From contig CAZRYK010000001.1 of assembly GCA_964604315.1 (NCBI GenBank), positions 2,459 through 66,458 on the forward strand: a stretch of 64,000 bases of DNA. The letters run 5' to 3'. This DNA is from an uncultured Gammaproteobacteria bacterium (GTDB lineage: Bacteria > Patescibacteriota > Patescibacteriia > JACPL01 > CAZRYK01). Below, piece by piece: positions 1-64,000 of the stretch. Below the pieces are notes generated by a model. That model searched no databases. It had not been told where the DNA came from and was given only the letters and a program-made list of their open reading frames with translations. Each line of letters starts with the position of its first letter. Within the stretch, counting starts at the first letter, position 1. The translations under genes and the position numbers were made by a program.

Positions 1-1365
1 GTCCGCCACAAGCGCATTCACGGTATGCAGTTTTTGCAACGTTGCCGCGTCCTTAATGAGGATACCTTCTTTTGCACCTTTACCCACACCGACAATAATC
101 GCGGTTGGCGTTGCTAAGCCCAGTGCGCACGGGCAGGCAATAACCAGAATGCCCACGAACGACATGAGCCCCAAAGACAAACTTTCCGCAAGACCGATCG
201 AAGGAATGCCAAGCACCAGCCAAACGCCCAACGCCACAAATGCTAAAACCAAAACGATCGGCACAAAGACCGATGAAATTTTATCGGCCAGGCCTTGAAT
301 CGGGGCTTTACTGCCTTGCGCCTCTTGCACCATTTTAATAATGTGCGCCAACAAGGTTTCAGACCCCACTTTTGTTGCGCGAAACGTAAACGCCGAGTTA
401 GTATTAATGGTACCCGAGGCAACAGAATCGCCGACCTTTTTTTCGGCAGGCATCGGTTCGCCGGTCACCATAGACTCATCAATAAACGGCGCGCCTTCTG
501 TAATTTCGCCGTCCACGGGAATTTTGGAACCCGGTTTAACAATCACTTCATCGCCTACCACTACCTTCTCAATAGGAATTTCCATTTCTTTACCGTCACG
601 CATCACGAACGCTGTCTTTGCTTGTAAGTTTAAGAGCTTCTCAATCGCATCACCGGTTTTGATTTTTGACCGCGCTTCCAAATATTTTCCCAAGGTGATA
701 AAGGCAATCACGACAATCGTGACATCGTAATACGTTTGTTCCACGTTAATATATTGCCGCAACGATTCCTCAAACGCCGTAACCGCAAAACTATACAGAA
801 ACGCGGCCGATGTGCCTAGACCAATAAGTGTATCCATGTTCGCTTTGCCGTAGCGCAAAAAACGATAAAACCCTTGCAAATACGGTTTGCCCACGACAAA
901 AAAGACATAGGTCGCAATAATCGGCAACAGATGATGGAAAAACTCGCCCCAGAACATTGGCATTTCGGCTACAACCTCTTGCTGAATCAGAATATCCCAA
1001 ACCATCACAAAGACACTGATGACAACCAATGGAATGGAAACCAAAACATGAAAACGCATTTGGCCAAGCTCTTGCAACTTTTCTTTTTTGCTCTGATTCA
1101 ACCCCATGTGCTCGGCATGTTCACTCGCCGTCATCCCTGGCATTTGTTCTTCCATGGAGCTCAACGTATACCCCAAGGGTTCAATGGACTTTGACAGCTC
1201 ATCGGACGTGACATGCTGCGGATCAAAAGACACTTTGGCCGTTTCCGTGCCATAGTTTACTTGCGCTGCTGTTACGCCGGGTTTCTTTTTAAATGTGCGC
1301 TCAATGATCCCAGCGCACGAGGCACAATGCATGCCGTGAACTTTAAATGTTTGTTCGCGCGCCAT
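1..1365 (-). CDS. copA: Heavy-metal (Cu+) translocating P1B-type ATPase, N-terminal part; gene continues past the window start
   Basis: Minus-strand frame is open to the window edge; ATG at 1363-1365. N-terminal HMA domain with GMHCASC (CxxC). Downstream 'PVDGEITEGAPFIDESMVTGEPMPAEKK' and TM segments typical of P-type ATPases. Confidence 0.85.
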   Translation of the reverse strand, partial: MAREQTFKVHGMHCASCAGIIERTFKKKPGVTAAQVNYGTETAKVSFDPQHVTSDELSKSIEPLGYTLSSMEEQMPGMTASEHAEHMGLNQSKKEKLQELGQMRFHVLVSIPLVVISVFVMVWDILIQQEVVAEMPMFWGEFFHHLLPIIATYVFFVVGKPYLQGFYRFLRYGKANMDTLIGLGTSAAFLYSFAVTAFEESLRQYINVEQTYYDVTIVVIAFITLGKYLEARSKIKTGDAIEKLLNLQAKTAFVMRDGKEMEIPIEKVVVGDEVIVKPGSKIPVDGEITEGAPFIDESMVTGEPMPAEKKVGDSVASGTINTNSAFTFRATKVGSETLLAHIIKMVQEAQGSKAPIQGLADKISSVFVPIVLVLAFVALGVWLVLGIPSIGLAESLSLGLMSFVGILVIACPCALGLATPTAIIVGVGKGAKEGILIKDAATLQKLHTVNALVAD

Positions 1366-1366
1366 A

Positions 1367-1642
1367 TTAGTTCGATAAATGATAGATTTTTAAAAGTTCC
1401 TTAATCGCCTGTTCTTTATTTTCTTTTAACTGATACACAGCGCAGGTGTCTAAGTGTCCGGCCAACAATTCTTTTTTCACGGTTTTCAATAAACCCATGA
1501 CGCTATCGACCTGCTGAATAACCTCGGGGCAATAGGTGTCGTTTTCGATCATGACAACCACGGTATCTAGCGTGCCTCGGGCCTGCTTAGAAAGTTTTAA
1601 CGACTTTGCTTTTTGAGCAACAAGTTTTTTATGCATAGACAA
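1367..1642 (-). CDS. csoR: CsoR/RcnR-family metal-sensing transcriptional repressor
   Basis: 91 aa; conserved Cys/His positions ('YCPEV...HLDTC'); immediately upstream of, and co-oriented with, the P-type ATPase. Confidence 0.8.
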   Translation of the reverse strand: MSMHKKLVAQKAKSLKLSKQARGTLDTVVVMIENDTYCPEVIQQVDSVMGLLKTVKKELLAGHLDTCAVYQLKENKEQAIKELLKIYHLSN

Positions 1643-1645
1643 AAT

Positions 1646-1679
1646 ATTAATACCTATTACCTAGGGTATAGGTATTAAT
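1646..1679. promoter_or_regulatory. Inverted repeat (candidate CsoR operator) immediately upstream of csoR
   Basis: ATTAATACCTAT-TACCTAGGGTA-TAGGTATTAAT: 12-bp perfect outer arms and a TACC-N-GGGTA core resembling described CsoR operators. Confidence 0.5.
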
Positions 1680-1731
1680 AAAAAATGTCAAATGGGGATA
1701 ACTTTTTATCCCCTCTTCTCTGTCTTCTGTA

Positions 1732-2202
1732 CTATGACCTTACAGTAAACGGAAGCTGTTGTCTTTTCTCTAAGAAACCTAGTAACGCCTCAATTTCATT
1801 TTTTAAAAAATCTTCCGCTTCAGGAAAGTTTTTTAATTCTTCTGGCGTCAACCATTCTACTCGAGCGGTATCCTCTAAAGGTTTTGCGGCATTGTTGAGC
1901 GCATGGCACAAAAAGGTTAAATTCACCACCTGCACGCCATCCACTCGCTGGAAGGTATTGTTGTAGACAAATTCAATGTCGTCGGTAATTTCTAAACCGA
2001 CTTCTTCCGCAATTTCTTTTTTCAAGGTTTTTTCAACAATGCGTGACTCGCCCTCTTCTTCCACTTTCCCACCAGGAATAGACCACGCCCCGGGTTTATG
2101 GACCTCGTTCATGCTTCTTTGTGCTAGCAAAAATTTGCCGTGGTACTCCACCCAACCCTTCACTAACACAATATAGAATTTTGCACCATCCGCCGTTTCC
2201 AT
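1732..2202 (-). CDS. NUDIX hydrolase
   Basis: Nudix box 'GGKVEEEGESRIVEKTLKKEIAEEVG'. Confidence 0.8.
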   Translation of the reverse strand: METADGAKFYIVLVKGWVEYHGKFLLAQRSMNEVHKPGAWSIPGGKVEEEGESRIVEKTLKKEIAEEVGLEITDDIEFVYNNTFQRVDGVQVVNLTFLCHALNNAAKPLEDTARVEWLTPEELKNFPEAEDFLKNEIEALLGFLEKRQQLPFTVRS

Positions 2203-2207
2203 GAAGG

Positions 2208-2501
2208 CTATTGGTTTAACAACTCATTCACGAATTCATTTTGTCCGGTTGCGCCCAAATAGGCCCCGATAGAAGCATTAATAAGCGAAAGAACCAAACC
2301 AATAATACATAAAACCAAACCCGCGACTGCCCACCCGCGCTTTGCGGATTTCATACCTTTGACGCTTAAAACCAGCCCAACAATCTGAACAGGAAAACCC
2401 ACAATCGGAATAAACCACGCCACCATGCCGATAATGCCTAAAATCAAACCGGCCTTTGCTTTGCCGCTCATATCGGCAACCTGGCCATTCGCATTGTCCA
2501 T
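2208..2501 (-). CDS. Small membrane protein (DUF4190-like)
   Basis: 97 aa; two hydrophobic helices with G/I/V-rich repeats. Confidence 0.45.
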   Translation of the reverse strand: MDNANGQVADMSGKAKAGLILGIIGMVAWFIPIVGFPVQIVGLVLSVKGMKSAKRGWAVAGLVLCIIGLVLSLINASIGAYLGATGQNEFVNELLNQ

Positions 2502-2629
2502 AAAGAGAGATGAATAATAAGAGTTTTATTATATCATAAACGGGGTTTTATTTCTGCCAAGATTAAGCTTTTCTTCCACGTTGACCACGGTGCTAGGGAA
2601 TGGTAAACTTTTTTCGCTGCTATTCTATT

Positions 2630-2700
2630 GCGAGAGTAGTATAATGGTAATACGTGGCCTTCCCAAGGCTAAATCGGGGGTTCGATTCCCCTCTCTCGCT
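2630..2700 (+). tRNA. tRNA-Gly (anticodon CCC)
   Basis: Cloverleaf read by hand. Acceptor GCGAGAG/CTCTCGC, D stem GTAT/ATAC, anticodon stem TGGCC/GGCTA with loop TTCCCAA, T arm GGGGG-TTCGATT-CCCCT. Confidence 0.8.
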
Positions 2701-2760
2701 CAAATAAAATATGCCTACTTTGATCGTCTTAAATCCCTCGGAGATCTTTAAAATCAATTT

Positions 2761-3612
2761 ATGGAAAACCATTTTGAAAATTCCATCAACAACCCTGAAA
2801 AAGAGCAAAAGGAAATAAGTGAAACAGATCTTTATCCTATTATAAACGCCTCATTACAACAACGTTACGACCGTATTGCGTCTTATTGGAACACCGATAT
2901 TTATGAAGGCACACGGCGCGACGATCTTATTCCTTTTATAATTGAGTCCGCAGATGTGCAGGATGGCATGACGGTTCTTGAAGTAATGTGCGGAACAGGT
3001 ATATTGTCCTCCGGATTAAAAAAAGAATTCCCAAAGTCTAAAGTCTATGCTCTCGACTTTAGCCGAGGCATGTTAAATGCTGCTCAAAATGATCTTCATA
3101 AAGTCCAATCCTCCATACTTGCGACTCCCTTTTCTGATCAAAGTTTTGATAGAATCTTTTTAAGATCCGCAATCTATGATTTACCTCGCCGCGCCCAAGT
3201 TAAAGCTTTACACGAGATAAAAAGGGTTTTAAAAAACAGAGGGATCTTCACCCTCCAAACTTACTATGCCTCTCCCCAGACGCGAGAAGTTTTGAATAAT
3301 ATTGTTAATATTAAGGATCTGGCTTCCGGACAATACCAAGATATGGGAAAAGAATTTCCAAGATATTTTGCTACTGCCGCGGAGTTAGAACACTGGTTTT
3401 CTGAAGCCGGTTTCACATTTAATCGATTATTGGATTTTGAAGGAGTCATAAGGTATATGCACACAAAAGAAATGACCGAACTTGGGCAGTCGATGTGGAT
3501 TGAATATATTGAAAAATTGCCCAAAAAAATTCAGGACGCAATTAAACTCCGTCGAGAAGAAAATGGAAGTCTTGTTTATAACTTCCCGGGGGCAATTTAT
3601 AAACTTTCTTGA
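2761..3612 (+). CDS. Class I SAM-dependent methyltransferase
   Basis: Motif I 'VLEVMCGTGILS'; 283 aa. Confidence 0.7.
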   Translation: MENHFENSINNPEKEQKEISETDLYPIINASLQQRYDRIASYWNTDIYEGTRRDDLIPFIIESADVQDGMTVLEVMCGTGILSSGLKKEFPKSKVYALDFSRGMLNAAQNDLHKVQSSILATPFSDQSFDRIFLRSAIYDLPRRAQVKALHEIKRVLKNRGIFTLQTYYASPQTREVLNNIVNIKDLASGQYQDMGKEFPRYFATAAELEHWFSEAGFTFNRLLDFEGVIRYMHTKEMTELGQSMWIEYIEKLPKKIQDAIKLRREENGSLVYNFPGAIYKLS

Positions 3613-3661
3613 CTTGATTTGGTCTCAAGTCAAAATTTTGAGTTAGAACCCCTACATGTTG

Positions 3662-3925
3662 TTACTTATACACCTGATTATGCGTTCCCACATCTAAGAA
3701 GATCACAACAGTATAGTTGTCGTATTCTCGAAAAATGATACGGATATCGCCAGTAACAGAAAACGCCCGTCGCCCCCGTAAGCCCCCTGTTAATGGATGA
3801 TTCCGCAATGTTGGATGATTCGGATGAGAGATAAATTTTTCTATAGCCTTAAGAACCTTCGATTTTATGTTAGGTGTTAGTTTTCGAAAACGCTTTTCAA
3901 AATCTTTGTGATAATGAATTTCCAT
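3662..3925 (-). CDS. yafQ: Type II toxin, RelE/YafQ family mRNA interferase
   Basis: 87 aa; RelE/ParE-like sequence; overlaps the upstream antitoxin gene by 1 nt. Confidence 0.7.
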   Translation of the reverse strand: MEIHYHKDFEKRFRKLTPNIKSKVLKAIEKFISHPNHPTLRNHPLTGGLRGRRAFSVTGDIRIIFREYDNYTVVIFLDVGTHNQVYK

Positions 3926-4206
3926 TACAGCGACTTCAAGTACTCAATTGCTGCCTTTTTGGTTACGAATTTTTTTATGTTTTTCCCTTCAGAAGCTTCT
4001 GCATCGGCTTGCCGAATGCGATCCTCTTCTTCCAAAGTCAAACCGTTCTCTGTGACAATCTTAAAAGGAATACCTTTATACACAACAACTTGCCGCAAAT
4101 AAAGCTTCACAGCAGAACTCATATCGATCCCTAAATCTTCAAAAATTTTCTTAGAGGCATTTTTGGTTTTCTCATCGATACGAACTTGCAAAGTAGTCAT
4201 AAACAT
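3925..4206 (-). CDS. dinJ: RelB/DinJ-family antitoxin
   Basis: 93 aa; RHH-type N-terminus 'LQVRIDEKTKNASKKIFEDLGIDMSSAVKLYLRQVV'; paired with the toxin downstream. Confidence 0.7.
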   Translation of the reverse strand: MFMTTLQVRIDEKTKNASKKIFEDLGIDMSSAVKLYLRQVVVYKGIPFKIVTENGLTLEEEDRIRQADAEASEGKNIKKFVTKKAAIEYLKSL

Positions 4207-4315
4207 TGAGCTGAATAATAACTCGCTATCTTTAGCTTAGCATGAGCTTCAATTAATGTCAATACATTGTCATTACAAAACACCCCGCGGTTTTAGCGGA
4301 GTGTTTTGTGTTTCT

Positions 4316-4924
4316 TTAGAGAACATGAATCGCGTAACGTTTGACACCAAACTGTATAGCTTCTTGACGTGACGGCATCCAGATATCGATGCGCGGTGAC
4401 AATCGGGTGGAATGTCTATCCCAAACCGTATACACCACGTCACCACTATATTCCGGAATCGTAAACTGTGTACCCATGGGGAAAGCATTACTTGCCGTCA
4501 CGCCAGGTTCCACGCGTTTTCCCGAAGCCGTGGTGAACGGATCACCATCGGTTTGGTCGGGCGTGCTGGAATAGGCCGTCATTAAGAAGGTCTGGACTTT
4601 CCGCGGCGGTTTTTGCGGCGCCACAGGAAATCCTTGAGCCGGAGTTTGCGTCGAAACTGACGCCTCCCGCGCTTCTAAGACACTTGCCAATTCCTGACTT
4701 GCCAATTCCGTACTTTGAATATAATCGGTTCGAGTCATCAGCCGGGGTTCAGGTTTTTCCGTGATTTCCAAGGCATACGCAGGCGGTACCACCGCGGTAA
4801 CCCCGATGATGCTGACGAAAATGACTAATGACGTCGCCCCCTTCGCAAAGCTACGAATAATCATAAATGCGATGAAGGATAAGGTCCGTGCCCCAAAAGT
4901 GTTATGCTCTTTTGCAACTGGCAA
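4316..4924 (-). CDS. 3D-domain protein (MltA-like cell-wall-associated fold) with N-terminal membrane anchor
   Basis: C-terminal '...MTAYSSTPDQTDGDPFTTASGKRVEPGVTASN...' matches the 3D domain pattern. Confidence 0.6.
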   Translation of the reverse strand: MPVAKEHNTFGARTLSFIAFMIIRSFAKGATSLVIFVSIIGVTAVVPPAYALEITEKPEPRLMTRTDYIQSTELASQELASVLEAREASVSTQTPAQGFPVAPQKPPRKVQTFLMTAYSSTPDQTDGDPFTTASGKRVEPGVTASNAFPMGTQFTIPEYSGDVVYTVWDRHSTRLSPRIDIWMPSRQEAIQFGVKRYAIHVL

Positions 4925-5125
4925 AGAGGAACAAACAGCTTTGGACGGATCAAAAAAGCCTATTCAGGCTTACGCCTCCTAGGCTTTCATGACCGAACAA
5001 CTTAGCATAGAGGGGGTCTTATGTCAAGGATTTTGGCATAAATAAGACTAATATTAGCAAATAATTTTTACACATCTCACCCTGCCTCTTAAAACCCTTT
5101 TGTGATATACTAAAAGTATAGAAAG

Positions 5126-5347
5126 GTGGTGATAAATATGATGAAAGGAAAAAATATGATGATGGTTAAGGGCCTAGTTCTCGTGGTGGTGGGCGTTTTA
5201 TGGTGGCTAACAAACTATGATGTTTTAGACGCAACGTTATGGGACTGGCTTTTGCCACTTCTCGTGGTTCTTTTGGGTCTGTGGTGGATGATGCCGCAAA
5301 CACATGAACATGAATGCTGTAAAACAGAAGAAAAACACGAAGGCTAA
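5126..5347 (+). CDS. Small Trp-rich membrane peptide with C-terminal His/Cys tail
   Basis: 73 aa; two TM helices (LWWLTNY / LGLWWMM); tail 'QTHEHECCKTEEKHEG'. Confidence 0.4.
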   Translation: MVINMMKGKNMMMVKGLVLVVVGVLWWLTNYDVLDATLWDWLLPLLVVLLGLWWMMPQTHEHECCKTEEKHEG

Positions 5348-5370
5348 AAGACCGTTTCTATACCAAAACA

Positions 5371-5404
5371 ACCCCCTGCTGAAAATTGCGGGGGTTTGTT
5401 TTTT
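5371..5404 (+). terminator. Rho-independent terminator
   Basis: CCCCCTGC-loop-GCGGGGG followed by TTTGTTTTTT. Confidence 0.55.
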
Positions 5405-5421
5405 ACTAAAAATATGTAGTT

Positions 5422-5579
5422 TGTGTGAGTGTGAGTAGTTCGCCCGCCTTTGCTAGAGCTTCGGCGAGGCAAGTATTTAGGGGTAAACTTTGCTCAAGAG
5501 GTTTTAAAAATGTTCTGCCTTGCGCTAAGTACAAAATACTAATTACGCATTACTCAAACTTTGCGTGAGCAAAGTTTAC
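5422..5579 (-). repeat. tRNA 3'-flank repeat element, copy C
   Basis: Reverse complement aligns along its length with the elements at 58987-59156 and 62553-62708. Begins CGTAAACTTTGCTCACGCAAAGTTTG directly after the tRNA-Cys 3' end and ends ACTCACACTCACACA. Confidence 0.7.
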
Positions 5580-5581
5580 GG

Positions 5582-5654
5582 AGGCCTAGATGGGATTTGC
5601 ACCCATGAATAGCGGTTTTGCAGACCGCCGTGTTAGCTACTTCACCACTAGGCC
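5582..5654 (-). tRNA. tRNA-Cys (anticodon GCA)
   Basis: Hand-folded. Acceptor GGCCTAG/CTAGGCC, anticodon stem GCGGT/ACCGC with loop CTGCAAA, T arm TGGGT-GCAAATC-CCATC. Confidence 0.6.
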
Positions 5655-5680
5655 GCATTTCAAGATTTTTCTTCATCCGA

Positions 5681-6262
5681 TCAGGATCCGACCTTTCTGG
5701 AGGTCGGATCCTCCGTGGCTACATTACCTTGAGCGGCCAAATCGTGCAAGCGAATAATTTCTTGGGCAACTTCCCGCGGATGCGGAACCTCTTCAAAAAC
5801 AAATCGCTTCTGTTCACCGGCAGACTGAATATGCACATTGCCAAAATCCAAAAACGTTTGCAGTTTCCCCCGAACTTCACTGGTGACATCTTGCACTTTA
5901 GAAATATTCGTTTCCGAAATCACGCGGGAAAAAAGGCCTTCTTGCTCAATGTTCAACAGCCGCTCGTTGGTGACAATCCAAATGTCTAAATAATAATCCA
6001 CCCAGTTATGGAAGAACGTCAGCCACGCATACAAGTAAATAAGAGACGTTACAAAGACCGCAAGAACTTGCGCTATTCCCGCCTTAAAAAAATCAACGTC
6101 TAATGCGATGGCGAAAAAGGCAAAAAGCGCAATAGGAATAAACCACAACAGCAGTAATAAGAGAATATGTTTAATCATAATCAACCCATGTCGACGAATA
6201 ACATGCACCACTTTTTCATTGGGCCGTTTATCGGGAAAAAATCTGTCGTCGTTGCTGTGCAT
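5681..6262 (-). CDS. Membrane protein with bacterial PH (bPH_2/YdbS-like) domain
   Basis: Two TM helices followed by a PH-like beta-rich C-terminus. Confidence 0.55.
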   Translation of the reverse strand: MHSNDDRFFPDKRPNEKVVHVIRRHGLIMIKHILLLLLLWFIPIALFAFFAIALDVDFFKAGIAQVLAVFVTSLIYLYAWLTFFHNWVDYYLDIWIVTNERLLNIEQEGLFSRVISETNISKVQDVTSEVRGKLQTFLDFGNVHIQSAGEQKRFVFEEVPHPREVAQEIIRLHDLAAQGNVATEDPTSRKVGS

Positions 6263-6269
6263 GAGCGAT

Positions 6270-6515
6270 TTAATTAATCAAAAAATCACTTTCTTCAGCC
6301 GCGGGGAATAAATCTTGCGACCAATCCACCTGCACAATATACCAACCCGAGAACAAAAAGATCACCAGCGAGACAACAAGATAGGTTATAATCATATACC
6401 GCGTTGTCGAACTCATGAAACCAAACTTATAAATATGGTACAGGCTAAAAAAACTTCCCAAGATGTACCCCAGGATTCCAAAGGTATAAAGAATAAGCAA
6501 CAGACTGTACGTCAT
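6270..6515 (-). CDS. Hypothetical small membrane protein
   Basis: 81 aa; two TM helices; stop overlaps the ruvB start. Confidence 0.4.
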
Positions 6516-7534
6516 AAAAGCGTTTGCAAATGCGCGGGCGGCACGCGTTTTAAATGTTCATAAGCTCGCTTAGTCGCCATGCGTCCACGAGGTGTGCGGG
6601 TTAGAAAACCTTTTTGCATAAGAAACGGTTCAATCACATCTTCCAACGTTTCAGTTTCTTCGCTCGTTGCCGCGGCAATGGTAGAAAGCCCTACGGGTCC
6701 GCCGTCAAATTTATCCATAATCGCTTCTAAAATAGCCCGATCCATGTGGTCTAGTCCTTCGTCGTCAATTTCCAGTTGGCGCAAAGCATGCTCGGTTAGG
6801 CTTTCGGTAATGGTATCATGTTGCGACACTTGCGCAAAGTCACGAACGCGGCGCAAAAGCCGATTGGCAATGCGCGGTGTACCGCGCGACCGACGAGATA
6901 AGAGAGAGACCGCGGACGCTTCAATGGCTATTTGCAACAACCGCGCAGAACGCACAAGAATATCTGCCAAATCCTGCGCGTCATAATAGGACAAACGAAA
7001 ATGATGCCCAAAGCGATCCCGCAATGGCGAAGATAACTGACTCAACCGCGTGGTGGCGCCTACAATCGTAATCGGTGGAATGGAAAGCTGAATCGAGCGC
7101 GCGGCCATGCCTTTGCCCACAACCAAATCTAACACCCCGTCTTCCATGCAGGGGTAAAGCAACTCTTCAACGTTTTTTGGCAAACCGTGAATTTCGTCGA
7201 TGAACAAAATGTCGCCGGGCTGACAATTGGTAATAATCGCGGCTAAATCCCCAGCGCGTTCAATTGCCGGCCCTTGCGTTTGCCGAACGTTTCCTTGCAT
7301 CTCGGTTGCAATAACATGCGCCAACGTGGTCTTGCCTAAACCCGGCGGGCTCACCAGTAAACAGTGCTCTAACGGTTCCTGCCTTTGCCGCGCGGCTTGC
7401 ATAAACACTCGCAAATTGTCTTTCACTTGCTTTTGCCCAATATACTCGCCCAAACTTTTTGGCCGCAATGCGTGATCAAAAACCGCATCATCCGATTGTG
7501 CTTTCTTATCTGTTACGCGTTCCTCGATGGTCAT
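6512..7534 (-). CDS. ruvB: Holliday junction branch-migration helicase RuvB
   Basis: Walker A '[13 protein letters not shown]', 'DEIHGL', sensor regions; 340 aa. Confidence 0.92.
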
Positions 7535-7544
7535 ATATTATATA

Positions 7545-7660
7545 GTTTCAGCTGTCAGCAGACCCGCCTGCCATTTGCCTGTCATGGCGGGCAGGCAGCA
7601 GTCAGATTTTTGAAGTAATTTTTTTCCGATCACTGACAGCTGATGGCTGACTGCTGGTTA
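7545..7660. repeat. Intergenic inverted-repeat element of the CAGCTGTCAG / CTGACAGCTG / GCTGACTGCTGG family
   Basis: CAGCTGTCAG at 7549-7558 and CTGACAGCTG at 7633-7642, with a GC-rich inner palindrome. Related motifs occur at 16801-16868 and 49268-49380. Confidence 0.45.
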
Positions 7661-7727
7661 TTCAAGTATAGCACATTAACAAAATAGCTAAAACTAGCTA
7701 AATTTAAGGCTATCACCCCCGCTCATA

Positions 7728-7756
7728 TTGACAAAAACGAAATTCAGTGCTACAGT
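7728..7756 (+). promoter_or_regulatory. Sigma70-type promoter (TTGACA-17-TACAGT with upstream TG)
   Basis: TTGACA at 7728-7733, 17-nt spacer, TGCTACAGT at 7748-7756. No plus-strand CDS follows. Confidence 0.5.
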
Positions 7757-7763
7757 ATGAAGT

Positions 7764-7892
7764 TATTTTGGTGAAAAGGCCTCGTTAACCTGCGGTCACG
7801 ACAAGCATGGGGACTATTCTCTGGGTCAAGAGGTTTCGACTTCTTTATTGCATGGAATAGTCTTCTTGACTGCAGGTTAGTGGGGCTTTTTT
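7764..7892 (+). ncRNA. Candidate small RNA: long irregular hairpin ending in a U-tract
   Basis: 13-bp closing helix TAACCTGCGGTCA (7786-7798) / TGACTGCAGGTTA (7867-7879). Inner helix GACTATTC/GAATAGTC. Ends GGGGCTTTTTT at 7882-7892. Confidence 0.4.
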
Positions 7893-7903
7893 AATTCCTC
7901 GGA

Positions 7904-8012
7904 GGGGAAAACCCTCAAGGAAGGGTTTTCCCCTTCCGACGCTCCTCCGACGAAACGTCGGGGTCACTGCCTCCCCTTTCCAAGGTGCCTTGGAGCGGAG
8001 AGTAAATCTCCG
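7904..8012. repeat. Array of four perfect GC-rich hairpins
   Basis: GGGGAAAACCCT..AGGGTTTTCCCC; CCGACGAAACGTCGG; CCAAGGTGCCTTGG; CGGAGAGTAAATCTCCG. Confidence 0.4.
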
Positions 8013-8060
8013 TCCAAGGCGAAGGAGTAAAAAATTTGCAAACGTGAAAGTCCTCTCGTT

Positions 8061-9911
8061 TTATTGCGTTTTGGCTTTACCCACTAAACACACGGCCTGC
8101 CAGGGCTTATATTTGGATGTAAACGTGGTTTCTTCTTTGCGACCATCGGCGTACTCTACGCTATAATCAAACGCTGTCGATGTTCCGCGATGCGCTTTTT
8201 CAATACACTTGGTCTCGCCCGGAGCCAAATCTTCGGTTTCAACATTTTTTAACGGTGGCGGGTCTACACATGCGCCCACACGCGTTTCGGATTGCGCAAT
8301 TTTTCGCCCATCCTTGGTGCCATAAAACGCAACGGTAAAATCATCGCCTTTGATTTCGGTTTCAATTAAAATCCAATGTCCCGTGTCATTTTTAAAACGG
8401 TAGTCCGGCGCTGGGTCATAAATGGTAGCATCTGTCCCTGGCCGTCCTTTAGTATCATTGTAATACGAAACAACATAACTATGATTGCGCCGTTGGGTTA
8501 CCGGCAGGCCCGATGCCAGCGTTGCACGGAAAACGGTTGTACCAAACTGGCACGCTCCGCCGCCAAATTCCGGAACCGTTTTGTCGCCTTTAATCACCAG
8601 TTCCGGCAACCAGCCATCTTCCGGACCAAAGTCGCCCAACACTTTTAACAACGAAAATTCTTCGTCCGGCGCAACCAACGTGCCATCAATAAGACTGGCG
8701 CCATTGGCAATATTATGACGGCGATTTTTTGGGCTACCGGCAAAGTTAGAACGTCCCACGCCTAACAATTCTTTAATGCCTAAGTTATTGACATCGGTGT
8801 TCGTGACGCGCGGTAAAACCTCTTTAACCACAACGGAAACGTCGCGCCGCGAGCTTGTTAACACCGCGTCTTTCGTCACTTCATAGGTTTGCGATTGATC
8901 GACTTCCCGCCCCGCACGACTTTCTTGAAATTCTGCAACCTTGCCGTCTTGCATGCGAAACTTTCCTTCCTGCGCTGGCAAGTCAATTTCTGCGGCGACT
9001 TTTTTTAAAAAATTCCCCACGCGTTCTTCCTGTAAATGTAAAAACACATCTTGCGAAGACACACCCAAAACCGCTTGCCCGGTGGATTCGTCGTATTCCG
9101 GTGCAGAGGTGCCTAATGCCAACCATGTGCGATATTCACTTTCCGGCACATGCCATTGTTGATCTTCAAAAATAAAAGTCGGCAAGCCCGCCGAGACCAT
9201 GTCTTCTGCGCGCTGAATCATTTTTTCTGCATTGGCTTTGGTGATCGAGGGAATATCGTCATGCAAACTTAACACCACTTCTTCGTTGCGAAGGGTAAGA
9301 ATTTGCGATCGCACATTGGTAACCGCTTTTGGCAGTTCCAAACTCTTCCCGATTTTTTCCCTTTGAATACTAAACGACAAATCCGGCATGACGATTAACT
9401 GCGCGTCCTGGCCCGGTTCTTCGTAGGTTTTGAATTGCTCCTCTAATAATGACAGCGCCTCTTTGCTGTTAAAGGTGGAACTTGTTTCAAGGAGCGTGGG
9501 TTCTAAGAGCAACGCAACATGTTGCCGCAATCGTTCCAGCGGGGTTCCTTTCCGCGCAACAGCAAAAGCGTTCGCCGCGGTTTTGCGGCTGTCGATAGCA
9601 TAGAGCGTAATGTCTAAATCTGCACTCACGCCCCATTCCGGGTTGAGGCGCAACTCGGTATCGTTGTACCGAACGCGAAAGCCCTGATGCTGGAGCGTAT
9701 TACTATACGTTTCCACGATTTCTTGCGCCTGCGCGGGCGTCTTCCACGCTAAGGATCGTTCCCCTAAAAACACGCCCGGAGCAATACGATTTTGAACCGA
9801 CACCTCTAACATTACCGCGCCGGCAACAGGCAACAATAGCAAGCCCACCACAAAAATGATGATACCAGGTTTCTTTGAAAAGGTTTTAGGCGACTTCTTT
9901 TGTTTTTTCAT
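8061..9911 (-). CDS. VanW-family protein
   Basis: N-terminal TM anchor; C-terminal VanW domain 'GGGACQFGTTVFRA'; 616 aa. Confidence 0.7.
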   Translation of the reverse strand: MKKQKKSPKTFSKKPGIIIFVVGLLLLPVAGAVMLEVSVQNRIAPGVFLGERSLAWKTPAQAQEIVETYSNTLQHQGFRVRYNDTELRLNPEWGVSADLDITLYAIDSRKTAANAFAVARKGTPLERLRQHVALLLEPTLLETSSTFNSKEALSLLEEQFKTYEEPGQDAQLIVMPDLSFSIQREKIGKSLELPKAVTNVRSQILTLRNEEVVLSLHDDIPSITKANAEKMIQRAEDMVSAGLPTFIFEDQQWHVPESEYRTWLALGTSAPEYDESTGQAVLGVSSQDVFLHLQEERVGNFLKKVAAEIDLPAQEGKFRMQDGKVAEFQESRAGREVDQSQTYEVTKDAVLTSSRRDVSVVVKEVLPRVTNTDVNNLGIKELLGVGRSNFAGSPKNRRHNIANGASLIDGTLVAPDEEFSLLKVLGDFGPEDGWLPELVIKGDKTVPEFGGGACQFGTTVFRATLASGLPVTQRRNHSYVVSYYNDTKGRPGTDATIYDPAPDYRFKNDTGHWILIETEIKGDDFTVAFYGTKDGRKIAQSETRVGACVDPPPLKNVETEDLAPGETKCIEKAHRGTSTAFDYSVEYADGRKEETTFTSKYKPWQAVCLVGKAKTQ

Positions 9912-10145
9912 AAAAATGCACTCCGCATTGCAACCATACTAAATAATGGAGAATTTGTGAAGCCCTCAAACCAGATCAAACCAGATCGGATCTAAAACCC
10001 CCTCTTGAGATCGGATCTCAAAGGCCCTTTTTGGATCCGATTTCACTGATCGAGTTCCGTACTAAACCAAGTACGGAACTTGTAGTAAAACCAAAACCAC
10101 CCCGACACGAAGCCGGGATGGTCTTTTTTGCGATGCAAAACCACT

Positions 10146-10388
10146 TTAGAGATCGATATTCATGTCCAACTCGGGTTGCGCAAGTTCCGACTCTAGTGTC
10201 GGAATGCCATTCAGGACGTCGGTCACGCCTTCGACTTTCAAAACAGATGTATCGATCGAATCCGCAGTGGAGGTGTTGGTCGAATTGGCGTTTCTCGACA
10301 ATGTCCCCGAGTCTTTTAAGGCCACGGCCAATGCCACCACGATCAGCACCACAATGACGATGAAGAAAACTGTCAGCATTCCGCGCAT
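10146..10388 (-). CDS. Hypothetical membrane-anchored small protein
   Basis: 80 aa; N-terminal TM helix then S/T-rich segment. Confidence 0.35.
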   Translation of the reverse strand: MRGMLTVFFIVIVVLIVVALAVALKDSGTLSRNANSTNTSTADSIDTSVLKVEGVTDVLNGIPTLESELAQPELDMNIDL

Positions 10389-10397
10389 AGATGATTA

Positions 10398-11660
10398 TTA
10401 AGAATTAGAAGGTTGCAAGGAGATAGTTACCGGGTCTGCCGTAAAATTGTATTCCTTACCCGTCTTGCTGGTTTTGTATGTACCTTTACCGGTTAAAGTC
10501 ACGCTTCCTGTGCCTTCGGTGATCAAATCCATACTGTTCCCTTTTGCTGTTACCAACACGTTCGTTCCTTTGACCTTAACGTTTCCAATACCCGTAATGG
10601 TAATCACTTTTTGGCCTTGGGCATTGGTGCTTTCCGAGCGATTGCCTGTGCCGTTGGTATCGATTGTGGCATCGCCGCCCCGATCAACAACCGTGACACT
10701 TCCAGTGCTATTGTTCGATACTTTTCCGTCCACCGAACCGTTGCCATCTAAAACCGCTTCACCATCACCCGTTGCATACAGACGGCCCGTACCGCTCACC
10801 GAAACGTTGTCTAGTTTAATGTCGTCAAGTTCTTTGACAATCTTTACCAGACTGGCATGCGCATCGCGTGTTGCTTCCTCCGCATTCCGTAAGAATTCTC
10901 GGCCTTCGCTAAAGAGCGCATCGGCTTCTGTGAGATTGGTAATTTTCTGGAACGATGCTACGGCTTTGTCGTATTCAGCATTGGCAGTTGCCACATCGGC
11001 TTTAAAGTCGGCGTATAATGCCTCGAGCTCTGCCACGTCTTGACCATCTTCTTTCACCACATTAATTTTTGCCTGCACATCATCGTTCAACGCTTCCAAA
11101 GAATCCAACACATAATTTACGCGTCCGGCTAAAATTTGGCCCGTCTGTTTTTTGGTGCTTACCCGAATACTTTCCCAGTAATCCGACACTTTCTTGGCTT
11201 CGGCAACCAAAGCCTCGCGGCCCGTGGCATTCTGAATCACCGCTTGCTCATTAATGAGCCAATCAATTTGGGTTTGCAGCTCCGCCGTAATACTCGTCTG
11301 TGTTGCGTCGTCAATACCTTTCATTTCTTGCACTTTGGATTGCAACAGCTCAACGTATTCTAACGCGGCTTTATCGGCGTTCAATAAAAAGGTTTTGCCT
11401 TTTTCCACGGCAACATCTAAGTTCGTCGCATTTTTGCGCTCTTGGTACTTCAATTTTGCGGTTAAATAATCCTCCCGTGCGGATTTGTACGTCGAAACCG
11501 CATTAGTATAGGCTTTTTTGGCATCATTATAGATGCGCTTAGCAGAATCGTTCTCGTCGCTTAACGAGAGCGCGCTTGCTTGCGGCGCAAATGACACTAA
11601 AAGCATAACCGCAACGAGGACACTGAAAAACTTTTTAGTCACATGGTTCATATTTTCCAA
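10398..11660 (-). CDS. Secreted protein with N-terminal coiled coil and C-terminal G/T/S-rich beta-repeat region
   Basis: Signal peptide 'MLLVSFAPQASA'; 420 aa; no recognised catalytic motif. Confidence 0.5.
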   Translation of the reverse strand: MENMNHVTKKFFSVLVAVMLLVSFAPQASALSLSDENDSAKRIYNDAKKAYTNAVSTYKSAREDYLTAKLKYQERKNATNLDVAVEKGKTFLLNADKAALEYVELLQSKVQEMKGIDDATQTSITAELQTQIDWLINEQAVIQNATGREALVAEAKKVSDYWESIRVSTKKQTGQILAGRVNYVLDSLEALNDDVQAKINVVKEDGQDVAELEALYADFKADVATANAEYDKAVASFQKITNLTEADALFSEGREFLRNAEEATRDAHASLVKIVKELDDIKLDNVSVSGTGRLYATGDGEAVLDGNGSVDGKVSNNSTGSVTVVDRGGDATIDTNGTGNRSESTNAQGQKVITITGIGNVKVKGTNVLVTAKGNSMDLITEGTGSVTLTGKGTYKTSKTGKEYNFTADPVTISLQPSNS

Positions 11661-11692
11661 TTAAATAGTAGTGTGACGCGCACTTTCAAAAA

Positions 11693-12208
11693 CTACTCGG
11701 CATCAACGGCCTTTACTTTAATACTTCGGGATTGCGAACTTGCGGATTTAGGTAAGCGAACGGTGAGAATGCCGTTCTCTAAACTCGCCTCGACTTTTTC
11801 TGTGATCACATCGACCGGAAGGATAATGGTTCGGGAAAACCCGCCCCAATAACATTCCTGGTAAAAGTAATCGTCCTCCAAAACCTCGGTTCCATGATGC
11901 CGCTTACCTTTAATCGTCACCATGTCATGTTGGACAGAAATATCGATGTCGTCTGGTGCAACCCCGGCAATAGTGGACTGAATCACAATGTCATTTTCGG
12001 TTTGATACACATCCACCGCCAGTTGACCTTCATAGCTTTCGGAAAGCCATTCGTCTGATTCTTCTGTCGCGGACGGGTTACGCTTAGGTACGGTATCTTT
12101 GCCAATATTAGCCATATTATCATTTGTAACCGAAACATCGGAAATCTGTTGCATTTCAGGGTTAGTATTTTGATTCAATTTTGACAGTAACATGTCTTTG
12201 CGAGACAT
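11693..12208 (-). CDS. Hsp20/alpha-crystallin family small heat-shock protein
   Basis: ACD region 'GQLAVDVYQTENDIVI...DDIDISV...VTIKGKR...ENGILTVRLPK'. Confidence 0.85.
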   Translation of the reverse strand: MSRKDMLLSKLNQNTNPEMQQISDVSVTNDNMANIGKDTVPKRNPSATEESDEWLSESYEGQLAVDVYQTENDIVIQSTIAGVAPDDIDISVQHDMVTIKGKRHHGTEVLEDDYFYQECYWGGFSRTIILPVDVITEKVEASLENGILTVRLPKSASSQSRSIKVKAVDAE

Positions 12209-12324
12209 AGCGTTCGTTCCTCCTTAAATCCAATAATATTATACCCTGTTTATGGCAAATCGCGCAACCAAAACCTGTGGATGAAAAATGAAAACCGTAT
12301 TCTTGACGTCAATGAACTTCTATG

Positions 12325-12550
12325 ATTACCTATCACCGAGCGAGGGAACACTACACGTTGGGTGCTACCCGAAAGGGTGGGTGGGTTCGAACCCCACATA
12401 GTGGTTCCTAAGATAGGGGCGCGCACGAAGGATAGGCGGGAGGCTCTGAAGCCGCCCTTCTGGGGACGGCTGATACGCCACCCTTGAAATACCGCCTGGC
12501 GCTCTGACAAGCGGTGGACATTGTCCACAATCGCTTCAAGGGATCCCTCG
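12325..12550 (+). ncRNA. GC-rich structured element with embedded tRNA-like T-arm, closed by a P1-type helix; unclassified
   Basis: CGAGCGAGGGA (12325-12335) pairs with TCCCTCGCTC (12541-12550). Canonical T-arm GTGGG-TTCGAAC-CCCAC at 12375-12391. Flanking 9-bp acceptor-like helix GGAACACTA/TAGTG(G)GTTCC. The only ORF here (12250-12555, minus) looks spurious. Confidence 0.35.
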
Positions 12551-12717
12551 CTCACATCCCTTTATTTATTCGAGCACCGCTCGAGGATTTTTGTTTTAAT
12601 CGCCTCGGGGAAAAATGTTACTGTGTATCATATGTGAAATGCCGTGTCAGGTATAAAATCAGCCACAAATCTTCGTCACCACAAAGGACGAAAAATATGC
12701 TATAATGACTTTAAAAT

Positions 12718-15039
12718 ATGGTAAAAAGATCTTCTCCCAAATCCTCCAAACGCTCATGGGGCGGTCCTGCGTCGGTCAAATCGACCCGCGACGATATTAG
12801 CTGGTTTGACCTACACCCGGAAACCACGCGCGGGATTATTGTTATTCTTCTACTTTTGGCCGCAGTCTTAGCGGTTTTAAGCTTTTTTGGGCTTTCAGGA
12901 ACGTTAGGCGCGGGCATTGTGAAAGTCTTATCGTATGCCTTTGGCTGGGGGCGATTTCTTTTCCCATTGATTGTCTTAGTTCCGGCCATCATGCTCTTTT
13001 TGGACGATCGGTTTGAATGGAACTGGAGCAACACCGTGGGCATTGTCCTTTTGGCGCTGTCAATCACCGGCATTTTCCATATTTTTACGCCGGTTGCGGA
13101 ATCGGTAGCAAAGGTTTCTACTGGTGACGGCGGCGGCTACTTGGGCGTCGCGATTTCTTACCCCTTGCTCAAAATCATGGGAACCTATGCCTCGTTTGTG
13201 GTGCTATTGGCCTTACTTCTCATTGCGGTTTTGTTAGTGTTCCGCACGTCATTACAATCGCTCATGTCCGGCGCAGGATTTTTTGCCTGGGTAGGCGATA
13301 TTACGTTAACCGTTTGGGGATTTGCGCGTTCCATCCCGTCCAAGTTGCGCGGGGAAAAACAACAAACGTTTGCAGGCGACGAAAGCGAGAACGAAGAACC
13401 TACAACCGAAGGGCCCTTACCCCAATTTGCGGCGCGCGATTTAAGCGAAAGCGGAAAACTTGCCGTCAGTCAACCGGGTCAGCAAAGCGAAATGCCTCTC
13501 GGGGAACAACCGGCCAAAACGCCAAAGCTGCGCATGCGACTTTCAACCGATTTGCTGGAAACCAACGTCACGAACCCGACCAGCGGCAATATTGACCAAA
13601 ACAAAGAAATTATTCAACGAACGCTCGACAACTTTGGCATTCCGGTAGAAATGGGCGAGGTATCCGTAGGCCCCACGGTGACGCAATATACCCTCAAACC
13701 TGACGAAGGTGTGAAATTATCACAGATCACCACTCTGCAAAACGATTTAGCCTTGGCGTTGGCCGCCCACCCCATTCGTATTGAAGCGCCTATTCCGGGA
13801 AAGTCCTTAGTGGGCATAGAAATTCCGAACCAGAAAGTGTCCATGGTGCGGTTAAAAGAAATTATTGATTCGCAAGTGTTCAAAAAACGCAGCTCTAATC
13901 TTGCGGTGGCTTTAGGCAAAGACGTGGGCGGAAATGCCGTGATAGCGCATTTAGACGCCATGCCGCATTTATTGATTGCCGGTGCCACAGGCTCTGGGAA
14001 GTCGGTGATGATCAACTCGCTCATTGTAAGCTTGCTGTTCCAAAGCGCGCCCGAAGATTTGCGCCTGATTTTAGTCGACCCCAAACGCGTAGAAATGACC
14101 GTGTACAACGACATTCCCTATTTGTTAACGCCCGTAATTACCGAAACCAAAAAAACCATCAACGCTCTGCGCTGGTTGGTTTCAGAAATGGACAGACGCT
14201 ATGAAGTCTTGCAACACGCGGGCAAACGCAACATTGCTTCCTATAATAAAGATGCGCAACAACACATGCCGTATATTGTGCTGGTCATCGATGAGTTGGC
14301 CGACTTAATGGCGGTTGCGGCAAACGACGTGGAAGCCGCGATTGTGCGATTAGCGCAAATGGCGCGCGCTGTGGGTATTCACTTGGTGGTGGCAACTCAA
14401 CGGCCGAGCGTGGATGTGATCACCGGCTTGATTAAAGCCAACATTACCAGCCGCGTTGCCTTTACCGTTGCCTCGCTCATCGACTCTCGCACCATTATTG
14501 ATTCCTCGGGCGCGGAAAAGTTGCTGGGCCGTGGAGACATGTTATTCGTTTCTGCGGAAAGCTCCAAACCCAAGCGGATTCAGGGCGTGTTTGTGTCAGA
14601 CCAAGAAATCGGCCGGGTCTGCAGTTTCTTAAAAGAACAGGGCGAGCCGGAATACGATGAAGAAGTCACGGTGAAAACCGTGGGGTCTGGGCAGTCCGGC
14701 GGCGTCGTCAGCAATGACGACAATAACGACCCCATGTTAGAAGAAGCAACGGAAATCATTGTCGCGGCTGGCAAAGGCTCGGCAAGCATGTTGCAGAGGC
14801 GGTTACGATTGGGCTATGCACGCGCCGCACGCATATTGGATATCTTAGAAGAACGTGGTATTATTGGACCAGCAGACGGGGCAAAACCGCGCGAAGTGTT
14901 GGTATCTAAAGAACAATTTGCCGCCAATTCCAGAGAAGAAAGTGGAAGCCCTGAAGGTGCAGAAACCGAAGAGGCAAACGAAGCCTTTGAAGACACAACG
15001 CAAGAAGAAGAGGAAGAAAACTTTGAAGAAAAGTTTTAG
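12718..15039 (+). CDS. ftsK: DNA translocase FtsK/SpoIIIE
   Basis: N-terminal TM region; Walker A 'GATGSGKSV'; C-terminal gamma domain; 773 aa. Confidence 0.9.
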   Translation: MVKRSSPKSSKRSWGGPASVKSTRDDISWFDLHPETTRGIIVILLLLAAVLAVLSFFGLSGTLGAGIVKVLSYAFGWGRFLFPLIVLVPAIMLFLDDRFEWNWSNTVGIVLLALSITGIFHIFTPVAESVAKVSTGDGGGYLGVAISYPLLKIMGTYASFVVLLALLLIAVLLVFRTSLQSLMSGAGFFAWVGDITLTVWGFARSIPSKLRGEKQQTFAGDESENEEPTTEGPLPQFAARDLSESGKLAVSQPGQQSEMPLGEQPAKTPKLRMRLSTDLLETNVTNPTSGNIDQNKEIIQRTLDNFGIPVEMGEVSVGPTVTQYTLKPDEGVKLSQITTLQNDLALALAAHPIRIEAPIPGKSLVGIEIPNQKVSMVRLKEIIDSQVFKKRSSNLAVALGKDVGGNAVIAHLDAMPHLLIAGATGSGKSVMINSLIVSLLFQSAPEDLRLILVDPKRVEMTVYNDIPYLLTPVITETKKTINALRWLVSEMDRRYEVLQHAGKRNIASYNKDAQQHMPYIVLVIDELADLMAVAANDVEAAIVRLAQMARAVGIHLVVATQRPSVDVITGLIKANITSRVAFTVASLIDSRTIIDSSGAEKLLGRGDMLFVSAESSKPKRIQGVFVSDQEIGRVCSFLKEQGEPEYDEEVTVKTVGSGQSGGVVSNDDNNDPMLEEATEIIVAAGKGSASMLQRRLRLGYARAARILDILEERGIIGPADGAKPREVLVSKEQFAANSREESGSPEGAETEEANEAFEDTTQEEEEENFEEKF

Positions 15040-15050
15040 GTAATATATTT

Positions 15051-15725
15051 ATGGTCGCTTTTCGACGAAAAAAAATACGCGGATCCGAAACCTTGGGGGA
15101 ATCGTTGGCTATGAACCGCAAAGAAGAAGGATTGTCGCGGGCGGCGTTGTCCGAAAGTTTACATATTCCCGAGCATTATTTGGAAGCCATTGAAAACGAC
15201 CGGTACGATCAGTTGCCCGAGGGGTTGTATGCGCGGCGATTTTTAGAAAAATATGCGCAGGCGTTGTACTTGCCGCTGGATCGGGTGCTGGAACTCTATG
15301 AAAAAGAAATGCGCGTAACGGCTCCGCGACAAAAAAAACGCCTTGCTTCGCTTTTCTCGCCGCAGAAATTACCCAAAGCGATTCTTACTCCCCGCATTAT
15401 GCGCGCAAGCTGTACCGGTCTTGGGGTTCTTGCCTTACTTTTATATATTGGTACGCAAGTCGTGCATATTATGGAGCCCCCGACCTTAACCGTGAACCCG
15501 GAAAATGCTAATTTAGTTTTGCAAGATCATAGCATTGTGATTGAGGGCGTGACCGACCCGGAAGCCGAAGTGATGATTAACAACAAAGAGGTTGTGGGTA
15601 CGCAAGAAGGGCATTTTAGCGAAACGATTCAATTGAATAAGGGCGTGAATATTTTGGAAATCACGGCGAAGAAAAAACGCAGTGATGTGACGACAGTCTA
15701 CAAAAAGATTCTGGTTGAATCGTAA
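15051..15725 (+). CDS. rodZ: RodZ-like protein (HTH_XRE, single TM, DUF4115-type C-terminal domain)
   Basis: HTH 'LGESLAMNRKEEGLSRAALSESLHIPEHYLEAIEND', TM 'GLGVLALLLYIGTQVV'. Start may instead be M at 15111. Confidence 0.6.
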   Translation: MVAFRRKKIRGSETLGESLAMNRKEEGLSRAALSESLHIPEHYLEAIENDRYDQLPEGLYARRFLEKYAQALYLPLDRVLELYEKEMRVTAPRQKKRLASLFSPQKLPKAILTPRIMRASCTGLGVLALLLYIGTQVVHIMEPPTLTVNPENANLVLQDHSIVIEGVTDPEAEVMINNKEVVGTQEGHFSETIQLNKGVNILEITAKKKRSDVTTVYKKILVES

Positions 15726-15789
15726 AAATAAAAATAAAAACATGGGCGATGATGGGCGTAGGGGGAACTTTAATTCTTAGATTATCATT

Positions 15790-16800
15790 ATGGCAACACA
15801 AGACCCTGGGCGCATTGCTGCGGTTGACGCGGCAATAACACAAATCAAAGATCGATTCGGCGACGGATCGATTATGAAGTTGGGCGAAGCACAAAAAATG
15901 AACGTCGAGACGGTTTCGACGGGCTGTTTATCGTTAGACATTGCCTTGGGCAGTGGCGTTCCTCGTGGACGCATTATTGAAATCTATGGGCCGGAAAGTT
16001 CGGGCAAAACCACGCTAGCGCAACACATTATTGCCGAGGCGCAAAAAAATGGCGGCATTGCGGCGTTTATTGACGCCGAGCATGCATTGGACCCAGAATA
16101 TGCCAAAAAATTGGGCGTGAACGTGAAAGAACTTCTCATTTCCCAACCCGATACCGGCGAACAAGCATTAGAAATTTTAGAAACCATTGTTCGCTCAAAC
16201 GCGGTCGATGTCGTGGTGGTGGATTCGGTTGCGGCTTTAACACCCAAAGCAGAATTAGAAGGCGACATGGGCGATCAACACATGGGCTTGCAGGCGCGGC
16301 TCATGAGCCAAGCGTTGCGAAAACTTGCAGGCGTGGTGAGCAAAAGCCGAACCATGGTAATTTTCATTAACCAAACACGGTTGAAAATTGGCGTGTTCTT
16401 TGGTAACCCAGAAACGACCACCGGTGGAACAGCGTTGAAGTTTTACTCATCGGTGCGTATCGAGGTCCGTCGCGCCGCGCAAATTAAGCAAGGCGAACGC
16501 GTGATTGGCAATCGCGTGAAAGCGAAAATTGTCAAAAACAAAGTGGCCCCGCCGTTCCGCACCACGGAGTTCGACATTATGTACAATGAAGGCATTTCAC
16601 TTTCCGGAGATTTGCTCGACCTTGGCGTTTTGCATGGCGTGATTCAGAAAAACGGAAATTCGCACTCGCACGGAGAAGAAAAACTTGGCGTTGGCCGCAT
16701 GGCGTCGATCCAATTTTTGCGCGAAAACCCCAAACTGCGTAGCGTCATTCGTAAAGAAATCTTAGAGGCCGTTGAAAAGGAAAACAAAGAAGCCACATGA
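15790..16800 (+). CDS. recA: Recombinase RecA
   Basis: '[16 protein letters not shown]', L1/L2 loop regions; 336 aa. Confidence 0.95.
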
Positions 16801-16868
16801 CAGTCTTCAGCCGTCAGCGGTCAGTGATTTTAAAAACCTTCTATTAATTACTGACTGCTGTCTGCTGA

Positions 16869-17429
16869 TTACACCCTTTCCACGTACTCGCCGGTTTCGG
16901 TGTTGATGCGAATAATATCACCTACTTTTACAAAAAGCGGGGCGTTCACCACATACCCTGTTTCCACAGTGACGGGTTTGGTGACTTTGCCTTGCGCTGT
17001 ATCGCCGCGAATACCTTCGGGCGATTCGGTGACTTTCAGTTCAACTTTCGTCGGCAAAGACAACGACACGGGTTTACCCTCAAAATTCAAAATCTCGACG
17101 TTCGAGCCCTCGCCAACAAAGTGTGAAATTTCCCCAACCTGATCTTTAGGAAGTGAAAACTGCTCGAACGATTCGTTATCCATGAAAAAATAATTATCGC
17201 CTTCCCGATGCGTTAATTGCGCCTGCGATCGCGATAAATCGGCTTCATCAATTTTGTCGCCGCCTTTAAACGTGCGTTCTAACACCTGACCCGTAATGAG
17301 ATTTTTTAATTTGGTACGCAAAACCGCCGAACCCCGACCCATCTGCACATGTTGGGTATACTGAACAACATACGGCGCGGCCTCAAAGGCAATCACGGTT
17401 CCGATTTTGAGATCGTTCATTTGGAACAT
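16869..17429 (-). CDS. efp: Elongation factor P
   Basis: 186 aa; KOW-like N-terminus and OB domains; 'KPGKGQA'-equivalent loop 'RTKLKNLITG'. Confidence 0.88.
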   Translation of the reverse strand: MFQMNDLKIGTVIAFEAAPYVVQYTQHVQMGRGSAVLRTKLKNLITGQVLERTFKGGDKIDEADLSRSQAQLTHREGDNYFFMDNESFEQFSLPKDQVGEISHFVGEGSNVEILNFEGKPVSLSLPTKVELKVTESPEGIRGDTAQGKVTKPVTVETGYVVNAPLFVKVGDIIRINTETGEYVERV

Positions 17430-17515
17430 AAAGTAGCAATAGCGGTAAGTAGTAAGTAATAAGTAGTAAGTAAAGCTTTAAAAATACTTATTACTTACAG
17501 CTTACTACTTGCTGC

Positions 17516-17734
17516 TTATCTTGTCGTGTACGGAATCAAAGCCATGAACCGCGCGCGCTTGCATGCCTGCGTTAATTTGCGCTGGTGCTTGGCGCAGGTT
17601 CCGGTTTTCTTTCGGGGTAAAATCTTGGCGTAACTCGAAAGGAACCGACGAAAATTTTCGGTTTCCAGATACGGAACATCTTCAATGCCATTGGTACAAA
17701 AATAGCATTCTTTAATGGGTTGTTGTTGCATCAT
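17516..17734 (-). CDS. rpsR: 30S ribosomal protein S18
   Basis: 'CYFC...CAKHQRKLTQACKRARFMALIPY'. Confidence 0.85.
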   Translation of the reverse strand: MMQQQPIKECYFCTNGIEDVPYLETENFRRFLSSYAKILPRKKTGTCAKHQRKLTQACKRARFMALIPYTTR

Positions 17735-17743
17735 AGTGAGCTC

Positions 17744-18184
17744 TTAAAAGGGAATATCTTCAATGCTTATTTCTTCATCTGACGGAGTGCCGGATGGCGC
17801 GCTTTGGTTTTGCGCCGGCGCTTGCGATGCCTGTGTCGGACCCGCACTACTACCCGAAGGACTGCCTAACATAATCATGTTGTCGGCAACAATTTCTGTG
17901 CGGTATTTTTTTTGCCCGGTTTGGTCTTCCCATGATCGCGTTTGCAAGCGACCTTCAATATACACCTGTTTGCCTTTGGTTAAATACTGCCCCACAATGT
18001 CGGCAAGTTTCCGCCAGGCAACCACATTGTGGTATTCCGGTCGGTCTTGCTTATTACCCTGTTGATCTTTCCACGAATAATTCGTTGCCACAGAAAACGT
18101 TGCAACGGTTTGCCCACTGGGGATGGTTTTAACCTCGGGATCCCGTACCAAGCGCCCAATAATCATGACTTTGTTAAGATCCAT
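17744..18184 (-). CDS. ssb: Single-stranded DNA-binding protein
   Basis: OB fold '[13 protein letters not shown]...'; acidic tail ending DIPF. Confidence 0.9.
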
Positions 18185-18194
18185 AAAAATTGCC

Positions 18195-18725
18195 TTAAGA
18201 ATCTTTTGGCGAATCCATTATGTCGTCGGACATAATTTCATCGAGTTTTTTATCTAATTCTTCAATCGTCGCCTTGCGTTCCGCGTCCGTTAACTCTTTA
18301 TACGCCTCCGGCTTAGTGACTTCCTTCACGCGTTCTTCCCGTTCCTTGCGTTTAACATCTTCTTGCGTTTGACGTCGCTTCATTTGCAATCTCTCGCGCA
18401 GAGCTTGTTCTTTTAAGCGTTGCTCTTCGCTTTTTTCTACGGTCACAATACAAAGATGACGCAATACGCGTGCATTATGACGAATTTCTTGATCGATCTT
18501 AGCCAATTTTTCTGGCTCCACGTCAAATTCCACCACAGTGTAGTATCCGTAGTGCAAACCTTTAATAGGGTACGCTAATCGACGCTTGCCAAAGCCCTCG
18601 GCGTTCACGGTTTTGACCGTGCCTTCTTCGGATTGAATAAGATTCGTGACTTCGCTTACTACCGCGGCGGAGTCTTCTTCGGACACATTGCCCGGTACCA
18701 ATAACAATAATTGATAGTGTTGCAT
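18195..18725 (-). CDS. rpsF: 30S ribosomal protein S6 with charged C-terminal extension
   Basis: '[10 protein letters not shown]...[11 protein letters not shown]'; classical rpsF-ssb-rpsR order. Confidence 0.85.
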
Positions 18726-18751
18726 AGTTGTCTACCCGTTGTAAGAGGTTA

Positions 18752-18912
18752 GAGCTCCTTTCAATAATCGCTTTCTTGCCATTTTGGATGATCGTGAGAG
18801 CGAAACGCGTAAAGAACGAGGAGGAATAGCGAAACTATTCTGACGAGTTCTGAATGCGTTGTAGCCTCATGAGCGCCAAAAGGGCTGAATCGGGATTATG
18901 GAAAGGAGCTCC
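18752..18912. repeat. IR-bounded conserved structured element, copy 1 (homologous to 58607-58772)
   Basis: Terminal IR AGAGCTCCTTTC / GAAAGGAGCTCC. Shared core GACGAGGAGGAATAG-hairpin-CTATT..GACGAGTTCTGAA.G.GTTG.AGGCC. Lies 26 nt upstream of the rpsF start. Confidence 0.5.
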
Positions 18913-19011
18913 TACAACATGGATTTAAAGAGTAGAGTACGTTTTTACCTCAAGGGGTACCCTACCAAAACTTACCTTGTATGTCAAGCGCGAAACTGAT
19001 AATATCCCTTT

Positions 19012-20220
19012 ATGACAAAAGAACTCTTTGTGATTTTTGGGCGGAATACCGAGCTGGCTTTGGCCGAATGGGAAGCCGGAATGCACCTGTTAGGGTTAAC
19101 ATGGAAAACTCGCGAATACGGCGGTCAGGTACTCTTGGGTTCGGTTTCCGGGGAAAAAAGTGATGCAGAAAAATGGCAACAGCAATATGGCGGAGTGATT
19201 AAGATTGGTGAAATTTTGGAAACCTTACCGGTTGTGGGAACGCGCGAAGAGACCATTCAACATTTTTTAACCGCAGAGCTGTTAACTGCCGTATTACCAA
19301 AAAGCGACCAACGCCAAAACGTGGGTTTAAGTTTTTATTCTTTGAACAAAAAATCTTCGCCGCAACGGTTAAGCACGCGTATTGTCCGTCATGCGTTGAA
19401 ACTGAAAAATGCCCTAAAAGACCAGGGTAGAAACATTCGCTTCGTGACATCGCACAATGCCGATCTGTCTTCGGTGATTTTGACGCAAGAAAAAGTGTTA
19501 GAACGCGGCGTGGAACTTAATTTTCTTTTAGGCGAAGATGACATTTTTGTTGGGCGCACATTAACGGTTCAAGATTTCAAAAGTTATAGTTTTCGTGATT
19601 ATGGCCGGCCGGCGCGCGATGCGTATTCCGGCATGTTACCCCCCAAGGTTGCGCAAATGATGGTCAATCTTTCGCAATGCCCATTAAACGGCACACTTTT
19701 AGACCCGTTTGTTGGCTCGGGCACGGTTTTGCAGGAAGCCATGCTGTTGGGGTATAAAAATCTGCGCGGATCGGATTTGTCTGAAGACGCTGTGGCAGAC
19801 ACCAATAAAAATCTCACGTGGCTTATGCAAGAGTACAAGGTGGATGCTGACGTGGATCTTTTTGTTTCGGATGTGGTGGATCTTGGCGAGCATATACCGC
19901 GCGGAAGTATTGACGCGATTGTGACAGAACCGTATTTAGGCCCGGCAGATAAGGGGCGCGTCAATGCAACGATTATTCAAAAAAATCTTACGAAGCTGGA
20001 ACATTTATACAAAGACGCTTTCCGCGTGTTAGCCCAGCTGCTAAAACCCCGCGGCACAATGGTAGTGGTGATTCCGTCGTTTGTTTTTCAGGGCCAGACT
20101 TTTCGCCTGCCGCTTGCGTCGCTTTTCCCGCCATCACTTTCTATTCAACAACAACTACCGTATTCCCGACCCAACCAATACGTGACGCGAACCATTGTGG
20201 TGGCCGAAAAAAAACGTTGA
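19012..20220 (+). CDS. Class I SAM-dependent RNA methyltransferase (UPF0020/THUMP-associated, likely m2G type)
   Basis: 'LLDPFVGSGTVLQEA' and 'VTEPYLGP' (DPPY-like) motifs; 402 aa. Confidence 0.6.
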   Translation: MTKELFVIFGRNTELALAEWEAGMHLLGLTWKTREYGGQVLLGSVSGEKSDAEKWQQQYGGVIKIGEILETLPVVGTREETIQHFLTAELLTAVLPKSDQRQNVGLSFYSLNKKSSPQRLSTRIVRHALKLKNALKDQGRNIRFVTSHNADLSSVILTQEKVLERGVELNFLLGEDDIFVGRTLTVQDFKSYSFRDYGRPARDAYSGMLPPKVAQMMVNLSQCPLNGTLLDPFVGSGTVLQEAMLLGYKNLRGSDLSEDAVADTNKNLTWLMQEYKVDADVDLFVSDVVDLGEHIPRGSIDAIVTEPYLGPADKGRVNATIIQKNLTKLEHLYKDAFRVLAQLLKPRGTMVVVIPSFVFQGQTFRLPLASLFPPSLSIQQQLPYSRPNQYVTRTIVVAEKKR

Positions 20221-20256
20221 CAGAAATACAAAGATAGATCACACTCCCAATCAACA

Positions 20257-20523
20257 TTGGAGGTGTGTATGATGTCCGAGTCCGCGATGATCCTCCGGAT
20301 TGTCGAGGGCGTCGCGCGGGACGTCGCGACCAACGGAACGCCAAAGGAGACTCTGCACGAGATGTGCAGGCGTCTTCTGAACGTCGTTGGACCGGCGGAT
20401 TTTCGCTCCGCACTTGATGCCCTTGCGGCACTTGAGCGGATCGAAGACGCCGATGTCGCGGCGGCCGTTCGCCACGCGCGTCTTGCGCTCGAGGAGCGCA
20501 CGCGCCGTTACACGCAACTCTGA
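20257..20523 (+). CDS. Hypothetical small protein in a roughly 65% GC islet; true start probably the ATG at 20269 after GGAGG
   Basis: RBS GGAGGTGTGT-ATG. GC content far above surroundings, and overlapping antisense ORFs are typical of GC-rich coding DNA. No recognised domain. Confidence 0.45.
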   Translation: MEVCMMSESAMILRIVEGVARDVATNGTPKETLHEMCRRLLNVVGPADFRSALDALAALERIEDADVAAAVRHARLALEERTRRYTQL

Positions 20524-20566
20524 CCGGAACCTCAAAGCGAGATGCTTCGGGGTTCCTTGAATTTTA
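20524..20566 (+). terminator. Hairpin (GGAACC...GGTTCC) downstream of the GC-rich gene
   Basis: GGAACCTCAAAGCGAGATGCTTCGGGGTTCC followed by TTGAATTTTA. Confidence 0.4.
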
Positions 20567-20583
20567 CTTTGGAGGGGGAAACC

Positions 20584-21630
20584 CTATGAGAAGTGAAAGT
20601 GCACCACGTCGCCGTCTTGAATGGTGTATTCTTTCCCTTCCATGCGCAATAACCCTTTGTCGCGTGCCGCGGCATAACTTCCGGCATCGACTAAATCTTT
20701 CCAATTTATCACCTCGGCGCGAATAAACCCTTTTTCAAAATCGGTGTGAATAATCCCTGCGGCTTGTGGCGCTTTTGTGCCAGCAGATGTGGTCCATGCG
20801 TGAGTTTCTTTTTCGCCGGCGGTAAAGAATGTGATAAGCCCCAACAGATGGTAACTCGCTTTAATGAGCCGTGTTAAACCGGATTCGGTCACGCCTAAAC
20901 TTTGTAAATATTCGGCCGCGTCTTTTTCTTCCATCTGCGTCAACTCGGCCTCAATTTTTGCCGAGACTTTAATATGGCCGGGAAGCGCAGGCGTGACAAG
21001 CTCACCTTCATCCACATTCTCTACTATTAAAAAAGATTTGGCTGTTAACAAATTGAGATCGCGGGTCAATAACTTCTCGTCATCATCAAGCGCAACCGTA
21101 TTGGCAAGTTTCCCGGAAGAAAGCGCGTCAAATATTTTTTGCACCGCGTCCCGCAATTTCGCGCGTTGTTTGTCCCCGGACTTGGCGTCTTTGGCGGAGG
21201 TCGCTAATCGCTTTTCTACAACCTGCAAATCCGCCAAGATTAATTCGGTTTCAATGGTTTCTTTGTCACTGCGAGGATCTGCGGTTCCATGCACATGCGA
21301 GACATCGGCATCGTGGAAGTACCGCACCACATGAGCTATCGCATCGACTTCGCGGATATGCGACAAAAATTTGTTCCCCAAACCCTCGCCTTTGTGCGCG
21401 CCGGCAACCAGCCCCGCAATATCGACAAACTCCATAACCGCCGGAATCTCTTTTGCCGATGCGAAAGTTTGCGACAACGCGCTAATCCTCGCATCCGGAA
21501 CCGGCACCACGCCAACATTAGGATCAATGGTGCAAAACGGATAGTTCGCCGCATCGACCTGCTGTTTGGTAAGCGCGGAAAAAAGCGTAGATTTGCCGAC
21601 GTTAGGAAGCCCAACAATGCCGATTTTCAT
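20584..21630 (-). CDS. ychF: Ribosome-binding ATPase YchF
   Basis: 'MKIGIVGLPNVGKSTLF'; TGS domain at C-terminus; 348 aa. Confidence 0.9.
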   Translation of the reverse strand: MKIGIVGLPNVGKSTLFSALTKQQVDAANYPFCTIDPNVGVVPVPDARISALSQTFASAKEIPAVMEFVDIAGLVAGAHKGEGLGNKFLSHIREVDAIAHVVRYFHDADVSHVHGTADPRSDKETIETELILADLQVVEKRLATSAKDAKSGDKQRAKLRDAVQKIFDALSSGKLANTVALDDDEKLLTRDLNLLTAKSFLIVENVDEGELVTPALPGHIKVSAKIEAELTQMEEKDAAEYLQSLGVTESGLTRLIKASYHLLGLITFFTAGEKETHAWTTSAGTKAPQAAGIIHTDFEKGFIRAEVINWKDLVDAGSYAAARDKGLLRMEGKEYTIQDGDVVHFHFS

Positions 21631-21757
21631 ATTTTTCCAAAGTAAGATTTGACAAGAAAAAAATTTGTGGTATTAATAGACTTGTCTCGTAGAGCTGTTC
21701 AATAAACCCGAAGGAGGATTTTTGATGCCTCCACGTATTTAATCACAGATCGCTACT

Positions 21758-22216
21758 ATGCTCAAGGTCGTATTAGACACCAATGTTCTTATTAACGGCG
21801 TGCAGGACGAATTTAGCTTTGCGAGCCGAATTATTAATGCTATCATCGAGGGCAAGATGCTCGCTATTGTGAGCCCGCACATTGTCCGTGAAAATACGCG
21901 GCTGGCCGAACGCTTAATTACCGACATGGAATACATGGACAAATTGGAAGACTACCACGACGTCACAAGGCTTGTGATGCCGGTAAAACATTTGCGACTT
22001 TCATCGGACCGCGATGACGATAAATTTTTAGATGCGGCGATTGAAGGATCGGCAAACTTTATTGTGAGCGACGACTCCGACCTGTTGGATTTGGGCGAAG
22101 TTGATGGCGTGCGCGTGGTGGCACCAGAAGAATTTTGGAACATCTACTCCGAAGGCGACGAAACAGAGGAGCAATCGGCGTGGAGCGAATGGGCATCAAC
22201 CATAGGAATCGGTTAG
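21758..22216 (+). CDS. PIN-domain protein (orphan toxin-like nuclease)
   Basis: 'VVLDTNVLI', acidic residues D..E..D; no adjacent antitoxin ORF recognised. Confidence 0.6.
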   Translation: MLKVVLDTNVLINGVQDEFSFASRIINAIIEGKMLAIVSPHIVRENTRLAERLITDMEYMDKLEDYHDVTRLVMPVKHLRLSSDRDDDKFLDAAIEGSANFIVSDDSDLLDLGEVDGVRVVAPEEFWNIYSEGDETEEQSAWSEWASTIGIG

Positions 22217-23040
22217 GGCCGCCGCTTTGATGCTTCTACAACATTAGACAACACCATGGCAACGGTCATGGGACCAACGCCACCCGGAACTGGAGTACGA
22301 AACCCTTCAATGTTTTTTAATCCCAACGGTCGAACGTCACCATAGATGTTGTTATTTTTGCGCGTAATGCCAATGTCAATAATCGCAACCGGCGAATGAA
22401 ACATTTTTGCGCGCAAGGCATGCGGTTTGCCAAGCGCCGTTACCACCACCTCTGCTTCTTTTACCTGTTTACCGTTGAAGCGCGTTTTGCCAAACCCCAA
22501 GACACGCATACCGCGTCGTTCTAGAAGCTTTTCCATGTTCGACAGAAAAATATCGGACTTGCCTAACACGACGGCTTTTTTTCCGCGAAAATCCCACTGC
22601 GTTTCGTCTAAGAATCGTTCAACGGCCAAAAACAACGGTGACCGAATGCCCGGCATATTGTGCTGAAACGCCTGCACGTTTACTGGATGAAAACCATCAA
22701 CGTCTTTTTGAGGGTCAATGGTCTGAATCACCGCATTCGTGTTTACCCCTTTTGGTAAAGGTAGCTGGACTAAAATGCCGTGGATCGCAGGTCTCTCGTT
22801 CCACTTGCGAATCTGCTGACAAATCGTTTCTTGCGGCGTGTTTTTTGGTAAAACGACTCGATCAACCGCAACGCCAATACGTTTTCCTTCGCGGGCTTTT
22901 AACAACGTGTAGACTTCGGATGCCGGATCGTCCCCCACCAATAGCACGCCCAACCCGGGACGCAAATGTTGCTCCTGAATCGTTTTTTTTAAATCGGCAA
23001 GAATGGTTCGCGCTAAAGGTTTGCCTAAAAGTTTTTGCAT
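22213..23040 (-). CDS. folD: Bifunctional methylene-THF dehydrogenase/cyclohydrolase FolD
   Basis: 'GVGPMTVAMVLSNVVEA', NAD-binding 'VVLGKSDI'. Start placed at MQKLL (ATG 23038-23040), 1 nt from the glyA stop. Confidence 0.85.
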   Translation of the reverse strand: MQKLLGKPLARTILADLKKTIQEQHLRPGLGVLLVGDDPASEVYTLLKAREGKRIGVAVDRVVLPKNTPQETICQQIRKWNERPAIHGILVQLPLPKGVNTNAVIQTIDPQKDVDGFHPVNVQAFQHNMPGIRSPLFLAVERFLDETQWDFRGKKAVVLGKSDIFLSNMEKLLERRGMRVLGFGKTRFNGKQVKEAEVVVTALGKPHALRAKMFHSPVAIIDIGITRKNNNIYGDVRPLGLKNIEGFRTPVPGGVGPMTVAMVLSNVVEASKRRP

Positions 23041-23041
23041 A

Positions 23042-24376
23042 CTAGGCGTGGTAAAGCGGGAAAGCTTGACATAATGTTTTGATTTTCTCGCGCAATGTGT
23101 TATGCAGTTCTTCATTCGATGGATTGCGCAATGTCTGTACAATGACATCGGCAACGGCATCGACCTCGGATGCTTTCATGCCGCGCGTCGTCATAACCGG
23201 CGTGCCTAATCGCAAACCCGAGGGGTTCATGGGCTTGCGCGGATCGTTGGGAATCATACTTTTGTTTGTGTGAATCCCAGCATTGTCTAAAATGCTTTCG
23301 GCAGTTTTGCCATCCAGATCGACGCTTTGTAAATCCACCAAAAGAAGATGATTGTCTGTCCCACCCGAAACCAAACGAATGCCGGCTTCCATCAGTTTTT
23401 CAGCGAGCTGTTTAGCGTTTACCAATACCTGCTTCTGGTATTCTCCAAAAGAGGGCAGCATGGCTTCCTGAAACGCCACAGCTTTGGCGGCAATAACATG
23501 ATCCAACGGCCCGCCTTGCATTCCCGGAAATACGGCGCGATCCACCAATTGCGCAAGATTCCATTTTGACTCGGGATGGTATCGGTCTTTATGCCGATCG
23601 TCTTTTTTTGACAATATCAATCCTGCGCGCGGGCCACGAAGCGTTTTATGCGTGGTGCTCGTAATAACATCGGCATGCGGCACAGGATCTGGATGAAGTT
23701 TAGCGGCAACTAACCCGGCAATGTGCGCCATGTCGACCATAAAGTACGCGCCCACTTCATCGGCAATCGCGCGAAACGCGGCAAAATCGATGAGACGAGG
23801 ATACACCGTTGCGCCGGCAAGCAGAATTTTAGGTTTGTGCTGGTGAGCAAGAGTGCGAACAGCGTCCATATCGATGCGCTCATCGGCTCCGACGCCGTAC
23901 GGAACAAAATGAAACAACTTTCCCGAAAAATTTACCGGCGAGCCATGCGTTAAGTGTCCGCCTTGATCCAAGCTCATGGCCATAATGGTTTCCCCGGGTT
24001 CTCCTAACGCAAAATAAGCGGCCATATTGGCTTGGCTACCCGCATGAGGTTGGACATTGGCATGTTCTGCGCCAAAAAGTTTTTTTGCGCGCTCCCGAGC
24101 AATGTCTTCAATACTATCGATAATCTGGTTTCCGCCGTAATACCGCTTGCCCGGATAGCCTTCGGAATATTTATTCGTGAGCGGCGAGCCCATGGCTTCC
24201 ATAACCGCTTGCGACGCGACGTTTTCCGAGGCAATCATTTCTAAACCGTCATTTTGCCGCTGGGTTTCTTTCTGAATGGCGCTATAAATTTCTGGGTCCG
24301 TTTGTTGAAGATGAGGATAGTGCATAGATCTTAAACGATGAAAATAAATAAAATCACGAGTTTTTGAGGAAGTCAT
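23042..24376 (-). CDS. glyA: Serine hydroxymethyltransferase
   Basis: '[12 protein letters not shown]', PLP-Lys region; start may be the internal M ([13 protein letters not shown]) at 24322. Confidence 0.9.
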
Positions 24377-24416
24377 TTTTCATCGCTAGATCATAGAAGG
24401 TTTATCTTTTTTGGAA

Positions 24417-25925
24417 TTAACCAAAGTCCTTAACCATATATTCTTCCTCTAAAGTATACCCCAATTTGCGATAATATTCACGCACACCCACGCCGGCAAT
24501 GACGGCCATGCGTTTAACGCCGAACGCTTTTGCGCGCTGTTCCGCTTCTTCCATCAACCGTTTCCCCAATCCCCGATGTTGGACATGCGTGTCGTGCGAA
24601 CCCGGCGAAATGAGTTCGCCATAGGTATGCACCTCACGAATAAGCGCGGCATTGTGCAATACCGGCAAAAAATGTTTGACGCCGGTAAAGAGTTGGGAGG
24701 GAAAACGCAAACGCAACAACGCATACAGGGTTCGACGATCGTGCGATTCGTAGCTTAAGAAGATTTCTTTTCCACCCGAGGCATTGTATTCGCGTGCCAC
24801 AAGTTCTAGTTCGTCGAGCGTCACCATTTTATTTGCCCGCGGCTCACGACAGCGAATACACGCACAACGCTCGCCACGCTTTGCCATTTCTTGCAACGCC
24901 ACTTGCCGCAAGTTCGTCACGCGCGAACCCGCTTGAATACTTTGGCCCGGAATGTCGCGGAACAATCGCGGAATGCGCACATACGGCGGCACGTATTTTT
25001 TAATCTGCGGAATCATGGCCAACAACGTTTCGGTCGTATACGGTTCAAACTCGCCACGTTTCCATAACTGATGCAAAATCGTCCAACGGTTCACAATGGT
25101 GGGGTAGACTTTTATTTGGTCGGGCTGGTAAGAAGGATTTTCAAATAATTCTTGGAACATGGCAATATCTTTTTCCGGCGTGGCTTTGAATAAACCCGGC
25201 ATCATATGATAGGTGATTTTAAAACCCGCATCTTTAAACAATTGCGTTGCATGCGCAGAATCCTCGGCATAATGCCCGCGACGATTGGCGTCTAAAATCT
25301 CGCGGTCTAAATGTTGAACGCCCATTTCTGCTCGCGTCGCACCCAACACGCGCCATCGCCGCACCTCGTCTTCGGTAACGTAATCTGGGCGGGTTTCCAA
25401 GGTTACGCCAATCACCCGATGCGTGGCAGTTTCATTTTGTTTTTTTGCCTCTTCTAAATTTTTTGACGGCACGCCATTAAATCCATCATAACTTCGCTGA
25501 AGAAATTCTTGTTGATAATCCCACGGAAAAAACGACCATGTGCCGCCCATCACAATCAACTCGCATTTATCTGGATGATGCCCATTGCGTTTTAACATTT
25601 CTAAACGGCTTTGCACCATGCGGTACGGGTCAAAGTCATTAGCCGTCGATCGCATGACCGCGGGTTGGTTAGACAAATAACTTTTGGGCATGTTCGGTTC
25701 CGTGGGACAATAAATACACTTTCCCGGACACGGAAAAGGTTTACTATGAACACCAATCGCCGCAATTCCCGAAAGCGTCCGGATCTCACGGACCTTTAAC
25801 ATTTTTACAAACTGCTCATCTTCGGGCATCTGCTCTTTCTTGACAAGTTGTCGATACGCTTCCAATATGTCACTATTACGCGGTACCAACGTTTTGAGTT
25901 CCTTAGCAACATTTTTTTTCACCAT
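24417..25925 (-). CDS. elp3: Elp3 homolog: radical-SAM plus GNAT tRNA wobble-uridine modification enzyme
   Basis: Radical SAM 'CPGKCIYCP', C-terminal GNAT 'RGLGKRLMEEAE'. Start placed at MVKKNV with RBS GAGGG (ATG 25923-25925). The longer track ORF (to 26171) has an implausible N-terminus. Confidence 0.8.
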   Translation of the reverse strand: MVKKNVAKELKTLVPRNSDILEAYRQLVKKEQMPEDEQFVKMLKVREIRTLSGIAAIGVHSKPFPCPGKCIYCPTEPNMPKSYLSNQPAVMRSTANDFDPYRMVQSRLEMLKRNGHHPDKCELIVMGGTWSFFPWDYQQEFLQRSYDGFNGVPSKNLEEAKKQNETATHRVIGVTLETRPDYVTEDEVRRWRVLGATRAEMGVQHLDREILDANRRGHYAEDSAHATQLFKDAGFKITYHMMPGLFKATPEKDIAMFQELFENPSYQPDQIKVYPTIVNRWTILHQLWKRGEFEPYTTETLLAMIPQIKKYVPPYVRIPRLFRDIPGQSIQAGSRVTNLRQVALQEMAKRGERCACIRCREPRANKMVTLDELELVAREYNASGGKEIFLSYESHDRRTLYALLRLRFPSQLFTGVKHFLPVLHNAALIREVHTYGELISPGSHDTHVQHRGLGKRLMEEAEQRAKAFGVKRMAVIAGVGVREYYRKLGYTLEEEYMVKDFG

Positions 25926-26134
25926 ATTAAAACCCTCGTGCGTAGAAATACTGTTCTCGCGCACGCTTTCTAAACATTTTTGGGCAAAGATTTGATTCAT
26001 TTTGTAAAAATGACTCCGACTGACTTTTCGGCATGAAGTCCTCCCTCGAAGATCAATCATCATGCCCTGCGCTTGCGGCGGAACCTCCGGACGCTTGAGC
26101 AGACTCATCGCCCCGGTATCCATGCGCAAAGCGC

Positions 26135-26932
26135 GTGCATGTGATTGATAGCTTCTCGTCCGGCAATTCATGCCTCAAAGCCATCCTGAGTCATAGTAGT
26201 AATATGAATAACCACATTGCTGAATCGCTTCTAGCGAAAAATACCAGAGCTTACCAAAAAATACAAGCCCATTTTTCGCAAACACGCTATAAACCCTGGC
26301 CGGAATTTGAGGGCTTCAAAAAATATATTAAACCCGGCATGCACATTTTAGATGTCGGCAGTGGCAATGGGCGACTGTTTCAGGAAATCAAAGACATAGG
26401 TATTCATTATACAGGCTTAGATAGCAATGCCTCGTTTATTGACACGGCGCGTCATCAATTTTCCACCCATCCTTCAAAACCCCAATTTATGGTGGGAGAT
26501 GTCCGACACTTGCCGTTTTCTAACGCCACGTTTGATGTGATTTTTTGTATTGCCGTGCTGTATCATCTTCCGTCGTTGACTTTTCGTCAAAAAACCGTAA
26601 ACGAAATGGCGCGCGTATTAAAACCCGGAGGATTTTTGATTATGTTAAACTGGAATCTTTGGCAGAAACGCTTTTGGAAAAATCACCTTCAGGCTATTCC
26701 CTCTATTCTGCGTCGCGATTTAGATGTGGGCGACTGTTGGATTCCATGGAAAAATCCCCAAGGCGTGGTGCAAGCCGAACGATTTGGCCATGCATTAAGC
26801 CTACGCGAACTGCGCACACTTCATAAAGCTGCGGGATTAACTCTCACGGATCTTGCCTACACCACAAAACGGCAAAGCTCGAGTGGCTTTAACGCCAGCA
26901 CACTATTAAGCATTGCACAAAAGATCACTTGA
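26135..26932 (+). CDS. Class I SAM-dependent methyltransferase (Methyltransf_11-like)
   Basis: 'HILDVGSGNGRLFQE'; likely start further in, at M 26204. Confidence 0.65.
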   Translation: MHVIDSFSSGNSCLKAILSHSSNMNNHIAESLLAKNTRAYQKIQAHFSQTRYKPWPEFEGFKKYIKPGMHILDVGSGNGRLFQEIKDIGIHYTGLDSNASFIDTARHQFSTHPSKPQFMVGDVRHLPFSNATFDVIFCIAVLYHLPSLTFRQKTVNEMARVLKPGGFLIMLNWNLWQKRFWKNHLQAIPSILRRDLDVGDCWIPWKNPQGVVQAERFGHALSLRELRTLHKAAGLTLTDLAYTTKRQSSSGFNASTLLSIAQKIT

Positions 26933-27013
26933 CTCTAAGGAAAGGAATGATACACTATTAGATAAAGAAACCGTTATCGGATTCTTCATTTTTATCTTAA
27001 TTATCCTTCAAAT

Positions 27014-28831
27014 ATGGATTCACGCCTAGAACAGAAGCTCATTATCGCATTTCAAGAAAAAAAACTCAATCAAACAGCTCACGACGAGATTCTCCGATGG
27101 CTTAATGATAAGGAATTTGAAGAATTTGTTCCCGAGTTAACTTCTAAAATTGAAGGCGAAGAGTGGGATATGTTGATGGATGCATTTTATCGTACAGTAA
27201 TTTTTGGAACAGGGGGTATTCGTGGAACGATGGATATCGGCACAAATCGCATTAACAATTACACCGTTCGGTGGGCCTCACAATCCTATGCACAATATCT
27301 ACTCAAATATAAAAAGCATCTTGTCAATCGTGGAGTTGCTATTGCTTATGACAGCCGTCTCAATTCTGAGCAATTCATGAAGGAAACAGCGCGCGTTCTA
27401 GCTGCCAATGGAATCTTAGTTCACGTTTTTCCTTATTATCGATCGACGCCAGAGCTTTCCTTTACCGTTCGTTTTTTGAAACTTGCAGGAGGAATTGTCA
27501 TTACCGCAAGTCATAATCCACCGGAATTCAATGGTTATAAAGTATATGATGAGAATGGGGTGCAAGTTCTGCCAGAAATCGGCCTTCAGATCGAAAAAGA
27601 ATTTCAGTCCGTCAAAAAAATTCTTAAAATTTCTTTCGATGAAGCGGTTAAAAAAGATCAAGTTACATTTATACCAGATACCGTAGATAAAGCTTTTGCG
27701 AAATCCGCTCAACAAGTCTCTGTCTACCCTGGACGCGATGTTCATATTGTCTATTCTCCGCTCCATGGCGTGGGTTCCGAATCAGTGCTCCCTGTCTTAA
27801 CAGAAGTTGGCTTTAAACAAATTTCTGTTGTTGAGGAACAGATGAGTCTAGATGGAACTTTTCCGAATGTTAAAGGCCATTTTCCAAATCCCGAATTTGC
27901 CGTAGTCTATGAAGCGTCCTTAGAACTTGCGAAAAAAAACCATGCGGATATTGTCATTGTTTCTGACCCAGATGCCGATCGATTGGGAATTGCCGTTCCA
28001 GATAAGAATGGACACTGGTACAATCTTAGCGGCAATCAAGGGGCAGTTCTTATGGGATATTTTTATATAAAAAATTTAAAAGAGTCGGGCAGAATGCCAA
28101 AAAAACCCGTGATAATCAAAACCTCTGTCACAACCGACCTTGTAAGAGATATTGGAGAGGCTTTCGGCGCTAAAGTGATTGGCGATCTATTAGTAGGTTT
28201 CAAATTTATTGGTGATCGACTGCAAAATCTTCCCCCGGAAGAACAATTTCTATTTGGTTGTGAAGAAAGCGTCGGGTATCTCTTTAGTTCAGATTATCGA
28301 GACAAGGGAGCTGAAACACCAGCTATTGTAGCAGCAGAAATGGGAGCGTGGTGTAAGGCTCAAGGAATGACCCCTGTTGATCTCATGGAGAATATTTATC
28401 ATCAGTTTGGTTTTTACGCTGAGCGACTTTACTACCGACTGATTGAAGGTTTTGGCTCATTTGACCAAATGAATCTTGCTATGGCAGAACTTCGCAAAAA
28501 CCTCCCAACTGAAATTGGCCATCGAAAGGTCATTAAGATCATTGATCGACTTTCCAGTGAAGTACGAGATGGTCAGAGTGGCGCTCTTATCGAAACACGA
28601 GATTGGGACAAAGGAGATATGCTTTCCTTTTTCCTTTCCGATGATGAACGTAATGTTATTCATGTCCGACCTTCAGCGACCGAACCTAAGATGAAATATT
28701 ATACAGCAGTTAAAGACAGCCTACAAAATAGGACAAAAGATGAAATTAATAAAGAAGCAGAGACACTTGAAAAGGCCATTGTAGAAATTTTTGAAAACAT
28801 CCTTTCAAAAATAAAAGTGAATGTTTTTTAG
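27014..28831 (+). CDS. Phosphoglucomutase/phosphomannomutase family phospho-sugar mutase
   Basis: Canonical active site 'GGIVITASHNPPEFNGYKV'; 605 aa. Confidence 0.8.
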   Translation: MDSRLEQKLIIAFQEKKLNQTAHDEILRWLNDKEFEEFVPELTSKIEGEEWDMLMDAFYRTVIFGTGGIRGTMDIGTNRINNYTVRWASQSYAQYLLKYKKHLVNRGVAIAYDSRLNSEQFMKETARVLAANGILVHVFPYYRSTPELSFTVRFLKLAGGIVITASHNPPEFNGYKVYDENGVQVLPEIGLQIEKEFQSVKKILKISFDEAVKKDQVTFIPDTVDKAFAKSAQQVSVYPGRDVHIVYSPLHGVGSESVLPVLTEVGFKQISVVEEQMSLDGTFPNVKGHFPNPEFAVVYEASLELAKKNHADIVIVSDPDADRLGIAVPDKNGHWYNLSGNQGAVLMGYFYIKNLKESGRMPKKPVIIKTSVTTDLVRDIGEAFGAKVIGDLLVGFKFIGDRLQNLPPEEQFLFGCEESVGYLFSSDYRDKGAETPAIVAAEMGAWCKAQGMTPVDLMENIYHQFGFYAERLYYRLIEGFGSFDQMNLAMAELRKNLPTEIGHRKVIKIIDRLSSEVRDGQSGALIETRDWDKGDMLSFFLSDDERNVIHVRPSATEPKMKYYTAVKDSLQNRTKDEINKEAETLEKAIVEIFENILSKIKVNVF

Positions 28832-28919
28832 GTTAATCCAAAATTTTAGAGACTGTCCAACAAGAACACTTGGAGCATCTTTTCCTGTCAGTATTTGATT
28901 CTTTTTTTAAACAATTATC

Positions 28920-29666
28920 ATGATCGGCATTTTTGACTCCGGTATTGGAGGGCTAGGCATATATCATGAATTAAAAAAACGTCTACCCCACGTGGGCGTT
29001 TTGTATGTGGCGGATTATGCCTTTGCGCCATACGGAGACAAAACCCCAAAAGCGATTCGCGAACGCGTCGTTTCTCTTACGCACGACTTAGAAGAAAAAG
29101 GCGCGCAAATGGTTATTGCGGCGTGTAATACCGCCACTGTCTTGGCATTGTCCGAAATGCGCGCCGCAACCTGCATTCCAGTGGTGGGCACGGTTCCGGC
29201 AGTGAAGCCGGCTTGCGAAAAATCCCCAAACGGAAATATTGTGGTTTTAGGCACCACGCGAACATGCAACAGCGCTTACCAAAAAAATCTTATTGCCCAA
29301 TACGGCAAAGAAAAAAATATTCAGGCGTTGGCGTTACCGGGTCTGGTGGATTGCATTGAAAACCGCGATACGCAAAGCGAAACATTCCTTGAACGCATGA
29401 AAATGATTAGTAAGGCGGTTCAAAAACAGAGTGCGGACACGATTGTTTTGGGGTGCACGCACTTCACTCTTATCCAAGACGAAATCCAACAAGCCGTAGG
29501 GAGCGCGGTACATATTATTGATTCGAACGCCGCGGTTGCGCGACAAGCAGAACGGGTTGCTATGCAAAGCGGCCTAGAAATTTCTGGCGGCAATGATCGT
29601 TTTATGAGCACCGATACTCGCGTCGCGTTTCAGACGCGCATCTCCTGGGCTCTTTCTCGTCTCTAA
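28920..29666 (+). CDS. murI: Glutamate racemase
   Basis: 'IGIFDSGIGGL', 'AACNTAT', 'LGCTHF'. Confidence 0.85.
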   Translation: MIGIFDSGIGGLGIYHELKKRLPHVGVLYVADYAFAPYGDKTPKAIRERVVSLTHDLEEKGAQMVIAACNTATVLALSEMRAATCIPVVGTVPAVKPACEKSPNGNIVVLGTTRTCNSAYQKNLIAQYGKEKNIQALALPGLVDCIENRDTQSETFLERMKMISKAVQKQSADTIVLGCTHFTLIQDEIQQAVGSAVHIIDSNAAVARQAERVAMQSGLEISGGNDRFMSTDTRVAFQTRISWALSRL

Positions 29667-29718
29667 GGCCTAAAAACCCATAAGTGTAAATTGCACGGCC
29701 GCCCATTTTACACTTATT

Positions 29719-30699
29719 TTATCGCAAGCCGATGGCCTCATACACGCGATCGCGCGTTTCATTCGCAACCTTCGCGGCTTTTTTTGTACCCTTTTCTAAA
29801 ATCTCTTCAACGTCATGATCCGAAAGGCGATCGTAAGCCTTATGGATGGGTTTCAAGAAATCCACCACAATATCGGCAAGGTCTTTTTTGAATTCTGCGT
29901 ATCCTTTGCCCTGGTACTTTTCTGTTATTTCATGCATCGCCATACCCGTCAACGCATGATAAATCGTCATCAGATTTGCCATCGCTTTTCTGTCCTCGTC
30001 GTAAACAATGGTTCCGGTAGAATCTGTTACCGCACGGGCAATTTTTTTTCGTACGTCTTTTTCTGGATCGAGTAACGAAATAAAATTGTTGGGACTGGGC
30101 GCACTTTTGCTCATTTTTGTTTGCGGGTCATCGAGCCCCATAATCCGCGCGCCATGCTCCACATACTTTCCTTCGGGCACCACAAAGACTTCTTCAAAAA
30201 TATTATTAAACCGTCGGGCAAGCGTTCGGGTTAATTCAATATGTTGTTCTTGGTCTTCGCCAACCGGCACAAAATGCGTTTGGTAAAGCAAAATGTCAGC
30301 GGCCATTAATACCGGATACGTCAACAACCCGGAATTAATATTCGTGCTATGCGTTTGCGCTTTGTCTTTAAACTGCGTCATGCGTTCAAGTTCAGCAATT
30401 TTTACCAACGTGCCCAAAACCCATGACACTTCCGTGTGTGCGGACACATGCGATTGCACAAAGAGAACACATTTTTTAGGGTCTAAGCCCACAGCCAGCA
30501 GAAGTTTTGCCGTGGTTAGCACATTTTTGCGCAGGAGGTCGGGAGCTTGCCGTACCGTAATGGCATGTAAATCCACAATACTATAAAACGCGTCAAAATC
30601 CTCTTGAAACGCAACCCATTGCTTAATCGCGCCAAGGTAGTTGCCAATATGCAAGACGCCGCTTGCCTGCACGCCACTTAAAATACGTTGCTTGGACAT
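29719..30699 (-). CDS. trpS: Tryptophanyl-tRNA synthetase
   Basis: Class I signature 'HIGNYLGA' and 'KMSKS'; 326 aa. Confidence 0.9.
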   Translation of the reverse strand: MSKQRILSGVQASGVLHIGNYLGAIKQWVAFQEDFDAFYSIVDLHAITVRQAPDLLRKNVLTTAKLLLAVGLDPKKCVLFVQSHVSAHTEVSWVLGTLVKIAELERMTQFKDKAQTHSTNINSGLLTYPVLMAADILLYQTHFVPVGEDQEQHIELTRTLARRFNNIFEEVFVVPEGKYVEHGARIMGLDDPQTKMSKSAPSPNNFISLLDPEKDVRKKIARAVTDSTGTIVYDEDRKAMANLMTIYHALTGMAMHEITEKYQGKGYAEFKKDLADIVVDFLKPIHKAYDRLSDHDVEEILEKGTKKAAKVANETRDRVYEAIGLR

Positions 30700-30799
30700 G
30701 AGAATATTATAGCATAGGAAAGGGGTAAGGAATAAGGGTTAAGGGATAAGTAGTTTTAATAAACCTCTTAAACCTTATCCCTTGTCCCTTATACCTGAT

Positions 30800-30842
30800 G
30801 ACACAAAAATCCCCGACGGGATGCCGGGGATTTTTGTGTCAT
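30800..30842. terminator. Bidirectional rho-independent terminator
   Basis: GACACAAAAATCCCCG-acgggatg-CCGGGGATTTTTGTGTC, a perfect palindrome with A/T runs on both sides. Confidence 0.6.
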
Positions 30843-30854
30843 TTTTATTGACGT

Positions 30855-33800
30855 TTAGTTGCTCATTGAGGTTAACGATGTGCCTCCACGGAATCCCGCG
30901 TGTAACGGCGTGAATTGCGAGAGAACATCACCTGTTGCACCGTTGAATGTTCGGACAACCGGGCCTAAACCCGCTCCACCGGCCATCACAACTTCGGCGC
31001 TACCGTTGCCATCTAAGTCCGTTACGGCCATACTGAACGATCCTTTGGTTGCACCGTAACCCGTGAATTGTGTTTTCACGTCGCCATCTTTCGTGAAGAC
31101 GCGCGCTTGAGCTGTGCCGCCCATTTTTGGCATGGTCACAACGTCTAAGATGGCATCGCCATCTACATCACCAACACCAAGTTGGACGCCACCTTTAAAG
31201 CCTGTACCATAACCGTTCCATTGGGCTAACAAGCTTCCGTCGTTATCATGAACGCGCACTTGGGAGCCACCTGTAGCTTGGGCCGTAAGAATTTCCATGT
31301 TGCCATCGCCGTCCAAGTCTGCGGTGTTTAACGCTCCCACGCCGCCTTTGTAGCTCGAGGGATAAGCATTGTATTGCGATAAGCTTTCGCCGTTCCGATC
31401 AAACACGCGCACTTGGGAGCCACCGGTTTTTTGCGCCACCACAATCTCCCCCGTTCCATCACCCGTTAAGTCCGTAAGGGAAAGGTAAGCGCCGCCCATG
31501 TAGGTTCCGAAGGCATTGAAGCGCGAAAGGAGGTTACCATCCCGATCCCACACTTTGACATCGCTCGTGGCGCCGCTTGCCGGCACCGTCACCAGTTCTA
31601 AGTTGCCATCGCCGTCCATGTCGTACGCCGCGGCTTTCATACCGCCTTTGTACCCTGACGGATAGGCAACCCATTGGGAAAGCACATCCCCATCGCCGTT
31701 AAAGCGGCGAACTTGCGCAGGGTAGTTCGAAGAAGGCATTGTAATAACTTCATCCGTGCCATCAGCATCCATATCGGCAACGACGACATCTACACCCATT
31801 CGCAGAGTTTCGCCGTACGCAAACCAGGTAGCAAGGGTATTACCGTCTTTGTCTGCGCGAACCACTTGTGGGCCCGCATTGCTCATTCCGGTTACCACTA
31901 ACGCATGAGCGGCGGCGGTTGCGGTGTTGCCAGACACGGACTGTGCCGCGCCAGAAGCCGCGCCCAAGGTAGCAAATTCCGTAAAGTGGTCAACGTCTGT
32001 TCCAAGGCTGTCGGCCTCGGTGTTTAAGCTGTAGCTTGATGGGGTTTGCCATGTGCCAGAATCCGTATCGAAGTACTTGATAATAAGATTTTCTTCCGGA
32101 ACGCCTGACTCCTCGACTAACGCTTGGTCATACGGCATGTCAATGTGAATCTCATCTTCGAAAGATTGAATCTCTGTGCCACTTTCGTCCGTTGCCGTAA
32201 AGGCCCATGCATAGGTGATTAAAGTTTCATCTTTCGTTTGCATCACCTGCGTGGTAGGCTCGGCGGTAATGGTCACGGTTTCGTCATCGGTACTTAACGC
32301 GGCGGCAGGAACTGTCAGCGTTGTGCCGTCCGGAAGACCGATCTCTTTTTGTTCAGATGCGGAGAAACTTGTTGTCACTGCATCCGGAATCTCGAAACTG
32401 GCCTCTTCTACCGTAATGGTTTGATCGTAATCTCCAGCGCTCGGAACCGACACAATGACTTCCGGGGATCGGTAAAATTTATTTGATCCAAACTCATTGC
32501 CGTCGCATTGCACGAACCAGTCATTTCCAGATTTTACCGCAACGGACGCTGTGCCATTAAAGACTTCACCGCCGGTAAATAGACCATCTGAGGTATACCC
32601 GTGGCAATAGCCAAACGGTAATGTTCCACCCGTGTCTACCGCGACATCAATATTAATGTTCGCATCGGCTTTGCCAAATTGGAAGTTAAGTTCTTTCGTA
32701 TCGCCCACATTCATTTCAACGCGCTGGCCTTCGGGCGGCATTAAGCCTTTCCCGGACATGAAGTGGGGAATACCCGTATTCACAAAGTAGGTTTCACCGC
32801 CAACCACACCTAAAGTATACTCACCGTTTTCATCAGTTTGCGAACCCGAGTCAATACGCTTTTTGGATCCGGCCTCAATAGCGCCGCCGTCTTCGCCTTC
32901 TTTAAAGAATTCTTCGGTGTTCGTTGCAAAGACAAAGGCAAAAGCTACCGGCGCTCCGGTTTCATCTACCACTCTTCCTGTTAATGTTGCATCGGAGCGG
33001 TAGGCTACAACATTATAGTTATACGTTCCGGCTGTCGGCACCGCTAATCCTTCAAAAGAAGGAGGTGTGGGAATAAGATTTCCTGCGCCTGCGTTTTCTC
33101 CGCCTTTTTCAGCGCCCGGGCCCATGAAGCCGGCAAAGAAACCCATGTTGTATTTCTTTGTTGCGTCACTGCGAACCGACATGGAGTAGCTACCAGTCTG
33201 TTGGTCTACTTCTGCTTCACGGAAACCGCCAAAACCTCCATCAGCTGATCGCGTCTCGGCAACCACGCGCGCAAAGGTGTTAGTGACTTTGGCGCCTGTT
33301 TGGTCAACCAAGAACCCTTCAATCGTTGAATCGTTTTTTACTAAAGTTACTGTTGCAGTTGCGGATGCGTCATTGCCAACAACAACCGTTACAGGCGCAT
33401 CCATGGAATAATCTTGTTCATTCGGCGGCATGTGCACGTCACATTCATAGGTTTTGTTATCCGGAACCGGCAATGTTGCCGTTGCATTCTGGAAACCGCC
33501 AAAGTAATCGTTTCCTGGGCCAAACATTGTGCCCTTCACATGACAGCTTGCGCCATACCACTTATTGCCTAACGAGGCTCCGTCGCTTGCTACCAAGGTC
33601 AATACGATCGAACCCGTCACGCGAACCACGTTAAAATTCTTGCCAGAAACGGTCTCATTGTCTTTTACTTCCAGTTCAATAGGCATGTTGTTTTCCGGCT
33701 GATAAGAATCTGTTGACGTGCCTGGAGTGGCGTTCGGATCTTGCCGTTGGAACGTGTCGATTTGCACGCCCCATTTTCCCGGGTTGACAAAGAGTTCGTA

Positions 33801-35303
33801 ATTACCAGAAGAATCGGTTTCGTCATCGGCCCATCCAAAACCCCCGCCCACCTGAAATGCGCGGACGCGAAGGCTTGCAACGCCAGCGCCTGTGTCTTTG
33901 TCCATCACTTTGCCGGTAATCTTCGAATTGCGTTTCTTTAATTGAATCACGCCAACATCTAGCGTTTGATCTTTTTCAACTGTGACTTTTACCTCATCGT
34001 TATAAAGCTCGCTATTATTGGTCCAAACCGACAAGCTATAGGAACCCGCCTGCACCGAGACCTGAAAAGCGCCATTTTGAATGCCCGAGCTTGTCCCCAT
34101 GCCATTCGTGCTACGAATGTCTACGGAACCTTGATTATACAGATTACCATTTGTGTCTTTCACGGTTCCTTTAATTGTTGCGTCGGCTTTATCGACTTCA
34201 ATAGTCACACTGACTGTTTCTACGGTTTTGTCATCTTTAAAGTTTGCGCTAATAGGTTCACCAAAGGGCTGAATCCAATCCACGGTTTGCTGTTGTCCTG
34301 TTTGCTCATTGAAAGCTGGCATGACGTTCAGTTGCCAAGATCCGCCTTGCGCCAGGCTTAAGGTTGCCTGCCCGCTTGCGTTCACGCTAGCAGAAGCGTT
34401 CCCTGCGGCTCCGGGGCGGAACGCGCTCACTTGAGCCGTTGTGACTGCGGCTCCGGTGCCTTTATATTTTACCGTGACAACGAGTGTTTTAGAAGCGGTA
34501 ATTAAGGCAATGTCTTGTCGCACCGTTGCGCCGGCAAGAGTCAACGCAATAGGATCCGGCGCTGATTGACCGCTTGGAGCATTGCGAGGATCTAAGAAAA
34601 CTTCTAATTTTACCGCACCGATGACGCTGGAAATATCCATCGAAAACGTCCCTGCGGCGTTCGTGTTGCCAAAAACAAATTTCGAAAAGGTATCATCGTG
34701 CAGGTTCACGCCCGAGTTCGCAATCGGCGTTGCACCATCGGATTGCGTGAAGACGCCGAACAGTACACCCGTTCCGATCACATTCGGCGCACTTGGCATA
34801 CCTTGCGTCTGTTGACCAAACCCCTCTTGAGGTTGTGATTGATCTTCTGTGCTCACAAACACATTGTACGCTGTTGCGCGTGACGGGTTCGTGACATTAC
34901 TAATCCGGAACAAGGAGTTCCCCGCCGCTATCTGTGACGGTGTTGTGACGGATATCATTCCACCGCCGGCATTGGACGGGATCGTTGTCACGGAACCACC
35001 CTGGGCGACGCGCCCGATGGTTGCAGAGGAGAGGTTAAACTCCCCGGCAGAAAAATCGGCCGAATTAAAATTAAAAGATAACGGCGTATTGGCCGGTATC
35101 GCCTGGGTACTCGTGATCCGAATGTCATAGTTTGCTGTTGCACTGGTCGTCGTCGATGTCGACGAAACGATAGTGACACCTGTGACTAACGGATCGCTCA
35201 CAGCGCTAGCAGGCTTGGCACTGGCCCCAAACCCCACGGCTGCGACAAACGCTAATAGAGCCGCAAGACTCCATCGGCGCACATGCAAATGCTCGTTCTT
35301 CAT
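30855..35303 (-). CDS. Giant secreted cell-surface protein: Ig-like/carboxypeptidase-regulatory-like repeats plus C-terminal FG-GAP beta-propeller repeats
   Basis: Signal peptide; 1482 aa; repeated 'D(M/L)DGDG..E(I/L)V' FG-GAP motifs in the C-terminal third. Confidence 0.7.
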   Translation of the reverse strand: MKNEHLHVRRWSLAALLAFVAAVGFGASAKPASAVSDPLVTGVTIVSSTSTTTSATANYDIRITSTQAIPANTPLSFNFNSADFSAGEFNLSSATIGRVAQGGSVTTIPSNAGGGMISVTTPSQIAAGNSLFRISNVTNPSRATAYNVFVSTEDQSQPQEGFGQQTQGMPSAPNVIGTGVLFGVFTQSDGATPIANSGVNLHDDTFSKFVFGNTNAAGTFSMDISSVIGAVKLEVFLDPRNAPSGQSAPDPIALTLAGATVRQDIALITASKTLVVTVKYKGTGAAVTTAQVSAFRPGAAGNASASVNASGQATLSLAQGGSWQLNVMPAFNEQTGQQQTVDWIQPFGEPISANFKDDKTVETVSVTIEVDKADATIKGTVKDTNGNLYNQGSVDIRSTNGMGTSSGIQNGAFQVSVQAGSYSLSVWTNNSELYNDEVKVTVEKDQTLDVGVIQLKKRNSKITGKVMDKDTGAGVASLRVRAFQVGGGFGWADDETDSSGNYELFVNPGKWGVQIDTFQRQDPNATPGTSTDSYQPENNMPIELEVKDNETVSGKNFNVVRVTGSIVLTLVASDGASLGNKWYGASCHVKGTMFGPGNDYFGGFQNATATLPVPDNKTYECDVHMPPNEQDYSMDAPVTVVVGNDASATATVTLVKNDSTIEGFLVDQTGAKVTNTFARVVAETRSADGGFGGFREAEVDQQTGSYSMSVRSDATKKYNMGFFAGFMGPGAEKGGENAGAGNLIPTPPSFEGLAVPTAGTYNYNVVAYRSDATLTGRVVDETGAPVAFAFVFATNTEEFFKEGEDGGAIEAGSKKRIDSGSQTDENGEYTLGVVGGETYFVNTGIPHFMSGKGLMPPEGQRVEMNVGDTKELNFQFGKADANINIDVAVDTGGTLPFGYCHGYTSDGLFTGGEVFNGTASVAVKSGNDWFVQCDGNEFGSNKFYRSPEVIVSVPSAGDYDQTITVEEASFEIPDAVTTSFSASEQKEIGLPDGTTLTVPAAALSTDDETVTITAEPTTQVMQTKDETLITYAWAFTATDESGTEIQSFEDEIHIDMPYDQALVEESGVPEENLIIKYFDTDSGTWQTPSSYSLNTEADSLGTDVDHFTEFATLGAASGAAQSVSGNTATAAAHALVVTGMSNAGPQVVRADKDGNTLATWFAYGETLRMGVDVVVADMDADGTDEVITMPSSNYPAQVRRFNGDGDVLSQWVAYPSGYKGGMKAAAYDMDGDGNLELVTVPASGATSDVKVWDRDGNLLSRFNAFGTYMGGAYLSLTDLTGDGTGEIVVAQKTGGSQVRVFDRNGESLSQYNAYPSSYKGGVGALNTADLDGDGNMEILTAQATGGSQVRVHDNDGSLLAQWNGYGTGFKGGVQLGVGDVDGDAILDVVTMPKMGGTAQARVFTKDGDVKTQFTGYGATKGSFSMAVTDLDGNGSAEVVMAGGAGLGPVVRTFNGATGDVLSQFTPLHAGFRGGTSLTSMSN

Positions 35304-35613
35304 AATACCTTTTTAGGACGCCGCTTCTCTTTACAAGCATGTAAGAGAAAAAGCTTCCGGTTTATTAAGTACTTAGCAACTAAAATATTTTCGCGTTTTT
35401 ATCTTTAATACGCAAAAAAGGCTACTAACGATCTATCGTGAGCAACCTTTTTGGCCAAAAGACGCCCCCCGAAAGAGAGGGTAGGCACGCTTCTTAAAAA
35501 TATCTTTTTAAACCTCCTAAACATGTTTCGTTGTAGACAGAAACAATTGATAAATACATTATACACCGCTTATGCCTTTCTGTCAATCAGATTGTGGAAA
35601 AATCTGGAGCTTG

Positions 35614-36399
35614 TTAAAATAACTGCGCCTGATGCGTGGAGTTTTCAGAGATAATGGATGCATCGATAAACCGCGCAACGGGCACCTGGCGCACTTCATG
35701 GCGTGTGTGACAGTAAGCAATAACGACATTTTCGCTATAACGCTGAATGTCAAATGTGCTTTTTTCGCGGGTTGCGATGTTGTTGCGAAGATCAATAAAT
35801 TCCACGGCCACGCGTTGATGATTGGTGGCGGCAAGACTTAAAATGTTTGCAATCGTCTGCTCTTGCCCCCACGGAACCGGAACTTTCCGTTGCTCTGCCC
35901 CGGATTTATACCAAATATAGCCGTGATTTTGCCCGTAATCATATAAATCTTTGGTTAAACGCACGTCATCCAAACAGTAACGTTCCAAATCTTCCCAGTT
36001 GCCTTCGCGGTAATACCGAATCGCGTCTAACCCGTGCCCAGACTTGCCTTCGTAAAGCGTGGCTTGAGCAAAACTTTCCAGTTTGATGCGAAAACCCTCG
36101 CTTTCTTGAGCTTGCGCCATAATATCGATCTGCGGCAAACTTGCTAAACGGATGTGCTGGCAATAGGGCTGCAGGACAAGCAAATCAAAATGGATTTGAT
36201 TAAACCCCACCATTTCGGGTTTGTTTTGAATAAGATACTCTTCAAATTGCGGCAAATCGTCTGCGCGGTAGGCTTTATAAGTATCTGTGTCATAAAAATA
36301 CACACCCAACAGCGAGACTCCCAACAAGTGAATATTGTGGTAGCCGCCAACATCCTGAAAACTTCGAGGGGTTTCTAAGTCGAGGACAATGCGGGGCAT
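35614..36399 (-). CDS. DEDD-type 3'-5' exonuclease related to the PolB exonuclease domain (PF10108-like)
   Basis: Exo I 'IVLDLET', Exo II 'GFNQIHFDLLVL', Exo III 'YCLDDVRLTKDLY'. Start placed at ATG 36397-36399; the track ORF begins at an upstream TTG. Confidence 0.55.
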   Translation of the reverse strand: MPRIVLDLETPRSFQDVGGYHNIHLLGVSLLGVYFYDTDTYKAYRADDLPQFEEYLIQNKPEMVGFNQIHFDLLVLQPYCQHIRLASLPQIDIMAQAQESEGFRIKLESFAQATLYEGKSGHGLDAIRYYREGNWEDLERYCLDDVRLTKDLYDYGQNHGYIWYKSGAEQRKVPVPWGQEQTIANILSLAATNHQRVAVEFIDLRNNIATREKSTFDIQRYSENVVIAYCHTRHEVRQVPVARFIDASIISENSTHQAQLF

Positions 36400-36485
36400 A
36401 GGAATGAGTCTGTAGTTGGTAGTTAGTAGTTTGGTAATGAGAAAAGACAATTATGATAGATGGATCGCTTGAGGGCTTCTACTAA

Positions 36486-37238
36486 TTATAGCTCTTCTCC
36501 ATCAATCAACACCTGAATTTCTTTTTGCTTGGGGCAGATTTCTAAAAAATCACAGGTCTTACAGTGCGGATTGATTGTAGCAGGAAACGCGTTATCGGCA
36601 AGAATGGTTTGCACGTCGTTCTGCACACGGGTAAGCGCATCTTGCATCACGGACTCGTCTATGGCAATGGTCTGCCATGTGTTATTTTGCAAGTACAAAT
36701 ACGAGGCGCGGGTAACGGGTTTTTCGGTTCGCCCATGCATGATTAACCCATACAACGCCAACTGCAACGGATCCGGTGGCGTTTCTGGAAGCTTGCCGGT
36801 TTTATAGTCGATAATATGTAAACCCTCATCGTCGCTATCTACGCGGTCAATGCGCCCCAAAATCTTTAAGCCAGGATCGATCATGCGGTCGTAATAGTTC
36901 TCTAAAAACACCGGTTGAATTGCGAGATTGTTCTTATAGCAAAAAAGTTTAAGCATCTGGATAGCTTTCGTTCCCCATTTTGCTTCATCTTCTTTGCCGC
37001 TGAACCCTTTGCGATTTTCCCGCCAGCGATTGCGCAAAATCGCCTCGAGCGTTGGAAAATCCCGTTTTTCGGGCTTTAATTCAAAAAAATCCTTTAGCGC
37101 GTTATGCACATGTGCGCCCATGGTAAGGTAAGGTTTTGGCTTTTTGTATTGATCCGCAAGGCCATCAACGTATGTAAATTTATACGCCTGCGGACATTGA
37201 GCGTACATTTGTAACTTAAAACTCGATGCGCGGAACAT
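36486..37238 (-). CDS. PD-(D/E)XK nuclease with Fe-S Cys cluster (Cas4/AddB-nuclease-domain-like)
   Basis: 'RIDRVD...IIDYKTGK', 'QLALYGL', Cys at 'CPQAY' plus C-terminal 'CKTCDFLEIC'. Confidence 0.6.
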   Translation of the reverse strand: MFRASSFKLQMYAQCPQAYKFTYVDGLADQYKKPKPYLTMGAHVHNALKDFFELKPEKRDFPTLEAILRNRWRENRKGFSGKEDEAKWGTKAIQMLKLFCYKNNLAIQPVFLENYYDRMIDPGLKILGRIDRVDSDDEGLHIIDYKTGKLPETPPDPLQLALYGLIMHGRTEKPVTRASYLYLQNNTWQTIAIDESVMQDALTRVQNDVQTILADNAFPATINPHCKTCDFLEICPKQKEIQVLIDGEEL

Positions 37239-37328
37239 AGGGGGGATCAGCGCTCGGCTTGGCGTTCGGAGTCACTACATTGGTGACCTCCGGCGAGTGA
37301 CTCCTTAACGCCAATCCAATCGCTGATG

Positions 37329-37631
37329 TTATTTTAGGAGTATTTGCAAAATGGCAAGGGCGGCAAAAAGGCTCATGAAAATCAGGGCCCAGATCATGCC
37401 CGTAAGAAACGCCGCAGAAAGCACTTTGTTTTCTCGCAAAAACGCCCATAGCGATAACCCCAACAACACGCCGAACAAAATAATGACCCACCCCAATGAC
37501 CCAGAGAACAAAAACTGCTTTCCACTGCTGGATTCGACAATGGCCACAAAAAACAGCGTTAACAGCGCAACCAGAAAACCGCTCCCTAACGACGACGCCC
37601 AAAAAAGTTTATGGCTCGACGCTTTAATCAT
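37329..37631 (-). CDS. Hypothetical membrane protein (3 TM)
   Basis: 100 aa; start overlaps the xseB stop (ATGA). Confidence 0.45.
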   Translation of the reverse strand: MIKASSHKLFWASSLGSGFLVALLTLFFVAIVESSSGKQFLFSGSLGWVIILFGVLLGLSLWAFLRENKVLSAAFLTGMIWALIFMSLFAALAILQILLK

Positions 37632-37843
37632 ACGACTTCTTCATCGTTATGGAACTTTTCTTTGATGGTCTCGATTTTTTTCTCTACATCGGAAAGCCGT
37701 TTTTTGAGTTCTTGCGCAATGATTAAACCTTCTTCGAACTTTTTTAACCCCGCATCTAAATCGACGTTCTCGCCTTCGAGTTCTTCGGTGATTTTTTCTA
37801 AGCGTTCAAATTGTTGCTGAAAACTGGGTTGTTTTGTTGGCAT
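37628..37843 (-). CDS. xseB: Exodeoxyribonuclease VII small subunit
   Basis: 71 aa coiled-coil 'FEEGLIIAQELKKRL'. Confidence 0.8.
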   Translation of the reverse strand: MPTKQPSFQQQFERLEKITEELEGENVDLDAGLKKFEEGLIIAQELKKRLSDVEKKIETIKEKFHNDEEVV

Positions 37844-37848
37844 AGATC

Positions 37849-39081
37849 TTATTGTACCACAGAACGGAAGCGTCCTTTAGCAAGCGTTGTGGATACACTG
37901 TCGCCCTTAGAAAGTTGAGACACATCGCGCACAACGCGGCCGTTTTCCGCCGTTGTGACGCTATACCCGCGTTCTAACACGCGCAACGGGGAAAGGGACG
38001 TTAAAAGCTCGGTTGTATGCAAAACTTTTTGCTGTTCCATGTCGAGTTTGCGTTCAAGTTTTTCATAAATGCTGGTTTCGCCTATCACGATCTCTTGGCG
38101 TTGACGTTTTAACTGTTCGGAAAAACGCGCAACCGCATGGGGAAAATCTGCCAAAATCAGACGAAGACGCTGGACCGGAAGCCGAATACGCTGTTCCATA
38201 TGATTCACGGCGTCGCGGAACCGCTCTTTTTCTATGTGCAAGCTTGTTGTAAGCGCCCGAGCTCCCCTGTCCGACAGCTGGTTCAGCACATACATGACAT
38301 CGTCATGGTGAGGAACGGCTAATTCCGCGGCATTCGATGGCGTGGCGGCACGGACGTCGGCAACATATTCCACTAAAGTTTCATCGCGCTCATGACCCAC
38401 GCCGGTTACGGTCGGCACTTTGCAGGCAAAAACCGCACGGCAAACCTCTTCGCTGTTGAACGCTTGTAAATCTTCTAAACTTCCGCCGCCGCGAGTAAGA
38501 ATCGCCGTGTCTATCATCTCGGCTTCTTGGTTTACCCATTGAACCGCGCGCAAAATTCCCGGAATTGCCTCTTTGCCTTGAACGCCCATGGGAAAGACAG
38601 AAACCTGCGCATAGGGCCAGCGATTGGCTAAAACGCGTTTGACATCGGTTAATGCCGCGGAATCTAACGACGTCAGCACCGCGACATGCTCGGGGAATTT
38701 AGGCAAAGGCCGTTTATGCGACGCATCAAAAAGGCCTTCTTTTTCCAGTTGATTTCTTAACCGTTCGTATTCTTTTTGCAGAGCGCCCACGCCGACCAGC
38801 TCGATTTTTTTGATGGCTAAATGAAATTTGCCGGATTTTTTAAACAGACTGGGGCTGGCCGTGACAACGATCTCCATACCATCTTCTAAAGCAACATCTA
38901 AGCTGAACGCCATCATAAAACAGCTGATGTAACTTGCCGTGTCTTTTAAATCAAAAAACACCAACCGGCCTTGGTTAAGATGAAAATTACTGACCTCGCC
39001 GCGAACCTTTACGGTCATATCCGCCAACATCATGCGCATGGCATCGACGAATTCGGAAACTGAATAGATGGGTTCGTCCAT
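37849..39081 (-). CDS. xseA: Exodeoxyribonuclease VII large subunit
   Basis: N-terminal OB fold, catalytic domain; 410 aa. Confidence 0.85.
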   Translation of the reverse strand: MDEPIYSVSEFVDAMRMMLADMTVKVRGEVSNFHLNQGRLVFFDLKDTASYISCFMMAFSLDVALEDGMEIVVTASPSLFKKSGKFHLAIKKIELVGVGALQKEYERLRNQLEKEGLFDASHKRPLPKFPEHVAVLTSLDSAALTDVKRVLANRWPYAQVSVFPMGVQGKEAIPGILRAVQWVNQEAEMIDTAILTRGGGSLEDLQAFNSEEVCRAVFACKVPTVTGVGHERDETLVEYVADVRAATPSNAAELAVPHHDDVMYVLNQLSDRGARALTTSLHIEKERFRDAVNHMEQRIRLPVQRLRLILADFPHAVARFSEQLKRQRQEIVIGETSIYEKLERKLDMEQQKVLHTTELLTSLSPLRVLERGYSVTTAENGRVVRDVSQLSKGDSVSTTLAKGRFRSVVQ

Positions 39082-39201
39082 AGATTTCAGCGGTCAACGA
39101 AGAGAAGAGCGCTCGGCTTGTTGCGAAGAACGGCACTCGCCGGAGGATCCAATGTGTGACGCCGTGTAACAAGTCGAGCGCTCATTGGCCGCCAAAGTAA
39201 T

Positions 39202-39768
39202 TTATCCCTTACGCCTTATTTCCAGATCGTACAAAATTTCTTCCATGCGCTTAAGATTGCGCTTGGCGTCATCGAACTTCTGCCGCAACTTGCTGGTTAA
39301 ATTCATCTCTAACATCTGCGCCACCACTTCTTCCACGGTTTTGACACTCTCCCGAACATCGGTCTGGCCGCTCGACACCATTTTGATGGTATGGCGCACA
39401 ATTTCGCCGGTCATGTCTGCTAGACCGCCAAGATATTCTTCGTAAAAGACGTTCATGCCTTTAATGGCCGTAAACGGTTTCTTTTCTATGTGACGCAAAA
39501 ACATCGTAGCTTCGACAAATTCTTCCACCGCGGCGCGATAGCTTCCCTCAAACTCCAATTTGGGGTTTTTAGCAAACGATGTTTTGAGCGATGCTAATTT
39601 TCCCTGCGCCAACGCCAAATTCTTTTTGGCCTGTTGCTTATCGCCACGATGCAGATCAAAAACCGCCCGCTTGGACAATTGCAAAGCTTCAGACGATGTG
39701 CGCACAATGCGATTGCGTTCGCGGTAATAAGTTGCGTGCTCGGTTTTGAGTTTTTGGAAAAGCGTCAT
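39202..39768 (-). CDS. All-alpha hypothetical protein, possibly Translin-family
   Basis: 188 aa; C-terminal pattern 'GGLADMTGEIVRHTIK...EEILYDLEIR'. Weak assignment. Confidence 0.35.
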   Translation of the reverse strand: MTLFQKLKTEHATYYRERNRIVRTSSEALQLSKRAVFDLHRGDKQQAKKNLALAQGKLASLKTSFAKNPKLEFEGSYRAAVEEFVEATMFLRHIEKKPFTAIKGMNVFYEEYLGGLADMTGEIVRHTIKMVSSGQTDVRESVKTVEEVVAQMLEMNLTSKLRQKFDDAKRNLKRMEEILYDLEIRRKG

Positions 39769-39806
39769 ATCTGTACTATAGCGGCTTCACGCTCAAAACG
39801 CAATGG

Positions 39807-41252
39807 TTATTGCGACGCCTTTTGAAAGACTTCTCTACCGATTTTTAAGAGCTCGGACGCGCGGGCAGGGTCTTGACTTTCGGCAAAAATGCGAAACACC
39901 CCGGCTTCGGTTTTCGACGCGCGATACCAGATAAATTCCCCTGCTTTTGGCAGAATTTTTAACCCACCCGTGGCATCGCCTGTTGTCTGAATGGCAAATC
40001 CTTGAGCGCGAAATGTCTCTTCGATTTTTTGGCGCACCTGCATCTGTTTTTCTGCCACACATTGCAATTTGTCGCGCAGAGTTGTGTAAGATGGAAAGGT
40101 TAAAAGAATATCGGAAAGGCTTTTGTTTTGCCGCACCATGCTACGCAAGATCATGGCCATCGTCAATATGCCATCGCGGCATTTGCTGGGGGGAAAAATG
40201 CCGCCCGACGACGAACCTTCGCCGCCAACCGGGCTGTTGTTTTTTTCCATGGCCTCGACCACATTGATTTCCCCGACCTCGACCTCTTGCACGGTCGCGC
40301 CATAACGATTGGCCACATCGGAAACCACGTTGGATGTTGCATCGTTTACTGCCACGGTTTGAGAAGAGGGGTTGGGGTGCGTTGCCAAGACTTCATCAAC
40401 TAAAAGCGCAAGAATATATTGTCCGGAGATCATAGCGCTGTTCTTTTGCGCGTAGGCTGATTGCGAAGGGACAACTAACTCCACACGATCGGCGTCGCAA
40501 TCGAACGCAAAACCCGCGTCAGCGTTCAGCGCGTCGGTTTTTTGAGCCAACGCGGTTAAGACTTCGGGTTTGGGTTCAATTAAACGTTCAAAATGTCCGA
40601 GCGTTCCATGGATGGTTGCGGCTTTCAGCCCAAAAGTTTCTACAAAATCGTTAAGATAATGCGTTGCCGACCCGCCGTTGGGGTCTAACACCACCGAGAC
40701 GTGGGTTTTGCGAATCGCACTGACCGCGCCATCACCCACAATACGCGCAATTTCGTGAATATAGGCCTTTCTGCACTCTTCTGCCCGATCTTCTCTTTTC
40801 GCCTTTAACAAGTTCCGAACCTGTACAAGTTCCGAACCTGCATGAAAGTTGGCGATCATTTTGTCGGCCAAAGCCGGGCGCAACATACCGCCATCCGGGC
40901 CTAAAAATTTTAGACCATTAAATTCCGGTTCCGTGTGCGAGCCAGTAATAATGCAACCGCCGGAAGCCTGAAAATGCCGAACCGCAAACTGCACCGCCGG
41001 CGTTGGTGCAATCCCCACATCGATAATCGTTTTCCAGCCAGCTTGCTTTAGGCCTTCAGCGACCGCCTCTTTTAAAACATCGTGGCTCGGCCGCGAGTCC
41101 CCGCCCACAACCAATGTGTCAAACACCGAGTGTTTGACAAAGGTTTTCATAAGCTTTCCATACACCAAACCATACTTCCGGCACAAATCCGGTGTCATGG
41201 ATTGTTGCGCATTCCCACGAATGCCGGAAAAACTTTCGACCAAATCTTCCAT
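39807..41252 (-). CDS. Phosphohexomutase family protein (GlmM/PMM-like) with non-canonical active-site motif
   Basis: Four-domain architecture; catalytic-Ser loop reads 'TGSHTEPEFNG' instead of 'ASHNPPE'. Confidence 0.7.
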   Translation of the reverse strand: MEDLVESFSGIRGNAQQSMTPDLCRKYGLVYGKLMKTFVKHSVFDTLVVGGDSRPSHDVLKEAVAEGLKQAGWKTIIDVGIAPTPAVQFAVRHFQASGGCIITGSHTEPEFNGLKFLGPDGGMLRPALADKMIANFHAGSELVQVRNLLKAKREDRAEECRKAYIHEIARIVGDGAVSAIRKTHVSVVLDPNGGSATHYLNDFVETFGLKAATIHGTLGHFERLIEPKPEVLTALAQKTDALNADAGFAFDCDADRVELVVPSQSAYAQKNSAMISGQYILALLVDEVLATHPNPSSQTVAVNDATSNVVSDVANRYGATVQEVEVGEINVVEAMEKNNSPVGGEGSSSGGIFPPSKCRDGILTMAMILRSMVRQNKSLSDILLTFPSYTTLRDKLQCVAEKQMQVRQKIEETFRAQGFAIQTTGDATGGLKILPKAGEFIWYRASKTEAGVFRIFAESQDPARASELLKIGREVFQKASQ

Positions 41253-41385
41253 AATATTCTCCTGTAAGGAGTAAGCGGTAAGTAATAAATAAACCAGAGC
41301 AACCAGCTTGCCGTTAAGGAGTCACTCGGCGGAGCAATCCAATGCCAAGACGTCCGAACGGCAAGCTGGTCGCTCTTTCGCCATT

Positions 41386-42108
41386 CTACAATTCTCCCAA
41401 CTTTTTAAAATGCTCGCTCATGGTGACCACATCTTCGGGACGGCCAAAATCGTACCAATAATCTTTGAGCTTCACCACTTTCACTTTTTTCTTTTCCGCA
41501 AGCGCCGTTACCGCATCGGTGAGTTCATATTCCCCGCGCGCCGAGGGTTGCACTTTTTTACATTCCCCAAAAATCTCTGGCGTAAACTTATACAAACCGG
41601 TATTTACCAAATTCGATTCGGGATTTTTGGGTTTTTCCACAATTTTTTCCAAAACCCCGCCGGCATTCTCGTAAATCACGCCATAATCTTCGGGGTGATC
41701 CGATTGCATGGCGCCAATATAGTGAAATTTATCGTCAATGCGCATCCGGGCTAAATCGTCCACGCTAAAAACGCCGTCAGAATTCACCACACAAAATTGA
41801 TCGTCGCCAATAAATTCTTCGCACGCCAAAATCGGCAACGCGGTACCCAATTTGTCTTCCCCTGAAAAACTAAATTGATTCACAATGGTTGCCTGAAAAT
41901 CAAATCGCTTCACAAAATCTTCCATTTGTTCTTTAAAGTGACCGACAACCAAAATAATATGATCAAACCCCGCTTTTTCAAAAAGCTTCATTTGGTAATA
42001 CAAAAACGGTTTGCCATTCACCTCGATTAAGGGTTTTGGCGTTTTTTTAGTTAAATGCTTCATTCTTGTGCCTTTGCCAGCGGCCGGAACAACGACTTTA
42101 GAGATCAT
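41386..42108 (-). CDS. Sugar-phosphate nucleotidyltransferase (NDP-sugar pyrophosphorylase)
   Basis: 'VVPAAGKGTRMKHLTKKTPKPL'. Confidence 0.8.
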   Translation of the reverse strand: MISKVVVPAAGKGTRMKHLTKKTPKPLIEVNGKPFLYYQMKLFEKAGFDHIILVVGHFKEQMEDFVKRFDFQATIVNQFSFSGEDKLGTALPILACEEFIGDDQFCVVNSDGVFSVDDLARMRIDDKFHYIGAMQSDHPEDYGVIYENAGGVLEKIVEKPKNPESNLVNTGLYKFTPEIFGECKKVQPSARGEYELTDAVTALAEKKKVKVVKLKDYWYDFGRPEDVVTMSEHFKKLGEL

Positions 42109-42169
42109 AATTTGGAATTAAAAATAAGCCTCCGCTATATTTCAAGATTAGCATATCGCGGCCAAAAAT

Positions 42170-43150
42170 TCAAGATCGTTTTAATGCGCGAAAAAGCCGG
42201 TATTTTTTCTCGTTCAAGGGAATTTCCTTGGTGTGTTCAAACGTGATCGTACGCCCACCAAACCCTTCTTTGAACTGCGTAATGCCTGCCCAAGTTCTTT
42301 CTTGTGCAGAAGTTCCGGCAACACCAAAAAAATCATAGTTTTGCGCGCCGTGTTTTTTGGCATCGCACATCGCTTGCCATTGCAAGGCGTACGACGCTCT
42401 TATAGTCCTTCCTCGCTCCGATGACGCACCATGAAGATAATATGCGGTTCCGGCAAAAAGAACAAAAATCCCCACAGAATATGTTATGTTGTCGCGACAA
42501 GCCTCGTAGATCCAAAAGCGTTTTGTGTCAGACAATACCTTTTCCATGTGACGATAATACTTATCCGGATGCGCTTTGATGCCTTGGCGCTTGCTGGTCT
42601 CGTGCAAAAGTTTTAAAAAATGTTTTAACGGTTTTCGTCCGGTATGCGCTTTAATTTCTATTCTATAGCGCGTTGCAAGGCGAATGTTATAGCGCGTTTT
42701 GGATTTCATTTGCGCTAACAGTTCTTCTTCGGTCTGCGAAAGATCGACCATGCGCGTTGCCCATGGTTGCATCATGGGACCGGGTTGTGCGCTCGGATGA
42801 TTCCAAACATCGATAGGATCGTAACGCACAAAAAGCGCTTTGCGAAGATGTGCAGCGTCTTTAAGGTATTGCACAAACGTCTGCATGACATCTTCACGCG
42901 AAACGTCTTGCGCGATTTGTAACGGCCCGCGCGGACAATAAATATACCGTTGCCAAAAACGCCCGGGCATCTGAATACCTTGAACAATAGCCACGGTTTT
43001 CCCTTCCACAACAAAAGCAAGCCGGAAGACTTTACGTTTTAAGGATAGCTGAAACTGCCCCCAAGCCCAGGATTGTAAAAACGTCGGGTGCGGGCTTTTT
43101 TGCACCGCATCGTCCCATGTTTTTTCGTCTGTGATGTGTTCAACAATCAT
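42170..43150 (-). CDS. FemAB-family / GNAT-fold peptidoglycan peptide-bridge transferase-like protein
   Basis: 326 aa; 'FLQSWAWGQFQ' FemAB-like N-terminus; stop overlaps the ruvA start. Confidence 0.5.
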   Translation of the reverse strand: MIVEHITDEKTWDDAVQKSPHPTFLQSWAWGQFQLSLKRKVFRLAFVVEGKTVAIVQGIQMPGRFWQRYIYCPRGPLQIAQDVSREDVMQTFVQYLKDAAHLRKALFVRYDPIDVWNHPSAQPGPMMQPWATRMVDLSQTEEELLAQMKSKTRYNIRLATRYRIEIKAHTGRKPLKHFLKLLHETSKRQGIKAHPDKYYRHMEKVLSDTKRFWIYEACRDNITYSVGIFVLFAGTAYYLHGASSERGRTIRASYALQWQAMCDAKKHGAQNYDFFGVAGTSAQERTWAGITQFKEGFGGRTITFEHTKEIPLNEKKYRLFRALKRS

Positions 43151-43698
43151 CGGGAAAGTTTTTGCAAAGCCGATTTAATTTGTTCTTCTAAAGGAAGGTT
43201 GGTAGGAAGCGTTTGCACAACCTCTCGAATTTCGCGCGCCTTATACCCCAAGGCTTCCAAGGCTTGCGCGGTTTCGTTTTGCGGAACAAAGGCCGTACCG
43301 CTCGAGACTTTTTCTTTGAGCTCGATGGTAATGCGTTCTGCCGTGCGTTTGCCAATGCCCGGCACGTCGGTTAAGAACGCAATGTCTTGATCGTTGATCG
43401 CGGCAATAATTTGTTCTGCGGTGTTCATGCCAAACATGGCCAACGCGGTTTTAGGCCCCACGCCAGAAACGGACAAGAGTTCTTTAAACAACGCGCGATC
43501 GTCCCAATTTTCAAAACCATAAAGCGCGTTAATGCCTTCGCGGATGTCATGGTAAATGACCATGTCAATGACGTCGCCGATTTTCGGTTTGGTAAGAAGC
43601 GACAGCGGCACATGCACTTCATAACCAATGCCACTGACTTGAATCACAAGCGCATTGGCGGATTTCTGAAGAAGAGTTCCGTGAAGATGGCCGATCAT
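43147..43698 (-). CDS. ruvA: Holliday junction DNA helicase RuvA
   Basis: 'MIGHLHGTLLQKSANALVIQVSGIGYEVHV', HhH motifs. Start set at ATG 43696-43698; the longer GTG-initiated track ORF runs into the MITE-like repeat. Confidence 0.85.
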   Translation of the reverse strand: MIGHLHGTLLQKSANALVIQVSGIGYEVHVPLSLLTKPKIGDVIDMVIYHDIREGINALYGFENWDDRALFKELLSVSGVGPKTALAMFGMNTAEQIIAAINDQDIAFLTDVPGIGKRTAERITIELKEKVSSGTAFVPQNETAQALEALGYKAREIREVVQTLPTNLPLEEQIKSALQKLSR

Positions 43699-43737
43699 AT
43701 GCTCGTATCGTATCAAAATTCCTCTCTTTGGCAAAGT

Positions 43738-43920
43738 TATAGACCTCACATTATGAAATAGGACTTAGAAATACAAAAACAAGATGAGATGCGACGGGTT
43801 GGAGCAAGAAAAAAGAGGAAGTGTAGCCATAGCTACATTGAGTGTTTTTTCTTGGGAAACCCGAGCAGATCGCTTGCTTTTTGTATTTATGGAGTACTCT
43901 TTCATAGGGTGAGGTCTATA
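43738..43920. mobile_element. MITE-like near-palindromic element with about 45-bp imperfect terminal inverted repeats, flanked by TA
   Basis: TATAGACCTCACATTATGAAATAGGACTTAGAAATACAAAAACAAG ... CTTGCTTTTTGTATTTATGGAGTACTCTTTCATAGGGTGAGGTCTATA. Central palindrome TGTAGCCATAGCTACA. A second copy starts at 63895. Confidence 0.5.
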
Positions 43921-43956
43921 CCTTGGCAAGAGCTAAGCTCTTGCCAAAATCAAAAT

Positions 43957-43977
43957 GTTCGAAACTCGGTTTCGAAC
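43957..43977. repeat. Conserved hairpin GTTCGAAA-CTCGG-TTTCGAAC (family of three)
   Basis: Same stem and loop at 63334-63362 and 63816-63836; preceded here by the perfect hairpin TTGGCAAGAGC-TAA-GCTCTTGCCAA at 43923-43947. Confidence 0.45.
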
Positions 43978-43990
43978 AACAAAAAAACAG

Positions 43991-44665
43991 TCCCGTGTGA
44001 GGGGGGGGTGGGTGGAGCGACCGTCGTCGCGGGTTTGGTCGGAATTGGCATATCCGAATCCATTGCGCGCCATGTGCCGGCGCTCCACCCGTTTCTCGAC
44101 GAGACCCTTCCTTTTGAGGGATCGATCGCGCCGTAGGATAGGCGCTTTCGACCCCAAGGGGGTCTCGTTCGTTCGCTGGGAGCCGTCGGCTCCCAAATCC
44201 CATAGTCGCCGCGGAGGGACAAAGTCATTCCGGTATGGAAACCGGAACTCCTCCGGGCAACGGTTTGCCGGTGAAAACCGGCAGGGGACTCTCGGGCGCC
44301 CAGCGAAACTGGCCGTATATTAAACCGACGGCAAAAATCTGTCAAGTAAAAAACATGTCCAACACCTTGGTGTTGGACAATAAGCAATTTCATCAAAAGG
44401 GAAGGTGGGTGGGGGTGTGTCCTGTCGTCGGCTCCGGCGCCACCGTAATAGCGCGCGACATTTGCGCACCCCCACCCTTCCTCTCGACCCTGGAACCAGT
44501 TTCCCGAGCGGTCTCGGGGAACTGTGGCGCATCCAAGGCCGTGGTTTCGCGAGCCTAAACCCCGGCAGGGGGCTGACACGAGGCCAGGCATCAACGAAAC
44601 CGACTCTATCCTATGCTCACCTTGCCTTCCCGTCAAGCCCTTACTTGAAGAATCCCAAGCCGCAG
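43991..44665. other. 675-bp GC-rich (about 62%) non-coding block with dense nested helices; unclassified structured RNA or foreign insert
   Basis: All ORFs on both strands are overlapping, Arg/Trp/Gly-rich and low-complexity. Perfect local helices include GGGTGGAGCG/CGCTCCACCC, GGGAGCC-GTC-GGCTCCC, CCGG-TGAAAA-CCGG, GTCCAACACC/GGTGTTGGAC and GGAAGGTGGGTGGGGGTG/CACCCCCACCCTTCC. Confidence 0.35.
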
Positions 44666-44679
44666 GATAGTATAGGAGA

Positions 44680-46677
44680 ATGTCATTATTTAAACTTCGG
44701 TCTCCTTATAAACCCACGGGTGATCAGCCGCAAGCCATTAAAAAACTTGTTGGCGGGATTGAAAAAGGCTACCGCGACCAAACGCTTTTAGGAATAACGG
44801 GTAGTGGAAAAACATTTTCAATGGCTTCCGTGATTGCTAAAGTGCAAAAACCCACGCTGGTGATTTCGCATAACAAAACGTTGGCCGCGCAACTGGCAAG
44901 CGAGTTCCGCGATTTCTTCCCAAAAAACGCGGTGCATTATTTTGTCTCGTACTACGATTACTACCAACCCGAAAGTTATCTTCCGCAATCCGACACCTAC
45001 ATTGAAAAAGAAACGCAACTCAATGAAGAAATCGATCGCCTGCGCCATGCCTCAACGCAAGCCTTACTGTCGCGCAACGATGTGATTATTGTTGCTTCGG
45101 TCAGTTGTATTTACGGCTTAGGCAACCCTGTGGAATACAAAGCCATGGCAAAAACCGTTGCGCGCGGAGAGCATATTAAACGTTCCACACTTTTGCATGA
45201 CTTAGTAAAAATGCAATATGCGCGCAATGCCGTGGATTTTCGCCGCGGCACCTTCCGCGTTAAAGGCGAGGTGGTAGAAATTTACCCCACGGCGTCAGAC
45301 CAACGCATTATGCGTTTGCAATTCTTTGGCGACGAGCTGGAAAAAATTTCTGAACACGATCACCTCACCGGCAATCGGATAACCGATTTAGAACGCGTCG
45401 ATATTTACCCGGCCAAACACTATGTGACGGAATCTCAACGGTTTAAAGAAATCAAGACAGAAATTCTTCACGATCTGGAACAGCAGATCGCAAATTTCCA
45501 GAAGGCGCATTTGCTTGTGGAAGCACAAAGGCTCGAACAGCGCGTGCGCTTTGACCTTGAAATGTTGGAACAAACCGGCTATGTGAACGGCATTGAAAAT
45601 TATTCACGCTATTTTGATGGCCGCAAACCCGGCACTCCGCCCTATACCTTAATCGATTTCTACCCGAAAGATTTTCTCATGTTCATCGATGAATCGCATA
45701 TCACCATTCCGCAAATCGGCGGCATGTATGAAGGCGACAAAAGCCGCAAGAAAAATTTGGTGCAATACGGGTTTCGGCTTCCGGCGGCCTACGACAACCG
45801 CCCGCTGAATTTTACCGAATTCACGTCCAAGGTGCATCAAGTGATTTATGTTTCCGCAACACCAAAACCGTACGAAATCTCACGCTCCAAAGTCGTTGCC
45901 GAACAAATTATTCGTCCAACCGGTTTATTGGACCCAGAAATTTTTATTCGCCCCACGCGCAATCAGGTCGATGATTTATTGGCCGAAGTTCAACAGCGCA
46001 CAAAAAAACACCAGCGCGTGTTAGTGACCACGCTCACCAAACGCATGGCCGAAGAGTTGACGGAATATTTACAAAGCCTCAACATCAAAGTGCAGTATTT
46101 GCATTCCGAGGTGGACACCATGGAACGGTTGGAAATTTTGCGCGACTTGCGTTTGGGCGTGTACGATGTCGTTGTGGGCATCAATTTATTGCGCGAGGGC
46201 TTAGATTTACCCGAAGTGTCGTTGGTGGCGATTTTGGACGCGGACAAGGAAGGATTTTTGCGCAGTGAAACCTCGCTCGTGCAAACTATTGGCCGGGCCG
46301 CGCGTCATGTGGAGGGCACCGTCATCATGTACGCCGACAAAATCACCGATTCCATGCAAGCCGCCATTTCGGAAACCGAGCGGCGACGTAAACTGCAACA
46401 AGCGTATAATCGCACGCACGGCATTACGCCGCAAACCATTGTGAAAACGATTCGCGAAGATCGGTTAAGCGGCAAAAAAGAAGAAGACCAGAAAGCCGAA
46501 GAAACAAACGCCGCAGTGAAACATGTAAGCGACTATTCCAAAGAAGAGTTCGCCGCCGTATTGCGCGAGCTGGAGGAACAAATGATTCTGCATGCGCGCA
46601 ATATGGAATTTGAACAAGCCGCCGAACTGCGTGATAAGATGATGGCGTTTAAGAACGCGCGAAAGAAAAACGTATGA
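44680..46677 (+). CDS. uvrB: Excinuclease ABC subunit B
   Basis: 'GITGSGKTF', helicase motifs, C-terminal UVR domain; 665 aa; RBS AGGAGA. Confidence 0.95.
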   Translation: MSLFKLRSPYKPTGDQPQAIKKLVGGIEKGYRDQTLLGITGSGKTFSMASVIAKVQKPTLVISHNKTLAAQLASEFRDFFPKNAVHYFVSYYDYYQPESYLPQSDTYIEKETQLNEEIDRLRHASTQALLSRNDVIIVASVSCIYGLGNPVEYKAMAKTVARGEHIKRSTLLHDLVKMQYARNAVDFRRGTFRVKGEVVEIYPTASDQRIMRLQFFGDELEKISEHDHLTGNRITDLERVDIYPAKHYVTESQRFKEIKTEILHDLEQQIANFQKAHLLVEAQRLEQRVRFDLEMLEQTGYVNGIENYSRYFDGRKPGTPPYTLIDFYPKDFLMFIDESHITIPQIGGMYEGDKSRKKNLVQYGFRLPAAYDNRPLNFTEFTSKVHQVIYVSATPKPYEISRSKVVAEQIIRPTGLLDPEIFIRPTRNQVDDLLAEVQQRTKKHQRVLVTTLTKRMAEELTEYLQSLNIKVQYLHSEVDTMERLEILRDLRLGVYDVVVGINLLREGLDLPEVSLVAILDADKEGFLRSETSLVQTIGRAARHVEGTVIMYADKITDSMQAAISETERRRKLQQAYNRTHGITPQTIVKTIREDRLSGKKEEDQKAEETNAAVKHVSDYSKEEFAAVLRELEEQMILHARNMEFEQAAELRDKMMAFKNARKKNV

Positions 46678-47126
46678 AACGCAACAAGCGCACAAAAACA
46701 TTATGCTTTGGCACGTTTGATTTTTTTCACGAAGGACATCAAGATTTGTTTCGCCAAGCACGACTACACGGCACACACTTAACCGTGGTTGTTGCGCGCG
46801 ATGTGAACGTCCGCCGGTATAAGCACTGCGAGCCCACGCATAACGAAACCCATCGCTTAAAAACGGTGCAAGCCTCGCCTTTAGTAGACCGCGCGATTTT
46901 AGGCTATGTCCGCGACCCCTACCGTGTGATAGAGGTTATTGCGCCCGACGTGATTTGTTTGGGGTATGATCAAAATATTTTTGTTGGCGGCTTAAAAAAA
47001 GCCTTGCGCGAACGCGGGCTAAAACCGCGCATTGTTCGGCTTTCTCCGTTTAAACCCCATCTATACAAATCCTCCATTATTCATAAACGCCAGGTATCAC
47101 GCATTGTTAGGGGGCGGTCATTGTGA
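46674..47126 (+). CDS. Cytidylyl/adenylyltransferase-like nucleotidyltransferase ((H/T)xGH family)
   Basis: 'CFGTFDFFHEGH'; start overlaps the uvrB stop. Confidence 0.65.
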   Translation: MKRNKRTKTLCFGTFDFFHEGHQDLFRQARLHGTHLTVVVARDVNVRRYKHCEPTHNETHRLKTVQASPLVDRAILGYVRDPYRVIEVIAPDVICLGYDQNIFVGGLKKALRERGLKPRIVRLSPFKPHLYKSSIIHKRQVSRIVRGRSL

Positions 47127-47204
47127 TACTATTCAGACAACTATAAAGTCGAATCTTACGGAATCTAAGTTTTATTTAAAATGGTAACCTTATATTAAGA
47201 TCAC

Positions 47205-57750: not shown

Positions 57751-57839
57751 ACGAAACTATTTAATGATGAGAGGCGCTCAAAAAAAATGAGCGCCCGTAA
57801 TTCTTCGGACGCCCATCCTTTTATAGTATAGAGTTTTCT

Positions 57840-58520
57840 TTAGGGGAACGCAAGCCCATCCGGATTGGCAATGTGCAAACCCGCGCTTAAATCCTTTACC
57901 CCGACTTCTAATGTGTAGCCCAAATCGTAATAGCCGTAGACCTTATTTTTATCTGCCGATCCAATGGGGGTGTAGCTATATTCCTGCCCGCCGGGCGTGG
58001 GATTCTTAGGAATGTCTTTCATGTATTTCGGAGCTAACTCGTCCATTTTTTCCGGGTAACCTTTGCGATCATCATAAAACTTTTTCAATGCACTGCGTAG
58101 AGATTCAATTTCCTCAACGCGTTCGTTGTCGCGGTCTGTTGCTTTCGGCACATCTTCTTTGGCAACTTCCGGAACTTTTTCCACAGCGTCATCGGCTGTT
58201 TCGGCATTCGCTTCTTCGTCCACGGTGGCATTGTCATCTGTGGTTTCTGCAGGTGTTTCTTGGCCAGGCTGTTGCGTGGCTTGTTCGCCTAACACTTCGC
58301 CTTCATCGTATTGCGATTCATCATACGCAAATTCCGAATCGTCATTGGTGTTTGCAGTTTCGGTTTCATCGCCCGAAGGACGATTCACCGCAATGGCTAC
58401 CACTGCAATAACCACAACAGCTAAAACGGCAAGTCCTAACATTTTTTGCCGTTTATTTCCATCGTTCATGCCGGGTCTTTCGAACGCTGGACTTTTTCTT
58501 ACAACGTTATTGTCTGCCAT
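57840..58520 (-). CDS. Membrane-anchored protein with GspG/pseudopilin-like C-terminal domain but no prepilin signal
   Basis: 'LRSALKKFYDDRKGYPEKMDELAPKYMKDIPKNPTPGGQEYSY' resembles the pilin globular domain; acidic linker; no G/FTLIE motif. Confidence 0.4.
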   Translation of the reverse strand: MADNNVVRKSPAFERPGMNDGNKRQKMLGLAVLAVVVIAVVAIAVNRPSGDETETANTNDDSEFAYDESQYDEGEVLGEQATQQPGQETPAETTDDNATVDEEANAETADDAVEKVPEVAKEDVPKATDRDNERVEEIESLRSALKKFYDDRKGYPEKMDELAPKYMKDIPKNPTPGGQEYSYTPIGSADKNKVYGYYDLGYTLEVGVKDLSAGLHIANPDGLAFP

Positions 58521-58606
58521 AAGTTTAAAGATAGTATTAAAACATTTACACTATACTGTAAAACATTTATTTTGTCAAATTCAACCGGTTGACACAACGG
58601 CGATTT

Positions 58607-58772
58607 TTTAGAGCTCATCTCAAAAATAGCTTTCAAGACATTTGAGATGCCATTTGAGCCGAAACACTTGAAGGACGAGGAGGAATAGTGGTACTATTGC
58701 GACGAGTTCTGAAAGTGTTGCAGGCCAAATGGGGCTAAAATGGCCGGAAGATTATTTTTGAGATGAGCTCTA
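58607..58772. repeat. IR-bounded conserved structured element, copy 2 (homologous to 18752-18912)
   Basis: 20-bp perfect terminal IR TTTAGAGCTCATCTCAAAAATA / TATTTTTGAGATGAGCTCTA. Same conserved core, with hairpin GAATAG-TGGTA-CTATTG. Confidence 0.5.
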
Positions 58773-58814
58773 GTACCAATAAGCAGTAACGTTTTATAAA
58801 AACCCCATATAAGG

Positions 58815-58901
58815 GGGCAGGTGGTGTAACTGGTAGCCACGTAAGGTTTAGGACCTTATGCCTTTACCGGCGTGAGGGTTCAAATCCCTCCCTGCCCACC
58901 A
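58815..58901 (+). tRNA. tRNA-Leu (anticodon TAG), class II with long variable arm; CCA encoded
   Basis: Acceptor GGGCAGG/CCTGCCC, anticodon stem TAAGG/CCTTA with loop TTTAGGA, long variable arm, T arm GAGGG-TTCAAAT-CCCTC. Confidence 0.8.
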
Positions 58902-58912
58902 AGAATAAATCC

Positions 58913-58986
58913 GCGCGCTTAGCTCAGTTGGTTAGAGCGTTTGCTCGACACGCAAAAGGTCGGAAGTTCGAATCTTCCAGCGCGCA
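58913..58986 (+). tRNA. tRNA-Val (anticodon GAC), with unusual C at position 33
   Basis: Acceptor GCGCGCT/AGCGCGC, D arm GCTC..GAGC, anticodon stem TTTGC/GCAAA with loop TCGACAC, T arm GGAAG-TTCGAAT-CTTCC. Confidence 0.65.
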
Positions 58987-59156
58987 CGTAAATTTTGCTG
59001 ACGCAAAGTTTGGGTAATGAGTAATTAGTACTTTGTACTTAGCGCAAGGTAGGATATTCTCAAAATATCTTGAGCAAAGTTTACCCCTAAATACCCGCCC
59101 GCCACGCAAGCCGAGCATGCGAGGCGTTGCGGGCAGGCCAATTACTCACACTCACA
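58987..59156 (+). repeat. tRNA 3'-flank repeat element, copy V (includes GC-rich palindromic module 59094-59137)
   Basis: Starts CGTAAATTTTGCTGACGCAAAGTTTG right after the tRNA-Val discriminator; ends ACTCACACTCACACA, overlapping the last codons of vapC. Confidence 0.7.
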
Positions 59157-59538
59157 CAGTATAAATCTCAAGATCAGGGATCCCTTGAAAATCCCCCGTA
59201 TTTAATGTTGCCAGTTCTGCCTTATTAATGATCGCTGTTGCGGCAATACCCGCATCGACAAATTCTATGGGCCGCAAAAGATCACGCGCAATCTTCCCGG
59301 CGAATTCTGCGGTTTCAAATGTATAAGGAAGAATACGCAGTGGCGCAATCGTTGCAAGCAGATAATCTTCTTTCACCGAATCGCGTGTGCTTCTGCCTTC
59401 ATATAATTCTTGCACCGTGAGTAACGATATTGCTAAATTGGCTTTCGGCACGCGTTTTGCCATTTCCATAAGAAGCGTTGTCGCCGACCCACGCTGACGC
59501 AAATGATCAATAATGATATTCGTATCAAGAATTACCAT
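59152..59538 (-). CDS. vapC: PIN-domain toxin VapC
   Basis: 'MVILDTNIIIDHL'; 128 aa. Confidence 0.8.
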   Translation of the reverse strand: MVILDTNIIIDHLRQRGSATTLLMEMAKRVPKANLAISLLTVQELYEGRSTRDSVKEDYLLATIAPLRILPYTFETAEFAGKIARDLLRPIEFVDAGIAATAIINKAELATLNTGDFQGIPDLEIYTV

Positions 59539-59828
59539 ACTTTCTTTCGTTCTTTTGATGCGGCGAGCTCTTGAGCTTTTCGTTGTTTGTGCAACGATGC
59601 TTCGCTATCTCGCCCCCATGAGCCTCTGGTTTTTTCTAAGATTTTAAGATATGTATTCTCCTCGTCTACATCCCCCACCACTTGCTGAATGAGGGAAATA
59701 TAAATACCCTTGCCTTGAAGCACAATATTAAGTGGAGTGGCAGAATGGATGCCAAGCGTATCCCGCAACGATTTCGGGATCACTATTTGGCCTTTGGTGT
59801 TAGGAGTGGTAATTATTCCTATCTTCAT
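59532..59828 (-). CDS. vapB: AbrB/SpoVT-type antitoxin VapB
   Basis: 'MKIGIITTPNTKGQIVIPKSLRDTLGI'; overlaps vapC. Confidence 0.7.
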   Translation of the reverse strand: MKIGIITTPNTKGQIVIPKSLRDTLGIHSATPLNIVLQGKGIYISLIQQVVGDVDEENTYLKILEKTRGSWGRDSEASLHKQRKAQELAASKERKKVW

Positions 59829-59913
59829 ACTAGTTCTATTTTATTACAAGTCTGACATTCTGTCAATGTCCTAAGCTTAGCTTAGGACATTCGGTTTGAT
59901 TTGAATTTCGTCA

Positions 59914-59972
59914 AAAGAAAAAGCCCGGGAAGAGTTGGTGTACAACTCTACAACCCGGGCTTGGTGCTTTTT
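59914..59972. terminator. Nested-palindrome rho-independent terminator, usable in both directions
   Basis: AAAAAGCCCGGG-[AGAGTTG GTGTAC AACTCT]-CCCGGGCTT..CTTTTT. Confidence 0.55.
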
Positions 59973-59996
59973 GACCAGAAGCATAACTGGGCGGGA

Positions 59997-60650
59997 CTAC
60001 GCGAGCGAGGTGATCGCCATACCGTTCGCGTCGAAGCAGTAGTCAGCCTCGCTCGCGGGGTCATAGTCGCTGACCTGCGAGCAAATGATCAGCCGTGCGC
60101 CACCCGCGGGCATGTCGTCCATGGGCTCGCCGAAGAGGTATTCGTACGCGGGCTCGTGGGTCGTTCCGTGGCCCACGACGATCAGGACCGTGCGGTGATC
60201 GACGCAGTTGAGAAGTTCGTTGATCGCCGAGCCTGCCCGCTGTCCCACGACTCCGACGCTCTCGGTGCCGACGCTCGACAGAAGGCGCAAATCCGCGTTG
60301 CGCCACGCCTCCATGAACCCATGCTCGTAGGCCGGCAGATCGGGCACGGCGCCACGGAACTTCCCGAGGTTCTGCATCTCGCACCCCAAACTCGCATTGG
60401 GTGCCAGAAGGCGGACAGCGATGTTCATGTTGCGCAGGACCTGGGTGTAGCGCGCGGCCCCTTCCATGGCACGCGGCTCGTCGCTCGACACAACGGCAAC
60501 CGTGAGAGCGTCGCCTGCGTTCTTGAGAGCTTGGATCTGTTCGCCCACCCAGCGGGCCGAACGCTCGAGCTGTGCGAAGCCGCGTGGAGTTGTCCGGTTG
60601 TTCTTGTGGTCACCGTGACGAGCCAGCACCAACATCTGATTGAAGTTCAT
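59997..60650 (-). CDS. Histidine phosphatase (phosphoglycerate-mutase-like) family protein, encoded in a roughly 62% GC segment
   Basis: 'LVLARHGDH'; start placed at MNFNQ with RBS GGAGAAGAAA (ATG 60648-60650). Confidence 0.7.
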   Translation of the reverse strand: MNFNQMLVLARHGDHKNNRTTPRGFAQLERSARWVGEQIQALKNAGDALTVAVVSSDEPRAMEGAARYTQVLRNMNIAVRLLAPNASLGCEMQNLGKFRGAVPDLPAYEHGFMEAWRNADLRLLSSVGTESVGVVGQRAGSAINELLNCVDHRTVLIVVGHGTTHEPAYEYLFGEPMDDMPAGGARLIICSQVSDYDPASEADYCFDANGMAITSLA

Positions 60651-60898
60651 TTTCTTCTCCGTCAGGCCACGCAACGCGGGATTGCGTTGTTTCTTGGCCT
60701 GGAATAAGCGCGTCTTTTGAGACGATCTTATGCCAGACCAAGAAGTTGACAATTTGTCAAAGTTCTAGCGTAACGAAAGATAATATCACATGGCACATTA
60801 AGTGTCACAAATGCCGGCATTTTTATAAAATACTTGATTATTTGGCTTATGTATGATATACTTATGTTGTCGTAAATGCCGACATAAATGACAAAATC

Positions 60899-61642
60899 AT
60901 GAAAAATGAACAAATAATCAATCTTGTAAAGGAGCTTGGCTTATCTGATCTTGAGGCAAGAGTCTATTTTTCTACCCTTTCTTTGGGTCCAACAACGGTA
61001 CTCAAAATCGCCCGATCTTCGGAAATCAAGCGATCCACGGTCTATTCTGTTCTTGAAGACTTAATCAAGAAGGGGTTTATGCGCGTGGAGCCCAAGGGGT
61101 TTAAGCGACTGTTCGCGGCCGAAAACCCGCGCGCTCTTGAGCGAGCGTTGGAAGACCGGCGCAAGCGGTTCCGCACGGTTCTGCCGGAACTTGAGGCGCT
61201 CTACAACCAACGCGAGGGCAGTTCCGTGATTAAGTATTATGAGGGTATCAAAGCCGTAAAAGGCGTATACGAATCGCTTTTACTGGAACTACGGCCACAC
61301 ATGGATTACATGGTGATTGCTAACATTCAACAATGGCTCGCGGCAGACGAGGACTTTTTTCTAAAATGGCGCGTGAAACGATCAAAGTTAAAACTGAACA
61401 GCCGATTGATTTTTGAAGATAACGAACAAGGCCAACAATTCAAAAAAAACGCCGCAAACTATTTTGAAGCGGTTAAACTCCTGCCCACCGAGCGACATGT
61501 GGACACAAGTCTCGTGATCACGCCCACAAAAGCCATTATTCACCAGTATACCGAGCCTGTGAGCGTGTTGGTGAACGAAAGCAAGGCAAGTTTACTGCTC
61601 TACCGCGAAATGTTCGAAATGATTTGGGACGCGCTTCCATAA
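60899..61642 (+). CDS. TrmB-family (archaeal-type sugar-responsive) transcriptional regulator
   Basis: wHTH 'LSDLEARVYFSTLSLGPTTVLKIARSSEIKRSTVYSVLEDLIKKG'; 247 aa. Confidence 0.7.
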   Translation: MKNEQIINLVKELGLSDLEARVYFSTLSLGPTTVLKIARSSEIKRSTVYSVLEDLIKKGFMRVEPKGFKRLFAAENPRALERALEDRRKRFRTVLPELEALYNQREGSSVIKYYEGIKAVKGVYESLLLELRPHMDYMVIANIQQWLAADEDFFLKWRVKRSKLKLNSRLIFEDNEQGQQFKKNAANYFEAVKLLPTERHVDTSLVITPTKAIIHQYTEPVSVLVNESKASLLLYREMFEMIWDALP

Positions 61643-61805
61643 GAAGACGCTTTTTAGAAGAGTCTTCCATTTTCCAAGTATTTTTGTTAGAGTACGTTCG
61701 CATACTTCTTAAATGCTCTTAATTCTCCAATGCGTTATAAGGGCAATATCAAAATGCAATTAAAATCATCTTGTACATAGATAAACTCTATGGTACGATG
61801 TTATC

Positions 61806-62480
61806 ATGCGTGCTTATAGCAAGATACAACAAAAAGCTATTCTCTTAAGAAGAGGAGGAAAGACCTACTCCGAAATCCAGCGCATTCTTAAAATAAAAAT
61901 CCCAAAAAGTACTCTCTCTACATGGTGCCACCAATATTCTCTTTCGCAAGAACACCAACAAAGGATCGATAAGATCGTTAATTTGAACCTTAAAAAAGCA
62001 CGAGAAATAGGATTACTTGTCCATGTAAAAAAAAGGAAATTATACTTCGCGGAAATAGAGTATAGAAATCGTGGACTACTAGCTTCACTAAGAAATAAGA
62101 AAGTTGCAAAACTTGCGCTTGCAGTTCTCTATGTCGCGGAAGGTAGTAAAAGGAATATTGGCTCTTTAACTTTTGGAAATTCCGATCCTGGCATCATAAA
62201 ACTCTTTTTTCAACTCCTGCGATACTGTTACTCCATCGATGAAACAAAATTTCGATGTACCCTCCAATGTCGGGCTGACCAAGATACTGAAAAATTAGAA
62301 GAATTTTGGTCGAGAGTCACGCGAATCCCTCGAAAACAATTTTATCATGCAAGAGTTGATCCGCGAACGGTTGGGAAACCTTCACGAAAAATCGATTACA
62401 AGGGGGTTTGTAGAGTTAATTATTTCTCTGCTGAAATTTTCCACGAACTTTCTATAATAGGAAAAATGATAACATCATAA
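61806..62480 (+). CDS. Free-standing LAGLIDADG-like homing endonuclease with N-terminal HTH, in an AT-rich islet
   Basis: 'LAKLALAVLYVAEGSKRNIGSLTFGNSD' resembles the single-motif LAGLIDADG core (compare I-CreI 'LAGFVDGDGS...LSLTFQV'). About 36% GC versus 47% surroundings. Stop is immediately followed by tRNA-Ala. Confidence 0.5.
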   Translation: MRAYSKIQQKAILLRRGGKTYSEIQRILKIKIPKSTLSTWCHQYSLSQEHQQRIDKIVNLNLKKAREIGLLVHVKKRKLYFAEIEYRNRGLLASLRNKKVAKLALAVLYVAEGSKRNIGSLTFGNSDPGIIKLFFQLLRYCYSIDETKFRCTLQCRADQDTEKLEEFWSRVTRIPRKQFYHARVDPRTVGKPSRKIDYKGVCRVNYFSAEIFHELSIIGKMITS

Positions 62481-62552
62481 GGGCCCTTAGCTCATTTGGT
62501 AGAGCGTCTGGCTGGCAGTCAGAAGGTGACCGGTTCGATCCCGGTAGGGTCC
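62481..62552 (+). tRNA. tRNA-Ala (anticodon GGC)
   Basis: Acceptor GGGCCCT/AGGGTCC with G3:U70, anticodon stem TCTGG/TCAGA with loop CTGGCAG, T arm ACCGG-TTCGATC-CCGGT. Confidence 0.85.
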
Positions 62553-62708
62553 ACAACACGTACCGTATGGTACGTGGTCCACGTAAACTTTGCTCACGCA
62601 AAGTTTGTGTAATGAGTCATTCGTAGTTGATACCTAGCGCAAGGTAGAATTTTCTTAAAATCTCTTGAGCAAAGTTTACCCCTAAATACAAACTACTCAC
62701 ACTCACAC
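62553..62708 (+). repeat. tRNA 3'-flank repeat element, copy A
   Basis: After a 28-nt hairpin (ACGTACC-GTAT-GGTACGT) that re-duplicates GGTCCA of the tRNA end, the sequence CGTAAACTTTGCTCACGCAAAGTTTG...ACTCACACTCACACA aligns with copies V and C. Confidence 0.7.
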
Positions 62709-62710
62709 AA

Positions 62711-63091
62711 TTGCTGGCGAAATTTTGTATGCCCATTCTTACTGGCAACACGCGCGAACGTATTCAACAAAAACCCGAACATAACGCCTGGTTTGTTGGC
62801 CATTTTTTAACGGAAGATTCTCCGCTGAAAAATGATCACGCGGAAGTGAAATGGATCGAGCGCAAAAAAGGCATGACAAAACAGAACAAAAAACATACCC
62901 AAACGGCACATTCGCTTATTATCTTGATCGCGGGGAAAATACAATTTCATTTTCACGAAACCCAAAAATCCTATACACTATCTAAGCAAGGCGATTATCT
63001 TTACTACGATGCCAGTGAGGATTCCCATGAAAGTCTGCCTCTTGAAGATGTGACGGCAATCGAAATTCGCTGGCCATCGAAACGATCGTAA
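62711..63091 (+). CDS. Hypothetical small protein (possibly cupin-like); track ORF starts at TTG, first ATG at 62729
   Basis: 126 aa; beta-rich; no catalytic motif recognised. Confidence 0.35.
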   Translation: MLAKFCMPILTGNTRERIQQKPEHNAWFVGHFLTEDSPLKNDHAEVKWIERKKGMTKQNKKHTQTAHSLIILIAGKIQFHFHETQKSYTLSKQGDYLYYDASEDSHESLPLEDVTAIEIRWPSKRS

Positions 63092-63110
63092 AATACATCC
63101 GCAATAGAGT

Positions 63111-63183
63111 CGGGGTATGGCGCAGTTGGTAGCGCGCACGCTTCGGGTGCGTGAGGCCCCCGGTTCGAGTCCGGGTACCCCGA
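63111..63183 (+). tRNA. tRNA-Pro (anticodon CGG)
   Basis: Acceptor CGGGGTA/TACCCCG, D stem GCGC/GCGC, anticodon stem CACGC/GCGTG with loop TTCGGGT, T arm CCCGG-TTCGAGT-CCGGG. Confidence 0.85.
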
Positions 63184-63242
63184 CTCTGTTACGGATTAAA
63201 ATAACGGCGCGCCCCGACGTACGTCGGGGAGGTCGAGGGTAT

Positions 63243-63284
63243 CCCGCCCGCCACGCAAGCCGAGCTTGCGAGGCGTTGCGGGCA
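63243..63284. repeat. Isolated copy of the GC-rich palindromic module of the tRNA-flank repeat
   Basis: CCCGCCCGCCACGCAAGCCGAGCTTGCGAGGCGTTGCGGGCA matches 59094-59137 apart from one base; lies 60 nt after tRNA-Pro. Confidence 0.5.
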
Positions 63285-63435
63285 CGCGAATCCGGCATCC
63301 CCGACCAAGAGAGAAAAAAATGAGGCCAAGGGTGTATGTTCGAAACTCGGTTTTGGACATACGATCTGTGGACAGTTTTTTTGCTTAATCGCAAAAAATC
63401 TATTATACTTGAGCTCTCATCACTAACACTTTTTT

Positions 63436-63783
63436 ATGAACAGAGAAACAGAACTCCCCATGGAGGTTCGTATAGCACAGGAATTGATCCCTGCTATTGA
63501 AAAAGCGAGCACAGCCACCGGGTACGACGGAACGGTCAGAAGCATTGATAGCCTCTACGGGTATTTAGCTAATGGCGGAAAAATAGACGATAAGACAAAG
63601 GTAGACCTTTTGCGCGCTCTTAGCGAATGGACTCGGATACAAAAATTAAACTTTACTACGGGCCTTAATATTATAAAAATGCTGGAAAAAAAATCCCCCG
63701 ATGATTCAGGACTTACACAAACAGTTCATTCTGAAAATGATGGCGTAAGCATAGAAGAATCTAAAGGACTGACGGAACAATAA
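63436..63783 (+). CDS. Hypothetical protein
   Basis: 115 aa; no motif recognised. Confidence 0.4.
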   Translation: MNRETELPMEVRIAQELIPAIEKASTATGYDGTVRSIDSLYGYLANGGKIDDKTKVDLLRALSEWTRIQKLNFTTGLNIIKMLEKKSPDDSGLTQTVHSENDGVSIEESKGLTEQ

Positions 63784-63894
63784 ATTCAACAACCGCGAAC
63801 AGTTGCGATGATGAAGTTCGAAACTCGGTTTTGAACATACGGTTCAAGAGGTTTTTGTTATTGCGTTGTAGGTGTACCCTTCCCCAGACTATAC

Positions 63895-64000
63895 TATAGA
63901 CCTCACACTATGAAAGTGAACTTAGAAATACAAAAACAAGATGAGATGCGACGGGTTGGAGCAAGAAAAAATACGAAGTGTAGCCATAGCTACATTGAGT
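63895..64000. mobile_element. Second copy of the MITE-like element (truncated by the window end)
   Basis: TATAGACCTCACACTATGAAAGTGAACTTAGAAATACAAAAACAAGATGAGATGCGACGGGTTGGAGCAAGAAAAAA...GTGTAGCCATAGCTACATTGAGT aligns with 43738-43845; again preceded by TA. Confidence 0.45.

Follow-up and report, generated by a model that had tools for sequence, protein, structure and literature searches.

The gap between ruvB and a gene for a VanW/PG_binding_4 protein in this genome raises the question of whether the strong promoter lying in it drives an RNA gene of its own and, if so, how such an RNA might act. Patescibacteria (CPR) are a large, mostly uncultivated group of bacteria with tiny genomes in which, as far as we know, hardly any regulatory or structured RNA has been described. 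The 64-kb stretch of DNA analyzed here (the window) belongs to a sparsely sampled member of this group; this organism or its relatives are represented in the DNA runs SRR12113385, SRR12113422, and SRR22388340. In the window, ruvB (6512-7534) and the VanW gene (8061-9911) are both encoded on the minus strand, and the candidate sRNA lies between them on the plus strand, divergent from ruvB and convergent with the VanW gene. This arrangement agrees with an earlier sequence-only reading of the locus, which had placed the next gene (from 8061) on the opposite strand.

The promoter had been described as a near-consensus TTGACA-17-TGcTACAGT, and it was read directly as such in the sequence of the plus strand. 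The -35 hexamer TTGACA occupies 7728-7733 and the extended -10 element TGcTACAGT occupies 7748-7756 (TG at 7748-7749, TACAGT at 7751-7756), with a 17-nt spacer separating the -35 and -10 hexamers. This site (10/12 plus TG) ranked first in the promoter scan of the region, which returned four promoter-like sites versus 0.9 expected. From the position of the -10 element, we infer a 5' end at 7762-7765 and a 3' end within the U run; promoter geometry and the U run thus delimit a predicted transcript of approximately 126-131 nt (7762-7892, plus strand). The hairpin ends with GGGGC followed by six U residues (7887-7892, the last base being 7892), and the closing helix together with U6 appears to act as the sRNA's own intrinsic terminator. 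The window hairpin was not flagged by the terminator scan of the region, which we attribute to the loop limit of that scan (3-8 nt), because this limit excludes a 120-nt hairpin. No plausible ORF was found downstream on the plus strand, where the only ORF of at least 30 aa is a 58-aa TTG ORF antisense to the next gene, and the claim that no CDS follows the RNA therefore stands.

Downstream of the promoter, a long hairpin spans 7773-7892 with a minimum free energy (MFE) of -58 kcal/mol versus -33.1 ± 3.7 kcal/mol for 200 shuffled sequences (z = -6.69), none of which was as stable. Both helices quoted in the sequence-only reading were found to be correct: TAACCTGCGGTCA (7787-7799) pairs with TGACTGCAGGTTA (7868-7880) over 13 bp including one G.U, and the inner helix GACTATTC/GAATAGTC pairs exactly. 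The closing helix is, however, longer than had been claimed, comprising 26 pairs (7773-7798/7867-7892) that extend into the A run and the U run, and the U6 tail therefore pairs with the upstream A run. In the MFE fold, the 5' strand of this helix (stem 1, 7773-7798) ends with the invariant closing CA (7797-7798) and is followed by the invariant unpaired loop CGACAAGCAU (7799-7808), the longer of the two sides of a 10x1 internal loop. The lone unpaired base opposite the 10-nt loop is U7866, within the conserved UCUUG (7864-7868). Stem 2 is built from a 5' strand at 7809-7820 (GGGGACUAUUCU), which shows compensatory changes, and a 3' strand at 7854-7865, as seen in both the MFE fold and the alignment; its first pairs (G-C, G.U, and G.U/C) are conserved, and the conserved block CACGACAAGCAUGGG spans 7797-7811. 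Above stem 2 stands the apical stem-loop AAGAGGU-UUCG-ACUUCUU (7828-7845), with the conserved pairs G7833-C7840 and G7832.U7841, and the 3' strand of the closing helix plus U6 (7867-7892) completes the hairpin. All of these elements lie on the plus strand.

The conservation of promoter and hairpin that the sequence-only reading had named as a check was observed in a close relative. The window RuvB has one relative at 88% amino acid identity, the next best being no higher than ~62%. This relative, a Logan contig (L059), carries the same RNA between VanW and ruvB, and 104 of 104 consecutive RNA nucleotides are identical to those of the window. The refuting outcome named in that reading, a region lacking conservation even in close relatives, is clearly contradicted. 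The two ruvB genes share 80% of their nucleotides, with 96% identity at second codon positions and 47.5% at fourfold-degenerate sites, so that the RNA is more conserved between the two genomes than the second codon positions of ruvB. L059 keeps the -35 and TG-10 elements, and the promoter spacer and flanks diverge. Within the hairpin, only four bases differ, all of them in the 5' half of the closing helix, and at three of these positions G.U pairing with the unchanged 3' strand is kept.

The surroundings of the RNA also differ between the two genomes. Between the sRNA and the VanW stop codon, three GC-rich hairpins (e.g., GGGGAAAACCCT/AGGGTTTTCCCC) occupy 7895-8030 of the window and are missing in L059, where only 27 nt separate the end of the VanW ORF from the 3' end of the sRNA; the window stretch looks like an insertion that also altered the VanW C-terminus. 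On the other side, the ruvB promoter and start codon are separated by a repeat cluster (7535-7660), which is absent from L059 and marks the exact point at which two short-read contigs of the same organism break. Absence from L059 indicates that the hairpin-rich stretches 7535-7660 and ~7895-8030 are not part of the sRNA element. The short palindromic repeat CTGAC(A/T)GCTG forms clusters of inverted pairs at 7549-7656, 16808-16860, and 49275-49350, with 12 matches in the window versus 1.5 expected. In L059 (2140-2200, minus strand), ruvB is apparently leaderless, with TGcTATACT 8 nt before the ATG, and in the window (7535-7680, minus strand) the inserted repeat cluster supplies its own TATAAT directly before the ruvB ATG.

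Other repeats were observed elsewhere in the window. An element of ~108 nt occurs in three copies ~88% alike (5468-5580, minus strand; 58985-59094 and 62580-62689, plus strand), directly 3' of three different tRNA genes (Cys, Val, and Ala), and holds a 14-nt inverted repeat (GTAAACTTTGCTCA...TGAGCAAAGTTTAC). This tRNA-adjacent element had no Rfam match at the gathering threshold and may represent either an RNA structure of the tRNA trailer or a small mobile element targeting tRNA 3' ends. In addition, MITE-like elements of ~160 nt (18752-18911 and 58609-58772) and ~210 nt (43726-43932) have terminal inverted repeats of 36-40 nt, with copies 71-94% alike, and a further copy (63895-64000) runs off the window end. 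The sRNA itself is present once in the 64-kb window, and this single copy, together with its syntenic position in nine loci, rules out a repeat element or MITE.

Homology searches with the window VanW returned one identical protein (P0121) and proteins of at most 43% identity that were mostly labeled Patescibacteria, Kerfeldbacteria, or Komeilibacteria. A covariance model (R1) built from the first five copies of the RNA detected it in all nine Patescibacteria loci retaining VanW..ruvB, including the window and L059, always in the VanW-ruvB gap and on the strand opposite both genes. Scores of 61-81 bits were obtained for L061, L058 (two tandem modules), L229 (Kerfeldbacteria MAG, GCA_002784945.1), L233, L234, L235, and L236, and the position of the RNA is fixed down to VanW identities of 35-43% (amino acid). 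The signature TTGACA-17-TGnTAnnnT precedes the RNA in 9/9 of these loci, with spacer sequences that differ among them, and an intrinsic terminator follows it in all but L229, where no clear terminator was seen downstream; no ORF is conserved. Predicted transcripts range from ~130 nt in the window through ~190-235 nt in L233 and L234 to ~420 nt in L058. The full-length transcripts of L233 and L234 fold as a leader, a long hairpin, and a terminator (z = -7.0 and -9.5, respectively).

The genes around these loci form a conserved block (HSP20 - three small genes - VanW - gap - ruvB - 84-aa gene - bPH_2 - queA). We take the family to be vertically inherited within the HSP20 .. VanW - RNA - ruvB .. 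queA block of Kerfeldbacteria-like Patescibacteria. A VanW query against metagenome contigs yielded one locus, L058, in which two tandem RNA modules sharing only the core lie behind a single TTGACA-17-TGaTAAGAT promoter (8797-9250, minus strand); an outer helix surrounds the second module, and its sequence (CCUGCAGGUUAGUGG) corresponds to that of the closing helix in the window. In L061 (6160-6495, minus strand), the RNA terminator is followed on the same strand by an uncharacterized 111-aa ORF that has a promoter-like site of its own and no counterpart in the window. A RuvB query of genome contigs returned matches of at most 60% identity from many phyla, none of which carried the RNA according to the model; these RNA-negative loci include L007, L008, and L056, from the Saccharibacteria, Komeilibacteria, and Patescibacteria group.

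Additionally, exact-pattern scans of IMG/VR for the conserved core gave ~170 loci, and four distinct contigs of uncultivated phages among them scored with R1 (L086, L091, which is the same as L106, L093, and L195). As a specificity control, ~150 viral loci containing a chance core 12- or 13-mer plus TCTTG scored nothing with R1. The phage copies have stem sequences that are unrelated yet complementary, on contigs with a GC content of 0.37-0.66. L086 (GC 0.66) has its own promoter, TTGACG-17-TAGGGT, 39 nt upstream with spacing as in the window. The motif lies within a recombination gene cluster in L091, upstream of a small ORF and, after it, GroES and GroEL in L093, and, in L195, between two ORFs and on their strand; reading these ORFs without annotation, we take them to be the large terminase and portal genes. 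A blastn search of two phage copies against GenBank phages returned only AT-rich chance matches outside the core. The family occurs sporadically in phage contigs.

The structure was evaluated in an alignment of a small sample of 14 sequences, namely 10 Patescibacteria modules (five of them closely related) and the four phage copies, made with MAFFT in a structure-blind manner and not fitted to the fold. All 14 copies, folded individually, gave the same architecture. The RNAalifold consensus contained three helices with 23 pairs, 16 of which showed compensatory double changes. Paired cells amounted to 91.5% versus 70.3% with shuffled partners, and none of 500 shuffles reached the observed value or matched the observed covariation score or number of pair types; when the partners were slid by 1-3 columns, paired cells dropped to 39-54%. 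Five of the seven loop-adjacent pairs of stem 1 change on both sides among the 14 sequences, and seven of the ten pairs of stem 2 carry compensatory changes. Compensatory changes in excess of both the shuffled and the slid controls indicate a conserved structured RNA. The strand comparison gave 91.5% paired cells in the sense versus 78.9% in the antisense orientation, 49 G.U cells versus 9 A.C cells, and an MFE for the window copy of -59.6 kcal/mol versus -34.4 kcal/mol for its reverse complement. The promoters, the use of G.U over A.C, and the greater stability of the sense strand thus fix the RNA strand.

Invariant positions were found mainly around the internal loop, with the consensus 5' CA-CGACAAGCAY-GRGG / 3' YUC-U-UG. 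CACGACAAGCA was invariant in 14/14 copies, although for the phage copies this invariance is partly forced and is not independent evidence, because they were found by requiring the exact core. On the 5' strand, the invariant or near-invariant sequence is CACGACAAGCA(U/c)(G/a)GG, and on the 3' strand it is UCUUG. In the MAFFT alignment, TCT was invariant and TG nearly so; the one copy that departs from this, L091, is visibly misaligned, and UCUUG appears in it as well when the model-based alignment is used. CGACAAGCAY, the 5' side of the 10x1 loop, was unpaired in 13 of the 14 independent MFE folds. The conserved CUUG might instead pair with CAAG of the loop, bases whose invariance leaves no covariation to judge by. 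A second conserved element lies ~20-25 nt further up the hairpin, where an apical step consists of a G-C pair in 13/14 copies (alignment columns 74-84) and a G.U pair in 12/14 (columns 73-85), and the pairs neighboring it covary.

The comparison with known RNA families gave no match. In the whole window, Rfam 15 at the gathering threshold identified only six tRNAs, and a permissive scan (E<=10) of 7500-8100 returned only chance-level matches of the miRNA/snoRNA type, without any 6S, SRP, or other bacterial sRNA model. Scans of L058, L061, L086, L091, L106, L195, and L233-L236 (E<=10, some at E<=0.1) likewise gave only chance-level miRNA/snoRNA matches, and full-text literature searches for the core sequence and for CPR/Patescibacteria ncRNAs returned nothing relevant. 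As the permissive scans found no family, neither 6S nor SRP is supported, and the RNA appears to be a structured family without an Rfam 15 match, in line with the second option of the sequence-only reading, a novel sRNA.

Several known RNAs share part of this design. Bacterial SRP RNA (4.5S, RF00169) is likewise a single hairpin (~110 nt) that depends for its function on conserved internal loops, including one strongly asymmetric loop (several nucleotides opposite one) that is recognized by protein in SRP. The new RNA differs in lacking a GNAR tetraloop (its apical loop is UUCG in the window and variable in other copies) and the AGCAGCC/symmetric-loop motif, and its conserved loop lies near the base of the hairpin rather than the tip. 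Protein-titrating sRNAs of the CsrB/RsmZ type are also stand-alone transcripts with a repeatable binding module, as in the tandem of L058, but the new RNA has no GGA motifs and has one module per RNA in most genomes. The CsrA SELEX consensus is ACARGGAUG, with GGA essential; the core is similar, with GCA in place of GGA. Orphan RNAs such as raiA and OLE were also found by conservation and covariation and have no assigned function, but they are much larger. T-box Stem I and hairpin-ribozyme-type hairpins share a basal internal loop and a conserved near-tip element a set distance apart, and by analogy this spacing suggests bipartite recognition or docking. Unlike these, the new RNA has its conserved loop on the 5' strand, has no K-turn, distal T-loops, antiterminator, or Rfam match, and is not located upstream of a gene in Patescibacteria. 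CsrA sites, K-turns, T-boxes, Y RNAs, tmRNA or RNase P fragments, integron attC sites, retron msr, phi29 pRNA, put antiterminator RNA, and preQ1 aptamers were considered and dropped because their defining motifs are lacking.

Promoter, hairpin, and terminator kept jointly at the nine Patescibacteria loci (except for the terminator in L229), together with the covariation, support the stand-alone and possibly novel sRNA of ~125 nt that had been proposed, as a predicted transcript. It is mainly this conservation that sets the element apart from a chance combination of promoter and hairpin. We consider it very probable that this is an independent sRNA gene and that it represents a new family matching nothing in Rfam. 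Taking all features together, we tentatively favor, at slightly less than an even chance, an sRNA of a new family that serves as a binding platform acting in trans. Conservation is concentrated in the loop, its closing pairs, and the distant G.U step, and the rest of the hairpin keeps only its pairing, which points to a three-dimensional recognition site; the reuse of such a site in the L058 tandem and in GC-diverse phage contigs favors an RNA that binds a factor in trans. The invariance of the loop-closing pairs and the second conserved element in the apical stem also agree with this reading. Protein binding as the mechanism is put forward a little more cautiously, and both the partner and the action in trans are what we infer. 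The near-consensus sigma-70 promoter with its extended -10 would drive a hairpin RNA of ~130 nt, ended by its closing helix plus U6 as a terminator of its own that is probably bidirectional. The variable, covarying helices would hold the invariant asymmetric loop and the apical G-C/G.U step in place, and a conserved cellular factor, most likely a protein, might recognize a bipartite site made up of the loop and, perhaps, the G.U step. The RNA would thus act in trans as an RNP partner or decoy, and the phage copies may tap or titrate the same host factor. No consistent neighboring gene for an RNA-binding protein was seen beside the RNA loci, and the three phage contigs in which the motif precedes a same-strand ORF would also fit a cis-acting element.

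The platform reading has to be weighed against a base-pairing sRNA, in which the 10-nt loop CGACAAGCAU would be a seed for AUGCUUGUCG-like mRNA sites; such a seed could mask start codons, because the complement of the loop begins with AUG. A stand-alone unit from promoter to terminator with a long, single-stranded, and fully conserved stretch is what such an sRNA would look like. However, it is rare for a seed to stay unchanged from Patescibacteria to phage contigs with a GC content of 37-66%, and the conservation of the loop-flanking pairs and of the distant G.U step indicates a three-dimensional motif rather than a linear seed. In addition, no recurrent complementary site (<=1 mismatch) was found near gene starts in the window and the loci of eight relatives, a small part of each genome, in which the exact loop-complement matches were the RNA genes themselves. 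We therefore regard base pairing as rather unlikely.

A self-contained fold, either a new self-cleaving ribozyme or, in phages, a ligand aptamer acting in cis, is slightly less probable again. Invariant nucleotides confined to an internal loop that is held by covarying helices are a typical signature of such RNAs, and the patchy occurrence in bacteria and phages, the lack of a constant gene neighbor, and the tandem arrangement in L058 would also fit. In L091, L093, and L086, the motif lies 18-75 nt upstream of a same-strand ORF, and cis use in these phages is possible. The downstream phage ORFs, however, have no PHROG match and no function in common, and no Rfam ribozyme or riboswitch model matched. 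In the Patescibacteria, the RNA is followed in 9/9 loci by a terminator (non-coding sequence in L229), beyond which lies a convergent gene or, in the case of L061, a separately promoted ORF, so that there is nothing to regulate in cis. A riboswitch or cis-regulatory leader is thus ruled out for these bacteria, no gene being part of the same transcription unit in any of the nine loci.

The sequence-only reading had likened the overall shape to 6S RNA, and a minimal 6S-like RNA would bind the sigma-70 holoenzyme, with the loop as an open-promoter mimic or pRNA template. Like 6S RNA (SsrS, RF00013), the new RNA has a strong promoter of the housekeeping, abundant-transcript type, a long irregular hairpin closed by pairing of its 5' and 3' ends, and possibly a protein-sequestering role; moreover, the predicted transcripts of relatives reach ~190-235 nt, and no Rfam 6S match was found in the ~150 kb of Patescibacteria sequence scanned. 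The 6S-like shape was nevertheless not borne out. No 6S model matched even at E<=10, and the folds of the 14 copies and of two full-length transcripts show a one-sided 10x1 loop in an otherwise near-continuous helix, in contrast to the large two-sided central bubble of 6S RNA. The window RNA is also only 130 nt long and has a long invariant block, and, to our knowledge, no such extended invariant sequence is common to the 6S RNAs of different phyla. A 6S-like role is thus improbable.

It is more improbable still that the hairpin is simply a large bidirectional terminator or insulator between VanW and ruvB, its promoter serving only to block read-through by antisense transcription. In both the window and L059, the U run is carried by the closing helix itself, and an A run on one side of the hairpin is matched by a U run on the other (in the window, the A run at 7774-7777 is a U4 tract on the opposite strand), so that both strands present a hairpin plus U tract; the hairpin probably also terminates the convergent VanW gene there. 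The L059 VanW stop lies 27 nt from the hairpin. In L061, L058, and L233-L236, however, the core is followed at a distance of 118-137 nt by a separate small hairpin plus U run, which in L234-L236 has an A run next to it, and the conserved hairpin is therefore not there to terminate. Terminators keep neither an invariant unpaired loop (~10-11 nt) nor 104/104 nt identity, the G.U pairs make the opposite strand far less stable, and the phage contigs carry the motif in other contexts. Finally, a micro-protein starting at the AUG of the conserved block (7807-7809, in the unpaired loop; 17 aa in the window, MGTILWVKRFRLLYCME) has a negligible probability and was rejected, as the AUG is not conserved (ACG in L233, AUA in L058A), the ORF varies from 5 through 12 and 16 to 17 codons across loci with unrelated peptides, no Shine-Dalgarno sequence precedes it, and substitutions track base pairing rather than codons.

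The perfect promoter, the conservation, and the fixed position in a streamlined genome make an important function of this RNA likely, and its presence in phages suggests a host function that it pays to hijack. Beyond the binding platform favored here, it is conceivable, though unlikely, that the RNA represents a new catalytic or RNP-forming class, acting as a subunit or regulator of an undescribed Patescibacteria process and captured by phages to manipulate their hosts. Examples of such a class would be a self-cleaving ribozyme or a minimal RNA that works as 6S RNA does, with RNA polymerase or some other core machine as its target, and the invariant 10x1 loop may be its active or recognition site. 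The invariant loop also gives pull-downs, in-line probing, and phylogenetic profiling a concrete starting point. Should its partner turn out to be a core machine, or the RNA itself catalytic, this would be a new RNA class; otherwise, it would still be a well-supported new family for Rfam.

What the first reader, a model, noticed from the sequence alone, without database searches (positions are those of the whole stretch)
12325..12550. GC-rich element of about 225 nt with a canonical tRNA T-arm, closed by a P1-type helix, in the hsp20/ftsK divergent intergenic region
CGAGCGAGGGA pairs with TCCCTCGCTC 215 nt downstream. Inside there is a 64-nt tRNA-like structure: a 9-bp acceptor-like helix GGAACACTA/TAGTG(G)GTTCC, a hairpin, and a textbook T-arm GTGGG-TTCGAAC-CCCAC. 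After it comes a GC-rich domain with the hairpin GCCGCCCTTCTGGGGACGGC. A frame inside this domain reads A-D-T-P-P-L-K-Y-R-L-A-L-stop, which is reminiscent of a tmRNA tag (tags usually start with Ala and end ..LA(A/L/V)). The one-piece tmRNA layout does not fit, because the T-arm is not at the 3' end. A permuted or two-piece tmRNA cannot be excluded. Other possibilities are a tRNA-derived regulatory RNA, or a novel element. The only ORF in the region (minus strand, 101 aa) looks spurious.
Basis: partly seen in the sequence, partly recalled or inferred. Interest (0 to 1): 0.6.

Follow-up and report, generated by a model that had tools for sequence, protein, structure and literature searches.

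The report
Small RNA mimicking tRNA and L1-stalk
Between hsp20 and ftsK of a candidate-phyla-radiation bacterium lies what looks like a stand-alone ~260-nt RNA gene that joins a tRNA-like cloverleaf to a copy of the ribosome's L1 stalk (the 23S rRNA arm that binds protein uL1 and grips the elbow of exiting tRNA); it is not a tmRNA, and no second example could be found.

Summary
The described features are all in the sequence, with small coordinate corrections. The interpretation changes. ARAGORN and Rfam find no tRNA or tmRNA here. [quoted passage not shown] The residues equivalent to G2112 and A2169, which stack on the tRNA elbow in the ribosome, are present.

The element is therefore:
- P1 (7-10 bp);
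- a 64-nt anticodon-less tRNA-like cloverleaf;
- an L1-stalk mimic of about 91 nt;
- a hairpin;
- an intrinsic terminator.

All are on the + strand, upstream of ftsK's own promoter-like -10 box.

No rplA or rplK gene lies in the window. The element is absent from the same site in five relatives, and limited pattern and ORF searches found no homologue.

Best reading: a lineage-specific small RNA that binds uL1 and/or docks its own tRNA-like elbow. The main rival is a non-functional chimera of rRNA- and tRNA-derived DNA. There is no comparative or expression evidence.

The parts
12303..12326 (+). Possible promoter: TTGACG (12303-12308) and TATGAT (12321-12326). Weak, because the two boxes are only 12 nt apart, so at most one of them pairs with a poor partner box.
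   Evidence: Read from the sequence. The consensus scan did not call a promoter here. Transcription is inferred, not shown.
12338..12347 (+). P1 5' strand, GAGCGAGGGA. Its last 3 nt overlap the acceptor-like helix, so P1 is 7-10 bp.
   Evidence: (inverted repeat I2). Base-pair probability about 1.0.
12345..12408 (+). tRNA-like cloverleaf without an anticodon loop. It comprises the acceptor-like helix 12345-53/12399-12408 (G12404 bulged), the D-like hairpin CAC-GUUGG-GUG (12354-64), a 5-6 bp stem capped by GAAA (12365-80), and the T arm GUGGG-UUCGAAC-CCCAC (12381-97). The nucleotides that form a tRNA elbow are present: G53-C61, U54, U55, C56, R57, A58 and a GG in the D-like loop.
   Evidence: The isolated 64 nt fold exactly this way (MFE -26.5 kcal/mol). 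The cloverleaf also appears when only the L1-like fold and T arm are enforced. There is no ARAGORN or Rfam tRNA hit.
12416..12506 (+). L1-stalk mimic. A short H76-like stem rich in G-U pairs (12416-22/12499-505 plus 12424-25/12497-98) carries the stalk head: the CGAAGGAUA loop (G12427 = E. coli G2112), H77 GGCGG/CCGCC (12435-39/12492-96), H78 (12442-12479, including hairpin 12450-71), and UUGAAAUA (A12487 = E. coli A2169).
   Evidence: Rfam LSU_rRNA_bacteria, model positions 2135-2206, 34.3 bits, E = 3.9e-9 and 2.3e-9. Alignments to E. coli and another 23S. E. coli numbering.
12510..12535 (+). Hairpin AGCG-GUGGAC-AUU-GUCCAC-AAU-CGCU of unknown role.
   Evidence: Base-pair probabilities 0.9-1.0. 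No family match.
12544..12553 (+). P1 3' strand, UCCCUCGCUC.
12569..12597 (+). Intrinsic terminator: stem UUCGAGC/GCUCGAG, loop ACC, then GAUUUUUGUUUU.
   Evidence: it is the only terminator-like site in 12100-12800.
12697..12705 (+). ftsK's own extended -10 box (TGCTATAAT), 12 nt before the ATG at 12718. It is not part of the element. It places the element outside the ftsK transcription unit.
   Evidence: A TATAAT box at the equivalent place upstream of ftsK is present in relatives L003 and L077.

Best explanation
The locus most likely encodes an independently transcribed small RNA specific to this lineage, running from about 12334 to 12597 on the + strand. It is built from two mimics of the translation machinery that emerge from one junction closed by P1.

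- The 3' domain is a copy of the 23S rRNA L1-stalk head on a shortened H76. It keeps the conserved nucleotides that in ribosomes form the uL1-binding site and the interdigitated T-loop platform, whose G2112-A2169 pair stacks on the elbow of E-site tRNA.
- The 5' domain is a tRNA-like cloverleaf that keeps the elbow-forming nucleotides but has a GAAA tetraloop where the anticodon loop would be.

Proposed mechanism (inferred): the rRNA-like domain binds free ribosomal protein uL1, as isolated L1-stalk fragments and the L1 operator on L11/L1-operon mRNAs do. The tRNA-like elbow in cis docks on the stalk head and uL1, giving a compact particle that resembles an L1 stalk holding a deacylated tRNA. 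Such an RNA would act in trans as a decoy or reservoir for uL1, or for another factor that recognises this surface.

What is shown: the homology of the 3' domain, the strand, the terminator, and the absence of tmRNA and tRNA signatures.

What is inferred: transcription, uL1 binding, intramolecular docking and any regulatory outcome.
For: - rRNA homology: LSU_rRNA_bacteria local hit at 12424-12498, 34.3 bits, E = 3.9e-9 and 2.3e-9, + strand only. Scaled by me to the whole window, E is still about 1e-6.
- The homologous segment coincides with a complete structural domain, starting and ending on the closing pairs at the top of H76. It is continued by a stem of non-rRNA sequence containing two G-U pairs (12416-22/12499-505).
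- Head residues are conserved against E. coli and a second 23S: AGGAUAGG, GGGAGGCU, UGAAG, GCCA, CCUUGAAAUACC. H77 differs by a change on both sides of a pair, U-A to C-G.
- G12427 and A12487 align with G2112 and A2169. That pair stacks on tRNA G19-C56 (PMC5309774).
- The tRNA-like module folds as a cloverleaf alone and again when only the L1 fold and T arm are imposed. It carries the canonical T-loop and a D-loop GG.
- Strand and gene-like layout: the terminator follows 15 nt after P1. The + strand folds better than the - strand. ftsK keeps its own -10 box downstream, as in relatives.
- It is not protein-coding: no Pfam family and no homologue in any frame.
- The sequence is real: an independent Logan assembly is identical over 424 nt.
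- Two other strongly folding spacers scanned the same way (7740-8060 and 9912-10145) show no rRNA-like hit, so this is not general rRNA debris.
- Interdigitated T-loops are the recurrent RNA device for binding tRNA elbows, and further examples were anticipated (PMC4810234).
Against: - There is only one sequence (plus an identical copy), so no covariation and no evidence of selection.
- The element is absent from the same spacer in relatives: 144 nt in L077, a 307-aa gene in L003, a NUDIX gene next to hsp20 in L020, and rpoC next to ftsK in L078 and L082.
Absence elsewhere is therefore weakly tested.
- The promoter is unconvincing and there are no expression data.
- Nearest-neighbour energies prefer another fold by about 12 kcal/mol, and the acceptor-like helix competes with 3 bp of P1 and a local hairpin.
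- The D-like loop has only 5 nt, and 1-3 nt separate the T stem from the acceptor-like helix. A true tRNA-like L-shape is therefore not assured.
- A 3-nt insertion (UAC, 12474-76) sits between H78's 3' side and the G-C stem beneath it in the stalk head.
- Neither rplA nor rplK is in the window. Some CPR lineages lack uL1 altogether (abstract of bioRxiv 10.1101/2022.01.07.475337, listed), and whether this organism has it is unknown.
- The organism's own 23S is not available, so a recent neutral copy cannot be excluded.
Confidence: 0.45

Rival explanations
1. It is a non-functional chimera: a piece of 23S rDNA (the L1-stalk hairpin) and a tRNA-derived piece were captured in a rearrangement-prone spacer and have not yet decayed. 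P1 and the terminator are then coincidental or left over from something else.
For: - The element sits at a rearrangement breakpoint. Upstream of ftsK, relatives have hsp20 at 144 nt, or a 307-aa gene, or rpoBC.
- It is absent in every relative examined and no homologue was found.
- Thermodynamic support is modest for each half, and a 10-bp repeat is not very improbable in this spacer.
- No promoter was called.
Against: - The rRNA-like segment is exactly one complete hairpin domain rather than an arbitrary slice, and it is prolonged by a stem of non-rRNA sequence.
- The tRNA-like part is not a simple tRNA fragment. It has both acceptor strands, its own small D hairpin and a tetraloop in place of the anticodon loop, and it matches none of the window's tRNAs.
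- All parts lie on one strand, nested inside P1 and followed within 15 nt by the only terminator of the region.
- No rRNA-like hit appeared in the two other spacers scanned.
Confidence: 0.27
2. The tRNA-like module is a processing signal or product. RNase P and a 3' endonuclease cut around it, as with tRNAs embedded in rRNA operons or mascRNA. This would release the L1-stalk mimic with defined ends, and/or a 64-nt mini-tRNA that receives CCA. The mini-tRNA might be aminoacylated, since it has a tRNA-Ser-like GGAA acceptor start and a long arm, and might then be used outside translation, for example by the FemAB-family transferase encoded at 42170-43150.
For: - Cloverleaf fold with canonical T arm.
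- The segment from the GAAA loop (12371) through the T arm resembles the variable arm plus T arm of class II tRNAs; phage tRNA-Ser genes were the only BLAST hits.
- A FemAB-family gene is in the window.
- The 5' leader before the module would be only about 10 nt.
Against: - No CCA is encoded and the base after the helix is U.
- The helix is 9 bp with a bulge, and 1-3 nt separate it from the T stem.
- No tRNA model scores it.
- P1 ties the 5' leader to the far 3' end, which fits one folded unit rather than cleaved pieces.
- The FemAB gene is 30 kb away.
Confidence: 0.1
3. It is a cis-acting leader of ftsK: an attenuator in which binding of uL1 or of a tRNA elbow to the L1-like domain decides between the terminator at 12569-12597 and read-through.
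For: - The element is on the same strand as ftsK and upstream of it, and ends in a terminator.
- CGAGGAU in the 3' half of the terminator could pair with AUCC(C)UCG of the P1 3' strand (read).
- r-protein-binding rRNA mimics are classically cis-regulatory.
Against: - 120 nt separate the terminator from the ATG, and they contain ftsK's own extended -10 box. That box is conserved in position in relatives that lack the element.
- ftsK in five relatives has no such leader.
- ftsK has no known link to uL1.
- The alternative pairing is only 7 bp with a bulge.
Confidence: 0.08
4. It is a tmRNA (one-piece, permuted or two-piece).
For: A T arm, an acceptor-like helix, and a short open frame starting with Ala and ending in LAL.
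Against: - No ARAGORN call.
- No tmRNA-clan hit at E <= 10.
- No G3-U70 and no CCA.
- The tRNA-like domain is contiguous and internal.
- The 'tag' frame is the conserved 3' strand of an rRNA-like domain.
Confidence: 0.01
5. It is a separately encoded piece of a fragmented 23S rRNA that supplies the L1 stalk to the ribosome in trans.
For: A complete stalk-head sequence lies outside any rRNA gene. CPR ribosomes are known to be reduced (abstract of bioRxiv 10.1101/2022.01.07.475337).
Against: The H76-like stem is closed within the element and nested in P1, leaving no free strands to pair with H75/H79. A tRNA-like domain is attached. Close relatives lack the element.
Confidence: 0.02

Closest known systems
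L1 stalk of bacterial 23S rRNA (H76-H78; Rfam RF02541 positions 2135-2206)
   Same: Significant sequence-and-structure homology of 12424-12498. The head residues are conserved, including the equivalents of G2112 and A2169, H77 and the H78 hairpin. It sits on a stem containing G-U pairs.
   Different: It is not part of an rRNA gene: no other LSU similarity appears in the window. The H76-like stem is about 9 bp rather than about 18. There is a 3-nt insertion (UAC). The domain is embedded in a 220-nt RNA with a tRNA-like domain.
uL1 operator (L1-binding site) on L11/L1-operon mRNAs of bacteria and archaea (established knowledge: L1 autoregulation by rRNA mimicry)
   Same: An rRNA-mimicking uL1 site outside the ribosome. 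The proposed mode of action, titration of free uL1, is the same.
   Different: The known operators are short partial mimics located in the leader or inside the rplK-rplA operon and act in cis on translation. Here the mimic is the whole stalk head, no rplA or rplK gene is nearby, it has its own terminator, and it is fused to a tRNA-like module.
RNAs that clamp the tRNA elbow with interdigitated T-loops: T-box Stem I and the RNase P specificity domain (PMC4810234)
   Same: An elbow-binding platform and a tRNA-shaped partner taking part in one complex. The element carries the L1-stalk version of that platform.
   Different: In the known cases the tRNA is a separate molecule. Here the tRNA-like partner is in cis. 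There is no specifier or antiterminator, no catalytic domain, and no Rfam hit to T-box or RNase P.
Bacterial Y RNAs (YrlA): small RNAs with a tRNA-like domain closed by a terminal stem (recalled from the literature, not tested by sequence beyond Rfam)
   Same: A stand-alone RNA whose 5' and 3' ends pair. It has an internal module with a canonical T arm and a D-like loop but no anticodon loop.
   Different: In YrlA the terminal stem replaces the anticodon stem and the acceptor stem is capped. Here it is the reverse. No Ro/TROVE gene was found in the window. YrlA has no rRNA-like domain.
tmRNA (ssrA)
   Same: A T arm and an acceptor-like helix combined with a second structured domain.
   Different: It fails every defining feature that was tested (see membership test).

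Membership tests
tmRNA (standard or permuted) | Recognised by ARAGORN or by the Rfam tmRNA-clan covariance models | tested here: not met
   No call in the window. No hit at gathering threshold or at E <= 10 on the isolated element.
tmRNA (standard or permuted) | tRNA-Ala-like acceptor stem formed by the RNA's termini, with G3-U70 and a 3' (A)CCA end next to the T arm | tested here: not met
   The helix GGAACACUA/UAGUG(G)UUCC has A3-U at that position, is internal, and is followed by UAAGAU.
tmRNA (standard or permuted) | Tag reading frame in a single-stranded or pseudoknot-flanked mRNA-like region | tested here: not met
   The proposed frame, 12469-12507, is the 3' strand of the L1-stalk-like domain.
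tRNA | Cloverleaf with a 7-nt anticodon loop, a 7-bp acceptor stem stacked directly on the T stem, and detection by tRNA models | tested here: not met
   A GAAA tetraloop stands in place of the anticodon loop. The acceptor-like helix is 9 bp with a bulge. There is no ARAGORN or RF00005 hit.
23S rRNA gene or pseudogene | Similarity extending beyond one helix domain into neighbouring rRNA sequence | tested here: not met
   The hit is limited to model positions 2135-2206. The flanks do not align with E. coli H76 lower stem, H75 or H79. There is no LSU hit elsewhere in the window.
L1-stalk head fold (uL1 / tRNA-elbow binding site) | Conserved head sequence and pairing: H77, H78, the two T-loop segments, and the G2112 and A2169 equivalents | tested here: met
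   One deviation: a 3-nt insertion at 12474-76.
L1-stalk head fold (uL1 / tRNA-elbow binding site) | Actual binding of uL1 or of a tRNA elbow | not testable with these tools
   Needs biochemistry. No RNA 3D modelling tool was available.
uL1 autoregulatory operator (r-protein leader) | Located in the leader of, or within, the rplK-rplA operon and acting in cis | tested here: not met
   The neighbours are hsp20 and ftsK. No Ribosomal_L1 or L11 domain was found in the window ORFs scanned.
Bacterial Y RNA (YrlA) | Ro-binding terminal stem, and an adjacent rsr (Ro60/TROVE) gene | tested here: not met
   No TROVE domain in the window. No Y RNA family hit. The Ro-binding stem sequence itself was not examined.
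Conserved structured ncRNA family (any) | Homologues in other genomes with covarying base pairs | tested here: inconclusive
   None was found at the syntenic site in five relatives, nor by pattern scans, nor by ORF-based searches. The large scans used a narrow pattern of the tRNA-like module only.

The most novel reading that the evidence does not exclude
The RNA is a self-contained mimic of the ribosomal E-site grip. The L1-stalk head would use its interdigitated T-loops (G12427-A12487 platform), together with bound uL1, to hold the elbow of the tRNA-like domain encoded in the same molecule. After the ribosome, RNase P and T-box this would be a further natural use of the motif. It would be the first intramolecular one, and the first stand-alone small RNA made by recombining an rRNA domain with a tRNA-like domain. 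It would occur in a bacterium of the candidate phyla radiation, whose ribosomes are already unusual.
Probability: 0.18. Interest if true: 0.85.

Novelty: new variant of a known kind. Interest (0 to 1): 0.6.

Why it matters
rRNA mimicry by uL1-binding sites is known only as short cis-acting operators in r-protein mRNAs. RNA platforms that bind the tRNA elbow are known only with the tRNA in trans.

A stand-alone RNA carrying a whole L1-stalk head next to a tRNA-like elbow would be a natural minimal model of the L1-stalk/E-site-tRNA contact. It would also be a possible trans-acting regulator of uL1, or of factors that read this surface. And it would show new RNA genes arising by shuffling domains of the translation apparatus.

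The case also carries a practical lesson. The rRNA homology was invisible to whole-window Rfam scans and appeared only when the 267-nt element was scanned alone (compare).

If the element is instead neutral debris, it shows that rRNA and tRNA fragments can be captured in CPR genomes and can mislead motif-based readers.

Tried and rejected
- **tmRNA and tRNA.** Both are rejected.
- **Other known RNA families.** RNase P, SRP, 6S, T-box, Y RNA, ribozymes and riboswitches gave no Rfam hit at E <= 10.
- **Protein-coding.** The 101-aa ORF and all six frames have no Pfam family and no homologue.
- **Remnant of the 307-aa gene** that occupies the site in L003: no similarity.
- **Repeat or MITE.** There is no second copy in the window by BLAST or by a covariance model of the module.
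- **Best covariance-model hit in relatives** (L077 1274-1337, 18.8 bits): it is a terminator plus a palindromic operator upstream of vanW, not a homologue.
- **Pattern scans.**
  - Genome contigs gave 12 hits (sequences inspected) and metagenome contigs gave 27 hits. All were noise, class II tRNAs or tRNA 3' fragments.
  - The viral scans returned tRNA genes or noise, nothing, or real or partial 23S.
- **Relic of an rplKAJL-rpoBC leader.** I considered this because some relatives have rpoBC directly upstream of ftsK. In L084 no r-protein genes precede rpoB, so nothing supports it.
- **Inverted copy of the hsp20 5' end at 12604-12624.** It is only a 10-mer match and is not significant: 24 of 500 shuffles scored as well.
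- **Equal-arm-length argument for docking.** I dropped it after mapping E. coli numbering showed I had mislabelled H77 as H76.
- **Literature.** Searches found no described small RNA combining an L1-stalk mimic and a tRNA-like domain.
Full report
**Observation**

- P1 is a perfect 10-bp helix: GAGCGAGGGA (12338-12347) with UCCCUCGCUC (12544-12553).
- The 64-nt tRNA-like unit is 12345-12408. It has an acceptor-like helix 12345-53/12399-12408 with G12404 bulged, a 3-bp hairpin CAC-GUUGG-GUG, a GAAA-capped stem, and the T arm GUGGG-UUCGAAC-CCCAC at 12381-97.
- The hairpin GCCGCCCUUCUGGGGACGGC is at 12451-70.
- The frame ADTPPLKYRLAL-stop runs 12469-12507.
- The flanking genes are hsp20 (minus strand) and ftsK (plus strand).
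- An independent Logan assembly is identical over the 424 nt it covers, so the sequence is not an assembly artefact.

**Is it more than chance?**

- The 236-nt stretch folds better than all 200 dinucleotide shuffles on the + strand (z = -3.4), and less well on the - strand (z = -1.95).
- The two halves alone are unremarkable: z = -1.8 and -1.3.
- Other spacers of this window contain far stronger hairpins, z = -8 to -10.
- A 10-bp inverted repeat in a 510-nt spacer is not very improbable by my estimate.
- RNAfold does not choose the acceptor-like helix, which competes with 3 bp of P1 and a local hairpin.

Thermodynamics alone would therefore leave the finding open.

**Organism and context**

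FtsK and Hsp20 homologues place the window in Patescibacteria (CPR), near Candidatus Kerfeldbacteria. The neighbourhood is housekeeping: ruvB, vanW, hsp20, ftsK, a RodZ-like HTH gene, recA, efp, ssb, rpsF. It is syntenic with relatives L003 and L077.

The hsp20-ftsK spacer varies among relatives:
- 144 nt in L077;
- a 307-aa gene in L003;
- a NUDIX gene next to hsp20 in the 88%-identical relative L020;
- rpoBC directly upstream of ftsK in L078 and L082.

The element is thus an addition specific to this lineage, at a rearrangement-prone site. It is not a remnant of the 307-aa gene.

**What it is not**

- ARAGORN finds six ordinary tRNAs in the window and nothing here.
- Rfam finds nothing at gathering thresholds.
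- No tmRNA, RNase P, SRP, 6S, T-box, Y RNA or ribozyme model hits, even at E <= 10.
- The acceptor-like helix lacks G3-U70 and CCA, and the T arm is internal. The tmRNA layout fails on every defining feature.
- No reading frame has a homologue among 5.8 billion proteins (word-indexed search). The 101-aa ORF has none among 1.84 billion representatives (full HMMER) and no Pfam family.

**The key result**

When only the element (267 nt) was given to cmscan in E-value mode, whose filters are laxer for short inputs, the bacterial LSU rRNA model matched 12424-12498 on the + strand. The match covers model positions 2135-2206, scores 34.3 bits, and has E = 3.9e-9. It was reproduced with E = 2.3e-9. 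The same hit had been filtered out in the whole-window scan and in the 521-nt scan.

I obtained E. coli numbering from an annotated E. coli 23S and made direct alignments. [quoted passage not shown]
- the top of H76;
- the loop U2111-A2119, which here reads CGAAGGAUA, with G12427 aligned to G2112;
- H77, GGUGG/CCACC in E. coli and GGCGG/CCGCC here, a U-A to C-G change on both sides of one pair;
- H78;
- the segment CCUUGAAAUACC, with A12487 aligned to A2169.

In ribosomes the G2112-A2169 pair stacks on the G19-C56 pair of the tRNA elbow (PMC5309774). The stalk head is one of three known RNA devices that recognise the elbow through interdigitated T-loops (PMC4810234).

Several details bear on how the segment got here:
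- The homologous segment is exactly one complete hairpin domain.
- Below it the element continues with a 7-bp stem of unrelated sequence containing two G-U pairs (12416-22/12499-505). This stands where the longer, G-U-rich H76 stands in rRNA.
- There is a 3-nt insertion (UAC, 12474-76).

**Architecture**

The element reads: P1 (7-10 bp), the tRNA-like cloverleaf (12345-12408), a 7-nt linker, the L1-stalk mimic (12416-12506), a hairpin (12510-35), the P1 3' strand, 15 nt, then the terminator.

- The cloverleaf is the MFE of the isolated 64 nt. It reappears spontaneously when only the rRNA-like fold and the T arm are imposed on the whole RNA.
- The homology-based model scores -96 kcal/mol against an MFE of -108 kcal/mol. 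This is expected for a fold whose 'loops' are tertiary T-loops that nearest-neighbour energies do not reward.
- The module carries the elbow-forming nucleotides: G53-C61, U54, U55, C56, G57, A58 and a D-loop GG.
- It departs from tRNA in its 5-nt D-like loop, its 9-bp bulged acceptor-like helix, and a GAAA tetraloop where the anticodon loop should be.

**Mechanism**

Shown:
- the rRNA homology and its strand;
- the terminator;
- the separate, positionally conserved -10 box of ftsK downstream of the terminator;
- the absence of coding potential.

Inferred:
- The locus is a small-RNA gene. The promoter is weak: TATGAT at 12321-26 or TTGACG at 12303-08, neither called by the scan.
- Its rRNA-like domain binds uL1. 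From established knowledge, isolated L1-stalk fragments and the L1 operator on L11/L1-operon mRNAs do so.
- The tRNA-like elbow in cis docks on the stalk head, giving a particle that resembles an L1 stalk holding a deacylated tRNA.
- The likely function is a trans-acting decoy or reservoir for uL1.

I put 0.45 on this family of explanations: a functional small RNA using the L1-stalk mimic. Within it, I put about 0.18 on true intramolecular elbow docking.

**Rivals**

- The main rival (0.27) is a neutral chimera of rRNA- and tRNA-derived DNA captured at a breakpoint.
  - In its favour: the element is a singleton, is absent from relatives, has a weak promoter, and has only modest folding statistics.
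  - Against it: the exact domain boundaries, the added closing stems, the one-strand nested layout with a terminator, and the absence of rRNA-like hits in the two other spacers scanned.
- Lesser rivals:
  - a processing cassette or mini-tRNA (0.10);
  - a cis-attenuator of ftsK (0.08);
  - a trans-supplied rRNA fragment (0.02);
  - tmRNA (0.01).

**Limits**

- I found no homologue, but the search was handicapped.
- The pattern did not recover the window's own genome in genome contigs, so that genome does not appear to be held there.
- The nearest relatives exist only as short Logan contigs.
- Neither the organism's 23S rRNA nor its rplA could be examined.
- Some CPR lineages lack uL1 (abstract of bioRxiv 10.1101/2022.01.07.475337, listed).
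- There are no expression data and no RNA 3D modelling.

**Verdict**

The tmRNA interpretation is rejected. The element is re-identified as a tRNA-like module fused to an L1-stalk mimic. To my knowledge this is unprecedented as a stand-alone RNA; literature searches found none. It rests, however, on a single sequence.

- Novelty: a new variant of a known kind (rRNA-mimicking uL1 site / tRNA mimic).
- Interest: 0.6.

Noticed in passing
window 7770-8030, 9975-10085, 43750-43900: Three other spacers contain very long near-perfect hairpins, up to about 60 bp, with z-scores of -8 to -10. That is far stronger than the element under study. They may be palindromic or MITE-like elements, or bidirectional terminators. 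Rfam finds nothing significant in the two that I scanned.
   Followed up: partly
window 12334-12600 (method): The LSU rRNA local hit (34 bits, E about 3e-9) was invisible in the whole-window Rfam scan and in a 521-nt E-value scan. It appeared only when 267 nt or fewer were submitted. Short rRNA-like domains can therefore be lost to Infernal's filters.
   Followed up: yes
window 39202-39768 (-), 24417-26171 (-), 42170-43150 (-): A Translin-family protein (PF01997, unusual in bacteria), an Elp3-like radical-SAM protein (Radical_SAM plus Radical_SAM_C, 584 aa), and a FemAB-family aminoacyl-tRNA-dependent transferase are encoded in the window. All three belong to families whose characterised members act on tRNA or other RNA.
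   Followed up: no
window 12697-12720: ftsK appears to have a very short leader or none. The extended -10 box TGCTATAAT ends 12 nt before the ATG, with no Shine-Dalgarno sequence. Relatives L003 and L077 also have TATAAT close upstream.
   Followed up: no
L058 404-441, L067 2071-2108, L024 6012-6049, L054 707-797: Metagenome and Acidobacteriia contigs carry sequences that look like tRNAs with a GCA anticodon loop and a long variable arm. ARAGORN calls only one of them (L054, 91-nt tRNA-Cys). They resemble the unusual 'allo-tRNA'-type genes described in the literature (recalled from memory).
   Followed up: no
L080 1-92 (IMG/VR contig IMGVR_UViG_3300000032_000059, contig end): A viral contig ends in a 23S-type L1-stalk sequence (GUGUAGGAUAGGUGGGAGGC...UUGAAAUACCACCC). 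The upstream flank does not look like 23S and contains a hairpin. This may be an integration junction, a chimeric assembly, or another isolated L1-stalk copy. The contig end prevents a decision.
   Followed up: partly
L077 1274-1300 (-), upstream of vanW: A perfect palindrome, TGCAGGGTT-G-AACCCTGCA, lies directly upstream of the vanW-like gene in a Kerfeldbacteria relative and looks like an operator site. It produced the best (false) covariance-model hit.
   Followed up: partly
window 12604-12624 vs 12184-12204: A 10-nt exact inverted match, ATGTTACTGT (21 nt at 76%), links the DNA just after the terminator with the first codons of hsp20. It is not significant against shuffles (24 of 500).
   Followed up: yes

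Follow-up and report, generated by a model that had tools for sequence, protein, structure and literature searches.

A probable MITE family with a conserved, strand-specific fold, dispersed in Patescibacteria-group genomes

In this study, we undertook a computational analysis of two homologous elements of 160 nt each that lie in a 64,000-nt stretch of DNA (the window), one of them between rpsF and a methyltransferase gene and the other between a 226-aa ORF and a pair of tRNA genes (Table 1). Copies 1 and 2 align along their full length, as the preliminary description had claimed, with a mean column identity of 80%; the ungapped comparison gave 71% identity across 111 nt. Both copies start with TAGAGCTC, and the 9-mer TTAGAGCTC matched only these two places in the window, the chance expectation being 0.24. 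Long bounding inverted repeats had also been reported and were found again, the arms being 36 nt (78% complementary) in copy 1 and 38 nt (82%) in copy 2, with 88 nt between arms. The distances to the neighbouring genes likewise stood, at 24–26 nt for the ATG of rpsF (18725) and 88 nt for the 226-aa ORF (58520), as did the identities of the two tRNAs beyond copy 2, whereas the label "pilin-like" that had been given to the 226-aa ORF was without Pfam support.

Table 1. Positions of the two elements, their parts and their neighbours, counted from the first letter of the window. R1 is a covariance model of the 91-nt apical domain; L046 is a contig with a homologous rpsF.
Feature	Position	Strand	Basis or remark
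Copy 1 body, 160 nt	18752..18911	+	alignment, inverted repeat, fold, model R1
Copy 1 left flanking TA	18750..18751	.	comparison with L046 empty site
Copy 1 right flanking TA	18913-18914		preceded by an extra C at 18912
Copy 1 left terminal inverted repeat, GAGCTCCTTTCAATAATCGC	18752..18771	+	pairs with 18892-18911
Copy 1 right terminal inverted repeat, GGGATTATGGAAAGGAGCTC	18892..18911	+	
Copy 1 conserved apical domain	18790..18879	+	covariance model R1, fold
Copy 1 internal loop, GAGCGAAAC/GUUGUAGCC	inside apical domain 18790..18879	+	
Copy 1 tandem G·A core	18811-18824 (AAAGAACGAGGAGG) opposite 18842-18854 (GACGAGTTCTGAA)	+	
Copy 1 apical hairpin	18823-18841	+	
Copy 2 body, 160 nt	58611..58770	+	alignment, inverted repeat, fold, model R1
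Copy 2 flanking TA	left 58609..58610, right 58771-58772	.	
Copy 2 conserved apical domain	58649..58738	+	fold, model R1
Copy 2 tandem G·A core	58670-58683 (GAAGGACGAGGAGG) opposite 58701-58713 (GACGAGTTCTGAA)	+	
rpsF, one neighbour of copy 1	18195-18725	minus	
Methyltransferase gene, other neighbour of copy 1	19012-20220	plus	
226-aa ORF, one neighbour of copy 2	57840-58520	minus	
tRNA-Leu/tRNA-Val, other neighbour of copy 2	58815-58987	plus	

Several other features of the window were recorded. A repeat of ~110 nt (88% identical) lies directly 3' of three tRNA genes, at 58985-59094, 62580-62689 and 5468-5580 (reverse strand), and a GC-rich repeat of 49 nt (94% identical) follows two tRNA loci, at 59094-59142 and 63243-63291. 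Just downstream of tRNA-Leu/Val is a pair encoding a PIN-domain toxin and a MazE/AbrB-type antitoxin (59152-59828, minus strand). In addition, a protein of the Translin family, which to our knowledge is unusual in bacteria, is encoded at 39202-39768 on the minus strand (Pfam PF01997, E = 3e-23).

Modelled as RNA, the plus strand of each copy is predicted to fold into a single rod hairpin, at -83.1 kcal/mol for copy 1 (z = -9.7 versus shuffles) and -81.2 kcal/mol for copy 2 (z = -9.6), whereas the minus strands reach -62.2 and -60.2 kcal/mol, respectively, which is ~21 kcal/mol worse. The two copies have in common the apical stem GGAAUAG/CUAUUC, closed by the loop CGAAA in one and UGGUA in the other, and their outer arms differ in sequence while retaining their pairing; these points agree with what had been described. 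In every family member that was folded, the strand that carries the core was the better one, by 11–30 kcal/mol over its complement. Parameters for single-stranded DNA gave the same asymmetry (-41.4 versus -34.0 kcal/mol) and, because DNA and RNA energies are equally asymmetric, the folding energies do not prove that the folded molecule is RNA.

Relatives of the two copies were sought with a core pattern, ACGAGGAGG-N8-30-GACGAGTTCTGA, in a set with a single genome for each bacterial and archaeal species. The scan returned 33 loci, nine of which were chance matches within coding sequence. The other 24 are true copies, in which a hairpin joins both conserved halves, and they come from eight MAGs, six of them labelled as Patescibacteria-group or Saccharimonadales. 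Copies were found on nine contigs of Candidatus Falkowbacteria (representing at least five copies), four of Candidatus Kerfeldbacteria, two each of Parcubacteria GW2011_GWA2_47_26 and Bacterium CSMAG_488, and one each of Patescibacteria MAG143 and a member of the Saccharimonadales. The remaining hosts are binchicken_co144_210 (four contigs) and binchicken_co128_120 (one contig), deposited as "Gammaproteobacteria" and "Bdellovibrionales", respectively. For the five loci with such non-CPR labels (L017, L019, L024, L026 and L018), either the bins are mislabelled or the element has spread past the Patescibacteria. The element is therefore multicopy in some hosts, with the nine copy-bearing contigs of Falkowbacteria, four copies in each of two other genomes and two in the window, and its dispersal is one of several copies per genome across Patescibacteria/CPR lineages. 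A scan of metagenomes added a few further copy-bearing contigs.

Model R1 recovered all members that had been found by the pattern, together with three that fail it (L038 11131-11221, L038 9063-9154 and L016 7098-7189), and it gave 0 matches in 604 kb of unrelated viral DNA. Its scores depend strongly on the strand: 88.5 bits on the plus and 10.5 bits on the minus strand of copy 1, and 93.6 versus 20.2 bits for copy 2. The plasmid, phage, E. coli and viral collections held no matches to the element; 69 viral matches to a 14-base end pattern were rejected as chance, the model finding 0 there. At full length copy 2 is 85–86% identical to copies in Kerfeldbacteria and binchicken_co144_210 but shares only about 70–80% identity with copy 1, which lies in the same genome, a pattern of sequence relationships that would fit either old subfamilies or horizontal transfer. 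Some members depart from the common form. Two variants in the Parcubacteria genome, L027 3723-3882 and L038 9063-9154 (both minus strand), have a different apical hairpin while retaining the outer arms as well as two loops, GCUUUCGU...GCAGUAGAAA and GAGCGA...GCAGCC, indicating that the tip can be swapped or lost. Among the Kerfeldbacteria copies, one (L011 5727-5909, minus strand) has a palindromic insertion of 20 nt (CTGCCTGCCGGCAGGCAGGC-like) in its 3' arm and another (L023 7382-7540, plus strand) is truncated on its right side.

Covariation was assessed in 17 non-redundant aligned family members, with the RNAalifold consensus as the structure. Standard pairs occupy 94.9% of the aligned base-pair positions, and double changes were observed in 39 of the 51 consensus pairs. 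The covariation score was 0.638, compared to 0.209 for shuffles, none of which reached that value in 500, and it fell to at most 0.12 once the partners were slid by 1–3 columns. Inner helices covary as strongly as the terminal helix, 21 of the 32 inner pairs having double changes. The element is almost completely self-complementary, and its pairing has been maintained by compensatory changes. The covariation that had been proposed from two copies is therefore genuine; it extends across 17 members from many genomes and is strand-specific. The aligned members have 61 G·U but 12 A·C wobbles, and the unpaired positions of the core-carrying strand are purine-rich. Since the G·U excess and the purine-rich G·A loops belong to one strand, selection appears to act on a single-stranded form, which is probably RNA; by analogy with the Correia, ERIC and bcr1 repeats, RNA would be the likeliest form.

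The tip of the fold reads 5'-GA-AGAAC-GA-G-GA-GG...CY-GA-C-GA-GUUCU-GA-3' and as modelled can form tandem sheared G·A pairs in three 2x2 loops. Two of these loops are separated by one G-C pair in the predicted fold, and beneath the tip the aligned members have a further loop, GAGC(C)GAAA / UUG(C/U)AGCC. The invariance of the core has to be read with the search in mind, as 21 core bases served as bait and the invariance is partly by construction. The same ascertainment effect contributes to the interior being more conserved than the terminal repeats, which vary by lineage. One member that was found by the model and not the bait, L038 11095-11252, has kept the two upper G·A loops and shows AAC/GUU replaced by AAU/AUU, a compensatory change, whereas the tips of L016 7098-7189, L038 9063-9154 and L027 3723-3882 are degenerate or swapped.

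A second family of rod hairpins is present in the window at 43739-43920 (plus strand, 182 nt, TATAGACCTCACATTATG...CATAGGGTGAGGTCTATA), immediately upstream of ruvA; its predicted folding energies are -93.6 kcal/mol (plus strand) and -79.3 kcal/mol (minus strand). A partial copy that is 94% identical (63895-64000) runs off the end of the window. The ends of this family resemble the TAGACCT... ends of some subfamilies of the first, and its tip (GAGGAAG-stem-UUGAG) resembles that of the L038 variant. Kinship between the two families is nonetheless unproven, as the R1 score was 20.9 bits, no better than that of the reverse strand of copy 2. Near the second family the palindrome GTTCGAAACTCGGTTT(C/T)GAAC occurs at 43957-43982, 63338-63363 and 63816-63841.

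On the minus strand, the proposed promoter TTGACA-17-TAGGGT beyond copy 1 is present at 18988-18961; its second hexamer is a poor one, however, and the site does not pass a consensus scan. On the plus strand, the -35-like hexamer lies 16 nt before TAGAGC in copy 1 and 14 nt before it in copy 2, rather than the 17 nt that had been stated; TAGAGC itself is without the conserved final T, so that the proposed promoters of this strand are weak and their spacers uneven. The 226-aa ORF has a strong promoter-like site of its own, TTGACA-17-TATAGT (58578-58550), between the ORF and copy 2. Overall, consensus scans detected no promoter conserved in or beside the element. A small ORF following the core GGAGG was discounted, as it is not conserved between copies 1 and 2. 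With Rfam 15 at gathering thresholds the whole window yielded six tRNAs only, and the ribosomal-protein leaders and 6S RNA that had been suggested as candidates had no match even at E up to 10. With relaxed thresholds, four family members gave sub-threshold generic hairpins only (plant miRNA precursors and, once, Clostridiales-1). The latter, RF01699, is the best Rfam near-match and resembles the element in being a long hairpin with purine-rich internal loops. However, its score in copy 1 was 18.9 bits, where the gathering score is 48, and it did not match copy 2 or other family members, and hence the element is not one of its members. The 6S RNA was also rejected on the grounds that the element is multicopy and mobile, and that its predicted rod has small internal loops only.

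Evidence on the origin of copy 1 came from rpsF. The RpsF of the window was found on three short contigs, all having the same 287-nt spacer, and its only close homologue among 5.8 billion proteins (P0001, 93% identical) is encoded on contig L046. Upstream of rpsF the window reads ...GTCTACCCGTTGTAAGAGGT-TA-(160-nt element)-C-TA-CAACATGGATTTAAAGAGTAGA..., whereas L046 reads ...GTCTACCCGTTGTATGAGGCC-TA-CAACTTGGATATTTAAGAGTAGA..., the element being precisely absent. At the junction, ...GAGGT-TA-(element)-C-TA-CAAC... in the window corresponds to ...GAGGCC-TA-CAAC... in L046, with a single TA at the empty site, although the exact bases there are blurred by strain divergence and this is one empty-site case. 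It indicates that copy 1 arose by insertion at TA or, less likely, that L046 has undergone a precise loss. For copy 2 an empty site was sought without success, as the only other contig with the neighbour protein (L047, a Logan contig of SRR12113422) stops at the apex of the element's hairpin, at about position 58674 of the window. Its ending there suggests that the palindrome breaks short-read assembly.

The family as a whole has the features of a mobile element. Full copies measure 157–163 nt in every lineage, below the size of about 400 bp under which MITEs fall, the aligned copies contain no visible ORF, and the terminal inverted repeats are ~20 nt. Over the first 14 terminal nucleotides, 16 of the 20 full copies have 13–14 complementary positions and the other four have 12. 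TA was found on both flanks at 14 of 20 sites, and AA or AT/TT was seen as the flanks of a smaller number of sites. As TA is palindromic, the informative flanks are AA/AA (L024 and L012), TAT/TAT (L030) and ATA/ATA (L038), and because these are direct and not inverted they point to a short target duplication, which the AA/AA cases indicate to be of 2 bp. Identity within genomes is high, at 95–100% in Falkowbacteria, 97.5–99% in binchicken_co144_210 and 97.5% between Kerfeldbacteria L015 and L028. A contig end lies within ~50 nt of eight of the nine Falkowbacteria copies, and contig ends also adjoin two of the four in binchicken_co144_210; such placement is the mark of a repeat that breaks assemblies. 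The neighbours of the copies are unrelated housekeeping genes. Based on crude ORF calls, the element and its 5' neighbour lie on opposite strands at 13 sites and share a strand at 8, whereas for the 3' neighbour these numbers are 12 and 8, with no bias towards read-through of the better-folding strand. An all-against-all BLASTP of the flanking ORFs revealed no linked gene; only YidC and ABC ATPases recur. In two genomes yidC is ~20 nt from a copy (L023 6572-7363 and L027 2942-3703, the latter beside a variant copy), which may be a coincidence or a favoured target region.

Because the elements are of the right size, end in inverted repeats, are flanked by a short target duplication, occur in several dispersed copies and can be present in one relative but absent from another, the best explanation is that they are a MITE family (as defined in PMC3184786) of the non-autonomous transposon type, to which we assign a probability of roughly 0.72. 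The preliminary description had preferred a functional RNA over a MITE, and part of that view was fair, namely that a single-stranded fold is under selection, but its denial of a MITE fails. Many near-identical copies at scattered positions, which it had named as evidence against its own view, do exist, in other genomes. What is unusual for a MITE is that the family occurs in several candidate phyla, is constant in length and has an interior conserved over its ends, the last being the reverse of a simple MITE.

A duplication of 2 bp at TA points to a transposase of the IS630/Tc1-mariner type. On the sole basis of that duplication and the inverted repeats, the elements would be moved in trans by such a TA-targeting DDE transposase. 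A parent transposon or transposase gene with the same ends was found neither among 30 ORFs scanned in the 64-kb window, nor within about 8 kb around each copy, nor in the plasmid, phage, E. coli and viral collections, and a search of all loci for extra solo ends of such a parent yielded only the variant copy L027 3723-3882. Once transcribed, an insertion would fold into a rod of ~70 bp of RNA, whose tip would carry the three tandem sheared G·A loops (5'-GA-AGAAC-GA-G-GA-GG / CY-GA-C-GA-GUUCU-GA-3'). By analogy with the action of RNase III on Correia and of RNase E on ERIC elements, the rod would probably be a platform for protein binding or RNase processing that alters the stability or processing of the neighbours' transcripts. 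In the case of copy 1, rpsF mRNA probably reads through the minus strand of the element from a promoter beyond it, since the element is only 24 nt from the ATG.

A more far-reaching version is a tentative possibility, in which the family would be a CPR-wide mobile structured RNA that has been transferred horizontally between candidate phyla, with an invariant apical platform as its selected function. It is suggested by copy 2 being closer to the copies of Kerfeldbacteria and binchicken_co144_210 than to copy 1. In the modelled fold GYA/GA bulged-G-like loops could lie beneath the three tandem sheared G·A loops of this platform, which could serve as a protein decoy or binding site, or help the element to transpose as an RNA cofactor.

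It is unlikely, in our view, that the element is instead a mobile RNA gene, meaning a trans-acting or protein-sequestering small RNA of ~160 nt that has been preserved as such, with the MITE-like spread describing only its distribution. The strand-specific conservation with G·U pairs at fixed positions, the constant length across candidate phyla, the conservation of the interior above the termini, and the G·A loops and compensatory change kept in the model-found L038 11095-11252 are all consistent with such a gene. However, the element contains no conserved promoter or terminator, its orientation relative to neighbours is mixed, copy 1 is missing in a close relative, and the decayed copies L016 7098-7189, L038 9063-9154 and L027 3723-3882 have an apical domain that has degenerated or been replaced; in addition, the conservation of the core is partly an ascertainment effect.

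We regard as improbable a single-stranded-DNA hairpin element, either of the HUH/Y1 kind (REPIN/RAYT, IS200/IS605-like) or used by a recombinase that acts on a folded strand, in which the fold would be a DNA feature. The strand asymmetry is the same under DNA energy parameters, the entire element is one hairpin, and sheared tandem G·A pairs in a 5'-C-GA-G context are also stable in DNA. HUH elements, however, make no target duplication, whereas the AA/AA direct repeats of two copies and the TA flanks fit a staggered-cut DDE insertion, the terminal inverted repeats are true ones rather than subterminal hairpins, and no Y1/RAYT-like gene recurs beside the copies. A derivative of REPIN/RAYT or IS200/IS605 was rejected for the same reasons. 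Slightly less credible again is a purely selfish palindrome without a single-stranded role, whose pairing would result from binding of both ends by a shared transposase or from gene conversion between the arms. Many MITEs consist of two inverted ends and hence form long hairpins (PMC3184786), and helix 1 of this family is the terminal repeat itself. Against this, inner helices covary equally (21 of 32 inner pairs double-changed), and the 5:1 excess of G·U over A·C and the purine-only loops are strand-specific features that would be invisible to duplex DNA. Finally, the proposal that copy 1 is a conserved cis-regulatory 5' leader RNA of rpsF-ssb-rpsR, and copy 2 likewise of its neighbour, can practically be dismissed: copy 1 does lie 24 nt from the ATG with a weak promoter-like site beyond it (18988-18961), but the empty site in the relative with 93% identical RpsF contradicts it by showing that copy 1 is not a conserved leader of that operon, other copies adjoin unrelated genes, the conserved strand is antisense to rpsF, Rfam has no ribosomal-protein leader match, and copy 2 is upstream of its neighbour's own promoter-like site.

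As a MITE family, these elements have counterparts in other bacteria. The Correia (NEMIS) elements of Neisseria are also MITEs, of ~100–160 bp, with terminal inverted repeats, a TA target duplication and differences in presence/absence between strains; their consensus is unrelated in sequence to this element. They differ in having IHF sites and outward promoters, whereas no conserved promoter was seen here, and in the present family conservation is far higher in the interior than at the ends. Hairpins in Correia transcripts are cleaved by RNase III (PMC3184786, PMC10969869), and mRNAs containing MITEs are processed by RNase III and RNase E (PMC10969869). The ERIC (IRU) elements of Enterobacteriaceae (~127 bp) are comparable in being intergenic, imperfect long palindromes with TA flanks that occur in many genera. 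They are MITEs that form an RNA hairpin when co-transcribed (PMC3184786) and affect mRNA decay through RNase E, for which they have an exposed site (PMC10969869). The present element differs in its length of ~160 nt, its CPR hosts and its apical domain of triple tandem G·A, and blastn against 5,426 complete genomes of E. coli, a carrier of ERIC, returned no match to it. A further counterpart is bcr1, of the group A bcr repeats in the Bacillus cereus group, which is mobile, ~155 bp long and unevenly distributed among strains, and whose RNA fold is maintained through compensatory changes (PMC3184786). It is distinguished by direct repeats of 5 bp, a two-stem, cruciform-like fold and its restriction to one species group, whereas this family has 2-bp TA flanks, a single rod and hosts in several candidate phyla. 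REPINs are similar as dispersed hairpin repeats with arms that evolve while their pairing is kept, but they lack a target duplication and such terminal repeats and need a linked Y1 transposase.

The literature that was searched describes no MITE or such repeat in Patescibacteria, Parcubacteria or Saccharibacteria, whose genomes (those of CPR/Patescibacteria) are ~1 Mb, and almost no RNA biology is known from these hosts. A family that several candidate phyla have in common, and that is still active in some of their genomes, would explain breaks in their assemblies and may be a marker of horizontal exchange among CPR episymbionts. It also warns annotators that hairpins of this kind should not be taken for small RNAs or the leaders of operons. 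Both the strand-specific conservation and the triple G·A tip are uncommon among MITEs, and together they make the family a testable candidate for an RNA–protein interaction in these organisms.

Follow-up and report, generated by a model that had tools for sequence, protein, structure and literature searches.

The Correia or NEMIS elements of Neisseria are gene-adjacent palindromic MITEs of 100–155 bp with TA flanks, terminal repeats of 26 bp and TATAG ends. They are co-transcribed as hairpins that RNase III cuts, and they carry an IHF site together with outward promoters; no transposase partner is known for them. The Stowaway MITEs of plants duplicate a TA, share their ends with Tc1/mariner elements, and have an unrelated interior with strong hairpin potential. 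In S. pneumoniae, the terminal inverted repeats of RUP resemble those of IS630-Spn1, whose transposase was proposed to mobilise RUP in trans (PMC3049150). ISY100 targets TA exclusively, with a 2-bp duplication, and its transposase binds the inverted repeats through two HTH motifs; as a rule, IS630/Tc1-mariner elements duplicate TA (PMC2170065).

Here we analysed a stretch of DNA of 64 kb (hereafter the window) that carries a short palindromic element beside ruvA. We conclude that the element is very probably a non-autonomous MITE, an ordinary type of selfish DNA, mobilised in trans by a ~1.12-kb IS630/Tc1-mariner-family IS of Patescibacteria. Likened by description, RUP is the closest described case, being short, non-coding and multi-copy with IS630-like ends. 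However, RUP is 107 bp long and belongs to one species, whereas the window element is ~182 bp long, is found in several Patescibacteria lineages and, unlike RUP, has a strongly diverged interior in which the pairing is nevertheless compensated. The partner IS shares the layout of ISY100 and IS630, namely one ORF, an N-terminal HTH plus DDE_3, imperfect inverted repeats and TA duplication; the ISs of this kind (1117–1127 bp, ends TATAGAC[C/A]TCAC) form a separate clade on Patescibacteria-type contigs and are known from sequence alone. ISY100 and IS630 encode their transposase, whereas the window element has no ORF. Set against the Correia elements, it has a partner IS, and no conserved promoter was found in it. 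Stowaway elements differ in their eukaryotic hosts and very high copy numbers and show no sequence relationship to it.

A preliminary description of the window had proposed a near-palindrome of about 180 bp, and the element indeed spans 183 nt (Table 1). Its first 12 nt (TATAGACCTCAC) and last 12 nt (GTGAGGTCTATA) pair exactly and its centre is the palindrome TGTAGCCATAGCTACA, both as first described. These terminal 12-mers occur in the window at the two ends of copy 1 and at 63895, and nowhere else, against 0.07 chance matches expected. At the last of these positions a second copy begins, in the same orientation as copy 1 and interrupted by the window end, as had been noted; its identity to copy 1, put at about 85% before, is 94% (100/106 nt). 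A profile of the family scored 147 bits on the plus strand and 53 bits on the minus strand of copy 1, matched positions 1–105 of copy 2 with 68.7 bits, and found no copy beyond these two in the 64-kb window. As judged from UvrB, which is closest to Patescibacteria, Doudnabacteria, Kerfeldbacteria or Parcubacteria proteins (63–67% identity), the window is assigned to a Patescibacteria genome. For a second palindromic repeat, with ends TAGAGCTC, a check for hammerhead-like motifs and a search against Rfam returned nothing.

Table 1 Features of the two MITE copies and of the adjoining ruvA region; coordinates are those of the window.
Feature	Coordinates	Strand	Remarks
MITE copy 1, complete	43738..43920	+ (B orientation)	183 nt including TA on each side
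Left TA	43738..43739		Putative target-site duplication; copies bounded TA...TA; demonstrated for the cognate IS
Left terminal inverted repeat	43740..43768	+	Block TAGACCTCACnnTATGAAA..ACTTAGAA; presumed transposase-binding end
Hairpin interior, helices 2–6	43769..43887	+	Dissimilar to the IS interior; pairing kept through compensatory changes
Apex stem-loop	43820..43839	+	Holds the palindrome TGTAGCCATAGCTACA at 43822–43837; a T-run follows, giving a terminator-like look
Right terminal inverted repeat	43888..43918	+	Block TTATGGAGT....TTTCATAGnGTGAGGTCTA; columns 153–183 of alignment A1
Right TA	43919..43920		Putative target-site duplication, on the same basis as the left TA
MITE copy 2, left 106 nt	63895..64000	+	Interrupted by the window end; orientation as copy 1
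ruvA, 183 aa from ATG	43147..43698	-	Homologues of 183 aa with N-termini MIGHLHG/MISHLHG
Predicted ruvA promoter-like site, TTGCCA-16-TACGAT with TG	43707..43734	-	Outside the element

The whole of copy 1 is predicted to fold into a single long imperfect hairpin, as anticipated in the preliminary description. The predicted folding energy is −93.6 kcal/mol on the plus strand (z = −10.6) and −79.3 kcal/mol on the minus strand (z = −8.2), and none of 200 shuffled sequences folded as well. About 70 of the 91 possible pairs form, spread over the full length of the copy. The terminal inverted repeats of about 45 bp proposed earlier thus pair at their ends as stated, but the pairing does not stop there and runs through the whole element. 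The terminal repeats make up helix 1 (29 pairs, 96% of cells paired), of which the left arm corresponds to the almost invariant columns 1–31 of alignment A1. GATGAG/GAAAC-like motifs inside the element were considered as part of a ribozyme or a K-turn and found no support.

A very stable fold with covariation, present in just two copies on one strand of the window, is what a resident, immobile structured ncRNA gene or cis-regulatory hairpin would look like, with the inverted termini forming the base of its stem. Searched with the element, Rfam gave no match at its gathering thresholds or even at E ≤ 10.

The 21-nt pattern TATAGACCTCACNNTATGAAA, common to three ends in the window, was used as a scan query. 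In a set with a single genome for each species it recovered 12 loci, in metagenomes 23, and in viral contigs none. Pairing of the ends yielded 16 non-identical full copies of 179–184 nt, each with different flanks, which answers the question of copy number raised by the preliminary description: the element recurs at unrelated sites. Patescibacteria MAGs and metagenomes from groundwater account for most of the copies. By label, the MAGs belong to Saccharibacteria, Uhrbacteria (two MAGs), the Parcubacteria group and the Patescibacteria group, and two further bins bear, as deposited, the labels Gammaproteobacteria and archaeon. Counted within the 8-kb loci fetched, a MAG has two to three copies. 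Truncated copies are present as well, and two copies (L004, L005) carry nested insertions of other small palindromes. Several loci (L008/L022/L029, L006/L013, L018 and L028) have one terminus each and no transposase; these are truncated remnants or chance 19-base matches.

Two copies from one Saccharibacteria MAG (L001 and L007), on different contigs and in opposite orientation, are identical at 181 of 182 nt (99.5%), which suggests recent movement; a third site, in another metagenome (L031), is 97–98% identical. All copies are intergenic or overlap the final codons of a gene, commonly at 1–70 nt from their neighbours, and at L001 and L007 the stop codon of the adjacent ORF is the TAG of the element terminus. 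An orientation bias relative to genes was considered and rejected, as orientations are mixed (about 7 antisense and 4–5 sense). The insertion of the IS630/MITE pair within a few bases of promoters and stop codons implies that the small, packed genomes of Patescibacteria still tolerate mobile DNA.

These observations leave the resident, immobile RNA highly improbable. Copies with termini identical to IS630-family IS ends lie beside unrelated genes at unrelated loci and in both orientations, two loci of one MAG carry them at 99.5% identity, some are truncated or bear nested insertions, close relatives differ in their presence at the ruvA site (see below), and Rfam holds no counterpart. The specific alternative named in the preliminary description, a structural RNA gene present as two syntenic copies, is excluded by the many copies, their unrelated sites and their polymorphism.

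Within the family, median pairwise identity is 87% over the terminal 31–32 nt and 62% (range 49–100%) over the interior. All copies share a left/right asymmetry, scoring 150–170 bits against the family profile in one orientation and ~60 bits in the other. This common asymmetry indicates that they descend from one founder and not from repeated fold-back events, and it contradicts an independent fold-back birth in each lineage. In the part of the literature covered, we found no description of MITEs or of this IS in Patescibacteria, and the MITE family is apparently undescribed.

The preliminary description had called for an IS630/Tc1-family transposase with matching ends, and one was found at a metagenome locus (L032, positions 373–1489; the same IS occurs at L049). 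The IS, 1117 bp long with its MITE-type termini, contains a single ORF of 351 aa. Its product matched the NCBIfam equivalog model NF033545, ‘IS630 family transposase’, with 164 bits (cut-off 100), and the Pfam models DDE_3 (1.5e-18), HTH_33, HTH_32 and HTH_29. The MITE terminus is identical to the left end (IRL) of this IS at 20–21 of 21 nt, and a 28-nt stretch of the MITE is 93% identical to the right end (IRR) of the IS at L050. At L016, a truncated or degraded copy of the IS encodes a transposase of 57% aa identity; the last 21 nt of this remnant are identical to the left end of copy 1 in the window, its AT variant included. Full-length ISs of 1117–1127 bp occur at 13 further loci, and both ends read TATAGAC[C/A]TCAC in all of them. 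More than 1100 relatives of the transposase were found at E ≤ 1e-30, those with names being from Sungbacteria, Peregrinibacteria and Jacksonbacteria. Most of these relatives sit on contigs of ~1.1–1.2 kb, as expected of a repeat that breaks assemblies.

The partner IS was not found in the window or at any MITE-bearing locus: tblastn with the L032 transposase gave no hit in either, in line with the earlier statement that the window has no transposase. Similarity between MITE and IS is limited to the terminal 18–30 nt, so the MITE is not a simple internal-deletion derivative of the IS. Derivation of the MITE interior from the IS was accordingly rejected, there being no significant similarity past the termini: the 120-nt interior is not IS-derived, and consists of a long hairpin with conserved pairing, length and internal loops.

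An interior that is not IS-derived, a TATAG start like that of Correia elements, and direct repeats in the flanks that reach beyond a TA duplication (see below) would also suit another class of mobile element: a Correia/NEMIS-like one that uses a different transposase, a REP/BIME moved by a Y1 RAYT, or a fold-back that arose separately in each lineage. We consider this class very unlikely. The ends agree with those of IS630-family ISs at 21 of 21 and up to 28 nt, down to the AT/AC variants, and the profile asymmetry (150–170 versus ~60 bits) recurs in all lineages, which argues for a single origin. Size and architecture are unlike those of REPs of 20–40 nt, and none of the MITE copies is accompanied by a Y1 transposase. 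A REP/BIME, that is, clustered palindromes of 20–40 nt with a Y1 transposase, was rejected for the same reasons, as the element is 183 nt long, single, has IS630-type ends and is not linked to a Y1 gene.

The matching IS ends, the transposase, the copies at unrelated sites and the insertion polymorphism together support the IS630/Tc1-type MITE put forward in the preliminary description. The evidence for its mobility is wholly comparative, and by this evidence it would move by the standard IS630/ISY100 mechanism: the transposase would bind the ~30-bp terminal block at each end, excise the element and paste it into a TA dinucleotide, which would be duplicated. Current concepts of transposition are unaffected by the finding.

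The target-site duplication could be traced at the cognate IS. At L041, the IS interrupts an MvaI/BcnI restriction endonuclease gene. In-silico excision that kept one TA restored a continuous ORF of 264 aa, whose match to PF15515 is uninterrupted and spans 227 of 227 positions (2.5e-65). With no TA kept, the ORF was broken after 186 codons, and with TATA kept, it was broken after 196 codons. Restoration with exactly one TA indicates that the outermost TA is a 2-bp target-site duplication and that the element proper begins with TAGAC. Since the MITE shares the ends of the IS, the same rule probably applies to it. The TA duplication suggested in the preliminary description is therefore borne out at L041 for the IS, and is probable for the MITE by way of the shared ends. 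Almost all ends of MITE copies read TA, and no other dinucleotide is common outside them. The TA flanks reported earlier for the window copies hold if the element is read as TA, then TAGACC...GGTCTA, then TA; they are the outermost bases of the quoted 12-mers and not additional ones. Beyond them come GT and CC at copy 1, and AC before copy 2.

Imperfect direct repeats of 5–12 nt lie immediately outside the TA at 6 of the 16 MITE sites, where ~1.3–1.6 would be expected. Cross-locus controls gave 7.9%, and controls shifted within the same locus gave 0–4 of 16. The repeats flanking the window copy are CTTTGGCAA and CCTTGGCAA, those at other sites GGTAT, CTAGCT, TTGAC and GGTCG; a heptamer array surrounds one site. 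No flanking direct repeats were found at the IS sites. Duplication of a TA would not by itself produce such repeats. A target duplication longer than TA was considered and rejected, as the repeats vary irregularly in length and offset and do not occur at IS sites. In this small sample of 16 sites, a preference for locally repetitive spacers may lie behind them.

To assess the hairpin across the family, RNAalifold was applied to an alignment of 16 sequences, which gave a structure of 69 pairs with standard pairs in 95.9% of cells. Both partners have changed in 34 of the 69 pairs, compared with 19.8 ± 2.0 in shuffled alignments (0 of 500 reached 34) and at most 16 in controls whose partners were slid by 1–3 columns. 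The covariation score was 0.40, versus 0.14 for shuffles and no more than 0.07 for the slid controls. Length (179–184 nt) is almost invariant, as are several internal loops and three short A/T-tract helices. Compensatory changes in spite of a diverged interior show that the hairpin itself is under constraint, and we conclude from this pattern that its pairing matters. The constraint most likely stems from a property that benefits the element, such as bringing together, or bending towards each other, the two ends of a short, stiff DNA of 180 bp; that the pairing lets the element fold compactly and harmlessly when co-transcribed is a possibility. The compensated hairpin lends itself well to studying the constraints on MITE interiors.

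It is also conceivable, though in our view unlikely, that the MITE has been exapted. Such a reading complements the non-autonomous MITE, in that the element would derive from transposition while its hairpin now serves the host as RNA, be it as an orientation-dependent intrinsic terminator or an insulator, as a hairpin for RNase III or for stability in co-transcripts, or as a small regulatory RNA. The pairing is compensated across lineages whose interiors are 49–65% identical, and internal loops and A/T tracts are almost invariant, which favours this reading. At 1–70 nt from neighbouring genes, most copies must also be co-transcribed. However, long hairpins are general to MITEs, the orientation to genes is mixed (~7 antisense versus 4–5 sense), and Rfam yielded no match even at E ≤ 10. 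No conserved sigma-70-like promoter was found inside the element either; the sole promoter-like site is the flanking one of ruvA.

A comparison of the two strands bears on this reading too. The strand corresponding to the window plus strand (strand B) folds better in 16 of 16 copies, by 1–24 kcal/mol, and helix cells contain 73 G.U against 11 A.C, a count biased toward strand B by the prediction of the structure on that strand. Singleton changes, which are presumably recent, are symmetric (9 G.U versus 11 A.C), so that no ongoing strand-specific selection is visible. Strand-specific selection was rejected on these grounds, the G.U excess on one strand being old and the recent changes symmetric. 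Under a loose terminator consensus, the apex with its T-run qualifies in 12 of 16 copies for strand B and in 5 of 16 for strand A; the stems are modest, and in the long hairpin the T-run pairs with the A-run. We give only a small chance to the view that the interior is a structural module kept across Patescibacteria lineages, whether an orientation-dependent terminator, an RNase III-processed RNA of the highly compact CPR operons, or a DNA-bending or cruciform device by which a 180-bp element would unite its two ends. If true, it would mean selection on structure within a MITE across long evolutionary distances.

Insertion polymorphism, which the preliminary description had proposed to look for, was seen at the ruvA site of copy 1. 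A protein search with the window RuvA identified three close relatives. In the relative with 99% RuvA identity (L038), the element lies at the identical position upstream of ruvA. In those with 91% (L036) and 84% (L037) identity, the element is missing and a GTTCGAAAC hairpin is directly joined to the ruvA promoter region; the spacers of these two are too diverged from that of the window for a base-exact empty-site comparison. The site is thus filled in the closest relative and empty in the other two, and the MITE may serve to track strain-level variation as well as gene flow from one lineage to another. The contigs of the closest relatives are 1–2 kb long, and one of them begins within the element; the repeat accounts for such assembly breaks.

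As described before, the GTG-extended ruvA ORF (43147–43749, minus strand) starts within copy 1. This ORF is probably spurious, the true start being the ATG at 43698, and the identity of the element as a MITE explains the false 5' extension. The gap between this ATG and the element is 39 nt, close to the 40 bp first estimated. On its other side, copy 1 is followed by ~700 nt of G+C-rich, ORF-free sequence and then by uvrB. By this layout, copy 1 would have landed in the spacer that separates the ruvA promoter from the terminator of a non-coding transcript upstream, and would have left the promoter intact. The end of the element lies 4 nt upstream of the predicted ruvA −35 hexamer, and the two element-free relatives have the same −35/−10 layout, with TTGCCG and TAGTAT or TACTAT.

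The G+C-rich interval between uvrB and copy 1 of the MITE (the 183-nt IS630-type hairpin repeat upstream of ruvA) is free of ORFs and, by the appearance of its sequence, looks like two promoter-to-terminator units on the minus strand. Each unit would start at a promoter-like pair of elements and end at a hairpin with a T-run. The initial ~400 nt of the interval are ~97% identical to L036, a relative lacking the MITE upstream of ruvA, whereas the RuvA proteins are just 91% identical and the spacer beside these ~400 nt has diverged. An Rfam search of the interval returned nothing at E ≤ 10. We regard the interval as a candidate locus of unknown non-coding RNA, comprising either one or two species. 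The UvrB protein encoded next to it has an identical counterpart (P0241) on an 82-kb NCBI contig.

Positions of the features described, in the window unless a locus is named
Feature	Position	Strand	Remarks
ORF-free, G+C-rich stretch	43950-44650	minus	between MITE copy 1 and uvrB
First unit, promoter-like start	44636-44608	minus	TTGACG-17-TAGGAT
First unit, end	44379-44356	minus	hairpin and T-run
Second unit, promoter-like start	44345-44317	minus	TTGACA-17-TAATAT
Second unit, end	43978-43956	minus	hairpin and T-run; GTTCGAAACTCGGTTTCGAAC copy
uvrB	44680-46677		
Small hairpin repeat GTTCGAAACTCGGTTTCGAAC	43957-43977; 63338-63358; 63816-63836		
MITE-flanking direct repeats	43726-43737 / 43921-43932		also L002, L010, L011, L012, L014
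ORF stop in MITE terminus	L001 4113-4117; L007 5979-5986		TAG
~110-nt repeat	5468-5580 (minus); 58985-59099; 62580-62689		three copies
49-nt G+C-rich repeat	59094-59142; 63243-63291		
~164-nt palindromic, MITE-like repeat	58609-58772; 18750-18912		second family
IS of the MITE-partner family	L041 1453-2579		1127 bp
MITE copy with nested insert	L004 616-962		~165-nt small palindrome at apex
MITE copy with nested insert	L005 1990-2252		~81-nt small palindrome in left arm

Three copies of the small hairpin repeat GTTCGAAACTCGGTTTCGAAC are present in the window, against 0.01 expected by chance, and two of them lie <60 nt from the two MITE copies. Both MITE-free relatives, L036 and L037, carry this repeat as well, at the orthologous position. 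In sequence, the copy at the end of the second unit reads as a minus-strand terminator.

Imperfect direct repeats of 5–12 nt were found just beyond the TA...TA at 6 of the 16 MITE sites (~1.3–1.6 expected). They differ in length and offset from site to site, and none were seen outside the TA at the sites of full-length IS. At two further loci the ORF adjoining the MITE, which is release-factor-like in L001 and glutaredoxin-like in L007, stops at a TAG supplied by the MITE terminus; these insertions therefore removed the last codons of the genes and were tolerated. Complete or nested MITE copies of the Patescibacteria type were also present in bins labelled Gammaproteobacteria (L009) and archaeon (L004), which indicates either mis-binning or transfer between hosts.

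Among the Jacksonbacteria-type contigs carrying an IS of the partner family (L039–L045), the IS in L041 breaks an MvaI/BcnI restriction endonuclease gene that adjoins its methyltransferase gene. L039 joins the left flank of this site to the right flank of the site in L044. Mixed flanks were likewise observed in three other IS loci (L043, L047 and L048), and together these point either to rearrangement by the IS or to chimeric assembly.

The ~110-nt repeat, whose copies are 88% identical, lies at or just past the 3' ends of the tRNA-Cys, tRNA-Val and tRNA-Ala genes; the 49-nt repeat (94% identity) comes after one of its copies and also after tRNA-Pro. One copy of the ~164-nt palindromic repeat lies directly upstream of tRNA-Leu. 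This family has the ends TAGAGCTC...GAGCTCTA and interiors that are ~71% identical between copies and carry strings resembling CGAAAC / CTGACGAG; a comparison with Rfam yielded neither a ribozyme nor any other significant match to it. Small palindromes are also inserted within the MITE copies of L004 and L005, and these genomes therefore hold more families of small mobile palindromes.

Follow-up and report, generated by a model that had tools for sequence, protein, structure and literature searches.

A tandem pair of candidate structured RNA genes in a GC-rich block between ruvA and uvrB of a Patescibacteria genome

Introduction

Small RNA (sRNA) genes can occur as tandem paralogs, such as OmrA/OmrB and PrrF1/PrrF2, in which each gene has its own sigma-70-type promoter and its own intrinsic terminator, and the homologous pair GlmY/GlmZ consists of RNAs of ~200 nt with three stem-loops. 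The locus described here, a GC-rich and densely base-paired block between ruvA and uvrB in a CPR/Patescibacteria genome, invites comparison with all of these. Like OmrA/OmrB and PrrF1/PrrF2, it contains what are best read as two diverged copies side by side, each with a predicted promoter and terminator of its own, and like GlmY/GlmZ, its units have three predicted hairpins and a comparable length. Unlike any of the three pairs, however, the units match none of the respective Rfam families in sequence or structure; they are also larger (220-330 nt) and much GC-richer, with nearly all bases paired and no single-stranded seed apparent, and they reside in a CPR host.

Two other kinds of element have to be considered as well. 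The block resembles the large RNAs OLE, ROOL, GOLLD, HEARO/omega RNA and raiA in its overall size (~675 nt) and in being densely folded into many helices, the features behind the comparison made in the initial annotation, but differs from them in that it resolves into two smaller units and has no IscB or TnpB gene nearby. With the REP/BIME sequences, MITEs and palindrome-associated transposable elements it shares an intergenic, hairpin-rich character and a variable site, and it adjoins a genuine MITE; unlike REP/BIME and MITEs, it is single-copy in 64 kb and lacks terminal inverted repeats and target duplications, and it far exceeds a REP unit in length and complexity.

The CPR/Patescibacteria comprise a large share of bacterial diversity, and to our knowledge almost nothing is known of their non-coding RNAs (ncRNAs) beyond the universal ones. 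A structured, apparently promoter-driven RNA pair with no Rfam counterpart would be an entry point to the ncRNAs of this group. Candidate ncRNAs from long, GC-rich intergenic regions are as a rule accepted only when their homologs covary; discovery in such regions is the subject of DIMPL and related pipelines (PMC8723152, PMC8632094, PMC11109978). The block is like the candidates of such pipelines in being a long intergenic region of raised GC content and strong predicted structure with no coding signal, and unlike the accepted ones in being known from one genome, with no homolog found. We therefore regard it as real but unexplained, and as a candidate, known from a single genome, for a new family of small RNAs. 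The best explanation that we can offer, which stands about evenly poised between right and wrong, is that the block contains two genes for structured ncRNAs of an undescribed family, arranged in tandem, each transcribed on its own, and located on the minus strand within a lineage-specific insertion.

Results and discussion

Location, composition and authenticity of the block

The stretch of DNA that was analysed as a whole, hereafter the window, is 64,000 nucleotides long. In it, a spacer of 980 bp separates two divergent genes, ruvA on the minus strand, with its ATG at 43700, and uvrB on the plus strand (44680-46677), and these gene coordinates bear out the position between ruvA and uvrB that the initial annotation had given to the block. 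From left to right, the spacer consists of a MITE-like inverted-repeat element, two AT-rich hairpins and the GC-rich block itself (43991-44665). The MITE-like element (43726-43932) has terminal inverted repeats of 40 nt, and a second copy of it starts at 63895; one of the hairpins, TTGGCAAGAGCT/AGCTCTTGCCAA (43923-43947), lies between ruvA and the left part of the block, termed unit A below. The element and the two hairpins, which had been reported to adjoin the block, were thus all recovered in the sequence. The source genome also carries other small repeat families.

The GC content of the block is 59.7%, against 47.1% for the whole window; the 62% quoted earlier for the block was too high as an average. 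Sub-windows of 200 nt within the block peak at 63.5-65.5% GC. Overall, the block lies 13-18 points over the genome in GC content, and the tRNA genes of the window are similar in this regard (53-72% GC). An AT-rich island of ~80 nt (~44317-44395) cuts the block in two.

The authenticity of the block is documented by two independent Logan contigs, assembled from other sequencing runs, which are 100% identical to positions 43866-44972 and 43941-44989, respectively. Since these two assemblies reproduce the block and both of its junctions exactly, an assembly artefact is excluded; with both contigs 100% identical to the block, no strain variants were seen. Runs SRR12113385 and SRR12113419 both contain the source organism. 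A single record exists for its UvrB (P0001, on an 82-kb NCBI contig), the next-best UvrB being only 67% identical, and the UvrB matches carry the names Patescibacteria, Doudnabacteria and Kerfeldbacteria.

The block is folded beyond its composition

Every helix listed in the initial annotation is present in the block, including GGGTGGAGCG/CGCTCCACCC (44010-19/44081-90), GGGTGGGGGTG/CACCCCCACCC (44407-17/44467-77) and TGTCCAACACC/GGTGTTGGACA (44356-66/44369-79). When the MFE of the whole block was compared with those of dinucleotide shuffles, z-scores of -6.8 and -9.2 were obtained for the plus and the minus strand, respectively. Of the two units into which the island divides the block, the left one (unit A) had an MFE of -166.2 kcal/mol with a z-score of -7.0 to -7.2, and the right one (unit B) an MFE of -109.3 kcal/mol with a z-score of -4.8 to -5.0, its centroid structure resembling the MFE structure. 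Coding sequences served as controls: windows of 330 nt, taken from this window and from genomes of 64-72% GC, averaged a z-score of ~0, with a range of -3 to +2. As control sequences of 64-72% GC also lie at z ~0, high GC content alone does not account for the structure, and the dense base-pairing that had been noticed by eye is indeed beyond chance. Structure in excess of composition, a feature looked for in sRNA genes, was thus found in each unit (z of -7.0 for A and -5.0 for B).

It is to be noted that many helices of the block consist of perfect Watson-Crick pairs, which suits palindromes of recent origin in DNA no less than RNA, and that the block contains perfect inverted repeats of 10-15 bp. 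Folding is also uninformative as to the strand, as neither the counts of G-U pairs nor the free energies discriminate between the two; the plus strand of unit A in fact has a slightly better fold than the minus strand, and one richer in G-U pairs. The assignment of a strand consequently rests on promoter and terminator signals.

Two units with promoter- and terminator-like signals on the minus strand

Unit B is preceded, on the minus strand, by a promoter-like site, TTGACG-17-TAGGAT (44608-44636), which scored 9/12 in a consensus scan and is arranged back to back with a promoter-like site of uvrB. Its body of ~200 nt (44401-44601) was predicted in the MFE fold to form three side-by-side hairpin domains, namely P1 (44601-44543), which is closed by GGUUUCG/CGAAACC and contains CCCCUGCCGG; P2 (44541-44485), followed by a GAGA linker; and P3 (44483-44401), which has the core GGGUGGGGGUG/CACCCCCACCC and is followed by an ACC tail. 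Further along the same strand, the terminator scan located a terminator-like hairpin, TGTCCAACACC-AA-GGTGTTGGACA, followed by TGTTTTTT (44348-44379); its stem has 10 bp with 5 G-C pairs, and its T6 run is found on the minus strand only.

Directly after this hairpin, in the AT-rich island, lies the promoter-like site of unit A, TTGACA-17-TAATAT (44317-44345), which scored 10/12 in the consensus scan. The unit A body of ~325 nt (43988-44311, minus strand) was predicted in the MFE fold to follow the same three-domain plan as unit B. Here, P1 (44307-44172) is closed by UUCGCUGGG/CCCAGCGAA and contains CCCCUGCCGG together with an inserted branched region; P2 (44171-44097) is followed by a GAGAAAC linker; and P3 (44090-44010) is formed by GGGUGGAGCG/CGCUCCACCC. 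The ACC tail (44009-44007) is followed by a C-run, and the 5' CAGU pairs with a 3' ACUG. As located by the terminator scan, the 3' end of the unit (43946-43994, minus strand) consists of GGGACUGUUUUUUUG, which provides a U7 run, the hairpin TGTTCGAAAC-CGA-GTTTCGAACA and then TTTTGATTTT. The terminator-like hairpin of unit A is a repeated module of the genome, which also occurs at 63338 and 63816.

In terms of consensus matches, the order along the minus strand is therefore promoter, body, terminator, promoter, body, terminator, and by the same consensus matches each unit has what is looked for in an sRNA gene, i.e., a promoter and an intrinsic terminator of its own, both on the same strand. 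Such signals are enriched in this region: between 43600 and 44800, the scans returned five promoter-like sites, where 0.9 +/- 0.9 were expected, and five terminator-like sites, where 1.4 +/- 1.1 were expected. Promoter-like sites scoring at least 10/12 numbered only 14 in 128 kb, i.e., in both strands of the window. Promoters of the sigma-70 type are used by this organism, an example being TTGACC-17-TAAACT before a tRNA-Gly gene, and there is no upstream minus-strand gene that the terminators of the two units could serve.

The promoter- and terminator-like signals, together with the AT-rich island, make it probable that the block is not one RNA of 675 nt but two units of ~220 and ~330 nt. The earlier proposal of an unclassified large structured RNA is thus retained with respect to the structure and the lack of a class, and is probably to be given up with respect to a single transcript. 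In the arrangement that we propose, each unit would be made up of a GC-rich body between a sigma-70-type promoter and an intrinsic terminator, and the primary transcripts, terminators included, would be ~250 nt for unit B and ~365 nt for unit A. The modeled fold common to the bodies would comprise P1, closed by GUUUCG/CGAAAC, then P2, a GAGA linker, P3 (GGGUGG...CCACCC) and a 3' ACC tail. In this arrangement, the minus strand would be transcribed and its products would function as RNA.

Units A and B as probable paralogs

The two units were compared with each other at several levels. First of all, they have seven collinear 7-mers in common, compared with 2.7 +/- 1.0 in shuffles, none of 500 shuffles having reached seven; the comparison with the reverse complement yielded only two. 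Plain alignment scores between A and B were marginal (p ~0.02 in two of three scoring schemes). A composite pattern built on P3 matched exactly two places in the 64-kb window, one in A and one in B, with 0 expected. Within the P3 helix, the differences between the units include paired double changes that keep the pairing (AGCG/CGCU vs GGGUG/CACCC). Finally, five of the seven shared motifs lie in different frames of a 228-codon open reading frame (ORF) that runs through both units and is taken up below, which places the conservation at the nucleotide level. Units A and B are thus best read, from their sequences, as paralogs that have diverged within a single family, one without an Rfam counterpart.

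No known RNA family and no homolog in the collections searched

The block was searched for known RNA families with Rfam 15, a test that covers RNase P, SRP, 6S, OLE, ROOL, GOLLD, HEARO, raiA, group I/II introns and riboswitches. At the gathering threshold, the whole window returned 6 tRNAs and nothing else. In relaxed Rfam scans of a 1.1-kb segment and of each unit alone, the best match, to Pseudomon-groES, reached 20.5 bits where the cut-off is 50, and the remaining relaxed matches of the block were miRNA-hairpin noise. No match to OLE, ROOL, GOLLD, HEARO/omega RNA or raiA appeared even at E <= 10 with relaxed filters. ARAGORN likewise placed 6 tRNAs elsewhere in the window and found no tRNA or tmRNA in 43700-44700; as read from the sequence, P3 ends in ACC after a helix of 10-11 bp, and has no T-loop. 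The absence of any known RNA family, which had been proposed after visual inspection for a few diagnostic motifs, therefore extends to the large families whose search the initial annotation had recommended.

Homologs were sought in genome, metagenome and viral collections by means of exact motif patterns, an approach of low sensitivity. In species-representative genomes, the matches listed for the P3 pattern were noise from high-GC Actinomycetota, none of those listed extending the helix by more than 4 bp. In metagenomes, a strict three-motif pattern had 0 matches, and a pattern of junction plus helix had 20 chance matches, all of 58-75% GC. The viral collections gave chance matches inside coding regions only, and low-stringency blastn of plasmid and phage collections gave no match to the block. 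A search of the literature on structured RNAs of CPR returned nothing specific. With no homolog found outside the source genome in these exact-motif scans, the block stays a single-genome candidate.

Two leads from these scans were followed and discarded. Seven metagenome matches belong to a single soil organism and fall at the 3' end of its moaC gene, where they agree with unit A in 33/39 nt; their scores of 26-29 lie within the chance tail, as 108 other pattern matches had a mean of 17.4, a standard deviation of 3.0 and a maximum of 31, and no extended or translated similarity between the moaC region and unit A was detected, so that the resemblance is considered a coincidence. Similarly, a locus with five motifs in order (L067) proved to be part of a coding region, in a genome of 64% GC, and is ascribed to chance. 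Identity to a high-GC organism, which had been named as a sign of recent junk insertion, was not found in these scans, the moaC resemblance falling in the tail of chance scores.

If units A and B do represent a class, they would be founding members of a group of 220-330-nt, three-domain RNAs in CPR/Patescibacteria that act as RNP components or regulators, a generalization that we regard as doubtful. Such a class would be marked by a conserved 3' hairpin with a single-stranded ACC, a minihelix-like and possibly tRNA-mimicking end, and by the conserved junction motifs GUUUCG, CCCCUGCCGG, GAGA and CGACGAC. As to the mode of action, the length of the RNAs and their nearly complete pairing, which leaves few open stretches, lead us to guess, as speculation, that they may be stable RNAs that bind proteins or provide a scaffold, and not riboregulators that work by seed pairing.

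Insertion history and alternative explanations

The genes around the block are of the housekeeping kind, encoding exonuclease VII, a translin-family protein, phosphoglucomutase, a nucleotidyltransferase, FemAB, RuvA, UvrB, a cytidylyltransferase and the DNA polymerase III delta subunit. Genes for a reverse transcriptase, a transposase or a Cas protein are absent from this neighbourhood. Seven relatives, with UvrB proteins 66-67% identical to that of the source, mostly keep the order FemAB-RuvA and then UvrB, with a spacer that ranges from 29 bp to 4.6 kb. In the closest relative (L124) the spacer is 29 bp, and in the others it accommodates one gene (L127), two genes (L291 and L292), four genes (L293) or five genes (L125 and L126). 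The ORFs in these spacers have normal coding signals in all but the very short L291a, several of them being high in GC and foreign, and nothing in the spacers of the seven relatives resembles the block. Such variable and unrelated content indicates that the block is a lineage-specific insertion at a hotspot, and the 29-bp spacer of the closest relative implies that the RNAs are not ancestral or essential.

The hotspot also lends substance to the strongest of the rival readings, namely that the block is a functionless or selfish structured insert, i.e., foreign or mobile-element-derived palindromic DNA that landed in a hypervariable spacer and was not selected as RNA. We consider this unlikely, but a serious contender: unrelated and often high-GC foreign genes occupy the site in L127, L292, L291, L293 and L125 where the closest relative has 29 bp, the MITE and repeated hairpin modules adjoin the block, many of its helices are perfect, and the exact-motif scans found no homologs. 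Against it, the foreign high-GC DNA of the relatives consists of coding sequence of the ordinary kind, its fold z-scores being ~0 compared with -5 to -9 for the block, and the layout of promoters and terminators and the pattern of diverged paralogs would be unexpected of junk. Nor does the block look like a mobile element, as no terminal inverted repeats or target-site duplications flank 43985-44640, no second copy of any part of it exists in the 64-kb window, and nothing in the plasmid and phage collections matched it. On these same observations, the idea that the block was carried with the neighbouring MITE is without support; of the earlier suggestion of a foreign insert arriving with that element, it is the insertion that stands, being lineage-specific as judged from the 29-bp spacer of the closest relative, and the vehicle that lacks support. 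Should the block nonetheless prove to be a functionless insert, it would still document the ruvA-uvrB spacer as a hypervariable insertion site in this lineage.

A distinctly less probable reading is that the RNA is made from the plus strand, either as one large RNA or as a long 5' leader of uvrB, starting from a weak promoter-like site at 43923-43950. This site is the one plus-strand promoter-like site upstream, no plus-strand terminator lies between the block and uvrB, and, as described, the plus strand folds well (z of -6.8), unit A even slightly better than on the minus strand. However, a leader would be expected at a conserved position upstream of uvrB, and nothing comparable was found there in the seven relatives; no riboswitch or leader family was matched; and the T-runs of the terminator-like hairpins are on the minus strand only. 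In addition, a promoter-like arrangement read from the sequence on the plus strand just before uvrB (44645-44679), TTGAAG-17-TAGTAT followed by AGGAGA and the ATG at 44680, suggests a start downstream of the block, although this is a weak match of 8/12, below the threshold of the scan. By the geometry of these hexamers, the uvrB mRNA may start at or near the ATG, which would leave the block outside the uvrB transcript.

More improbable still is an element that acts at the level of DNA, with clustered hairpins that form in single-stranded or cruciform DNA, as in sites of recombination or of transposase recognition such as REP, PATE and attC, or in an origin of replication or transfer. The perfect inverted repeats of 10-15 bp, the roughly equal folding of both strands and the presence of other small repeat families in the genome would all suit such an element. 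However, the neighbourhood lacks a partner gene, such as one for a Y1 transposase, an integrase or a relaxase, and the window has only one copy of the block. Its helices also contain G-U pairs, for example four in P1 of unit B, and in DNA these positions would be mismatched. The layout of promoters and terminators would be left unexplained.

The minus-strand ORF is almost certainly spurious

The two-gene reading, in which the minus strand encodes structured RNAs, also has to be reconciled with the ORF of 228 codons (242-codon open frame) that spans both units on this strand (43950-44636) and for which the source record gives a hypothetical protein of 213 aa (P0121). The initial annotation had described every ORF of the block as overlapping and of low complexity, and hence the block as non-coding; the conclusion holds, with the correction that this one frame of 228 aa covers nearly the whole block. 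The open frame is indeed unusually long, its length having been reached in 4 of 5000 mononucleotide shuffles (p = 0.0008) and in 37 of 4000 dinucleotide shuffles (0.009). Nonetheless, an exhaustive phmmer search against 1.84 billion representatives recovered only the self-hit P0121, and Pfam had no match for the ORFs of the block or for any of its six frames. A six-frame word-index search also found nothing, a result of little weight, as it missed the self-hit too.

The composition of the ORF is likewise not that of a gene. Its GC content is flat over the three codon positions (0.57, 0.59 and 0.59 for GC1, GC2 and GC3), and its period-3 score is 0.41, compared with 4.3 for uvrB and 6.8 for ruvA. 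Among 17 ORFs of the relatives, 16 scored 3-22 in the same measure, the exception being the short, 108-aa L291a (1.08). Furthermore, both a terminator-like hairpin and a promoter-like site lie within the frame, which continues straight across them. The reading of the ORF as a real orphan gene for an Arg/Gly/Pro-rich protein of 213-228 aa, which has its length and its prediction by gene callers in its favour, is thus highly improbable in view of the lone self-hit, the missing Pfam match, the flat codon positions and period-3 score, the A-B motifs shared across different frames, and the signals that the frame crosses. The 213-aa hypothetical protein is almost certainly a spurious call, and its placement across the block illustrates a problem of annotation.

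Likeness of unit A to moaC and possible pairing of the two proposed RNA units

Among the matches listed, the 3' end of moaC from a soil organism of 70% GC was the sole extended likeness to unit A, the larger of the two proposed minus-strand structured RNA genes between ruvA and uvrB. The two were identical at 33 of 39 nucleotides (CTCGTCGAGAA..GGGTGG..CCGGCACATGGCGC), and the matches fell in metagenome loci L269 (near 2210-2306), L273, L275, L279, L281, L286 and L287. Homology was considered as the source of this likeness, which was judged coincidental once it had been calibrated against the other pattern matches.

Between the units themselves, a 14-nucleotide stretch in the P2 hairpin domain of unit A (UCAAAAGGAAGGGU; 44104-44117) was found to be 86% complementary to the 3' tail of unit B (ACCUUCCCUUUUGA; 44393-44406). 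This could allow pairing of the unit A RNA with the unit B RNA, or the folding of a read-through transcript across both units.

Flanking genes and the spacer in relatives

Promoter-like elements were located at the starts of both flanking genes, namely TTGCCA-16-TACGAT for ruvA (43700-43734, minus strand) and TTGAAG-17-TAGTAT for uvrB (44645-44680, plus strand). In both, just 6-8 nucleotides separate the end of the -10-like hexamer from the ATG, a predicted geometry that implies leaderless mRNAs or mRNAs with a very short leader; despite this geometry, an AGGAGA motif is also present at uvrB.

Across related CPR genomes the ruvA-uvrB spacer is hypervariable, ranging from 29 bp to 4.6 kb (L124, 9972-10000; L291, 5007-6000; L127, 8931-10000; L292, 4339-6000; L293, 2283-6000; L125, 5367-10000). 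High-GC protein genes, such as those for a HATPase_c_3 protein and a sigma-70 factor, are frequent in these spacers and were apparently acquired horizontally.

Repeated elements in the window

A MITE-like element, bounded by 40-nucleotide terminal inverted repeats and carrying a hairpin in its interior, lies at 43726-43932, and its second copy (63895-64000) extends beyond the window end; the two are 94% identical across 106 nucleotides, the second being incomplete within the window. The hairpin GTTCGAAACTCGGTTT(C/T)G(A/G)AC, found in three copies (43957-43982, 63338-63363 and 63816-63841), is a terminator-like or REP-like repeated module.

A repeat of about 110 nucleotides, 88-100% identical among its copies (58985-59094, 62580-62689 and, on the reverse strand, 5468-5580), starts immediately at the 3' end of a tRNA gene in all three cases (Val, Ala and Cys); after it come a variable GC-rich segment and TACTCACACTCACACA. 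A mobile or integration module linked to tRNA is one possible reading of this repeat, a co-transcribed RNA another. Additionally, a GC-rich repeat of 49 nucleotides occurs at 59094-59142 and 63243-63291, the latter copy within a structured GC-rich stretch of about 100 nucleotides located 3' of tRNA-Pro (region 63205-63385). This stretch is followed by a GTTCGAAAC hairpin and a GGACAGTTTTTTTG tail, both of which are also present after unit A, and the region may represent a further small structured RNA with the terminator module of unit A.

A translin-family gene

Translin is found chiefly in eukaryotes and archaea. A member of this family (PF01997, E = 3e-23) is encoded at 39202-39768 on the minus strand, amid DNA-repair and nuclease genes, which encode exonuclease VII, a PD-(D/E)XK nuclease and an RNase H-like exonuclease.
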